From the NCBI RefSeq assembly GCF_037042905.1, contig NC_087258.1, positions 27,838,001 to 27,902,000 on the forward strand: DNA of 64,000 bases, read 5' to 3'. A program made the translations under genes and the position numbers. The notes beneath the pieces were generated by a model. The model worked only from the letters and a program-made list of their open reading frames with translations. It did not search any database and was not told the origin of the DNA. Shown one piece after another: positions 1-64,000 of this stretch (position 1 is its first letter; each line of letters opens with the position of its first letter). This DNA comes from Lytechinus pictus. Taxonomy: Eukaryota.

Positions 1-1719
1 ACTATGTCTGAACCTAGGAGGGGGGCAAAGGGGCACCAGGATGGCTACGCAGTGTATGCACAGTGAATCACAAAAGGGGGCAGCAGGGGCACTTTCAACA
101 AAAAAGCGACAAAACACGCAATTGAGGTGAGCAAACTGTTTGCTTTCCCTATACAAATGCAGATGTTTCTCAGCCAAACTGCAAGGATTTGGACAAAGTA
201 GTGTTGATGTGTGAAATTCTGCTGCCTATTGTTTAGGAAGGTAGTGATGAATTTTCGGTTGGCAGCAAAAATCTTGCACTTTCTCTTGGCAAAGTTGTGA
301 CACACCACTGGAATACATCAGCTACTGTTTACATAAAAGAAGAGTATAAAATAATTAATTCAGAAACTGCATTATTTTGGAATTAAAATTAGCTTCTGAA
401 GCACTTTGATAGCCCGATAAAAGCAATAAAATTGGAATGCTACAAGCTTCAATGTATCTGATATTTTGACAGTAATTTGTTTCTTTGGAGTCATAAAACC
501 TCTCACTTAATTGTCCATTTGTTCGTTTTCAAAAAATAGATTTACTGGCCCTATGGTAATAAAACTAGATAATTTATGTCTTATATTGACAATAATGAGA
601 AGAAATAATGCTGGTAATACTTGTCATCAAAGATATTAAAAACATCTTCCTAAGGAATCAATTTCTGTAATGCACACGAGAGACACACCAGAAGTTTCCA
701 TTACTTTCAATTATTAAAAACACAGCTCTTATCATCAGAAAAGATCCGCCAGGTAAATTTTAGATGAGCCTCGAAGAGAGTAAAGTGAGAATAGTGTCAG
801 ACCTGCTAATGTCACGTTGCAACGTCATTCCAAAGAACATCTTTAATGTTCTCTGACTCAACCGTGCCCTATTACGTGACATTATGATTTGTCTCAACTG
901 GTTTTTAAACGACTTTGTGATCAGCCAGGTTTCAACGGTGTAACAGAGAAGACATGATCAAGAAGTCGGCTCGATTCAAGGAATTTGTTCTGGGATTTGA
1001 CCAATATACTGTTACTATCTTACCCAAGTACACCCGTTTTTGTTTCCTTCTCTTCTTTAAATTTCTCTCTGTTATTCATCAGTTTCTTTAAATTGTTAAT
1101 TTTGGTCATGTCCATCATTCGAGAGTCAAGTATGAATTTTGGATGATGCACAAGTAGACCCGAAGCCCTATATCGAGAGGAGGTTTTCTACTTCTCTTAC
1201 TATTTCTTCCTGTTTTCCTGTCTTAAACAAGGCAGCCAAACTATAGGCCTCATCATACCCTCCTTCTAAGGGACTGGGAAATATGATGACTGAGGCTCTT
1301 AGAAATATCAAGTATTTGCTTTTCTTGGGCTTCTCATCCTGATATTTGACACTTCCATTTCTCTAATTAAAAACTGAGTCCAATTCTCCTCCATTTGGCT
1401 GACCAGGGAAGCAAAGCCCCAGAAAGAGGGAGTCAAATTAGAGCAAGAATTCTGCATTATCAGCCTTTCAGCTGCAGATAGAACTCAAAAATTGTGTCAG
1501 GAAAATCCAGTAGCCCTTCCAACTCCTAATGAACAAATTGTTTATTTGCCCAGGGTTCATCACATGAAGTCACTTCTAACCATCTCCTCCCAGTAAAGTC
1601 TGTAGGCATCCCGAAATGCAGGAGCTTCGTATCCCAAAATGCCATGGCAGATTACCCATAATGCCATGGGAGATTACCCTCAAAGTTGTGACCCTACCAT
1701 TTTCTTCTAGAATGTAACA

Positions 1720-1863
1720 CCAGGGGAGTGTTTCACAAAGCTAGTAGTCAGTGATTTCCACCGACTGATTTGTTCTGAGCCAATCAGATGCCAGGATTTC
1801 TGCAGCTTGTAACAGTTATCAGTCAACATCACTGACTATTTGTTTCATGAAATGCTTCTTAGG
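1720..1863. mobile_element. ~140-bp MITE-like repeat, CCAAT-box family, copy 1
   Basis: Degenerate TIRs CCAGGGGAGTGTTTCA...TGAAATGCTTCTTAGG with central AGCCAATCAG; alignable by eye to 3758, 8958 and 45102. Confidence 0.7.
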
Positions 1864-3757
1864 ACTTAATGTTGTATCAGGTTATCTAGTTATTACCACT
1901 TATCCTATCTCCTCTATTGGTATGTTCACATCAAGAAGTCTGCTACTGTCAATGCTAAAAGGACATTAAGATCATGATAGGATCACAGAAGCTAATGACT
2001 TTGTGGCTTTAAAAAGATCTGGAATAATGTAGAGTGTTTATCGGTCTCAAACACATTTGAGCTGAAAATATATACAATTCTCAGTCTGTTCGTGCCAAGT
2101 TCAGGAAATTCTTACAGAACATTCTTTCTTACTGAGCCCAAAGGTCCTCTAGTTTCTAACATACTCATTTTTCTTGCCCTATTTCTCTTTATTTCCCTTC
2201 CCCCTCCTCCTCCTCTACTTCTTTTTAAGATAGGCATACTTCTTCCCTTTTTTGTTCTTTACATCTCAACATCTACATCAAATGAATCATTATCTCTTTC
2301 TCTCACTGCTCTCTCTCTTCCTCTTCCCATCTTTTCTTTGTCTCTCCTCTGATATTCTAAATTCGATATTAAGTGTTAATGCATCATTATTATGTTTTCA
2401 TTTATTTTTGGTATGTTCTATACTGCCTCTTTTTTTTAAGACATCTTCCCTCTCCTTCCACTTGACCCATCACTACACAGTTCTCTCCACTTTTCTTGCT
2501 CCCCCTTCCCCATATAGCAGCCAGCCAGCCCCCCCCCTCTCAATTGTTACCCAAATAACACCAGATTTCATGGTCAGGAAATTGCATTACTGACTCATTA
2601 TTTCACACTCCCTCATCATCAAATGAAATTCTATATCGCCATGACAATGGATACCAACTCATCTCAACCCATAATGATGCATTCATATTTCCTCCCTTTT
2701 CCCACCAGCCGGCTAACAAGTCCTCGTTCTGGATCCAACCCCCTAATTCAATTTCAGGAAATTAGATCCTGCTCATTGTTTCTCACAAAATTCCTCCACT
2801 CCACATTGCTCTTAAAGTTCTATCAAAAAGATTTCCCATTTGAATTTCCTCTCCACAAATGAATTTTCTCACTTCTCACATAGTCCCCCCCCCCCCCCTT
2901 ACATGTCTGGCCTATTCCATCATGCATTGTCCCTGGGTACAATTTTACTCCAGTCCTCTTCTATCTGCCCACATCATTTCAATAGATAATGGCGCTTGTA
3001 CTTTTTGGTATTTTCAATTCCCAGCCTTGACCTTTAGGGAAATGAAATAACTTTTGTTATTAACTTATTTTAATTCCTCTCCAATCAGAATGAATCCTTA
3101 TTATGAACTGCTGTTCTTTTTTTTCTTTTCTTCTGCTGGATGTCTCATGCATCTCAATCTGGTAATTTGGTTTGGATGTCACGTCCTCTTTTTCTCAGTA
3201 TTCTGTAATTGTTTTTTTTTTGCAGTCTACCTGCTTTACACTAAGCCTTCAAAATGTTTCTTTGTGCATACAGCTATAACATTTGCACTTTTATTTTTTT
3301 ATCTTTAATCTACTTTCCCCAAATTCCAATATCATATCTCTCTCTCCATCTCTCACCCAATCTCTCTCCCATACACTAAAAACATCTTCTTCCCATCAAC
3401 TCTCATTTACCTACCCTCTCCTTCCCTTTCTCCACCATACCCCCCCCCCCCCCAACAAACACTTCAGAACCCATCCATCTCCCATCATAAAACTATGGCT
3501 CTTTTTTTCTTTGGTTGAGTCATCATCTTCATATCTCTACCAATTTCATCCAGTGCTCTTTGAAGCCCTTGAAGTCGGTGTCATTACCAGTCGCCTATTT
3601 ATCCTCTTCTCCCTCTCAACAATGATCCCTCTCCTCTTATCAGATGAGAAGTACCTCAATAAAGCTTCATCAAATTGTGTTGCAAACACTGAAATAGGGG
3701 TGCAGGAGGAGCGCATGGGGGCAAAGGGGTTCCAAAAGAACTCTCTAACCCCTTTGT

Positions 3758-3900
3758 CCAAGGGGATAGTTTCACAACATATCTTGTCAGTGAACTTCAC
3801 TGAGAAGTTCCACTAGAGCCAATCAGAATTAACTATTTCACTAGCTTATAACAAATAGCCAGTGAAAATCAATCACTTTTTGTTTAATGAAATGCTACCC
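3758..3900. mobile_element. ~140-bp MITE-like repeat, CCAAT-box family, copy 2
   Basis: GGGGATAGTTTCAC...AGCCAATCAG...TAGCTTATAACA...CAGTGAAAATCA...TGAAATGCTACCC; homologous to copies 1 and 3. Confidence 0.65.
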
Positions 3901-5978
3901 AAATTATCTTGTAGTTGTTCAAGGAGCTTTGAACAATGCCAACAGAAAGATAACTTGACATTAATATCTACCACTCCATATACGTCACTTCTTCTTCCAG
4001 TACTTTTATTTCTACAAATCTTTAAAACACACTTGATAATTCTAACAAAACACCTCAAATTGGTGGAGGTCCTTTCAATTAAGATAAAAACTGTGGGGGA
4101 AAGACATGTTCATTTGGATGCATATGAGGGCATCTTTAGACAAATTGGTCTTAACAAAGTCACCTTGTCACCTTCTTGTTGAATCATGTGTTGCTTCAAC
4201 CTTTGTTGGCAAACCTCAAGTTAGTTTGCATAGAGGATAGTTTTATGGAAAGGTGTATTCCATCACTGCAAGTAATGCCATCATGTGCTGATTTCATCTT
4301 TGCAGGTCTGTTCAAACCATCAGTGCATCTGATGCTACAAATATACTGTTCTTTGAGCATTGCATTGCTGAACAGCAATCGCTGCACTGATCTGGTAACA
4401 GCCACACACATACACAAAAACAGAGCCTCCTTGCCATCACGGCTGAAGGTATAAATATTTCTTGAATTTTAACCTGCACTTTTTGCTCCTTAATCCTCAT
4501 TCTACCGAACATCTTCACTCATCTTGAACTGATCAGAGCTGCCTTGCTTGGTATTCTGTGCTAAGGTCAGGTTTAATGAAATAAGTTAGCTCGTTCCTTC
4601 ACCCATGTGTTACCACTTACTCCTAACATTTCAGACTCTGATCTTGAAGAGGTCTTACTAGCTTCTCTGATTGCTGTCACAATATTTCTATCTCATGGTT
4701 GTTCATCATCCTTTCCTAATTATTATTTTTCTATGCTTTTGTCACCTTCTATTCCATTATCTAGTTAAAGTAATACTTTTGTCTCATCTTCTTTCTCTTC
4801 TAGAATATATTCCAAGCTAAGTTTCTTTTGAAATTACTGCTTTCCCTTCATCATCAGTCTTGACCAGATCTGTCCCTATCTTGTCTTCTTGTGCCATCTT
4901 TTGCTCTCTCTCTCTTTCTATCTCTCTCTGTCTGTCTGTCTCTATTTTCATCTTCTCATCTCTCATCTCACCTTATCATCTGCCTCCCATTCCAGTACTC
5001 TCCCTATCCCAGAATCACTACCACCTGACTACGCTACAATCTTCCATCTCCCATTACCAGCTTGTCTCTCCTCCTTAATACCATCCCAGCATCCCGTTAC
5101 CACGACGATGCACTCCCTGACTCACATCTCCCTTCAGACTCCAAGCCAGACACCAAGGCAACATCTATCCTGAAGCATTTGCATAGAGAGGGGGGCCCCC
5201 AGCGAGTAACAGACATCTTAAACAGCCTTCTCAAAATGAAACATTCCCTGCGATTCATATCACGGTCAACTGCAGGAATACAACGTGACCTGCTTGAACC
5301 CATATACTACATGATTGGTATGCAACATTCGCATCGTCCATCCACACATATCCAACATCCATCTACCTGCTACTACCCCCCCCCCAACTAACCTAGCCAT
5401 CATCAAGCGGCACTTCTGATCTTGACTCTCAAATGAAACATTCCTTATAACTTGTTGAGTTGATGCAGATGGAGAATGAAATGTGTAACCATTGATATCA
5501 TAACTTCAGATGCAGAAGGGGCTTAACATGCATATACTATAATACAGGGCTTCGTAACAAATGATATCTACTATATCAGGCATGGGGGAATACATGGAAT
5601 TCCTATCTAAAAGTTTATTACATTGAATTCTGAAATGAATGATATATTCCCAACAGAAAGTAAACCATATACAATTATTTGTCATTACAATTGTTATTAA
5701 TGTTAAGATTATCCATGTTGATAAGAGTAATGATACGGCTGATGCATAACTCAATTCAACTCAACTGATATTCGATAACTGCCCTTTCACAACATAACCA
5801 CTTTAACATGAACTCAAATACCCATATTTTGCCTAAATTCTTAAGACTGATTTTTTTTTTGAGGGGTGGGTTCAGGTAAGGCAATGCCTCTGAAAAAAAC
5901 TACTTGCAATTAAATGGCTATGCTGTTTAGGGAAAATGAATCCATAAGAATACAAATTAATAAATCAATAGACATTGA

Positions 5979-6013
5979 ATGGATGGACAGACAGACGGAC
6001 GGACGGATGGATG
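5979..6013. repeat. Compound tetranucleotide microsatellite (GGAT/GACA/GGAC)
   Basis: atggatggacagacagacggacggacggatggatg. Confidence 0.8.
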
Positions 6014-6278
6014 AAGGGAGAAACAAAGGAAGGAATGAATAAAATAATGCATGAATGAGTACAAGTATTAATTGATGATAAAGTGTTAGGCCAAGCTCTA
6101 ATTCATTGAGCTACAATCAAAGACCAAAGTAATATTTGCTCAAGCCCTGCATACATAAGAGGAAAACCCTTCAAATGAGAGATGCCTCAAAAATAGAACT
6201 TCGCAATAAATCTCTAACATCTCCTTTCTATCTGGTGAATCAATTTAAAAAATAGACACTGTTGAGAGAGAGCAAATA

Positions 6279-6766
6279 GGTGGTTTCAAACCGCCTCGAT
6301 CACAAGAATCCCCGTTAAATTACGAGAACTTTTTAAGGCTGAAAAATACCCATTAATTATTCCTGCATTCACACCGCCCTGAAACATACCCTTCAGGATA
6401 AGTTCCTGAAGTTACGAGCATGCGCAGTATGGTGACAAAAATGGTCTGATAAGCAGCAAGGCGCGAAATTCAAAATCACTAGCCCAGCAGCAACCCATGC
6501 ACGGCGCCGCACCCAACGACATGCTGGGCTAAAAGTTCCCGTAATTTGCTTTCAGACCGCCAAAATACCCACGACCTTGGAAAAATCCCCGCGAAAGTTC
6601 TCGTAATTTCGCCAAGTACCTACTATTTATCGGGTATTTTCTTTCGGGGATATTACGCGTAGTTTGCTTTCACACCGCCAAAATACCTGGTATTTTCTGA
6701 TCGGGGTAAATTTCCCGATCAGAGAATACCTGGAACTGGCGAACTTCGAGGCGGTCTGAAACCACC
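6279..6766 (+). mobile_element. Non-autonomous TIR DNA transposon (MITE, PIF/Harbinger-like), copy A1, 488 bp
   Basis: TIRs GGTGGTTTCAAACCGCCTCGA...TCGAGGCGGTCTGAAACCACC, flanked by TA on both sides. The motif TTCAcACCGCC is re-used internally. A close inverted copy lies at 13215-13665. Superfamily is inferred from the termini. Confidence 0.88.
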
Positions 6767-8336
6767 TAATGATTAATCCTAGATATGCCTTTAGCCCCAG
6801 GCAAAAGAGAGGTGACAATTGTAGACTTGGATTAAACCAAATCAAATCAATTTTTTTTCTCTGCAGGATTGAAACGATTAATTTCAGCACCCGAAAATGA
6901 AAATGAGTCTGTAATGATAAGAGTCAAAGGTCGGCATCCTAGTTTTAGAATGTTCGGAATTTAGTCAGCTGATGAATGATAGAAATGAAAATGTTTCTTG
7001 TAAAACTAATTTTTCATCATACTCATGATATTTCTTCAAACTGTAATATGAATACTATTTTGTTTCTTACGTGGTATCCAATTGTTCCCCCATGCATTGC
7101 AGCATACTCAGAAAGTCATTGCCATGCTAGTTTTCAAGATTTTTATAAACTTATTGAAATTCCGTAAACTATTCAAATGTCAAATTTGATAACAATGACA
7201 ATTGATGTACAAATGGCTGGGGCATGGACTGTCTGCAAAAAAGGTATTGCATCAACAAAAATATTGATGACTTATATTGGAAGTTAAATGAAATCAAATA
7301 TTAGTCATGATTGGTAAATGAAATGTTGGAGCGTGTATTCTGAGATCCTATAACACCATGCTTTGAAATTTTAAACTTCTAGTGACAGAAACATGGTAAG
7401 AATCATAATGAAATCATTAGAAAAAATATATATTTGAATGGTAGCCAACAAACGAAAGCAGGATAGATTTTCAAGAAATGTTGCAAAACAACTGATGCTA
7501 TAAACTCAAACAACAAGTGTATATCCTAAACATGTATTTGAAGCGGAATGACAACACAAGCAAAATCAATTTCATATCACTCATACTTGTACACTCCCTG
7601 CTGTCTTACCATCCTGTATGTCAAACAATGAATTGGAAATGACATTTAGCAAACAGAATTACATTAAAGTGGTAACAAAATTCAGAATAGAATGACCCCC
7701 CCCCCCCCTTGATAATCCGATAAGAAAGTTACTGATGGAAATAAAGAAAAAAATGTTAAATATGTTTTCTTAAATGCCTTAGAATTCAAGTAATAATCGA
7801 AGCTGTTTTGCCCCCTGTTGCTTTAAACAAATTGTTTCTATGGTATCATAAATGGTTCAAAATGGAATGTCAACATGGATTCAACATTTTGGGGGCAATG
7901 CTCAGAGTAACATGACATGAAATGAGTCAGTGTCTGTACATAATTTCCCTATTCACACTCATAAATTCAATATAATACAACTACACCACAGAATCAGAGA
8001 ATATACAGAAATACTTGAATAATGCTAAAAGGGCAATATGAATTAAGATTTGGTTCTCAATAGTGTTTCACAAAACATGTATCAAGTTTATCACTTCAAA
8101 ATGGACAATTATTATGTCAATTACCACTGATCTTATAACTTTTTACTTCCACATTGCATTTTGAATCCTTACACAAAACCCTGTTCATATACACATATTT
8201 CCTTGTGTCTAAAAGGTATTTTAAGTAATGATATGATTCACACTAGGGGAGTTCTCACCAAATAAATAAATCCAGGTGGATCGTATCTAGAGCTATCTTT
8301 TTAAACCTGATCAGTCATGGTCATGATTAAATTTGA

Positions 8337-8373
8337 TGACCCTATGAACTGACCTTTGACCTAGATATGACCT
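8337..8373 (-). promoter_or_regulatory. Cluster of five nuclear-receptor half-sites (DR2, DR1, DR5 spacings)
   Basis: TGACCC-ta-TGAACT; TGACCT-t-TGACCT-agata-TGACCT. Motif only; function untested. Confidence 0.35.
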
Positions 8374-8957
8374 TGACAAATTCTTTGGTTTCACTTTTAT
8401 TGATGTACAATAATGGTTACTGCGAAGAGATGCCCAATAGTTCTACAAAGTCTGAGATAAAAATCTGTTTGGGACAGGAAGGGGGGGGGGGTAATCACTT
8501 TAGCTTTGAAAATGGTAGGTCTATATGATGCTGATGAATGTTTATATTTCAGATTTAATATCAAATCACACATAAAATTGCCATAGAATGGGTAAAGGAG
8601 GCAAGATTTAGAAGTACATTCATACATGTTGGATTATGTCATTCATATGGGCTTTATACAGGTATCAACCAGTTTTAGGAAGTAACGGGTGAAGTTACTC
8701 CACTGTTTGTCAATCATTGTCCTTTCTTACAAATAGAAATTTGATTATCAATCTTTTGGTAAATTACATCAATTGCTAAGAACTTATTTTAGCCAATAAT
8801 GTAGAATGAATTTATCTTTAAGATGAGAGACTGTTGTCCCAAGATAGAATGGCACTTAAGAGGTTAATATCTAAATGAGATAGTTAAACCAACAAACAAC
8901 AATATAAGAAAGAGTAAGGAGAGTTTCTGTTTCAAGGATTTACATACTCAATCAGGA

Positions 8958-9100
8958 CAAGGGAGTGTTTTATTGAACATCTTATCAGCAATTTTCACCA
9001 ATTCATTTGTTCTCAACCAATCAGTTGAAAGGATTTCAGTAGCTTGTCACAGTATTCAGTGAAAATCATTGACTATTTGTTTCATGAAATAATTCCCAAG
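8958..9100. mobile_element. ~140-bp MITE-like repeat, CCAAT-box family, copy 3
   Basis: GGGAGTGTTTTA...AACCAATCAG...GGATTTCAGTAGCTTGTCACAGT...TGACTATTTGTTTCATGAAAT...CCC; shares long exact blocks with copy 1. Confidence 0.7.
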
Positions 9101-10642
9101 TCTCTCAATTGCAGGAAAGGGATTGATACCAGAGGTAGCTAGATGATAGCAGGTAACGCTCTTTGTGTTATTGATCACTTGGCTAATTTCAGCATGCTTG
9201 TTCAACCAGTTAGCACATGTCTTGGCAAAGTCGGCCTAGAGATAGAAACACTAGCCTCTTCGCCTCACTGCCACTTTATTCAACTATAGAGGGCCTATTT
9301 TGAGACGGTTATCCATCAGTTACTGAGAATGGAGTAGCCCTGAAGCAACGAGCATTAAAACGAAGGAAAAGGCCCGTTAACATGTTCGGGGTACAGTGAT
9401 GATGCCGGGGTGTTCGTTCATTCGATTCCGGGGCACGTATTTCCTCACTATCGAACCCAATGATATCGGTTTCTTTTGGAGTCCTGCGTATTCCCTATCC
9501 GTTAGTCGGCTTCGATTTCGGGTTTCCTCCCATGGGGGACAGGGAGACACACTGGATGTTTGGCTTTGAATGCAACCCCCATTCACTGAGCAGCACCATC
9601 AATCTTAAGATAGTCAAGATACGACCTTCGTCAATTCAGGTGTATTTCTGCAATGGCTGCTAAACCATGCCAGCTTATCTCTCTTCTTTGGTAAATAACA
9701 CAGCACGTTTTACTGATTATATACCACAATCAAAATATCAAGGAATTAATCCTCGAGCATTAACAGTGTAATTTCAAAGTATAGAATAAACGGTCTACGT
9801 TTCGAAAAACAATTATAGGCTCGTTCCTGTTATACTTAGGAGCTGGGTGGAGGAAATTTATATAGAACTTCACGAAGCATTCTATGATTATAATACAAAA
9901 GAGACGATATGGGTTGAGATTTACCATTAAACAATAAATGGACATAAATCTTACTCTATCACAACCTATCCTACCATACTAGCTGTCTTAGTATATAAGC
10001 TACAAATGGACATATATCTTACTCGGTCACCAGATTACCATTCCCACAACATGAGATGTCTTAGTATTTGAATCCACTAAGACCTGAGGTGTGTCTGGAT
10101 AGGTTTACCTGGTTACGGCCGTCGCTATGGGCAGGTAGGACGATTGTGTGACAACTCATCAATTATCGGCCAATCATCCGAAACCTAACCCCGGCCCAAG
10201 AACAAGCTCCAAACGATCTAAATTGATCACTTTGCCTGAATTTACATATCTGAAAATGGGTTACGAAATATGAGAGGATAGTTGTAAAGCCTTGTCTATG
10301 GCTTTCAGCAAGAAGAACTTCCCATAAATCAGAAACCTTGTCCCTTTCTATTCATTGATTTTCCCTTGTTTTCATGAATAAAACCATTCTTAAGCCTATT
10401 TTTAACCTACTTTTGTCTTTGTACCACATCCCATATAGCTCATTGAAGCCAAATCTTGTTTGAACACTGTCTACTCATCACATACCACCTATTAACATTG
10501 GTTAATGTTAATAAAAATGCTTAAAAACCAACTTGAAATCCTTTTGATGATTTTCATTAAGATTATTTTTTAATTACTAAATTTAAGGCAAAACTAATTA
10601 TTGAAAATGCTTAATATCTGATTTAACTGTCCCATCCTTGTA

Positions 10643-10656
10643 GTTACCATGGTAAC
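10643..10656. promoter_or_regulatory. RFX X-box motif
   Basis: Perfect 14-bp palindrome GTTACCATGGTAAC matching the X-box consensus. Confidence 0.4.
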
Positions 10657-13214
10657 ACATCATTTCTTAGCAAAGATATATTTACCTCTCAAATTCGCAA
10701 CATATAATTAAATCAAATTCCTCTATCTTGCACTGCTGTAAGAAATTGAATGGAATTGGTTCAACAAAATTCCTGTTGACTACTAAGAATAGACCTACAT
10801 CTTCAATTTCTTGATAATAAACTTGATTTTCTTCTGTGAGAGAATAAGAATAGAATGTATGTCAGTCTCAAAGTGATTCACAGATGATCCATCTCTTCTA
10901 TTCAGGTCTTTGAAGCTGTAAGGGTATTGAGATTACAAATGAGCTTTCTATTTTTAGTCTGATCTTATACACAGTGGGATAAGTTCTTCCATTCATATAA
11001 ACACTTTCCAAGTGGGTATAGTAATTTCACTCTTGTCCTCTATCTCTTCCCCCTTCTCTGTTCTTTTCATCTCTTCTACCAGTTCTGCGTTTACATTTTC
11101 TTTGAAGGTATGAAATGATAGGCACATAACATTTTGCATAGCATAAACAATAAACATAAATTGACAATTCAATAGTATATTTAATGAAAAAAAAAAATAC
11201 GAACAGCAATAAAGCACTGAACCATGATATTACCCCCCCCCCCATGCTGCAACAAACAGAATAATAATCCAAGAAGTTACTTAAGTGTGTCTAATATGCA
11301 AAAGACAATCATAATATTGATAGAATATCAAACTAATTTGTTTATATCACATATACTTTGGACTTATCTTTCACTCACTTATCTCTTACTCATTTAGATC
11401 TCCTTTTCCCTCCAATTTCCTCCTTTAACCTAAAATACCACAATATCGTGTATTAAAAATAAGGACTGCACGTTTCATTGGTCTTTGACAATCATACAGC
11501 TTCTTAATCTTAACCAAATGTAATCATAGTACTTGCTACATACTCTGGAATTATTTTTTATGCAATTTTATGCAAACTACTTTTTTAAAAGAAGCAAAAT
11601 CCAACACCAGTGGCCTCGCTTGAAATTAAGGTGCCTTAATCTTAAGAACATTACTGGTAGAGATACGGATTATGTTCCACAATCCTTTTATCTTTTTCCA
11701 ACCTTTAAATTGGGGGAGATGTTCTTTTCTCTATTACATTCTAATCCTATTTGCGGAAGACAAAGGTGTACTATGTAACATTCTTCCTGGTTTTCTTTCT
11801 ATTCAGCCAAAAGAATTTTTTAAGAATCTTTCATGTAGATATAATTGCTTTTTTACTGCTTCATGCTGGAATGTAATTCTCCTCATTTCTTATGTAATAA
11901 AGAGAAAAAAGAAAAGGAAAATATAACCACATGTATTTCTAAGATGACAGAGGTTGTTTCAAAATGCAATACAATTTACTCTTTTTTATATTTTAGTACA
12001 TATATTTCTAATGTACATTCATTTTAAGGTTTCTTACAATATCATGTACGGTAATATTGTAATATGTATACTATGAAGAGCAACCATAATTGGCAAAATA
12101 AAGGTTAATATTTTTCTCTGGTAAATGTGTAATTAACTGAAAGAACAAAAAATAATCTTAACACCTTCAAAAAGTTGAACTAAACACAAAATGAAACTTA
12201 TTTGCAATGAGAAAATGGCCAGCTAGTCAAGTTAAATTCTTATATGTTCTATTCACCCTGATTTATTTAGAATGAAATACATGTGACATTTCAAAGCTAC
12301 AATGCTCTATATAGATACAGAGATTGCCATGAATGTCATTAGTTTGACACTGTTTTATATACAGTACTTACTCAACATTGAGTACATTAATTGTAGAAAG
12401 CTAGACATGTTATATTTGCTCTCAATCTTCAACAAACTCACCCCTCCAGTGCTAATCATCACACAAACACTCATACCACATTACCTCACATCATTATTAA
12501 ATAACATCGAGCATGCAAATTCCTTCCTATTTTCCCTATTTTCTGCCAAGAATTTACAGTTATAAACTGAATTTGACTTGAGAATCATAATTGAACATTT
12601 ACTTGCTGAAAAACTCAAAGCATTATATGTTTGAGATATGATCGCAGAAACACAAGAAAAGTATATTGTTTCAAACTTCTCTCACTCCCTTGCTTTCTTT
12701 CTTTCTCTCTCTTTCTATTTGAATAATATGTTTGATCCTCGCTACATTATAAACAAAATGTGTTACCTTTGTTTATCTGTGAGGTCACAGATACCATAGT
12801 CCGCAATGGTGTTACGTAACTGTGTATTCAATAGTTAAAACACATAGACCCACAACTATACAGATTGCAAATGAAAAATAGAGTGATCAACGAACATAAG
12901 TTACATAAATGATGGGTTTAAGTCAACATTTATTACTGCAAAAAAGCAGACAATTAACTTTATAATGAAGGAGAAGATTGAAACATTCAGCAGAAAGATA
13001 GATAGCAAGAGAAAGAGAAGGGATCTTTTAGACTGTACAAATTTATCTTGGATATTTTCAAGAAATTAAAGGTGAATCTCCTGAATATGTGTACATATGC
13101 TTTAGAATACACAGAGAGGAACTATTTCAGTACAACCAAAATTATGACAGTATTTTAAGAGCAGAAAGAAAACCTGTGGTAAAATTATAGATTCAGTTTG
13201 TCTGATTGTCATAA

Positions 13215-13665
13215 GGTGGTTTCAGACCGCCTCGAAGTTCGTCAGTTCCAGGTATTCTCTGATCGGGAAATTTACCCCGAACAGAAAATACCAGGTATTT
13301 TGGTAATGTGAAAGCAAACTACGCGTAATTTCCCCGAAAGAAAATACCCGCTAAATAGTAGGTACTTGGCGAAATTACGAGAACTTTCGCGGGGATTTTT
13401 CCAAGGTCACAGGTATTTTGGCGATGTGAAAGCAACTTACGGGAACTTTTAGCCCAGCGTGTCGTTGGGCGCGGGCGCCGTGGTTGGCTGCTGGGCTAGT
13501 GGTTTTGAATCTCGCACCTGCGCATGCTCCTAACTTCAGGAATTTATCCCGAAGGATATGTTTAGGGGCGGTGTGAATGCAGGAATAATTAATTGGTATT
13601 TTTAGCCTAAAAATGTTCTCGTAATTTAACGGGGATTCTTGTGATCAAGGCGGTTTGAAACCGCC
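13215..13665 (-). mobile_element. Non-autonomous TIR DNA transposon (MITE, PIF/Harbinger-like), copy A2, 451 bp, inverted relative to A1
   Basis: TIRs GGTGGTTTCAGACCGCCTCGA...TCAAGGCGGTTTGAAACCGCC, flanks TAA/TAG. The reverse complement aligns to 6279-6766 with scattered substitutions and a ~35-40-bp central deletion. Confidence 0.88.
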
Positions 13666-15502
13666 TAGTGAGGGATGGGCTGAGAGAATAAAATATTCTG
13701 AAGATGTTTAAGGGACTCTTCTGGGGTGTGACATCAAACACAAAGGTGATCGATGTGACAAATATTGGACTCTCTAATCGAGAGAGAAAGTCGAAGGCTA
13801 TTTTGGACGATTGAGTCGGGCTGGTTTAGCATCTGGGATAGAATATCAATGAATGTGCAATGGAAGACCACAATATGTTGCCCCCACAAATACGTTTCGC
13901 TAGCAAAATGTTTTGACTTTCTGGATCCGATTTCAGCCAAATTTAAGATTGGCAAAAGGTAGAAGATGTAATATTTTACTGTGATGATGAAATTCAAATA
14001 AAATAAAATAAATAAAAACCTTTAAAGACAGCCCTTAAATTGATATTTATTATTTACTAATACTACAAATTATGTCCCTCCTTCATTACATATGCTGATG
14101 AGACTAATTTTCAAACATTTGTCAATACATGCTTGGTAAAGAAACATTTATAAATGCATCAATATCATATTTGTCATGATAGAAACAAAAAGAAATGCGG
14201 TAAATAAAGTGAGATACGAAAGTGTTGAGCTTATTTGTGCTAAAGTAAGTTAATGATGGCTGCTAAAGGAATAAATAAGAAATACTCATATTTTTACCAA
14301 ATATTTAGTAATAAATTCAAAATAACATATATATCTCAAACATAATGTGTAAAAGCTTTAAGATTTGTTTCAGTGACAAGCAACAGTTGCACAACTATGA
14401 TGCAGATTTCTTGCAATCATGAGAAGTCAGGGGGAGGGGAGAAGTTCTTAAATCCTTCATCAGACACTACTGAAAACACATCGATTGCAATTTTTCATAC
14501 TTCATTACCCAAAGAGCTAATTAGTGTAAAGAGAGAGTCACAAAAAGGCAGAGGGAATCAATCTTGATCATGTTGATATCTCTATATAGCTCCTTATCTC
14601 TTTATTAAGTAAAGACAACCGAAAGAGGGGGAGGCAGTGAAAGTTAGGTACAACATCTCACCGGTGTTTTGTCAATATTGAAACATTTCTCTTCACTCTC
14701 TCTTTCATGGCTAGCCGCCTCCCGCCGACCTGACCAAATATTGCCACAATGGTAGAGAAGGAGACAATGGATGGATGTGAGCAATGGCTGGATGGACGGC
14801 GCGAAAAAGGGGCAGATGCGCAAACAGCGAACCAGTCAAAAACTGACCAACAGTAGTCTAGCAAAGGAATGCTTATTCTAAAGTGACCAAGAGTTAATAG
14901 TGTGTGATAGGATGGTTGAATATCAATGGAAATTCCCTTTCAAACTGTAGGTGAAATTAAACAAATAACTTAATGGAAGACCAGTTTGATTAAATCTTTT
15001 ATGCACAGTCATGTTTGATTTATGAGACTAAAAGTGTCCAGTAATTCCTTAATTCATGAGTAGGACTGTCACACTTTGAAGTCTGATATGGCTAAACTTT
15101 GTTTGCATGGAAATGTTATTTCATCTGCTGTTATAGCAATATTGACAATTTCTCGTAGATTAAAATGATTCAGATGATTGAGTGAGAGTTACAATGTAAT
15201 TCCTTCTTCAAAATTTATCATACCATTTTATTCCTGTAATGGTGTATTATGTTGAATATTGACATCTCTCATAAAATTAATACAGATGATAGATTTCTTT
15301 CACTTCCAAGGATAGTTTGTACTGAACACTAATAACAAATTCTTTTCTGTTAGCATTCCCAGTGACCAAGTCACAAATCTTGGTAGTTAATATCAAGGAC
15401 AATATCAATCTCTCTTTTTCCCATCCCTTTAAAAAAAAGTCTAAGCAAACATCGAGACCCTAAGGTGCCAGCAATAAGGCTCAGATGTCATCTCCTGTGC
15501 TT

Positions 15503-15516
15503 GTCACCATGGCAAC
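15503..15516. promoter_or_regulatory. RFX X-box motif
   Basis: GTCACCATGGCAAC matches GTNRCCATGGYAAC. Confidence 0.4.
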
Positions 15517-16138
15517 CCGAATCAGAGTCTGGGCCAGTTTGTCAATCTGATTCAATTAAGCCTTTGTAATTGACTGGGGTTTGTGGCCTACCATTAATCA
15601 AATTAACCAGAAGCCATATTGCATAACATTGTATAAAGGAGGGGCATAAGAAAGCCCTCTGGTATTGCAGTGCGTGAGTGTAATAGGGAGATTGACAATG
15701 GCATTGAGAGCTATAGAAAAGGGGATGAGCTGAGGCCACAGGTGCGCAATATTGCTCGTCTAATTCCATGCAATCATCAAGAATTGTCTTTACATTGCTT
15801 GAGAAAGGAGAAGGGGAAGGGTAAGTGTGCTATTTTGTGAGGTATTTGGGAAATTATATTAAGTTATACTGATAGAATATCAATAAGTATAAAGCCTCTG
15901 TTTACTCATATCCATTGAGAAAGACATGTGATACTAATGCAAACTTTATAGAAATATTGCTCCAGCTTCTCTCTGTATCTATATATCAATACAATCAGGT
16001 TAATATAATACCCCAACCTAATAAAATACTCATCTTCCCATTCATATTATTCAAATTAAAAATGCCTCCAATTTTCTTTTATCTATACATGGGTCATATC
16101 AATGATCATAGCAGAACATATATAGGCCTATATACTAA

Positions 16139-16538
16139 TACCCCTTTCATAAACCCAATAAAACCTATCCTCCAATTAGCCGCCTAAGAGTAATGCGGAT
16201 GATTCAATAAAACTTGCGTTCACAAACTCCGAAAATTATCCGCATTATTTTTACGAGCGCCCGTCCTGAAAAAGGCGGATAATCGTCATGACAACTGGAC
16301 ACGCCCCCTCCGATGCGGTTGTGTTGGAAAAGGGTGACCTTGTGACCGCACCATGGCAATTATCCGCATTATTTGAAAATACGTTCATAAACTCAAAATC
16401 TTGTCCCGATGCCGCTATTATGCGGATAATAGCAGCATCAGAATAATGCGAATAACTCTTGTCCTCCTCTGATTTTACGACCAAATTATGCTGCTATTAG
16501 CCGCATAATTGGGTTTTATTGGGTTTATGAAAGGGGTA
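16139..16538. mobile_element. 400-bp MITE with TAA target-site duplication (PIF/Harbinger-like)
   Basis: Perfect ~27-bp TIRs TACCCCTTTCATAAACCCAATAAAACC / GGTTTTATTGGGTTTATGAAAGGGGTA; TAA at 16136-16138 and 16539-16541; CpG-rich interior. Confidence 0.88.
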
Positions 16539-17155
16539 TAAATCTTATTCATTCACTCACTGAATCATTCATCGACTCTCATAATATCGCCATCCCACCT
16601 TACTTCATTACAATCCTGCCAACACTGCCCCAGCATCACCCCAACGATTCATACCCCCCCCCTTCTATGCTTCCACCTCATCACCCCTCCCCCTTTCCTA
16701 CCAAACTTGATCACACTTTCAACTCCACACTCCAACATCCACCCACATCCTCCACCCCCCCCCCCTCGCCCTCTTTACTACAAAACATTATTACATCTCC
16801 ATAGCATGGCGGCATCTACTTTCAACGTTGATGCATTTAGCGTTACCCATCCATCACGCATAATGGCCATCGTCAACATCACCTACAGTGTCGGTATAAT
16901 TATACAGAAAACGCTCTCATGGCCCACTTCTACTTTCCCCATGTAAGATTAGATTAAACCTCCATTGTTTTAGAATGCTTATTATAATCTGTTATTTCAT
17001 TTTCTGCAGATTTGAGGCATAAATTTTGATAAATATAATTTTTGGAGGGATGTGTGAGGATGCATTGCTCATGAGCTAAACAATTAAACTCTCACCCCCT
17101 CCCTGTTCTTGTATTTTTCATCATTATAATTAACACTGCTACCACTACAGCTATT

Positions 17156-17322
17156 CATCATCAACATTACAGTCATCACTGATATTATCACCATCAACAT
17201 CATCATAATCATCATTACCACCATCACCATCAACATCATCATAATCATCATTACCACCATCATCATCAATATCACCACCACCACTATCCATTCACATAAT
17301 CATCACCATGATCATAATAATC
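17156..17322. repeat. Degenerate (CAT/CAC)n microsatellite containing an exact 36-bp tandem duplication
   Basis: atcaccatcaacatcatcataatcatcattaccacc occurs at 17187-17222 and 17223-17258. Confidence 0.85.
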
Positions 17323-18514
17323 ACTCACCCATAGTCTACCTGGATGACATATTTAGAGGAAAGCTAATTGTTTAATCATCACTTACCTGAATTAGAGTAT
17401 AAGATGAGACAATGACATCAAACAAGTAGCATCGAGATGGATTTTGAAAAGAAAAGAGAGAAAAAAGACACATATTATTGTATGCTATCAACTCACGCGA
17501 AGAAATCAAATTAAAAAATATGAAGAATCAGAAGTCTCATTTAAAAAATAATTAAATTCTTTCATTTAGTAAACTGAAATGATCTTGATATTACTATTCT
17601 ATAGCCATATAATATAAAGCACTTGACCAGGCTGTACATATTCATCTACTGGAATTGAATAAGAGTTTTTTTTTCATAAAGCGCACATTTTCACCTTCAA
17701 ACCGACATTTCAAAATACGTTTGCATAGTTCTAGTTTATATCTGTTGGGGGTAATATGGATGTGGTTATGGGAAAGGCAGACAAGCCATATTGTCACTAA
17801 ATTCCCAAAACTGGTGAGAAAATAAAATGTCTCCTTCCACTCCATCTCTCTCTCTAACCGTGAAAACAAAAGAGGGGAGAAAGATGATCCCTGTGGACCA
17901 CCACAGCTGCAGAGTATATCAGTGCCCCATCCATGACCTGTTTATCCCTGCACCCCCCCTCCCTTCCAATTCTCCTCAAGCATGCATTAACCTATTCAAA
18001 ATTGTGCCTGTTTGTAAGTCAGGCTTCTCTGCAAAAGCGATAATAGTTCAACATCGCTAGCAAAGTGTAAAGTGATATTATACCCCCATGCATTACGATA
18101 TCATACACATATGGTTTTCATAGCTTATGACCCTGAAAGTGAAGCATTCACAATACATATCCTTGATGGCCTATATTCCCCTTATTGGGTGGGTACTTTT
18201 AGCAATTTCAGCAGTATCATGTCAAAATAATCATGCATGAACAGATGGATAACTAAATGTCTCAATTGATATCTAATATAAGAAAAACTTTTCAATCCTC
18301 CCCTACATAAGTAACTATCAAAATTGGAGCATAAACATTTTCCAAGGGGAACAATTTTATTCAAGGTCACAATGGTTGATGTCATTCAAACTTCAAGCTC
18401 AGAAAAATATACACTTAAATACAATAGAGAAACTCAAGATTAAACAAATAAATTATGAAATCATTCATCAACTACTTTTGAAATTTAGGAAGTTATCGTC
18501 AGCTGTTTTTCAAT

Positions 18515-18597
18515 ATCTCTCTCTCTCTCTCTGTCTATCTCTCTCTCTATCTCTATATATATAATCTCTCTCTCTAATCTATCTCAATCTCTCTCAT
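18515..18597. repeat. (CT)n / (CTAT)n simple repeat
   Basis: tctctctctctctctctgtctatctctctctctatctctata... Confidence 0.8.
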
Positions 18598-21042
18598 CTA
18601 ACAATATCTTGTTTCCAATCTTCCATTTCTTCTTTTCATCCTGTCTATCTATCCATCCCTTCAGCCTATCCACCTATCTCTCCCCACCTGTTCCTTCCGT
18701 AGCAGTGGAATATGCATGAGCCGAGAGAAACGAAAAGAATGCCATGACCAGGATATCATTCCCTCTGACGTCAGAATTACAAATCAACACAATCGCATCC
18801 TTATGCATCACCATTAACCCAACGACCACCGTGTATTACTATCCCTATAGGTTTAATACAGGAATCACCAGAATCAGTACGACTATAATACAGAATAGGT
18901 TAAAAGCCAAGCATACACATTTTCATATCTGCTTTGACGCAAATGCCATCGTCACAAGAGCAAATTGTACCATAAAATATTCTAATATTCTGCTAAGTGT
19001 TCTTGATAGGGGAAAGAGGGGGATTCACATTATTCCCTGATAGTAAACATCTGAAGTTTTATTTTATTTTCAAGTGCAAAAGCTTTTACTTGGATTTGAA
19101 AAAAATATTTGATTTAGTTTTTAAAGCTTAGTATCCACTTAATCTAATGATAGGTAAAGATTCTTTGACAGATAAAGCAGATTAGAATAAAATATCAAAT
19201 TGTAATATGTCTCAGAAGGTGCAGGTCTATGTAATTCATCTGGTGCAAATTTGCAACTTGGGCATGTTAAGAGATAAAGACTTTGTAGAAAGCATGAAAG
19301 GAATCATTGAGAATTAGGGAAAGAAGAAAAGACAAGAGCAATTTGGTCTTCATCATCCAGTCAGCAAGCTCAAACCAAGGAGTTGCTAAAACATAGAAGC
19401 AAATGCAGTTGAATGAATATGAACAGGAATGAATATGAACAGACAGCAAAGGTCAGTTTCATGTACAACAGATCTCAATTCTATAAAACATCCTTCGTGA
19501 TAATGAAATAAAATGCTTTTCTTCCTTACCCAGGCTACAAAGATAACATTGGATGGAGAAGAGACAATTCAAAGTACATTTAGTGAGTTAAGACAACAAG
19601 TGTTCTCTTGGTATTACTAGCTGATGGTGCATCCTTCTGGTTTTCGCCCACCACATGTCGGTCGAACAATCTACAAAATCAATTCCACAATTGGCTCTCG
19701 CCTACCATGGGCAGATGATCAAAACAATGACAATTCTTAAATCAACACCAACCAACCAGGGTTCTTCATTACAGGACAAAATAGAGAGAACATTATTAGG
19801 AATATTATGGCCCTCTTCTGACTACTAAAATAAATTGTGGCAAAGAGAATCTTAATGCTTTATGATAATTTATTAAAATAGCTGAACATTGCATGAGGAA
19901 AAGTCCTGTTAATGAGAGGTTCAATGCAAACTAAATATTTATCAAGCGATATTCCTTCAGACAACAAAGTTCAACCAAAATTTTTTTTTCTGTGGTGTGA
20001 ATAGGTCTTCTTGACAAAGGGGTAGCTGCAATATTGCTAGTAATTGAATACCCCAACCATTGTTGTTCTACAGCGTAATAGGCTGAAAAAGCAACAATAA
20101 TTTAGTGGTCTAGGTCACGGGCCGCTCCATTGTGTCTGTTTTTCTATAGTCCAATTGAGGGCAATCTGGGGCTATGCTGACCTTCACGACACTGCATGAA
20201 GCCTAAGCTCAAGCAATACCCATCTTCACTCAAGGTTTTCGGAGCATGTTAGCTTCTTGAATTGACAGGATATCGTAATAAACCTGTATTTTACGCCTCC
20301 TGCGCTGTTTTATGCCACTTCGGTGCTGAGCTCCTTACGGATCGATACCTCGGATATAAGAATTTTCAAGCGTTCTTTGATTCTTTCACAAAAATTCCCT
20401 GTATGCACAACAACCAATGATATGAATTGTGAAAAGTAGAATAGCAAAGCTTTCTTTATGCTTGATTACTGACATTTTCAACAAACCTACCAGAGACTTG
20501 AAAATTATTATGAAAAACCACAAGGTTTTGAGAGGCTTTTAAAATCTATTAATTCAGATTTTTTAAATCTCCATATCTCTCAATATTTTACCAGCTGCAA
20601 AATCAGCTAAAGGTTGATGTGAATCATTAACCCAATCAAGACTGTTCCCAAACAAAGACAATAGGAATTATAGTGTGTTTGGTAAACACTGAGTTAATAT
20701 TCAAAATAAGATGTATGGCAGTCCCTCAAAATATTGCTTTACTTTTATCTACAATTATCTTTCCCCTGTACAAGTGTACAAAGAAAATTCAAAACAAATC
20801 TCCATCAGTGCAAACAAATAATATTTCAAAAGTCCAAGGCTATATTCTTGACAACCTAATTTATTAAACGATACAAATTTTGCGAAGAATAGTGCAAAGA
20901 CCAGGTGATTATTGAGCTCACCATAAAGTGACCATTTTATTTTTTCTGTTAAATACAAAATTATTGTTAACAAGCATACTCAATTAAAGTTCAGCAACGT
21001 TGAATGATGATTCAGGATTGGTTAACGCCTCTGGCAGCTTAA

Positions 21043-21436
21043 AGATAAATTCCAGTTTTGGTAACGATCTAAAAATGACTTTTTACAGAATCTAATATAA
21101 TGACCACCTAAGTGTCTGTTTGTATGAATAAAAAATATGTGCCAAAGGATTCTGGAAGAAATTGTGTAATTGCTGAGAAATAAGCAAAATAAGCGCGGAT
21201 TCGGTCACTTCCGTCGGGTCTTTATTTTAGCAATAATAATACACTGTCCCACGTGTGCCTATCTGTGTTGGTGATCTTCAGTGTGAACATTTTTCAGCGT
21301 AGATTTCAAGATTTCACAAAGTTCAGTTTATGTAACTGTACCAGATCTAGATCCTCGATGATACACTGACAATTAAGCCTTGTTTTACAGACTTTCTCAT
21401 GAAATCAGTGTTTACTGCAAATACTGGAATTTCTCT
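21043..21436. mobile_element. 394-bp non-autonomous Kolobok-like DNA transposon
   Basis: TTAA duplication (21039-21042, 21437-21440). AG...CT termini with imperfect TIRs AGATAAATTCCAGT-TTTG / CAAATACTGGAATTTCTCT. TTAA plus RR..YY termini fits Kolobok (piggyBac starts CC). Confidence 0.8.
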
Positions 21437-24061
21437 TTAATACAGCATGAGGACACTGTTAAGTGGGTGTTTCTAAAATGGTTGATTACTCTCCACTTGA
21501 GGGTATTAGAGCACACTCATTATGTAATCATACTCCAGGTAGCAGTATTGAAAGAGCAATGATGCTGTTATGATTGGCAATCAAGAACATTATTCCATTT
21601 TGAGATAATCTTTATCTTATTCACAATTTTTCAACCAGCATTTTACCCAATTTTATCATCCACTTCAGAAGTTTTTGGCAATTGTTATTAACATGATTTT
21701 AAAGAGTAAAATAGAAATCATACTGTAGGTTTCTAATAGTAACTTCTTTCATATTTTTCAAGAATTTTTAGACACAAAACAACCCTCCTAGATATTGGAA
21801 TTTTATTGATATTGTTTATTGAAATCTTCAAGTTATTCACTGGTATGAAAAAAAAACATCATTTTTGAAATCCTGGCAAGCATTCATGTGAAGACTTTAA
21901 CAAGCAAAAACATATCTTTATAGAGTGCTTTAAAAAATTAACCTCACAATATTATGTGATTTGTCTCCATTTAAGTTTCTCTATTTTCCACTTAAGTATA
22001 GCTTTGAACAACCAATTTCTTCTTATAACCCTCCCACTCAGACGAAACTTGATCCAGATCACAGGGATATATCCGGCCGATCGTTTTACCGGGGTAAAAA
22101 CCTCAGCCCACAACAGCGACACCCCCACACGACAGGGGGCACTTGAGTAGAAGCCCCTCATTTTGTAAGCACCTGTATGCAGGGTAGGCCCCCTGAGGAA
22201 TGAGCTTACCTGCTGCATCTATAACGAGGGATGCTGACGTCTGTCCGCCAAACGACCCATCATGCATTGCTAACAAGCTCAAAAGACAACAAGGGTTCTG
22301 GCTGATATCTCTGTTTATCTGTCCATGTTTTTCTAGCATTTTTCCTCAAGTCTTAAACTCACCTACGTCTTCTTTTTCTACCTCACTTTCTTTGTTGTTG
22401 AATATTCTATGATTCTCCAGTTGCCGACAAGCCATGTAACCCGAAACACGCATAAATTGGTATTTTACATCTTGATAGCTCGTCACAACGATGCAGTATG
22501 CAAAGCATTTAAGAGCTAAATATAAACACTCTTGGTGTAGTATTGGATAAACAAAATGTAAAAATTAATTATGCTTTAAACATTTTCCTCAGAGTGTAAA
22601 GAGGCAATAGAAATCTCAAGCAATAATCTTTGTATCTAAAAGAGGTCCCTCCGTCTCTTTTTATTTCAAATGAATAGAAATTCAACAAATGAATCAAAGA
22701 TTAAGTGGTACTGTAAGTCCATGGTAAACTATCTACAAAGAGTTATAATCAATTGATATTAAGCATATCTCTTTATTATACATACCCTGAAGTATTTCAG
22801 AAACAGTCCTTTTGTTTTCTCTGACACACCCCTTCCCCTCCTCTCAATCCCCTTCTCATCATCTTGATTTCTATTGCTTCTCTTTCTTCATTTAATTACA
22901 CCTTTCCATTTCTTCCCTCTTCCTGCTAACGTTTCTTCATATTGTCTTTCTCCTTTATGATACCTTACAATCTAAATCAAACCACATTCACACCAGTCTC
23001 TCTTTTCCCATCGATCTCTCTACCTGATCTACCTGCACCTCTCTGTCTCCATTTAACACCTTCATCGATGAGTCCCTCCTCTCCCCCATCCAGTCGGAGC
23101 ACCTCTGATGTATGCGGATGATAATTGCTCCTACTCTTTACATAGCTATCCCCGGGCACCCGCAGCATCACAAACAACACTATTTTGCCAGGGTTCAAGT
23201 ATGAGCGGGCCGTCCATGTTTGCTTGTTTATATCCTACCTTCAGCTTTATCCCTCTTTTTTTTTTCTTCACACGTCGCTCACATCCGAGGTGCTTGTCTT
23301 CTCGCCCGCCATTTCACCCATTTCAAAACTAGTTCACAAAGGTAGGTTTTTCATCGGAAAGGAAGGTGTTGATTCGTTTTACAAATTAACACTCCTTTCT
23401 TTCCAAGATACTAGTGGCCATTTCATTGCTTCATCATAAGACTTAGGGCATTGCTCCATCATAAGACCTAAGTGGCCCCGAATGGAGACTTCTATCTGAA
23501 TAATACTGGTTGGGAAAAATCATATACAGGTGTTATACAGCAAAAGACGACTATACAAGCACATACCACAAGAACCAGCCTCACAACCCACTCATCTTAA
23601 TCTACGTCTCCTAACCATGGTTACTAATGGAAACCATTTTGAGACAGATTAGAGTCAAGAAACAAGCAGAGAATGGTATAAAATTCAACCCAGTTCTTGA
23701 GCTGGCTTAATGGAAATGACAATTTGTGATAGGAGGAAAGATGGTGATGTATTCCCAAAATACCGGTATAAAATGAAAGAGGAGGATAGAGGAGTCATGT
23801 CGGCTATGAACTTGGGGTTGAATGGTTGTATTCTGGTTGTCATGGTGATGGGTAGAGAAGTCGGTGGGTTTTTACGAGTTACAGAGGATTTTATTCATAT
23901 GTTAATATTCACAAGCTTTATTAGTGTGCTTCATTCATTTTCAAGTGATATAGGAGATATCTTCTAACCCTTCTCTCGCTTACTCATTCTCACTCTCTCT
24001 CTTTCTCTCTTTCTGTCTCCCCCTGCTCCCTTTCTCAATCTTTCTGGCTTTCTCTATTTAT

Positions 24062-24242
24062 AGAAATAGTGCAAATGTGACATCATCAACGCTCTAATTT
24101 GCATATCGTCTCAGTTGTCCAGATACTTATTTTGTTTAATTAAGCAAACTATAAAATGTCAATTTTTGATGAATTTTCAATGTTGTGTAATTTAATTTTT
24201 CTATTTGCATTCATATCAACTTCTTGTCAGGCTGAACTTTAA
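24062..24242 (-). mobile_element. Degraded, one-ended Kolobok-like repeat fragment (related remnant ~24990-25180)
   Basis: Ends in ...CT-TTAA. Shares ATTTG(C)ATTCATATCAA with 25163-25178. Resembles, from memory, an abundant echinoid repeat; other end not seen. Confidence 0.35.
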
Positions 24243-27200
24243 CTTGCAGATTTTTAAGAATATTCTTTTACAAATTTGAAAAGCAAACTTTGATTTCTAA
24301 GCAATGAAATATAATAAATTGATTTTTCTCTTCGATTTCAAAACTTGTGATTCAAGCAATATCTTTTTGATTCATATGTTAAAATGTTTTTACTGTGTAT
24401 ACTGGCATTAATCTTTGAGTCTCTGTTGTCATTGACAACACTTGTCACACTTGACTGATAACAATCAATGAAATCTTTCTATTATCTGAGACCACGCTGC
24501 TACACGAACCTGAGCCAAAATATATCATTTACGTTATATCTTCCATTCCAGGTATTTTCTCCATGATTAAGGAGCAGCACGTCCAGAAATCACGACAGAA
24601 TTACCCTCGCACACATAAGACATGGCCCCTACAACACCATCCCTCACAAATTTCCCGCACTTTTCATGTCGTTTACATCATCATGCCTCAGCGCCTTCAC
24701 CAGAGAACAAACCAGGCACATCTATTTTGAAGGGGTAAGAGGGAGAGAGGGAGGGGGGGGGGAAGAAGAGAGAGGATGAGTAGAGTATGCATGCATGGCT
24801 AGTATCAGGGATGTGTATTGGAGATGAGTGTGTGGGAGGTGGGGTGGTTATTTAGAAATCATATTCATGAGCCATATAAAATATCAAAAACCACAAATAC
24901 AAACTGCCTATGGGCATGGTATATTGATACGGTTTGATATTATCACAGAATTGCTTTAAATATCACTAAACTGAGACAGATTTTAGATGAAGAAATGTGA
25001 ATAATATGAAATGACAATCAATCGGTATAATGCATACACTGGAAATAAAATAAATATGAATAGTGTCAGTGTTTGCTAATTCACTCATCAGGGAATAGGC
25101 ATATTTTCAAATCATTTCTTTATTTTCTCTCAAAAATTGTCTTTCTCAAAATAAATTCTCTCATTTGATTCATATCAAATAGATGGTAGCATGTTACAGA
25201 CCCCAAAAATACCTGCATTATTAGAATACGGCATATGGTACCCAAACAAATATTTTCATGAAATTTTGAAAACCACATCATCAAATGCTCTGTTCAATTC
25301 TGAGGCTGTGGTATTAATGGATATTAAATGAACATGAGTGACTTTCACGATACACTGCACACCTCTCAGGCAGTGAAACTATTGTAGCAATCAAAATGAA
25401 TTATGATTAAAGCATTTATTCTTGTTTCTTCACTTTGCATTGTGGGTACGGAGTCGTAGGAGAGGCTGTAAATTACCACAAATGAATGAAAGTAAATCTA
25501 GCGCACAAAAATCTAATCAGCCTCAAGGGTAGAGAGGAAAAAAATGAAGAAAGCAACAAAAATATAAATGCTTGAAAATGATAGGTATGATTTGGAGGAA
25601 GAGAAAATGACGACTGGGGAAAGAAAACATGTTGTATATAAACTCAATCAGCCAAAATGAATTATATTTTCTCTCTCCCCATACTTTCCCTTATTTGATA
25701 CCTCAATTTTTCTCTCTCTTTCTTTGTTCCCTCCTAATCTTTTTTCTCTCAAAGCCATAATCACTAATGGCCTGCTGATATCATATGAAATATCAAATAC
25801 TAATTCATTTTTTCCTCTGATCATGACTCTTGGGAATAAAAACCAAAAACAAAAAAACAAAGGAAACTTCCTCCATATTCGAAGTATAAGAATTGCAATG
25901 AATAAAATCTGATATATCATAGAAAGACAAAAAAAATCTTACAATATTTCCATACCTTTCGTTTCTTAAATCTGTCTTTTTCTAAAGACACTCAGATTTG
26001 ACATTAACGTTTCTAAGGAGACAAACTTTCAATTCTAAAAGTAAAATAAAATTACTTGTGACACTGAGTTTCAAATTTTTTCCTCAATTTGATACATCGA
26101 TATCAGTTGAACTAGGCCCTATAAAATGTTGCATGTTATTACCGTTATTACCATTATCAATAAAAAAAGAAAATTTCCTCTGAAAAGTAATGTTGAGGTA
26201 TAGGTTACTGAAAAAAATATCAATAGATTTGTTTGAACTGTTCATGAGAAAAAAAATACAGAAGAGATAAAAAAGAAGTGTATGAGTTGGTTTTGCAATT
26301 CTGTTTTTCTCTCTCCAATAATCAGACTTGATGAACATGGCTGCAGTACAGGCTACACCGATGGACAATCTTTTAATCTCTGGGATGCTACGGAAAAGGG
26401 TATTGAAAGCACTTAAATTAGATGATACATAGAGAAGTGAGGAGGAACACTTTCTGTTGAAGCTTTAATAAAAGAAAGTGATACAGAGAGAGCAAATAGC
26501 TGAAATAAATAGGAGGAATAACGTGAAGGGCATGGCAGTCTCAGCATGGTTATTAAATAAACGCATCATTGGAGAAGGAAGGGAAGAGAAAGCAGCAACA
26601 CGATGGAAAGAATTTTGTAAAAAGCCTTGGCGAGGGTGATGTTTAATCAGCTGGGCGCGCTCTTACACCACTGGTTGACGTCTTCTTTCTTGGGTTGCCT
26701 TCTGCTTATAGGAAAGGAATTTCCAAGATGAAGTGAGGGATTCGGGAGTCAGATGGGGAATGGTACACAGATGTATGAAGATGAACACTCTTTAGTTTCT
26801 GTAAGATGGAGAAAAGGGTGACTTTAAGATGGCTAAAGAGAATAGAAATGAGTTAAAAAGATTCATTGGTTAACTGAATGAATAATGAAAGGCATCAATC
26901 TACACTGGCTACCCCATACCCAGGAGTGAAATGGGTGACCTTGAGGCTAGCCCATACAGCTATACAGAAAGTGACACTTGACTTGTCAAACAACAGTATG
27001 GCAAGCTCACAGGGCTCAATCTCTTTTACTCACATTTAAATTTACCTAGACAAATATAGCTACAGATAGCATCTCAGTTATCATGTCTTTTATTACAAAA
27101 AAATATATATTGCTTTGATTCTTGAAACAATTATTCCTAAGCTGGTTTTAAAACGCACTCAATACAATATAGACCAGTGTATTATCATATCACCTCATTA

Positions 27201-27459
27201 CATGTAGCTGATCAATCCACCAAGAGATAGAATCATCAAGTCAGAAAGAAAAAGAGAATCCTATGCCTGAAAATGGAAGAATGCGATCTCCCCTTTTCCA
27301 TTCCATTTCCCTTGTATATTGATCGACAACGACCGTCCCATATTGAAAATATTTTTCTTGTTTGCAAATGGCGTGAAGATAATGTCGTGCAGGTTGCTTC
27401 ATTTGGGGAGAATGGACAGGGGTAAAAGAGCATGTGGTAATGTGACCTACAAGATAGAT

Positions 27460-27660
27460 GCATCAGCAGGGAGAGATGGAGGGATAAAAAGGATGACAAA
27501 AGAGGGAGAAATAAAGAGAAGAAAACAGCAAAAACTGACAGTTGAATAGAGGAAAATAGAGAGAAAAGAGAGGAAGAAAGATAGATAGTGGAGTGGACAG
27601 AAAAGAAAGAGTGAAAGAAAGGGGAAGAGAAGGTATAAAAAGAAAGAAATAGACAAAAAT
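27460..27660. repeat. Purine-rich (GA) low-complexity tract
   Basis: About 200 bp that are mostly A/G on the + strand. Confidence 0.75.
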
Positions 27661-30600
27661 AAATATTCTAGTTCTTCAATAGTTCCATATCATTATCCTC
27701 TATATATTCCTCATCTGACTGCCAATAACCTATATATACACACACAGTATATAATCTCATTATAGCCTTCCACATACAGCTTTCTTATGAAACTTTTCAA
27801 TCTCAATCAATATATTATTCTAGATGATCCTGTCTTGTATGGCTGTAATGATACCTTCACAAACAAAATAAGCATAATTACACCCTCTTAATCAGAAATG
27901 ATGCCAATAGAGAAAATCAAAGGATAAAAGAAACTTGTACAAAATACCAAATTACCGACCATGATCATAATGATGAAATTAGGAGACAAGTGCCATCTGC
28001 ACTACAGCAACTGTCTGCTAAGGAAGGTCAATCTATTTCATGTATTAAATCAACTTATGTCATTTGTAGAAAGGAATGCTCTTGTTTTCATATCATATTA
28101 GTAAGCTATTAATTGCATTACATCAATACAATAAAAACCAGAAGGCTGTAACTCATTTTTGTTCACAAATCAAAATTCTAAACAAAAGTTGCACAAATTG
28201 TGGCTGAATAAACACAATCATTTGCTCATCTAAAGTAGTATGTATAATGTAAAACACATACACAGCGCTCCATGGTATACAACTTCAAAATAGGAATATA
28301 TATCTAGGGACAAATTGACAACGAAATCAAGCCATTTTTTATCATTTTAAATGCCTCATTCATAAACACAAGAGATTGGTTGTTGGCTCTCTGTGGTTGT
28401 TTATGGGAGAAGGGAAGCTTTGATAAATGGATGGATGGATTGAAAAAAAATTAACCTCCTTCTCTTTCAATGTCTAACAAGTTCAAGTCATGTTTGCCCC
28501 TTTCCAAAACAATTTTTCATGCTCTTCAAAAATGTTTCATTTTGATGCAGCTTCTTTGAGAAATTTGGTTTTAAGGAAGGGGAATCTGCATGAAATGATT
28601 AAATCATTTTAGTGTCCCGAAGGATCACATTTCATGTATTCATTATGATCTAACCTTGATATGAAAACATTCTAAATGGAAATATCCACATAATTATTCC
28701 ATCACTTTCTCTCAATTTCTCTCATTTTCTTGCTCATACATTTATCTTTATCTCCACAGATCCTCTGCTCTATAACTACATGTTTTATTCTAAAATCCAT
28801 TTACACAACCTATGCATATCACTTGAATGTAAACACTATAGAGAATAAAAAGACCCAACACATCTCAGCTGAAGACAGTCATGTAGGAATAGCAATAAAT
28901 TGCTTTGCCCTAGTTAATGTTGATTGGGTTTAAGATGAACCCCTTGCATAAGAACAGAAAGTACCAAAACAAGGAAGAGAAATGGTAAAGAAGAAGCAAA
29001 ATTGACTCAAGAAATCAAATAAGACAGAGGGGATAGAAGGAATGAGATGAGAAGCAGCAAATGCAGAAGGCATCAATCATATTTCTCCATCTATCTTCAA
29101 ACCCACACTCACAACGATGTTTCCCCTGTTATCTGATCAAATTTACCTGCAAGCAAGCGAGCAAACATAACGGTTGCCCCCGCCTGCCTTCTTAGTTTTG
29201 TGACAGCGAGGTATCTAACTCTTGGGTAAATATGAAGAATGAAATTGAGAAATCAATAGAATTATGTTGAGATAGTGTTGTCTCCCTTTTACTTCCTTTA
29301 TGCACCTGTCCCAGAATTTCATAAGGCAAGCAGAAAGGGTTGTGAATCAAAAGATGACATTTGACTTTGTGCCTCTATGGATAACAACCAGAAATTCTTT
29401 CTTTTGAGTGACCTAAGGTATGGCAGGAGTGTTTGATTGAATATGGAGGTATAATATTGTCCAGTCAATAGGAAATATAAATGGAATACAAAAAATATTG
29501 TTTCATGATCAGAATACTTTAGGGAATTTTGTATAAAATAATATTCAGCCATACAATGAGGGTACTAATAACTTTAAAAATCTGTTAATCTGTTTAAAGC
29601 CAGAATGATTTGAACCAATATGACTCTATACACAGTAAAGGCTACATTTGCTGTCAGATTTTAAGACAGATGAACAGAATGGTGAAGAGTCAGCAAATAA
29701 CTGTCAGCTCTATACATTATATTAGCTAAAAACATGAATGAATGGCCTTTTTGTATAGTGCCAAACACACAATATGTTACCCTTAAATCCTTTCCTTAAT
29801 CATCAATGATAATGTGTATACTAAAGGGATGTACTTAAGCTTTCAATTTCACTCTTCCAATATCCCATACCCCTTCAAACCAATACGAAGCCTCTCATAT
29901 CTTTAATTAACCCTTTCCATCTCCTTATCAATAAGACTCTCCTCCGGACCACATCTCTTTCATCATGGTATCTACAGCAACCACCATCCGATTGCCTTCC
30001 AAGATTACTTTCAGAGTAGGGTTGACTTTCATCCCGCTGATAAACATGGTTTTCCAACGGTAAACAAATTGTCCCCATTACTGTCATCGTTTCATCCCGA
30101 CCCGTGCCGAATCGGCGCTTGTTACAATTACGCCTACCCCCCAAAATTGGGAATCAGCGCTAAATTCCTGTAGTGTTATTCCCAGTCAAAATCTTGACAG
30201 AGGGTCGCAAGTCTACAAGAAATTGTACACTTTAACAAACCATGCCAATATCGAGTGTATTTGTCTTTTTTTCTTAATGTTTCACATTAACATTTTCTTT
30301 ATATTAGATTGAACTTAACCAAAAATCATGCAATGAACACACCATCTGACTAGAAGGCTAAGATAAAACTTGAATCTATAATCTTAAATTGTTTCTTCAG
30401 TCCTTTGTGCACTGATGTACTCAAAACCACCTTGTACTCCAGTGACTCACGTTGTCGTAGTGTAAAGTGACAAGTCAAACTGGATTGCCCTTGATTACAT
30501 TAAGACGATTGTTTTAATCAAACAGAGAATGAGAGGATTCACCCTATGGAACTACCAGTCATGTATCATGACTACTGGAAACAGTATCTTAAAGCAGAAT

Positions 30601-30825
30601 ATCAACACCCTTGAGGAAGTTTGGATGAGGGTCCTGAAAATACTAAACTACAGAGACACAAAGAGGGGGATATATTGTATAATTTATCTACAGTTGTTCA
30701 AGAAAAAGAGTCTTAAGAGCTAAAAGTAATCATCTAAATCATATAGTTATGGTATTGAATAATCATAATAACGACAAACAACAAAAGAATGAGAGGGTTC
30801 ATAATATGAACCAGAGATGGAAGTA

Positions 30826-31090
30826 AATTTTGACAGGTGTCAAAATTGAGTTCTAAGAGAGAGCTGTCCTACCAGAAAGACCAACAATACATCCAACATG
30901 ACAGACGAATGAAACAGAGCCACTTTGCATCATGAGATTACATCCCTTGACAAGGTCTACAAACTCACGAGAGAGGATGGGTACACGTACGGCTGTCAAA
31001 TTGGCAACACCAAGACAAGGAGGCAGAGAAATGCATACAAAGATGGCTGTCAGATGCTTCTTGCCAAGTTAAGACTGACAAGCGCTGTCA
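30826..31090. promoter_or_regulatory. Homotypic cluster of TALE-homeodomain (Meis/Pknox/TGIF) sites; candidate enhancer
   Basis: Eight TGACA/TGTCA in 260 bp, five of them full TGACAG/CTGTCA, including the dimer site TGACAGGTGTCA at 30831-30842. Confidence 0.5.
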
Positions 31091-32289
31091 TGTGCTTGTT
31101 AAGGTTACAAGTTCAACATCAAGATCAATTTCAAAGTAATCAAAACCTCCTTCCAATCTTGGTTCTCCAAGGAACAACTAGCATCTGCTAAAAAAAACAG
31201 ATGCAGATCAAACTCATAAATTAACATCTACACACATTTATTCAGGATTGTGGCACTAAATCAAATAAAAAAATTATCATGGCTCAAGAAAAGGGATTCT
31301 TATTACTTTCATCTCTTTTATCTGGGGCCATTTTTATCTCGCTTTTTTATGCATTCGGTCAACACAACCAACAGGTTTCGGAAGAAAGCTTCAAAATTAT
31401 TGCTAGATACCTAGAAAACATGTATGTGAATAGAATAATTTAATTAAATATCTTTGTAGCATCTATGATTGTTCAAAATAATAAATCATGATCTAACTAC
31501 CTTTACAATTAGTGAAATGTTTAGTTGGTTTTTTTTTACAAATTACTCCCCACCCTCCCTCTCCCCCAAGAAAAAAAAGTATCTGAGAACTGTAAGTATG
31601 GTACTCATGCACGTGAGGGATATAAAAAAACAGAACAAAGTAGTTTGCAATGCATCGTTAAGAAAAATAAATGAATGTGCCATTGTTTGAGTGTACTTCA
31701 AATACCAGCCAATGAAGAATGTTAGAAGTTGAGATTTCCCTTCTATATATGAATGCATTAATATCTTTGTTTATTTACTTTTTATGTACAAAATGGTCCA
31801 TACAACCCCCAAGGATACACACGCTCAAGGAGGCGACCTTGATATATTATTACTACAGCCTATAGAAATAAGTGCATTATGATTTATATGTGATAGGGTA
31901 GGACAAAATTGACACATTTCAATAATTATGTTCAGTTTGCTAAAGGTCACTGTATTTTACCTTGGCAATGGCAATAGGGAAGGGAGACTTGATTTAGCAA
32001 TTATCGTAACATTCAACAAAAATAATAAGACGTCTCTTACCTGTTTTTTTAAGAGATGAATGATCAAAGATTGGTGCATGTGAACAAGACATGAAAGAGA
32101 AAAGCAGAAACAAAAGAAAATCTGGTTAATTATTAAATTTTTACTAAATAAAAAGATTGATTTATAAATATATAATAAACTGCTTAATCTAGACATAAGA
32201 CTATAACTGCTAGATAGTATTTTATTTATTCGAAGATACCTTGACTTCTCTTGTAAACCTTAACTTCTTTGTCATCCCATTTAGAAGGT

Positions 32290-33053
32290 TCTCTTCCCCA
32301 CCCCCCCCCCCCACACACACACACACCCTCTCCCTCTTATTTAACTTTCTCTCTTTATCATCTCCTTCTCAATCTCTTACACCTACCATCTTATTCCTTC
32401 AACCCTTTCATTTCAAAAGAGTATTCCACTCACACATTCTATTTCTGACCCCGTTTCTTCCCCCTAATTCCTCAATAAAGATATGACACACTCATTTACA
32501 CCTCCTCTCAAACTATTGTATCCATGGAATCCATTAGACTTTCCTTTCCCATTAGAGTTTGGCGTCACTTCATTCCATCTCAATGGTTCTTCTATCTCCC
32601 TCACGTAGGAAAATAATTTCTTTAATGCTTTGCGCTTGACCGAAGATTGTGCTAACCTCCTCACAAACTCTCTTTCTCTCTCTATCTGTCTCTTATTATC
32701 TCTATCTCTTTCACTCCAAACCCTTCCTTTTTGCCCACTGCTCTCTGCTTTCACCCTCTCTATCATGTAGACTGCTATTCATCAATCTCTCTCTTTTCTT
32801 CCATCTATCCTATGCAACTTACTTCCCCTCCCACTCCACTGTTATTCATTCACTCATTCCTTCCCTATACTCTCCCTCCGGTCCCATTCTGCCCCCCCCC
32901 CCCATTGCTCCTTCCCTGTATCCTCCCTCCGATACCACTCCCCCTCCCCCTCCCCACCAGTCCGTCCCCCACCCTTGCGTCTTCTCTCTACTCACCGCTC
33001 TTCCCTTTTCTCTCCCATCTCTCCCTCCCACCCTCATTCCCCCAACCCAACCA
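32290..33053. repeat. Long C/T-rich low-complexity region (G-rich on the Eph sense strand)
   Basis: Poly-C runs at 32301 and 32892, (CA)n, (CT)n and CCCCT repeats. Confidence 0.8.
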
Positions 33054-33062
33054 GGTCTCACC

Positions 33063-33247
33063 TAGTCTGCAGGCACAGACCCTGAGGCTGATTGGAACTT
33101 TGATCAATAAGTGTGCCTCCACGCAAAGACTAGCACATACAAAACTTGCTGTTCCAATACAGAGCGAGAGAGCCTTCAGTACACAAGGCATGAGTAGGCT
33201 GCACATTCAGACCCTTAACTCGAGTGAAGGGTTTGCCCAGCAGACTA
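33063..33247. mobile_element. 185-bp non-autonomous DNA transposon with 9-bp TSD and TAG...CTA termini (AcademH-like)
   Basis: GGTCTCACC directly repeated at 33054-33062 and 33248-33256. TIRs TAGTCTGCAGGCACAGACCCT / AGGGTTTGCCCAGCAGACTA. Confidence 0.75.
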
Positions 33248-33771
33248 GGTCTCACCCACATTCAATTCATCCATTCATTCATTCATGTCACTGATCTCTT
33301 CATGATTTCTCCATCTATCCACATACCAACGCTCCCTAGCAACCAACACAGATCACAACCAACATCAAAGGTTACCAAGAGAAAGTCATACCGTCCATGC
33401 ATCACTTTGGTAAACATAACATTTGAATGAACTTGAAACATAGAGCTTTACCACTACAAGTTACAATAAGAGCCTCTGGTAGTATTTCATTAAAAATTGA
33501 AAGTCACACATGTACATACATCTTGGGGAAGGATATATGCCAAAGGGAACAGTTCTTCCATTGCATTGGTGAACATAACATTTGTATGAACTTGAAACAT
33601 CTTATTAAGATGTTGATTGAATAGAGTGCTATTGAGGAGTAAGAAATGAAGAAATATAGGTTCAAATCTGAAAAATATAATATACACAGACTTACACAGC
33701 TATAAGTAAGGCATTAAAGAAAGTAAATGATTATTTCTAATACTAAATACTTTTCAATTATAATTCCGATA

Positions 33772-33817
33772 AAATCCAACTGGGTAGATATGAACTTCAC
33801 CTGGGTTGAGTGCAGCA
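33772..33817 (-). mobile_element. Possible short SINE core fragment
   Basis: Minus strand TGCTGCACTCAACCCAGGTGA...TACCCAGTTGGATT resembles, from memory, the central domain of echinoderm tRNA-derived SINEs. No A/B boxes present. Confidence 0.3.
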
Positions 33818-36800
33818 AAATACAAGAAAATTTGAAAAATGATTTAGCACCATTTAGTATTAGCTAAATGAATAATACGTCCCGTCTAGTACGGGCATAT
33901 AAAAAGCTCTTTTGCCGCAGAAAACAAGCTTTAAAGACTAAAATGTCGATAATTCCCATTACCAATTGAATGATACATATTTCTTGGGCTATTAACAGAC
34001 CAACCTTCAGACCAAATCAGTGTTCCTTACAGATGAAAAAGAATATTTGGTGCCTGGTAAAATCATAATCTTAAATTGAAAGGGTCAGTTATCAACCCCC
34101 TCTATTGAAAAAGACTTAATTCAAAACGGATATCGTCTCTGAAGGGGACTTTTATATATCCCTATTGCGAGTGTATTGTGAGTGCGAAAAACAGACTTGG
34201 CTCTCATCATACACATGCATTCCTATGAAATATTTCCCTCCATGGAATATTTTCCTCATAAAGACCCTCACTTTTAACCTTGCCTTTGAAGAGGAGCTTC
34301 TTTCATGAGGATCTTCCTTATTCATAGCTATAACTCAAAAAAGCTCTTCATGTAAATTCCTCCATTAATTCCCCATCTCTGAAAGGAACAGTAATATGAT
34401 TACGATAAAATGCCAGTCCCCGGCTCTCTTCTTGAGTTGGAAGAATTAATGAAAGGAGAGATTCAAGAAGAGTGTGTTTATTGTGTGATGATATGAATGA
34501 TTTCTCATGTGTGTGTCACCTTGGATACTACAGGTTATTGAGATGCAATAAGTGCATTTTTATGCATGTATACTTGTGTTTGGTGTGTTGATATTCCATA
34601 TTGGTAGAATGGTAGTGGCAGACCTATGTAGTTCTTACTCCATGATGTCAAGAAGATGCTTTTTTGTAGATCTCAATGACATAATATGCAGGGTAATATG
34701 ATACACATACTATGCAGGGATATACTTAAAAGCTGGAAAAATTCTAGCAGATAGGCCTACAGTGTTGCGGCAAAGCTCAGACATTTCTGGTTTGGTTGTA
34801 GGCCCTAATCAGTTGGGTTTTTTTTCAGTGTTGTTTCCTCTGTTATTTTATTAATTTCTCGACATGAAAATAGGCCTAAATCTTTAAAATAACAATCAAA
34901 TGTACTTTTAAAATCCTCAAATCGAAACTTGAAAGTTAAACACCATGACCATGCTCAACCAGAAAGTTGCATCACAACACTTAAAAAACAATCCTGTATG
35001 CAGGCATGTACATGAAAATAAATACATAGCAACTGATTCTAGTACATAGCTCACTGTAGATAAACCAACATGATATGCTCATGAGGGGGTCAGAATCATA
35101 ATGTAACATATCCGGAATGTACATAGAACTAATTCTATTCCAACTCAATCCCTTCCAGGTCTTCATGTTGACTCAAAGAAATTGAGTCTACATGCGATAT
35201 TATGATTGCTAGACTCAAAATCAGTCACCAAGATATCGCACCCACATAACCATACGGTATGGAAACATAGAGTTCAGAAAAGACTGGTCACAAAGGCTAG
35301 GAGTGTAGCATGAATGTTGCTATAGACAAAGAGAAGGTGTTCGGATGGTGACGATAGATGTATTTGGTTTCATTCGCGCTCTACAAACAAGGAAAATATT
35401 TTCGTACCCCTAGTCCTTACCAACACCTATTTGCTTCAGTGCAGACACAACAGGTCGACCATGTGCAAATATTAATGTTAACACAAGTTGACTACAGATC
35501 AAATTACACTCATGTGTATTGAATAAATGAAGAATAGAAGTCCCAATCAACTTTCAAATAACAAATTGTTAAATTAATTGAAAATAGGAAATTATATAAA
35601 AAAATACAATGACATTGCCCAAGTGCTAATGCATTTAACTAAAAATTGTGCATGGTTTTGTAAAACAGGCAACTCAGTTTTTATTTAGAATGGATTGCTA
35701 TCTTTGTTATTATGCATATTTTCTAGAAAGCCATAGGGCCAAAGGCCTGTTGTCTGTTTGATCACAGACAAAAAATTATTTTTTAAATATCTGTAGTTTT
35801 ATTGATAAAATGAAAGCAAATAAAGAAAATTCACAAATATATTCATGATCAACATTTGAAGCAAAAATACAACTGACCCAATATAACATCTTGTTAAATG
35901 TTGACATGGTTATTCACTCATAGTACCGACTATGCTCGTGCAACTGCTAAAATGATTGCCATTAAAATGAACAGAACAATATATCAATATACAGCACTAT
36001 CCATTTCTCATTTTCTGAATATGTTTTTAATCTCATACTGCCTTCGCTCTGACGATGCCTTTGATGATCAATGAACATGGGAACTATTAATAGCGATTCC
36101 ATTCAGATCGATCGTACCTCTGTAATAATTCACAGCAAGTCGGTTGACATCAAACCATGTAGGTGAGGTTGGTATGAAATATACCGACCAACACTCGATC
36201 AATACATCACTGAGGAAGAACACTGGTAACTGCCAGAGGTTTTACCTCGGTCACAACAGGGTAAGGGGAGGGAAGCATTTCAAACCAAGAAACAAATATG
36301 ATTCTGATATTACTATGTCCATCAACAAGCAATGAAAGGAAGTCCATGAACTTGGTATTTTGGTCTGACATGTGTAAATTAAACCAGGGATAAATATTAA
36401 TTTTGTTTTGGTCATGGATTTCTCTGAGGGGCTGGTGATAAACAAGTCAGGGGGAGTGAGAGCTGAAAAGAGAATATTGAGATTTCATCAGGAAGATATG
36501 AGAGTAATACGGCATAGAAAATAAATTTAAATTGCTATAATCACCCTTGTCCATTTTATGAATAGAACTTTGATAACTAGTATTCTCTGCAGAAACATTT
36601 TCGGACACGATTCATGACATGCCTACACACTTTTTAATAATAGACTTTAATTTTTAATAACAACTCATGCTTATCACATAAAGATAGACATACACAGACA
36701 AACTCAACTGTTTTGTTATTTAAAAGCAAATATGTTCCTCGTATTCAGAAAAGCATCTAGATCCAAACCATACAGACGTATTGATTTGTGGTAAAATTCA

Positions 36801-36999
36801 TGCCCAATTTCCCGTCCAGTGAAAAATGCTAAAACAAATAAAATGATACCATGGTAAAGGGATTCAAATGATTAGAATGTAATATCATACTACTATACCC
36901 TGCTCCCACGTCAGTGGTTAGGTATCAACACACCAAATCATATGCAATTCATTACTGCATAAAACTATGGGGTGGGAGGATTGTACTACATCACAAGGA

Positions 37000-37190
37000 G
37001 GAAACAGAGAGTGTTGAGAGTGGGAGGAGGAACAAGATAGGAGAAGAAGAAAAGATGGGGAGGGAATGAACTACATAGGCTCACACTACATCTCAGGAGG
37101 AAAAAGAGAAAAGAGAAGAAAGAAGAAAAGAGATGGAATCTGAAAGAGCAAGAGTAAAAAACAGAAAAGTACAGAGAGAAGGAGAGCGAT
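37000..37190. repeat. Purine-rich (GA) low-complexity tract
   Basis: A/G-dominated stretch on the + strand. Confidence 0.7.
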
Positions 37191-39603
37191 TTCTCTGGTT
37201 AATGTAGCTTGAAATATGTTGTATTCACTTAGGGAATGTCTCATGAGAAATACATGTAAGGACAGTCTTGGACAGGCAACAAGCCAAGATGACATTGTGT
37301 TCAGACTGAATTTGGGCTCCTCTATCTTGCTGCTTATAACAAGGCTCTTGTACATCTCATGAATGGGAGAGGTGCTTGACCCTCACAAACTGTTGAAAAG
37401 TTAAAAAGGGAAAATTAGTTTGGGGGACATAATTTAGTGAATTCCCCTTCCCATTTTGGAAATGGACAAGATAAAGAGAATAATCATTAAAAAGGGAAAA
37501 CAACAAAATCTCAACATAATGGAGCTAGGCCTACTTTGATTTACAACTTAATTAATAAAACTTGGAGAGACTATTATTTGCTTTTTTAATAAAGGGGATT
37601 TCGGGGGTGTGTATTACCAGTCTCATCAGCACAATTATTTAAGAAATTTGATATAGGATTTGATTGAGTTAATAGCTCATAACATTATTTTGGCAATGAA
37701 AGAATGATTTTCAGGTTTGATAATCCATCTCCTTGAAAAATAAACACAGATATTGATACTAAAACATTGCAGCACACCCAAAAGCAATGAATTAACATTT
37801 TGAATCCCATTTTTTGCCTTTGCAGTTTAATCCACCTAAACATTCTCCAGTGATGCATTCTGAAGTAAATCTTGGGGGCATATTCCTGAAAAGGTCACCT
37901 CTATGTAAACAATGTGTGAAGAAAATTGCTTTTCTCCAAGGCAAAGGCTAGACTCTTTCACAGGTCCCTGATAGACAATCACGCCTAGACAATGCAAGCA
38001 CCATGTACTAGTAATGGAATGATTCCTTCAAAACTCCTGGTCTTGCAGTCTACATCCTGAACACTTGAAGGAGAAAGTGACTTTATGAGAGAAGGAGATA
38101 TCAACTTCAAGAAACCAGTTTGATTCAGAACATGAAACCAACAATAGTCTCAATATAAGACTTAGTTCCTTATATGGCAAATATACAACCTAGATTACAT
38201 AAACGATCAATGATCCCCCTTTAATCAGGAAAATTATAATACAGAGGAACATATATGATTAAATTATGTTTATCATACATTTATCAGCTTTTTAATTAAT
38301 ATTATTTTACACTATTTCCTCTTAAAAGGAACAAAATACTCAGGCGAGCTGCTGAATCACTTATCAGATATGCTTTATATAGAAGAGAGAAATTTTACAA
38401 CCAAAATCTTTCCATGCTATTCTCTAGTGATTTCTAGTTATAGAAACTAAATTTATGTTTCTGTGCCACAAATCTGATTAAGAATGCTATCTTACAAGAG
38501 TAATATAGAATCATAAATTAACCTGACCTATATACACGACTGACTACTATGTCCTAAAGGAATCATGAAATCTACAATCTTATTGTAATGAAAACAGGAC
38601 ATTCATCATCATATATCAATATCAATCTTCCAAAAGTAAAATCTTCTTTGGTGAATGAACCATTATGACAAAATTCCTTTAAATTATTTCTGGCTACTTA
38701 AAAAGTAACTGTGTCTCCGTGTCATCATGAATATTCTGATCTAATTCTGTGAAGTTGATAGTTTAGGTAACCCAATTGCATAATGAACTCAGTTCCTGAA
38801 AGATTTTCATGTAAGAGCTGGAACATCTTTTTTTTATTCAATACTCATCATTGATTATATCCTTTACAAAATTATTAGGTTTCAGTTTGATCAAATTTGG
38901 TAGATAGCCTACATATTCTAGTGCTTAAAAGGCAAATAAAAATGTCAATATTTGATAAAAACATGAATCTGAGGCCAAGAAATAAATAAATACATGAAAA
39001 AGGGATACATGACTAACTAATTAAAGAATTTATTCCTTGAATCACAAAAGTGCAACAGTTGCCCCGCTAAAGCCAAGGTAAAAAAGTTACAATTTGCACT
39101 TAGAGATGTCTGAGTAAGTAGGTGACAAGTATAATTATTATAACCATTAATAAGGAGTCAGTTACATAAGAAATCTGTTTATATTATAGAAAGTCTCTTG
39201 GTATCGACTACAGAAACATACTTTTTCATTATTTTTGATATTTCATTTTTAACCTGAATTGGAAGTGAGGGCTGAACCCAGACTACTTTATCAAATCTCT
39301 TTATGAATAAACATTCCCCGCTCTGATAATGTCTCAAATATAGATTGAAACAGGGTGAAAAAATACTACAAACTTGTTTTCTAAACCATAACCTTGGCAT
39401 CACAGGTTCAATTAACCATTAGCCCAGACGGGCACCCATCCCCTACTGTTCTTAGATATTAAAACCCAATTGGCCATGTCTGTATTATCATAACCGTGGT
39501 CTAGAGCCAGTCTGGAGCGGAGTAAGGGGGTAGCACCCTGATGTGGACAACACCTTGTGATGATAAGCTCAGGTTTCTTAAGGTGTTAAGTTTAAGAAGA
39601 ATA

Positions 39604-39830
39604 CACTATAAAACCTATGGTGTTAATTACACCAGTGAGCTAGTGTTGGGGCTGTGCCTTCAGGTGTTAACATTACACTTTAGAGATATAATGCCAAATA
39701 GTGTCACTATAACAAAGGGTTCTAACACCACTGGATGCTGAACTAACACCATCAACGTAACACTGGTGTAAAATGCTTGGTGCAATCCTCTCAGAATACT
39801 GACTAGTGTAAATACACCGAGTTTACTATG
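39604..39830. mobile_element. Degraded 227-bp MITE with CACT-type terminus and TA flanks (CACTA/EnSpm-like)
   Basis: TA|CACTATAAAACCTATGGTGTTAATTACACCAGT ... ACTAGTGTAAATACACCGAGTTTACTATG|TA; many internal AACAC/GTGTT motifs. Confidence 0.55.
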
Positions 39831-40189
39831 TAAAGCCTTATCTTATCTTGCACTTATTTGAAAGACAGGATTCAATATGAACCATGCGCTTCATGTTGCC
39901 GACAGGGTCTACGTACTGCAGCATTTATTTTCACAAATAAGCATACTCACTACAGGCCTATGTAGGATATTAATAATAGTTTGTTGTTTGTGTTCTGCCT
40001 TCTGAGCTTGTCAATGAAGAGAGAATGCTTTCAAACAGAGTCCCATGAACAGTTGCGATTGATTCGATCAATCTCAACAATGGCAAACCAGCAGCTCCAA
40101 TATCTAGAATGCATATTCAAAGAGTTTTCTGCAAATGATACATTCACAGACTCATCCTCTTTGTTTTCAAAAGGGTGTTATGTACATTT

Positions 40190-40587
40190 GGGCGATTCCA
40201 TACGTGTCGTACGGGACATTTCGTCAACAATTTCTAGTCTCTTAGCTGATTGCTTGAGCAATGAAAAATTATTTTTAGTCAATAATAAAGTTATAGCGGG
40301 TAGTCATGTGAAAAACTGATTATCAACACAAAATATTTGATTATGGCTGAATTAAGGGCGAATATGTTGTGTGTTGTACGGGACTCAGAAATGTCCCGTA
40401 CGACACGCAACATTTTCACCTCTTATTCACTCATGGACAGCATATTTTTGTTGGTTGTCATTTTTTTACATGTCTACCCAGTAGTACTCTATTATTACCA
40501 CAAAACAAATTGAAGTTCTTCATTTGTTTGGACAATAGGTTGAAAAATGTTTCGAAAATAGCTGATTTTTCTAGCATGGAATCGCCC
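40190..40587. mobile_element. 398-bp fold-back MITE with 4-bp ATTT TSD (Sola-like)
   Basis: Perfect 12-bp TIRs GGGCGATTCCAT / ATGGAATCGCCC; ATTT at 40186-40189 and 40588-40591; the interior is a long imperfect palindrome centred near 40389. Confidence 0.85.
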
Positions 40588-41099
40588 ATTTCCTATTCTG
40601 AATACTCATGATATTGGTAGACTTCCAAAGATGGGATTGATCTGATGAATTGCATCTCTTTGTAAGATAGGGCCCCATGTCTTCATGATCTCTTTTCAAC
40701 CAGACCAGGTAAGGCCAGCTCTATAACAGAGTTTATTTTCACAAATGTGCAACCAACATGTATGTTATTCATGTTGAAGCGTTATCAAAGGTCATGACCT
40801 CCCATGATGAGTGCCTTGCCATATGGCGGCGGACCATACAACACCCATTGTGATTGTTATCCCAACTTGGTGCTACCTCTGAAAATCATTTTTGCTGTTA
40901 TCCCAATCAACTGATCAAACTGTGTAAAGATAGGACGCAGTCATGAGAAGTTTGGATTTCATTGAATATCTATTATCTATGTAAACATCAGTAAATTTAT
41001 AAGTAGGCATATCATAAAAGTACACAAACAAACGCATTTATTCACCGTTAGAAAGTATGAAGGAAGAAATGAAATATATTATTTCTACCATCCCCTTTT

Positions 41100-41400
41100 C
41101 TATTCTCGCTCATAATCACAACTTTTCTTTATCTTCAACATCCCTACTCATCCTTCTTCCTCCTGTTTTCCTTCCTCTTTCCTTCCCTTCATCCCTTATA
41201 GATACCATTCTATCTTCTCCTTCTCCATCTTCTTCTTTTCTTCTTGTTTCCTCTTCTGTTTTAGTTTCTTTTCTCTTGTCTTTTTTTCTCAAGTTTTTCT
41301 TCCTCTTCCATCTCTTCTTTTCTCATCATTTTATTTTTCATCTCTCTCCTCTTCTCTTCTGCTCCAAGACATCCATATCGACCCTTTCCTTGCACTTTTA
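41100..41400. repeat. Pyrimidine-rich (CT) low-complexity tract
   Basis: About 300 bp, C/T-dominated. Similar tracts lie at ~2160-2550, 3310-3480, 4900-5080, 22830-23090, 47500-47715 and 50270-50500. Confidence 0.75.
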
Positions 41401-44400
41401 TCCACCACATTGTTTAGAATTCACATGACATACTCAAGGAATACATTAGTGCAACCAACAGCTTAGAAGCGCAGAGCTGCTGTTTGACTCTCCCTTAACA
41501 CAATTGAACATTTCACAAACCCATGAATTTTGATGGGATCGTGTTGGAATCGGCAAAAAAAGCAAACACCATTCCGCTGCATTTTTCCATCATCGAAGGA
41601 TGAAAATGGATGTCGTAAAAAAGAATTGAATTGTACCGTTACGCGTGAAACACTGTGAAGGTGGTGTTATTTTGCTGTTGGAATATTCATGCTATACAAT
41701 TTGATGACATGGATGCTCAGATCTCCTCAATCATCTCTATTGTATTGATACAGGTACAATAGGTGTGACAGCTATTTGAATTCAAATCATATTAGATGAA
41801 ACACCTTACAAATGGAGATAGTTATGAATGAAATTGAAATAAATTCATATTTTTTAAGGATCAGTATACAGAGGTGCAATTCATTTCTCAAATGAAGCCA
41901 GTTATTTGATATTCAAGCAATCAATTTGCTGTTTACAATAATATGATCAAAGTGAATCTATTTATATTATCCGATTGAAGGTAAATGTATAAACCAATTG
42001 GTCATTGGTATATCATGTATAGTCTTGCAAATTATACTCTTTCTATTATAATCAACTGCGTTTCTTTAAATTGCAGGGGCTCAAATGCAGCTTGGCTGTT
42101 GATAATCAAGGGCTACCACATAGTTAATTTACTTGATGAAATTAATTTCAAATTAATTTTCTTTAAGAAAAAAAAAACATTCAAGATATTTCATGGCATT
42201 CCAGAAATGTAAAATTAATCAGAATATTTCAAAGCCATTGAGTAAAAATTTTGTCCATTTATTCTATAACATTGGGATTATGGATGGTCAGTGATTAAAT
42301 ATAACGATAAATATAATATACCCCTCCCATCTAACTCCTCAACATCTCTTAAGAAGAATATTCAATAAAAAGAGGGCATGCAGGGTAGAGGATATTATAG
42401 ACTGCTGGAGCCATACAAATGACATTTTATTCTCTCAAATCGCTGACTCAACGCTCTCTCTAGAGTAAAGTATTGCTTTTCTCTACTCTAAACCTATTCA
42501 GGAGATATTATCCAAATATTACAGAAAGGACATCCAAGATAAAGGGGGCTATCGAGACAGACTTACGAGGGAATAGAACCCATGCATATTCAGAGACGCG
42601 TCGTCGTCGCCAGCATGGAACACCATGTCATCATCAGAGATGGGTAAAAGAACCTGACCGAGGCAAACCACCATAAATTGCCCGTGCATTCTATAAAGGA
42701 ATACTAAAGGATGCACACAGAATTCATAATAGAGGTTGAAAACAGACCTCTCTATGTATGAAAAAGATGTCAACAAGTTATTTTGAAAATAAAATATGGG
42801 CAAAGGGAGATTACTTGGAAAGGAAAGCAAATTCTAATGATAAAAAATAATATACGTATTGTTACACTGATAGACCCATATTCTTTTAACAAACTTTATT
42901 TTTTTCCATCATGAATACTGGTCAATATTAAATCATTCCCCATGGAAGAATTAATCACCTCGTAAAGTATCATATCAAATCCACAAAATTTATTTCAAAT
43001 TCAGTAAAATGAGGAAAGCAAAAAATTATTCCATGTGCATATAAATTTGCCTTGGGCAAGTCAGAGTAATCCTTATGAGACATAACCCGAATACCCATAT
43101 ACGGGACTGAAGAGATGACTCACTATGAATTATTACATTCCAATATGATTTATATCTTTCAAACAAAAGAGAGAAAGGGCTGAGAAAAGATACAATTAAA
43201 CCTTGCAAATCAGGAATAATATACAGGCATGTGTGAGAAAAAATTAGAAGTAGAATTAATCAATATCCAGAATTCAATGACTAAATAATGAATTTAAAAG
43301 CAACATCTGTTTGAGCAGTATACAGTATATTTGTTTTACTATTGTTGCTATTAACAGTAGCTTTATATTATGAACATATATTATACCCCACTCCCCTCCC
43401 ATAAACACACTCAAGTAAAACTGGACTCCAAGCAGTAAATAAAATAACACATTAATCTTAGTCTATAATGATAAAAAAAACAAATAAAGGGGAACTTAAT
43501 TGAGATATTTATTCCTCTTGAAAGACCAACTAGAAAGACCAATTCTGTTTTATCATGGATACTGTCAGCAAGATAAACAAAGTGGGCAGTGCATATGTGA
43601 TAGCGTGATGACCAACACACAACTAATGTAACAGGAGAGGACAGAAAGAATAGTTTGCACACGTATCGTCGTCTTCATACAATTATTTCATATAAAACAA
43701 ACTCACTCTAAATTGTGAAAGTCATACTTGGTTGACTGAGCCTGCCTAAACAAAATTTGCTTCTCTTATTTCTACCTTACTTCTGTTAGATTTTCAACTC
43801 TCTTCATCGTGGCGAACAAAACAGAATTCATAATATCCTAATTGACGCAATACCATTTCAAATAATTTGTCTTGATATCTATTGGGGGAAAAGTGCAAAG
43901 TATCATTGAACAATATGGTACTAAATTACAAATGATGCCATCTCTTCTCTGGGCATTTATGTTATCTAGATTTTTGTTCAAGATTTCAAAAATTCATTAA
44001 TTTCATTTCCAACACAATACAACAAATAACATGTTTTGAAAATGATGTCATGTACATTCAAAGATTGAATTTTCAAATGCAAAAATAATTCTGGCAGATG
44101 TTATCAGCAATGAAGTTTAGCACCAAATTTATCAAAAGGAAAAAGGGAGTTTTTCCGAGACGTTTGGACTTGACCATTGAAAGAAGTTTTGACCAAACAA
44201 AAGACATGTGACCAATTAGTCTGAGACCATGAAGAAAATGGCCATGACTGAAATATAACCCATTATATTTTCCCCCGGTCATTTTTCAGTCATATTTTGA
44301 CCATTCTTCACACACCAGGTGCAACTTGTATTTTCTTAACGGTGTAAAAAGAAAGCAAACAAGAAAGCAAATGAAACACAAATTGGCAATGAATTTGTTA

Positions 44401-45101
44401 GTGTTCACACAAGGTCTTTGTCAGACCTGATGAGTGGAATTCTTTCATTTTTCTAGCTAACGCCTCCGCCCCAAGGTCGGCCATTTCGTTTTTCATGCAG
44501 GTCATGTAGTCAAATAAATATGCATTCGCACTTCTTGCAAATGAGGTCTAATATTTTTATTTTATGAGAAAATAGTTGTTAACAGCAATAGGCCACCTCC
44601 AGTTATTATCATTTTCAAACATGACTATGAAATGAAAAATGTGCCGGTTAAATATCATCATCAATATCAAAATTAAGGATGAGTGTTAAAAGTGAAATAT
44701 GAGGAATACCAAGTTTTTTTTTCTTTCACATATTTTATTGTTTTAGGGGAGGGATACGGGTTGAATTTGTTAATGCAGAGATTTGCCAAGCTGATATGGA
44801 CCTAAACCATTTATAAAAGTTTTTAAAAAAATCACCATAACTAAGTCTTGAAAATAAATTATTAAAATGTCTTGGTCTGCCTTACAAACTTCATACAAAT
44901 AGAAAATCAAAGCATCATTCTTATATAGGTCACACACACACATGCTGCATGAATGCAGGTGAATTTAATAGAATAATCTTTGTGCATAAATATCTTATGT
45001 ATTACTTGAGGCTCTGAGATTTAAGGCCTGGATATGGTGCAGGGGCTTTCCATAGTCAAATTAACATCACGCTTGAACCCAATTTCCACCGAATATCGCG
45101 C

Positions 45102-45170
45102 GGGAGTGTTTCAATGGAAAATTTGCTCTTAGCCAATCAGACACAAGAATTTCAGCAGCTTATAACAGTT
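45102..45170. mobile_element. Internally deleted fragment of the CCAAT-box MITE family (copy 4)
   Basis: GGGAGTGTTTCA...ATTTGCTCTTAGCCAATCAGA...ATTTCAGCAGCTTATAACAGTTA matches copies 1-3. Confidence 0.6.
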
Positions 45171-48100
45171 ACTCTCTATATTTCTTAACCACAAACCAAG
45201 AAAACAAGACAAGAAGTTTACACAGGGCGAGCTAGAAACCAAGGGGGAAAAATCAGTATCATGTACCCCTCTCTCCATCAGGAAAAAGGCTGAGACAAGC
45301 TGCTCCTGCTAATATACAACACAAGACACCAAACTTTGGATGAATAATTTATGAATATTGACAGAAGCCTAGAAAATATGTGCCTCACATCGGCATGGCA
45401 ACACACATGGAGGCCCAAAATAATTCAAGCTTGATTTCTCTCTCTCTTTCTGATGTACCCTTTTTTCTCTTCTTCATCGGAAGTTCATCTCTTCTCTCTT
45501 TTCCTCCTGCAATGTCTCCTTTTCCCTTGAGGCAATCAAACCCTCTGATCAACTTGTCGACTTTCCACGCACTCTACTACTAATATGCATCCCATCTACG
45601 CTTCACGTCGTATATTTCCCATGGTTTTCATGTTCGCGCCGCCTCAGTGTCTCTACTCTACCATACAAGCTTGGATCTCTGTTAGTATTTCCCACTCAAC
45701 AATTCAGTTTCATGATTTTTCCTCTATTATTTATAAAACCCCCTCTGTCGAACATTCCATCTCTGGAAATGAGATGGTCTTAATATGTGACATGAATGTA
45801 TGTCAGTTAATTTCATGCACTTAATACCTAGCAGAAAATGAGCTAATATAGGGATCATTATAGGATCAATTCATCCGCCCTCATTACATATGTCTTCATT
45901 AATCCATGATAGCCAAGTGGTTACGTTATAAACTAAATTGCCATTTCTAGATGAAAATTCCATTATAATGAGAATTCAATTATGAAAGCCTCGCATCTGA
46001 AAACATTCTAAAAATGAGAAAAATCAACAAAATATCTCATATGCACATGCAGGATTTATCCTATCAGATTTTATAATTTATAACTGAGGAATACTCTAAT
46101 AAAAAAAGAAACTGTATGTTCCCATGGAAATGTGTAACTAAATTACCCAATAGAGTTGAAAATTCATCTCAAAAGAAGAGCTTAGAATTGTCCAAATTCA
46201 AATTCTTCCCTCAAAATTGAGGATGGTTGGGAGGTCTAAACTAATACTTCTTTACCATGTTTAGCAACTAAGATATAAATGGCAAATCAATATTGTAGAT
46301 CAAAATTCAAGTTAAAAAAACATACAGAGACACAAATATAGATTAGTTAAGATATTTTGATACTAAGACCTCTTAGAGGTAAAAGAAATACATCTCTGGA
46401 TGTGAAGAGCCATGAGATATTGTTTATGGGTTTAGAAATGCAACCATGCAGGAGGAAACATCTAACAAATCAGTGAAATATACGACTGATATGACTCCAT
46501 TGATACCATGGGAATGATTAATGGGAGTATGAACGTGCCCCCAATGTTACCATCATTATTCAAAATCCAATTAAACCAATCCCATAGTCAAATCTCAATA
46601 GCAAAGATTGAAGCATTTTTCTCTCTAAAAAATAATTCCTCATTTATGCTATGACTGAAATTGAGAAAGAAACGAATGTAAAAGATCGTCTATGCCACAA
46701 GTCACCGCTTTTATTATCCGTTTTTATCAGAAATCTCAAATGCCATATTTTTCCTTCTTTGTGTGTTTAGGCTTTTGTGATTTAGTCAATAGCACTTTTA
46801 AGGGCTCGCAATGCAATTGTTTCTTTTGACAATTTGGCGTTTCTTTCAGACTTCTCTCAAAAAGCTTTCATGATCTGTCAGAAAACAGAATTGTCCTCCT
46901 CCGTCGCTGTCAACAAATATTCACATTAATGATGAACAGGCAACATAGAAGGCAGATTTCCACTTCCAAGGAGTAAAGTAGTATCTTTAACTTCCTTTGA
47001 TACAGGAGAAAGAATATTTGTTGAAACGGTCTGGACTCTTAAGAAACATACACGCGAGATTTATTTGAAAATGCAATTGCACTTTAAAGTATAGATAAAA
47101 GATTTGTGCTATCACCTAATAATAAACTAAGATATCGCTTATAATATCTCTGAGTACATTTGTTAGGCATGATATAGCCTATAGGTGGCCATCCTTTAAG
47201 ATAATGTAGTTAATTCTCCATAGGTATCTCCAATGAGGCTATGGTATTATCTGTGTGAGGCTCATAGCATGACCTCTTTTATTTTGTTCAGGTATACTAA
47301 AATAAACGAAATATAAGGAAAGATGGGAAGGTTAATGGAGTACGGAGGTGTAGAGGCCTGATTTTGGGAAAGTGAAGCTTGCAATATAAATCAAACTGGA
47401 ACACACATACCCCATGAGATATAGCTTACAAACAAATGAGAGAGCTAGTGAAAGATGAAAGTTAAAGAGAGAGAGAGAGAGCAGATGGAAATTGCTGTAT
47501 CTTGTTTGATTTATTGTCTATCCCTTCTTTCTCCTCAATGTCTCTCTTACATGTATTTTTCTCTCATTTCTCTCCGTCTCTTTCAACTTTTCTTTCTTTC
47601 TATTTCTTTCACATCCCTGTCCTTTCCTTCTATACCTCCTTTGCCTTCATTGTTCTCTTCCTCTTCTACATCGTTCCTTTCTTCAATCCATCTCACTTTC
47701 TTTTCGCTCCCTTACATCAAATTTTAAATCATTTCAAAAGGTCTTTTTCACCTGTGAAGAATACACCCATGACTTGGCCGCCCTCTAACAAGTTGCTTAG
47801 GCATTGTCATGAACACAAGCATTTGATATGCAATGTGCTCTATTCAATGCCAGTCTGAAACTTGAGCTGTAGTAATTTTTCCCTCTTTCAAGCAGTGCTT
47901 TCTAATTTTGATGTGTGTTTTGGATCAATCTTTTTTCACAAATCATACCATAGTAGAAAGTCAGATAGAGCTGATAAAAGGGGGTTGCTGTGGATATGGT
48001 GGAGTGGAAAAAGCCCTGTTTGAATGAAATGTCTAGCTTCAACAGTAAGATTGTAACATGATCTTAAACAGCTTTGCATAGTTCTCTTCATTCCAAGGAC

Positions 48101-51100
48101 AATACTTGCAAAACAAACTACTGCTTCATGAAAGTGAAATGAGATTGATTATAATCATCTAAATTCATGGGCTCAGTAATGCTTTACTAGTAATATATCA
48201 TCAAGTATTATTAACCCTTTGAATACTTAATTTGTTTGTTCCCATTCATTTCCATAGAGGGACATCTCATTCCTCTTGACAGTGGGTTCAATTATTGGTT
48301 GTGCTATAATTCTGTCATAGAAAAGGAAAATGGTTTCCTGGAAAAGTAACTTTATTCAATTAATCATTTGTGAGAGACTCCACAACCATTAAATATCATT
48401 TTTTGGTTCATATGAAGCTTTTTATTATCTTTTAGTTATAATTCCTTGTAAATATAAGTCATTTTTCAAATGCACTTCTGGTCTTTCAAGTTGAATGTTA
48501 CAATTTACATAAGAACATGAAATTGCAAACAATCCTTGCAATGAAATAAACTTGTTAATATAAAAACTTAAGAACAATGATACTGCAGTTCTTAAATGTC
48601 AAACACAAGATAAGCCTGAAGCACTGCTTTAGAATAAGCCTTCATCATCAAAATAGAAAATGAAGTTTAAGATCATTTTCTCCTGCATCCATCTGAAATA
48701 TTAGCCAGGATTAAAATTTTCCCTTTTGTGCAATCTTGTCAGCAAGATTTGGCATATGGGGGTAAAAATGCAGTTGTATATATTACATGTCACATATTTT
48801 TACCCATCCTGGTGGTGGATTAGAACTCTAGCTGCTCGGTTTGCACGCTTCCTCGAGCAAAACAAAAATTATCTTCAAAGACGAAGAAGGAGAAGAAGGA
48901 ATGCCATATTTCTGTGTGTTTGTCATCGGATGTAATGCAAAGACTGTCTCTGAAAATAAATACGACAAACCTTGCATGACAAGTAGGATGAGAAATGAAA
49001 AATATCTCTTGAAGAAAGATTCAAGGTTTTAAGACCATTTTTCTTCTTTGTTGGTTATGTTTGAAACATCACCTCCTCAAAAATGTATAAGGTATTATGT
49101 TCTATATCTGTATTTTTATGCAAAGACCAATAAAAAAAACCTTTTGCTGAATAGTGTTGAAATGAAATAAATTATAATATAAATACAAAATAATAAAATC
49201 TCATATAATTGAGAAGTAACAAATTTGCCATTATCAGATTCGCAAATATTTCCTAATAAGATAAAAGAGAAAACTATAATATCAACGATTCTCTTCTCAT
49301 TTGTCTTACTTTTATATTAAATTTTTAATTTTAATGAATTATGGGCATCACTGCATAAAATATCAATATGTTCCTTATTAATTTCTTGCTAACATTCTAT
49401 TCCATTCAGTAAAGATTACCAAATACCATCTTTCTAAAAATGACAAAGATGGGAGATAACGGAACCTTTTCCAACATGTGGTTTAAATTTTATCACTTTT
49501 TTCAATACTTCCATTCATGAAATTACAATAAAGGTAAACCTCATAAAAATCCATATACCACACTCCTATTACCTCCAATGTCTGCAGAGATTTCTATCAT
49601 AAAGGGAAGATGGGCGATGATGTATGTCTCATGTAACAAGTTATTTTGTCTAATGTTTTGTTGTACATGTGTGTGTGGTATCTACGAATAGAAAGTGTGT
49701 CAGCATTCGCACTCCCTTGTCTGGTTACAGAACTTGAAACTTTTCACACCCGCACAAAAACGGCATAAATGCTGTTTCTCTTTCTGATGAAAAGGTCAAA
49801 GCATCCCACAAGTTCTACTTCATAACATTTGTACAGGACAGAATACAATAGCATTCCCAATAGCTGTGTATGTAAATGTGGCCTGGAAAACCATGCTTCA
49901 CTGGCCAATTCTGGCCGAACTGGAGCAAATTTCTCTTCGCTTCGTTTGAGAAAAACTCCCTTCTCGTTGCCGCAACTTGCTCGTTTCGAAATCCTTTCTC
50001 GGGTTATGGTCGGATACATGACATTTAGACTAGTATGTAGGCCACTGAGCAATATTCTCAATTCACTACTACTGAAGAAGTCTTCAATTTCAAACACAGC
50101 TTGTGACACTGATTTTGACCTGAAAATAAGTATCAAAGAGAGGCTATTAGAGTAGTCTTGCATGAAGAACCGTTTATTACGTCACCTCTGTGCTTTGTTT
50201 CCCTTTTATCCTACTTTAAATCCATCTATCTATCCTAGGGTTTTTATTCATCCATCTCTAAAAAATAAGGTCCCTATATCTTCCCCATCTGCACTCACAA
50301 TCTCTCTCTTCCTCTCCTATCTGTTATTTTCTTTCTCTCCATTTCTACATTTATCACTCTATTAATTCATCCTTTCTAAATTATATCAATCTGTCTATTT
50401 ATCTGTGTCTTTATTTACTCTATTGCTTTTCCCTCTAATTTTCTCAAATATTTTCCTTCCTTCCCTTTTCTTTCTACTCTCTGCTCATTCCAATTTCTTC
50501 TGATCTCGGTACATTACAATCTATGTCATTGATTCATCTACCTAATAATGACAATTCATCTAGATATTTATTGTTAAATCTAAATAACTTTGTCTAACGT
50601 TTATCCACCGAATCTTCCAATCGCACATTTAAAACCATTTCAATTCCAAACCATCCATTGAGTCTGCAATTGTAGCCTATGCTTTCAATGGTCATTCACA
50701 TTGGTCTTTATTACTTTCCTCCTCCTTGCATCCTCTTTCCATTCCCTGGTAACTCTCCCTATCCTATCCTAATCACGAATGGGTTCACATCCTAATCAAA
50801 GTCTATCACAAGAGGACACAGCCAGAGAAACATGCTTTTATTGCAATTTCACCAAAATTGGCAGTGCTCTGGATCGCTTCTGCTCATATACCCAAGCACT
50901 TACTCCCCATTTCAGGAAGAGGTGCATAGAAACCAGAATTACAGTGTATAGCCTATAGGCCTATTGGTATGGTATACCATTCAGATTCTTTAGAGCTGAA
51001 AGGTCATTAGCTTTTATGCTTTAAACTACAGTAAGTTTCCTTCTTAACAGATAATATTACAACTCAGGATTAGGCCTATAAATCATCTGTTTGTAGCAAG

Positions 51101-54100
51101 AATGATGTTCCTACAAGCTCTTCTGGTTCAAAAATGAAACTAGCATTACAAGTGGAAAAATTCAGTTATGCCCCTTTGGTTTTAAAATGCAATTTCATGT
51201 TTAACAATATTTACTAGGCCTTTAGCATTCACTTTATTTAATTTTAATTAAATGTAAAATGCAGAGAGGAGCTAAGCCATTCTGATTTCAAATCAATATT
51301 TTTTTAGTTGTTTTTAAATGACAATTTGGCACCATATAAGTCCAATTTATTATTATCATAAAAAATAAATATTTTCCACAGATTTATGGATGCCTATCAA
51401 ACCTACTATGATTTAGAAAGTCTCTTTCAATGTTTATTTTTCAACAACCAGTTGGTATGTTGCTAATGCATCTTGTTGATATCAGTAAGGCAACCCGACT
51501 AGAACTAGCTCCATGATGATATATGACTAAAGTAGCACACGTTGTAAGTCGCTATTTGCCAGGCCTGGGAATATTAAAATAATTTCAAATGCAGTAGTCT
51601 CTGAAAGATAAGTTTTAACATGTTTATCAAAAATTTTGAATTTCCAAATTATTTCAGTTTCATTAGTCAAAAGCATGGTGTGAGAAGGAAGGGAATAGCA
51701 CTAAGAAAAGCTATGAAATATCAATTGTATATAGGTTAATGTTAATAAAAATTAAAACAAATCCATTTAAGCAAAAAACATCTGCAATATCGAAGGTAAA
51801 ATTTACATTAATAAAGTGTTCAATTAGAGTCAGAAAACATTTTTTCCACATGATGGCAGAAATCTCATAGTTTTATGCTTTCAGGCGAATATAGAATGAT
51901 GTATGTTCATAGAGATTAACCACTGTTCATTGTGCCGCAAATGAATACAGCAAGAAATATTGATTGAACAAAGAATGTCTAATTTCATGAATCAAATACG
52001 AGCAAGTTGGTCTTGGTTCATTGCTTACACCTATGGAATGAAAATATATCATTGGAAAACATCTCAAGTGAGGTGGAGATATTCATTGCTTGAACTCGTA
52101 GAAAAGTACATGGAAATGTCTAAATGAGTAGTGCAATTATACATTTATACAATTATGATTGATACTGCACGCCATGGTATTGTTGAAGCATGTTGAGGGC
52201 GCTTTGATCTTGAGCAGTAGATGTGACAACCAATTCATCACATCTAAATGGAGGTATAAAAGCTCCAAATGGATAAACAAAGTTTTGGATGAATAATGGA
52301 TCTCAGAAATGGATGAAATTCACCACAGGATCCCAGCAGTGGTTAAAAACATAACATCTCTGGCGAGACTGTATGCATACAAAATTCTCTCCGTCTCCTT
52401 TCGCACTTTTCTAAAATTAACTCTGCGCGGACATTCAGACAGACAACTCTCCTGCCACAAATTCTCTACCTATCATGTAAGCACTTGAAATTAAGGACTC
52501 AAAAGAAAGAATGTAAGAACGCAACTTACAAAGTACATACTTGAAATATAGCGTTTGAGTGACGCGTTAGAGAATGAAGTCACTTCAGCTCTATGTAGTG
52601 ATCAATTTTCCCACTGCTTTCAAGAGTTTTAACGCTCTGTTTCTTAAAGCTCGGACCCATTTGCTTTCTCACTTGCTTGTTTCATTGCCTCAGAGATCAT
52701 AGATTGCAACATGCAACACCCTAACAAATCAGAAGATGTTTCTTTAAATAAGGATATAAATCTAAAGTCCCGGGTTAGAACCGAAATCTACAGTAGATCT
52801 TGACACATTAAAAAAATATAGATTTCCCACAATGATTTTTTTTTAGGGGGGTATTATTTTTTTGTTACAGCTGACTCTCAGACTGCCTTAAAAACACACA
52901 TTATTTCATTGAAGAACTGCAATAGGGCCTATTTCTTTTCTCTTGTGTATCTAATAAGGCACTAAATCACAATATTAACTTAAATATCAAGGTATACTTA
53001 ATTTAAACTACAAAACAAATTAATATCTATTTTTAAAAAATACATCAACAAATAGGGAAAAGGAAAGAGAAAGAATTTACAAAATGAGAACATGAAGAGT
53101 TGTTTGATAACGCAATATGCAAAGCAGTACACATTGACAATCTATCTACACTGTGAATTTCAAACATAAATGCTCACAGGTAATGCAAAGATGGAGACAA
53201 TAGTAATAAATGGTAAAGATAATCATTGTGTTTCAATAAAGCGTTAGATTTCATCAGAATTAGGACAATATTAAGAACAGTGTACAGTAAAAGGAGGTAA
53301 TGAATGACTTTTTGGTGAAATTGATGATCTTGTAAATGTGATTTTCCCTTTAAAACGTCATCAAACAAAGCCTGGAGAGTGTTTTTAAGTAGCTATCCAT
53401 CACTGGGGGATGCAAGCTTCAAACTCTCTTCCAATTCTCTTCCTTTTCTGATTGATTTCAGAGCTAATCTCTGTCCCGATACAAACCTCCATCTCAACAT
53501 CGTCTTCCCTCAAGGCTCTTTATGTTCACCTTATTCTTTTTTTCCTCCTCCAGTACATACCCCATGAAAATGGTTCTGAGAACACATTTCAATGGATACA
53601 AGGTACAGTGGGGATGAAAAGGAAGTCCATCTGAATGAACTTTGCAATTTCAATACCCAATCTAAATACAAGTTCTTTAAATTTTTTCTAAGAATATATA
53701 TTAAACTACCCTTTTTAGAATGATATTTTTTTATTATTCATATCTTCATTACATTCATTTTAACTGATTTTTTTTTAAACCTACATTATCTGTTATAAAA
53801 GTGTTTGAAAGGCATTTCTTTACATCAGCACTTTAAAAAAAATGAAACATAAATTAACATCAAATAAAAACCTTTCTTATACTGAATAGTGTGAATTCAA
53901 TATATTCCAGTCTTCCACATTTCGAAATTAGAAAACTCTGGTATTTTGAAATTGAATCTGGATTCTTAAATTCAGGCTTGAAGCTTCCTTCCATATGGGG
54001 CTGTATATATTATCAGCATGAATGAGAATCGGTAAGCCAATGTACCTAGCTATCTTCCTTTGGCCAATAAATCAAGCTCCTAAATGCACCAGGCTTATCT

Positions 54101-57100
54101 GTTCAGGTCATTGAAGCGAAGCTCGTTTAAGAGTGAATTTGCCTCCTAATACCCCATTTGGGGATAAAGTTCTCTGACTTGGATGAATATTCGGTTAAAT
54201 TAAAATAAGGAAGGGCATAAGCGATTCATCTTTTTAGGTTTTTTTTTCTTGTTTATTTTGTTTTCTGTATGCCATCATATGCAATGAAGCTATTTTTATA
54301 GAAAATTGTGATTGCAAAAATATTGCATTAAAGAAAAGAATGTTTCTTCTTAAGGTCATCACATATCATTGGTCTTTCACATTATCCTGCATGTATACAA
54401 TTTATCTGGTGCATGAAAACAGCTACACGTATGACAATATCAAATTGAGTTTAAATCAAGGAATATTATTTATAGAACATCTCTTAAACATCATTCACTC
54501 ATATATGCTCCTCAAAACTTAAACATGAATTATAAAAACATTTGAGGGAGTAAAGACAATTAATCCTACAATAATTTACAACCGAGATATTTCATGTTAC
54601 ATTAATTTTTCAAGGTATTGATTTTTTTTAATCTAAACACTTCCTTATATTGTGTACAGTTTTACCTCTCTCTTTCAATTCTTTGCAATTAAAATTTCAA
54701 AGTGACTATAACTGGAAATGTTAATTTAATAACAGCTATGTCATTGCTACAAGGCTACTATCTTGTTTGTTACATTGACTTTCGTTATGCATGCTCATAC
54801 CTCTACATAAAAACAAGTAATGACCCTTCTTCGTCATACTGTCTCCCCCATTTTATTCCAGGCCATGTTGTTTCAAAATTCAGACCCACATCACCAGGTT
54901 CTTCCCTGACTTCACAACAAAGTTGGTGATTGCAAAATTTTCTAACGAATTCCACCTTAAAACATTATATAAATCCCAAATTAGAAGAAAACCCTATTTT
55001 AGTTGCAACGAGGGGTGTTACAACTGAGGTCTGGTGTTGCATTATGGGTAGTCTTTGGAAGACAGCATCTGAGAGGAGAGACTAACTTCAAGTAACTCAT
55101 TGCATCTTGTTTGTTTGTCATGTTTGAAGACCAAGAAACCATCAGTCCCAGACGAGAGATCAATAACTTAGCATGTTTTCTTAGCTTCCTCCCCAATAAT
55201 CAATATCCTAATTCTATTTCTCCCTTTGTGCATCCCTTGCCCATGGTATGCGGGCATTCCATGGGTACATGGACCCTCTTTGTTACTCCCTTTTGTCAGC
55301 AGGGACATGAACAATGGCGATTACATCCACCTTTGAACAGTCACAGGGGGCTTTCATTTAGCCCTCTCAAAAATTTTGTCGTAAACAACTTTTCCTCCTT
55401 TTAAAATGCCGCTCACCTCACCTTCTCTCCTGGTAGGTGTCCTAAACATGTTCAGTTTATGAGGAAAGTATCTCCTTGTTTGGGTTGTCCCATATTTTAT
55501 AATTGAAGTACAAGTCACATTCATAAAGCATATACCAATTAAACAACATAACTTTCATGATATTGGGTTTAGTAGTTGTAATTACAACATGCTTGGTAAA
55601 TGAGTCAGTACTATAAATAACTTCTTCAGTTAATAACTTGTGAAATTTAAATAGGCCAATCAATGATTTATACTCTAAGCCCTTCAGCATGCATGCAGTG
55701 ACAAAAATAATACAGAAATACTGTTAAAATCTGTTTTAAATGATTCATTTTGTACACTGTATATAATGAATTCACATATTTGTTTAGAATATTTTATCCA
55801 AGATATGTTTCAATCTGTATTTAACGAGTTCAACTTTTAGACATGAACCGATGGATATCAAACAATAGCCAATAATGGGTTCAACACAGGCTTAACAATA
55901 TGGGTAATAATGGCTGTACGATAGTTTAATCATTTTGTACAGTTGCCTCTTATTGATTTACAAAGTATTTTCTATACTCCATGACACTCATACTGATAAA
56001 AAGATATCATATTCCTAATTTTTTTATCCAATTACCAAAGGTGGAGATTTAACCTCTCTAAAGTAAATTTACACCAGAGCTAACAATTTGTTTAAAAAGG
56101 GAAGATCAAATCATATTGGAGCAAGAAGCCAGTCATTTGGGAAGCTGGTATTTTGTAGACAGGGATGAGTATGGGTATGCAAACACAGTATGGTACTAGT
56201 GAACAGTTCAGACAAAATGAGATTTAGTATGCATTTTTACAAAACCAATATGGTGGTGTGAATGGTCTAAACTAAGTATGAAAGTCCAATCACAGTCAAC
56301 TACAGATATTATCGTAATTATGATATTGTTCAAAGAGATTTCTTCAAGGAACCCGTTTCTGAGAGATCAATAGAAGAATTACTGTCTAATCGCTGGGGGG
56401 CAATATGTGTCATTCATCCAAAAACATATTTTAATAACAGCAGAAAATGGGATCCTCAATTCTAAAGTTATTTTACTATCACAGCTTTTCAATTAATCTA
56501 CCTTAATCAATCTTCTGGATAAAATTGTGAAATTCACACAGAAGGAAAAATATAATGGCCTATCAAATAGTGATTTTCGTGAGTCTAAACTGGGATAAAG
56601 CATATTTATTGAGCAATTGAATAGAGTGTGTACATAGTGGGTCTAGTTCAAGGGGACTTAGACTGGGGACTGCAGGGACAAGATTATAAACAGACATCTG
56701 AAATATGGGAGGAAAGAAAAAAAGTACTTTAAGGGATGGGTAGCAGTGGGAAAAAGATGAAAAGATATGGAGAAAATTATTAAAGATAGAACAGATGATT
56801 GAACATAGGGGGTGAGTAGCAAGATATACTACAGATGACAAATAAAATCCAATAATTTCACTTTTTAAAATGAAATATCAAATATGAAAAAATGAATAAA
56901 ATAAAGAGGAAATATTAATACTTTGGTCCACATCACAAAAAAAAAATTAATATAATGACTACCTTTTAATACTGATGATGTAAGAAATACAATAATGTAG
57001 GATCAATTCATCTAAACTATTGAAATTGGCAGGAAAAATGTCAAATGGAAAATGTTTATGAATTATTAGAACATTAATTAATAAATTAGAAATATCAAAT

Positions 57101-59311
57101 CACACAAAACTGGGAAAGAAGAATAACTTTTTATTTAATTTTTAAACAATAAAAACATAAGAGTGTCTCCACAAAGAAGCAGATGCTCATCAAAAATGAC
57201 AAAGAATACAATTGCTCAGACAGGAGCAGATATTAAATAATAGTCATCTGTCGCCACTAGCAAGGAGGAGATCTAAATAAAGACAACATTAAGACACAAT
57301 CATGGTTGAACTTGGGATTCACTAGGGCAGGGAAGAGAAGACTCATCCTATGTTTACAATCAAAACACAAACACCAAATACGCAAGCAATTCTATCACCT
57401 ACAACAGTGACCATCGTTTGTTTCCTCTCCTCGCTCTCTCTATCCATCCCTCCATCGCTTGAATGCCACTATTTCAGGTCTGTTTCTTTTTTATTGTTCC
57501 ATATCTTTTTGTCATGCACAAATGGTGCAAAAAATTGCCTAAAAAGGTTTTTCCATTGTGTATTCTTACTCGTGTGTGAAACAAGAACATAAAGTTTTGC
57601 ACCCCGCTGCAAAGGGGTGTGCTCTCGTTCGATTGCCCTTTTTTTCTTCAAATGTTAGAGCGGGTATTACTCCCAAAATGCACCTGCTTATGTGAATGTA
57701 TCAACCATTGGTTTACATAGCTACCCCCTCTACACATCTCTAGATTCCCTGTTGCTATCGCTCCTCTCTCCGGCTTTCACGTTCAAAATCATTTGTGATG
57801 TCACAATCAGTATTAGGAATGTAAATTCAATAGTGGATAGGACGTTGGGGGTTTTGCTGAATACATAATTGACCCTCTCTTGTTTTTATAAGCACCCCAA
57901 CGAACAAAATGCAGAAGACATTTGCCGACACCGGAGTGGCAAGAGGAAGCGCAAGCATATGGTTTTCGATCAACAGCTTAACGCCAACATCAGGCCCTAT
58001 CCATCATAATGAAAGGACCCCTATGTGTTCCTACATAATCTGAATGGTGAATTACAAACCAATATTAAAAAAATAGATATCATCAAATCACATTGCGCTG
58101 GCAGGGATACTCTTTCCTCTAATTTTAATAATTTTGTTGTCTTTTTTACAATATCAACATAAATAATTAAGCAATGATGGATGGAAGAAAGGAATGATGC
58201 TAACATGGATTTAATTCATCTCTCTAGAAGGAAACAGTATGATAAAGCATTGGTTTACTATATATGACCTATGCTGCAAGCCGATCTTTCCAAAGAATTA
58301 AAGCTTTGCATGCATTTTTCTTTAAAAATCTTCAATCTTCTTATCTTCTGGTTTTCAAAAGCTCCAAATTATAAACATATTTCTTTTTGATTACCTCTTC
58401 TCAATCATTTCCATTGATAACTTTGATATTATAAAAAAGAAAGAATATTTATAATAGTTGGTTTAATACAATAGCAACAATCTACATAATTTCAACCAAA
58501 CCTTGCACTAGCCTGCTGGTCAATTAAAAAATGAAATGTATTTGTCAGTATCTATTCCTTGCTTAAAATAATCAAATTCAACAAACTGCTTGCTGCATTC
58601 ATATATTTTTAGAAATTTCTGTAAATATAAAATTCTCAACTCACACGTTTTTGCATCTTCATACATCAGAACTCATTCTAACATGTACACCAGAGTAGAA
58701 AGCATCGATTTCAAAGCATCATCATACATTTATAGTTCTAACGTTGGTTTCCAAGGCCCTCTACAATAAGTAAGTCAATGCTTTGTTGGTCGCTAACGTG
58801 CGATTCGTGAATCGACGCAACGCAATTAGAGAGTCGACTGTATGAAAATGGACATCGCTATATTACTTCTCCTCAAATGCTTGCTATCCAAAGTGAGTGA
58901 AATCAGCAGGAGGGGTTTGGGAAAAATCACCAAGGTTAAAATCATAGAGGACAAATGAATTTTGATTTGCGACACCATCAAATGACAGGTAATTGCTGGG
59001 GAATGATGTGTGTAGCAAGGCATCTAATGACATCAGACAAGGCACATGTGCTCCCATTAATTTAGATAGTTTCCTGTCAATTTTATTTACACTAGGCTGG
59101 CCTTAAAGACAGAAATTCATAATTTGCCATGAAAATTTCTGGAAATGAAGCAGTGTTTGATGAACGTCTTTGTGTGAAATTATCAGAGCTCATAATCAAT
59201 GATTGGGATTAACTGAGGTGGGAATAAAATTTAATGAATCTTTGCTATTTAATGGCATCGATGGTAGTAAACGGTCACCAAAAATCAATAAATTATTCTT
59301 CTGATTTGAGC

Positions 59312-59325
59312 ATTTCCATGGTAAC
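59312..59325. promoter_or_regulatory. Near-consensus RFX X-box ~0.5 kb into the intron
   Basis: ATTTCCATGGTAAC, 13/14 match to GTTTCCATGGTAAC. Confidence 0.3.
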
Positions 59326-59849
59326 AGTGAAGTTCAGCTCGCATGCCCAGTCTCTGTCATCATAGGCAAGCATGCATCTCTCTATTGTGACAAGATTTCC
59401 ATGCTTTACTATAAGCTATCAGAAACATAGAACATTGATTCTGGATCAATTATCAAAACCAAATGCGGGAGGCTCACCCAAACCATCTATCTCTGATAAT
59501 GATTAATGTTAACCTCAAAGGGACAATGATAAATGTATACTAGATTAAAAACCAATAAAGATACATCCAAACATAACTCTGTCTTATATTCATAAAATCC
59601 TAACTAAGCTAGTGGTTCCTGTTCCATTGATCACAGTGCACAGGAGAGTGGGTTGATAACCGGAGGTGCAGGAACATTCTAATCAGACATAATAATAATT
59701 CAGTTCTTGTATATAGTGCATACCATGTACCGTTTTACATCTCTTAGATGTTCAACCCACCGAATCTTTGACTGATGAAAACATTCTGGTACCACTGGTA
59801 ATAACTGGGCATTTATTATTAATGAGGGTTCAAAAAGGAAGGTACTGAC

Positions 59850-60516
59850 CTTGACAACTGATATCATCTGCACCTGCTTCATACCCTGGTGAGCATCCGC
59901 ATCCTCCTTGGTTGAGTGACCATATCCCTTCATTTTGACATATATACTGAGGCGTGCTACCCGGTGGTACCGGCTGAGCGTTCCTTATACACGTCCCTGG
60001 TACCGTAACAAGAGTGTGCGTCTCCGGACCCTCGTTGGTCTGATTAAAAATCGCAAAGTCCAAAATCACCTGAGGACAAACTTGGTAGAAGACACGCACC
60101 TGCAGCAGGGCCATGCACGCCCCTTGGTCCCGGAATGCTATGTAGAAACCATTGGCCGTCACGGGCCCGTAGTCCTCAATCCGCACGTTGACGACCTCCT
60201 CGTCCTGCGTGTCGGGGTCAGAGAACCGGCCCTCGGCCGCTATCCTCGCTACCTTCTGGTAAGGTGGAGAGCTCCAGTCTGGCGACGTTTCTGTTGCGTC
60301 GTCGGTGTCCGACTGATAAAAATACACATCAAATGTTTCTTTACATAGTTGGGCATCTACGATGCCAGTACATGAGTACATTGTGAATTTAACTTCTACA
60401 TGAATCCTATTTGCTCCTCTTCTTTCAATATAAGGCATTCGAAGCCAGTTGTCTCTAGGATCACTTACATGACAAGTCTGGTAAATCCTTTCATAGCTTG
60501 CTCCAGACTCCGTCCA
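59850..60516 (-). CDS. Eph: Internal coding exon of an Eph receptor tyrosine kinase (ephrin ligand-binding domain + sushi/Cys-rich region); equivalent of vertebrate Eph exon 3
   Basis: The translation WTESGASYERIYQTC...DNWLR...RRGANRIHVEVKFT..C...CKETF...IAAE...GFYIAFRDQGACMALLQVRVFYQVCP...VPGTC...GGCGCSPGYE...CQ carries the diagnostic Eph LBD and Cys-rich motifs. Acceptor ttttcttttattacag|TGG at 60517/60516 (phase 0). Donor CAAG|gtcagt at 59850/59849 (phase 1). Length 667 nt = 222 codons + 1. Confidence 0.96.
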
Positions 60517-61169
60517 CTGTAATAAAAGAAAACAAATGAATAGTTTATTAGTTTGAATGCACACTATTTAAGGTCGAACAAGCTCAATTGCAAATTTTAT
60601 CAATTAAAAAAGCAACGATACAGAGTCAGAAAAGAATAAAAAGAAATAAGTAAACCAAAGTAAACCAAAGTAATAACAATAATAAATGCCAAACATATAT
60701 ATATACCAAAAACATCAAACACATTTTGGTTGAATTAGGAAAGTCTGTAACATATTAGATCATTATTTTTTTTAATCTGATTCCCACATTTTCAATACAT
60801 CAAATTTGTTTATAATGAGTGGATAACATATAGAAAAATAAGTAAACTACATGAAAAACAAAACAAATATCTTTATTTGATGTTTTAAAATCCACATCAG
60901 AGGAAAGTGTGAAGTAACTTTTTGATGATTAGATGGTAACATTGCTGGAAGAATCTTCATAGACACGATCAATGCCAATTAAATATTCAAAGGGCACATT
61001 ATTCTAATTGCTATTTCACAAGTTGGGAAAATAATCAGTTCTCCACATGGTCTTTTTTCGAGCAGCCAGTCGCATATTAAAGGTCCACCATGATCATTTT
61101 GGCCCAATTTATAGAAATTTGTTTTACATTAGTAAAGAAAAATTCCAGCATCACCACCATTATTATCAT

Positions 61170-61538
61170 NNNNNNNNNNNNNNNNNNNNNNNNNNNNNNN
61201 NNNNNNNNNNNNNNNNNNNNNNNNNNNNNNNNNNNNNNNNNNNNNNNNNNNNNNNNNNNNNNNNNNNNNNNNNNNNNNNNNNNNNNNNNNNNNNNNNNNN
61301 NNNNNNNNNNNNNNNNNNNNNNNNNNNNNNNNNNNNNNNNNNNNNNNNNNNNNNNNNNNNNNNNNNNNNNNNNNNNNNNNNNNNNNNNNNNNNNNNNNNN
61401 NNNNNNNNNNNNNNNNNNNNNNNNNNNNNNNNNNNNNNNNNNNNNNNNNNNNNNNNNNNNNNNNNNNNNNNNNNNNNNNNNNNNNNNNNNNNNNNNNNNN
61501 NNNNNNNNNNNNNNNNNNNNNNNNNNNNNNNNNNNNNN
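61170..61538. other. Assembly gap (369 N) within a (CAT)n-type repeat
   Basis: N run flanked by catcaccaccattattatcat and atcatcgtcttcatcaacatcattatcat. Confidence 0.97.
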
Positions 61539-63521
61539 ATCATCGTCTTCATCAACATCATTATCATACAATGTGGTCTTCATCCCAAGACTACAGATAG
61601 CTATGATCAAGGTGACTGTCTGTCATGAGAAACAACTTGATGACTGGAATCATAAATAAATGGTAACAATTCTAAAAAGAACAAGCAACCACCTCATTTA
61701 TCATGGTCTTTTCAAATAATATTATGAGTCACTGCTGAACATGGAGAACGGCATACAGGTACTGTAAATGTATGCATCATATATGATGCAGTAAGAGATA
61801 CGTAACAGTAGCTACGGCCTTTAAACCTTGATTCAAACTGTCTTTGATAGTCTCGTATGGCCACAGACACCAAATCGTAATCAGGACCCACTGACTCATC
61901 ACGATAAAAAAGGTAATTATGTCTCATTAAGTCTACCGGGTTTAATGACATCTGCATATTCCTGTTTGGACTTCATTTGGTATAGCATTAGGTTGCATTT
62001 GAGTGCTCGCTCGCTCTCTTCCTTTCTTCTCGAATCACAGGATTAAAATAATCATTACAATACTACCAGTTTTAATGATGATGGTGTTATAGGCTAACAA
62101 GATCAGCCACAGGAGGTTGAGAGGAAAGATCATTAAAATAAAATGTTTAGTGGGCAAATTCGAGAAGAACTACTGTTACAAAAACCGTTTTGTTCTCAAA
62201 CATTTTATTTTAATCATAATAAACTTGCCACAAGTGATTCTGTAATTTACCAATAAATGTATTAGGCATCCATTGATTTTTTTGTCTTACGGAGATGCAA
62301 TTTTATGATTTCATCTTTTTAAAACACCTTGGATTACATAGTAAGGTCGTGTGATAATGCAACATAAGCTTTTATCGCTGGAAGGACAGGATATTAAATA
62401 CATCAATTTTAAAACAGGAATGAAGCTTTTGGGAGAAAAATCCACTTTTTCATCAGCAATGATCTTCCGAGACAAGATCTTCATTGTATCTGCTGGGATT
62501 ACTGTACAAAGAGCAACCCGCTTTTAAAAAGCCGCATGGAGACAAAAAGACCCTGAAAGCAAGATTGTGATGCTTTGCACGGAAATTTGGATGGCCTTTT
62601 CGGCTCCGGGGCAATGAGAATCTTGAAGCTGAAGGAGATAAGAAAGAAAGTATCAACAATAACAAGTTTATGTTGGATCGTCACGTGAGTCATCGTCGGC
62701 GGCAACGGAGTCCAGTAAGCATAAAGTATCAGCTCGGCTGTCTGCGTTCATATCCCCATTCCATGTATCTCTTATTATATCTAAGTGCTCACCCCATAAC
62801 TTGAGGCTACCCCAGACGGCAGGCAAAATTTATAACCACTTTCCCCCCTCCTCTTTCACCCTCTTGCCACTATGGGTATGCTGAGGGCCTTCCTTCAAAT
62901 GTAATGATACTTGATTAGCATAATATTTGCATGGGATGGAGAATTTAGGGCGACAATCGGCATATTGCGTTTTGCTGGCATTGGCGCCATCTTATATCCT
63001 TGTTCATCTCTTTTTACGCAGGATTTTCTTCTGGTGAAGCTTGCCCTCGAGGCTAAGCGTGATATTAACTCGATAATTGCGCGAGATAGGTTGATTTTGA
63101 CAGCATGCTAGCATTTCGAGTCTAACTTTCCTCTCTTTTGCTTTCTCTCTGTGGATAAGCCATGACACGAGGACTAGATTGGATGGTACGAGGAGCGAAA
63201 ACTTGAGGCACTTTTTACTCAATTTTGGAACAATTTACTGCTCTAATGGTGTTGAGATTGAACACTAATTAGACAGCTGTACTAACCCTCTACATAGAGG
63301 TATGTGGGAATTAACATACTACATTGAAAACATGAGAAAAAAAGATGTTGCTTTAAACGTACAAATTCAAAAACAAAAAAATCATTGTAGCGTTTATATT
63401 ACATAATATACAAACATTAACACTAAAGTTGAACCTACATGTAGCAGTCCTAATATCATGAATACCCAATAATATTCAAACTCGCAACATCATAATTCTT
63501 ATTTGTGACATAATAACTATA

Positions 63522-63694
63522 CACCTGGAGGGCGTTTCATGAAAGGACTTGTCGGACGTTTTATCCGACAAGTCCCATTTTATCGACATTCACCATTCAC
63601 CAGGAACAGTGCCTCTCAGCCAATAAAAATCATGGAAAGATGTCAGATCTGACAACTTGTCGGATGAAAATATTGATGAAACGCTCCCCAGATG
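63522..63694. mobile_element. ~170-bp MITE related to the CCAAT-box family
   Basis: TIRs CACCTGGAGGGCGTTTCAT / ATGAAACGCTCCCCAGATG; internal TTGTCGGA/TCCGACAA inverted motifs; central AGCCAAT. Confidence 0.75.
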
Positions 63695-64000
63695 TGCTTC
63701 ACCAATACATGACAAAATAAAATGTACAGACCACAATGTGAAATATAAAAATGCTTCTCTTGGGGCAAAATCCATATCAAAGTTCATGAGGATAAAAGGA
63801 AACATTCATCCAAAGTTACATTCATACATGTATGATCTTGTACACTCCATTCAAGAGCTTGAATACCTGTAATATAAAATATTATATGCCTTATGTAATA
63901 TGATCTATATTTAATAATGATTGTGTAGTGATAGTCAAAGTAGTCATAGTTGTGTCAAAGTGCAACACGTTATAATTCATTATGCTGGTATATCGACCCA

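Follow-up and report, generated by a model that had tools for sequence, protein, structure and literature searches.

A composite splice-site motif at positions 17387/17386 of the window, the 64,000-nt stretch of Lytechinus pictus contig NC_087258.1 analysed here (positions 27,838,001 to 27,902,000), is probably the second of six recursive splice sites in a 166,302-nt intron of the Eph gene. We refer to these sites as RS1–RS6, the flagged site being RS2. Taken alone, the RS2 motif is no more than chance. The statistics of the whole series in the intron strongly favor a recursive site at this position, as the earlier note had proposed, whereas the poison RS-exon that the note attached to it stands at chance level.

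The flagged site and its host intron

Read directly on the minus (Eph sense) strand, the site has the form ...tgtcttttttctctcttttcttttc...tgtctcatcttatactctaattCAG|GTAAGT, with the junction at 17387/17386. The ratchet-point core CAG|GTAAGT (17381–17389, minus strand) fuses a 3′ splice site to a 5′ splice site that matches the consensus at 9/9 positions, and the AG-free zone upstream of the 3′ splice-site AG, put at ~95 nt in the earlier note, measures 96 nt (17389–17484, minus strand), the nearest AG on its 5′ side being at 17486–17485. The surroundings provide a 3′ splice-site context, with a pyrimidine tract, YTNAY candidates, and no competing AG for 96 nt. The distal polypyrimidine tract (17446–17468, minus strand) is an unbroken run of 23 pyrimidines (24/25 in the best 25-nt window), and it ends 57 nt 5′ of the AG, an offset that is atypical for such a context. 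Within the AG-free zone, ttgAt is a candidate YTNAY branch point whose A lies ~31 nt from the AG. As expected of a ratchet point, RS2 is on the sense strand, deep inside a long intron.

The 341 nt around RS2 are single copy in the 811.7-Mb genome. A non-coding RNA at the site was considered and rejected, Rfam giving no match at 16900–17600; nearby, Rfam returned only a sub-threshold hairpin at 16416–16510 and a weak match at 16941–17074. The bare motif occurs about as often as chance predicts, as had been anticipated: across both strands of the window, 0.85 occurrences of YAGGTAAGT are expected and one is found (60 of 100 shuffles contain at least one), and AGGTRAGT is found twice against 3.07 expected. 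On the sense strand of the intron, ~1 YAGGTAAGT is expected by chance.

The ORF at 59830–60564 on the minus strand encodes the Eph ligand-binding domain (LBD). Its 667-nt LBD exon (exon 3; 59850–60516, minus strand) is identical to the L. pictus models XP_063965262.1 and XP_054769199.1 and ends in phase 1 (...CAGTTGTCAAG), with the terminus CAA G|GTCAGT at 59850/59849. The native 5′ splice site of the intron, AAG|GTCAGT (59844–59849, minus strand), carries an unusual C at +3 and scores 4.5 bits. From 59849 the intron (C14:27731548-27897849, 166,302 nt) extends beyond the window to exon 4. Its 5′ end is 42.46 kb away from RS2, and exon 4 is 123.8 kb away on the other side. Outside the window, a PF07699 match at C14:27731462-27731551 marks exon 4, a 156-nt cysteine-rich exon (L002:3547-3392) with a good acceptor and donor, which keeps the reading frame (E-CQIGTFKSD...HPCT). 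A Diadema setosum model joins the LBD exon to the same sequence (...SCK|ECQIGTFKSE...); this 324-aa model covers 247.6 kb, and a giant intron is thus common to echinoids.

The L. pictus Eph gene model seems to break at the 166-kb intron. The NCBI models for the LBD exon (251 and 246 aa) are fragments ending in intron read-through (...QGQYLPF), and one of them begins in sequence adjoining a 369-nt N run (61170–61538). An exon-2-like peptide, KTTLYDNDVDEDDD, abuts this run (window 59830–61610). Products annotated as “ephrin type-B receptor 2-like” in Diadema antillarum (urchin), Anneissia japonica (crinoid), and Patiria miniata (sea star) end a few codons past the LBD exon, and these endings are read-through of the LBD-exon donor. 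Such LBD-only echinoderm products could be a recurrent isoform made by intronic polyadenylation or a common annotation artefact of the giant intron. We rejected the idea that the truncated proteins are trapped recursive intermediates, as all L. pictus entries are plain read-through of the intron and the “GK...” endings of the relatives are read-through of their own GTAAG donors.

A series of six sites in the intron

We listed every AG|GTRAG on both strands of the whole intron, setting aside a 19-copy tandem repeat. AG|GTAAG occurs nine times on the sense strand and nine times on the antisense strand. Six of the nine sense occurrences follow a long AG-free zone (79, 96, 88, 156, 102, and 151 nt for RS1–RS6, respectively), the remaining three having zones of 1, 9, and 28 nt; among the nine antisense occurrences none has a zone of at least 75 nt (2–15 nt, plus one of 73 nt). 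Across the intron, 1.5% of 10,189 sense-strand AGs have at least 75 nt of AG-free sequence upstream, against which six of nine has a binomial P of 1e-9. Counted the other way, six of 155 long AG-free zones end in AG|GTAAG, compared with 0.14 expected (Poisson, 8e-9). When the flagged site is dropped to guard against selection bias, five of eight remain (P ∼5e-8, by arithmetic from the 1.5% rate).

The G of the AG lies at window positions 32041 for RS1 and 17387 for RS2, and at L012:9331 for RS3, L009:9131 for RS4, L007:7344 for RS5, and L005:8427 for RS6, corresponding to intron offsets of 27,807, 42,461, 60,517, 90,717, 112,504, and 131,421 nt. The sites would divide the intron into pieces of 27.8, 14.7, 18.1, 30.2, 21.8, 18.9, and 34.9 kb. 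RS1, the other site inside the window (32035–32120, minus strand), precedes RS2 by 14.65 kb at a distance of 27.8 kb from the start of the intron, and consists of a pyrimidine tract (32096–32120), a 79-nt AG-free zone, and CAG|GTAAGA with its junction at 32041/32040.

The six sites share an architecture. All have a pyrimidine at −3 (CAG in five, TAG in one) and a 25-nt window with 23–25 pyrimidines that ends 40–71 nt upstream of the AG, and the spacer between tract and AG is AG-free and moderately pyrimidine-rich. The other 149 long AG-free zones in the intron reach a mean of 19.6/25 pyrimidines, significantly below the six sites (Mann–Whitney p = 6e-4), and YCAY is found 3–5 times in the last 80 nt of each RS site compared with 2.1 times in the other zones (p = 0.005).

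Two further short motifs recur between −130 and −1 (window 17389–17518 and 32043–32172, and the corresponding segments of L012, L009, L007, and L005): TTTCATG stands at the 3′ end of the pyrimidine tract in three of the six sites, and recurs at two similarly designed sites in other parts of the genome; TCTGCT is present in five of the six. Together with YCAY, these could be branch-point motifs, motifs for regulatory proteins, or mere base composition.

All-against-all BLAST among the six sites found no homology beyond short pyrimidine matches and the core, and no further copies of any of them within the 174 kb. Sites without shared homology are not copies of one repeat or element, and a repeat origin was rejected on this ground and on the single-copy status of RS2.

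Ligation of each site to exon 3 (...AAG) would regenerate a donor of 6.0–7.6 bits, compared with 4.5 bits for the native one; these scores are approximate, the matrix being drawn from generic metazoan frequencies and not specific to urchins. For RS2, joining to exon 3 (...CAAG) gives AAG|GTAAGT at 7.6 bits, with the predicted junction ...TGTCAAG|GTAAGTGATGATT. Donor-like motifs themselves show no sense-strand enrichment in the intron (GTAAGT, 27 vs 24; GGTAAG, 22 vs 24). The sense-specific feature is the 3′ splice-site context coupled to GTAAG, not the donor motif. Weaker candidates with other donors, for example at intron offsets 78793 and 147722, were not convincing.

Beyond the six sites, stray sense-strand AG|GTAAG number three, compared with nine on the antisense strand and ∼12 predicted by base composition. 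The shortfall may reflect selection against composite sites, with the reservation that an expectation from base composition leaves dinucleotide effects uncontrolled.

The tandem repeat set aside above lies outside the window at C14:27834169-27836113 (L012:6169-8113), within the intron and 1.2 kb downstream of RS3. It comprises 19 copies of a ∼108-nt unit, each carrying ...taacAG|GTGAGATGA on the Eph sense strand, and is not ratchet-like because its AG-free zones are only 5 nt.

Genome-wide, YAG|GTAAGT after 18 G-free bases was counted 273 times, and permuted hexamers in the same context 163 and 512 times, so that these anchored counts show no excess of the motif with an 18-nt G-free context. 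RAG|GTAAGT in this context yielded 522 sites, about half from one repeat family and ∼250 non-repeat. Such counts are crude, as the AG-free zone cannot be expressed as a pattern; matches to the bare motif behind 18 G-free bases are for the most part noise, and the bare motif has little predictive value alone. With a pattern made of a pyrimidine run and a gap, many matches overlapped redundantly and most were ordinary short exons, including ∼6 whose pyrimidine tracts abut the AG. The matches also included sites of the Eph design, with a pyrimidine tract, an AG-free spacer, and YAG|GTAAGT, among them three on the plus strand at G000:C1:20860695-20860783, 20876426-20876503, and 21018105-21018164. 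They lie on one strand within 157 kb, the first two (ending at 20860783 and 20876503) being 15.7 kb apart, and judging by their sequence they probably represent a further ratchet series, in a different long intron.

The repeat family that supplies about half of the RAG|GTAAGT sites with a G-free upstream context is dispersed throughout the genome (e.g. G000:C1:1470269-1470295). Its members end in ACCTTCATCCATATAATCGAG|GTAAGT and often form inverted pairs ∼230 nt apart, in the manner of MITEs.

Among public sequencing runs, none recorded as RNA contained the stretch, and three raw RNA-seq runs with the same species label were added together with small contig runs. Three raw runs and one contig run were aligned to 14400–20399 at 90% likeness. 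The three raw runs (∼12.9 million records each) gave approximately zero depth throughout, except over a repeat at 16161–16540. Depth at 17200–17599 was unusable, and no joints or loose ends fell at 17386 or 17329, the whole intronic stretch being uncovered. Because of this lack of coverage, the RNA runs neither support nor refute the use of RS2.

The covered repeat is a ∼420-nt element (16116–16538, or about 16161–16540) to which RNA-seq reads align hundreds-fold on both strands at 90–99% likeness, which makes it a member of an expressed multi-copy family. In run X1, one contig passes from 16115 to 16539 through 15 other letters. The individual concerned therefore lacks the element or has something else in its place, as with an insertion polymorphism. 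The sub-threshold Rfam hairpin at 16416–16510 is a mir-4524-like match on both strands and lies inside this element.

These results bear directly on whether CAG|GTAAGT, its AG-free zone, and a donor 58 nt further on are a coincidence ignored by the spliceosome. Coincidence would fit the chance frequency of the bare motif, the zero excess in the genome-wide counts with an 18-nt G-free context, the chance probability of ∼0.05 for the downstream donor considered alone, and the lack of supporting reads in RNA runs with the whole stretch uncovered. Against it, chance predicts a long AG-free zone at ∼0.14 of the nine sense sites, whereas six have one, each accompanied by a similar pyrimidine tract, and the nine antisense sites include no such zone. 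Moreover, the feature for which RS2 was flagged played no part in how the other five sites were found. We consider a chance motif improbable.

The downstream donor and the proposed splicing pathway

A second donor follows RS2, as the earlier note had described: TGG|GTGAGT (17323–17328, minus strand) has its junction at 17329/17328, 58 nt downstream, and a period-3 (GAT/GGT)n minisatellite (17155–17323, minus strand) begins directly after it. Together the two junctions delimit a candidate cryptic RS-exon of 58 nt (17329–17386, minus strand), which after the phase-1 LBD exon reads G K stop, the immediate termination that had been predicted for it. As 58 is not a multiple of three and the phase-1 frame meets this stop, inclusion would be unproductive. 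The downstream donor, at 5.1 bits, is weaker than the regenerated ratchet donor at 7.6 bits.

The layout is that of an RS-exon, and it carries little weight because the probability that a random position has a donor as good as TGG|GTGAGT no more than 130 nt away is 0.047 and no such donor accompanies the other five sites. The chance of at least one such donor among six sites is ∼1 in 4, and the best downstream donors of the other five score 1.5 bits (+80), 3.4 bits (+167), or below 0 bits. A poison RS-exon at RS2 is plausible, though at chance level, and is not established by the sequence.

The same two junctions could instead bound a regulated poison cassette exon, with 17387 as its acceptor, 17329/17328 as its donor, and the GTAAGT at the exon start incidental. 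Its inclusion would lower Eph output through nonsense-mediated decay, or would yield a truncated, secreted ligand-binding fragment. The 58-nt exon does possess both splice sites and an immediate in-frame stop, and the echinoderm Eph models that end just past the LBD exon mean that truncated products are at least annotated; those models, however, represent intron read-through and not inclusion of 58 nt. If incidental, a perfect 9/9 donor at the first base of the exon would be expected about once in 1000 cases, five further sites with no usable downstream donor have the same AG|GTAAG fusion, and zero reads cover the exon, in runs with the whole stretch uncovered. An independent cassette exon is, on this evidence, an unlikely account of the site.

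U1 snRNP binding at sites in long introns protects these introns from premature cleavage and polyadenylation (telescripting). That RS1–RS6 merely bind U1 to this end and are not splice sites is very improbable: RS2 matches U1 by perfect complementarity, its strand is the sense strand of a very long intron, and the six sites are distributed along that intron, but strong donor-like motifs lack sense enrichment (GTAAGT and GGTAAG, as counted above), and the pyrimidine at −3, the AG, the 79–156-nt AG-free zones, and the pyrimidine tracts would all go unexplained.

Recursive splicing has points against it as well. The genome-wide pattern counts show no excess, AG|GTAAG is equally frequent on the two strands of the intron (9 vs 9), and no convincing donor follows five of the six sites, although the Drosophila model requires ratchet points to have one.

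Under recursive splicing, exon 3 would be joined first to RS1 (window 32041) during transcription, regenerating the donor AAG|GTAAGA, which would in turn be spliced to the CAG at 17387. The AG at 17387 would probably be picked as the first AG past a distant branch point and a strong pyrimidine tract ∼60–100 nt upstream. Ligation at RS2 would regenerate AAG|GTAAGT, a stronger donor than the gene's own, to be used for RS3, 18.1 kb further on, and then RS4–RS6 would follow until exon 4 is reached. The intron would thus leave as seven lariats of 15–35 kb, with no remnant in the mRNA. At RS2 only, the weaker donor 58 nt downstream may contribute to recognition of the site by defining a cryptic exon; use of this donor in place of the regenerated one would give the mRNA a 58-nt insert with an immediate stop codon.

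Comparison with known recursive splicing and implications

Ratchet points are known from Drosophila (Ubx, kuz, Bx, and several hundred more; Hatton 1998, Burnette 2005, Duff 2015, Joseph 2018, summarised in PMC8605326), where they are defined by a tandem acceptor|donor, a ∼50-nt cryptic exon, and a ratchet donor of greater strength than that of the cryptic exon (PMC8605326). The Eph series resembles them in having (Y)nNCAG|GTAAGT on the sense strand deep in a long intron and several sites per intron, with segments of tens of kb. At RS2 the resemblance extends to a regenerated donor that outscores the downstream cryptic donor and to a candidate cryptic exon of about 50 nt that is out of frame and contains a stop. 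In the fly ratchet logo, the pyrimidine tract stands directly against the AG, whereas in the urchin Eph sites it lies 40–71 nt upstream, behind a long AG-free spacer. The two also differ in that five of the six Eph sites have no recognisable cryptic-exon donor and in that the host is a deuterostome, the Eph series being known here from the sequence of one species.

Gooding and colleagues reportedly described, in 2006, exons with distant branch points and long AG exclusion zones. The Eph sites share with these a long AG-free zone between a distal branch point and pyrimidine tract and the 3′ splice-site AG; distant-branch-point exons, however, are ordinary and often regulated exons, not composite acceptor|donor sites.

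In vertebrates, RS-exons occur in long neuronal genes (Sibley 2015; Blazquez 2018, PMC6224609). Like them, RS2 combines AG|GT with a short candidate exon downstream, which ends in a donor of its own, in a long gene for cell-surface signalling, and whether this stop-containing exon is skipped or included would depend on competition between the regenerated and the exon donor. Long introns of vertebrates usually contain a single site of this kind, compared with the fly-like series of six in the Eph intron, where only RS2 has the RS-exon layout, and they show no sense-strand excess of ratchet motifs (PMC2773006).

For sea urchin introns >50 kb (n = 209), Shepard et al. 2009 found ratchet sites to be 8.2 times as dense on the sense strand (0.54 per 100 kb) as on the complement (0.066 per 100 kb), and concluded that sea urchin, like insects and unlike vertebrates, accumulates ratchet sites (PMC2773006). 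They counted sites in bulk, in an early Strongylocentrotus assembly whose large introns were ∼19% N; their study named no sites or genes, did not treat Eph, and dealt with neither architecture nor experiments (PMC2773006). The Eph series comes from the same phylum and shows the same signal, and its density of 3.6 sites per 100 kb is obtained by a looser definition based on AG-free zones. In our literature search, we found no paper that names ratchet sites or shows intermediates in an echinoderm. The earlier note's remark that it knew of no report of recursive splicing for an echinoderm-type Eph has to be moderated in view of the sea urchin excess published in 2009 (PMC2773006). Judged from its sequence, the Eph series would be a case of a known mechanism at sites that are well defined and new.

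More tentatively, and with less chance of being right than not, echinoderms may practise fly-style multi-step recursive splicing with near zero-length exons through a site design of their own: a tract and branch point 60–130 nt upstream, a long YCAY-rich AG-free spacer, and then YAG|GTAAG. Serial ratcheting would then be ancestral to bilaterians and not an insect speciality. The displaced pyrimidine tract and the five sites apparently without cryptic-exon donors are possible points of difference, and are offered as observations only. Such sites could act as distal, AG-independent 3′ splice sites, with U1 on GTAAG while U2 and U2AF assemble far upstream. A ratchet point of this kind could be self-defining, with no need of a cryptic exon behind it, and the lack of usable downstream donors at five of the six sites would then be accounted for.

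Experiments have established recursive splicing in flies and, in another form, in vertebrates; beyond these animals there has been only the bulk motif count of 2009. The Eph locus offers a concrete case in a deuterostome invertebrate kept in laboratories, with six named sites and a predicted junction sequence for each intermediate. Should the reading go unconfirmed, the six-site series would stand as a strong statistical oddity in need of another explanation. If it is true, it explains why gene models break at the Eph intron in L. pictus, which is of practical value for annotation, and the need for a cryptic exon becomes comparable between one site that has one (RS2) and five that apparently do not. 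Serial ratcheting would, in that case, be older than the split between insects and deuterostomes.
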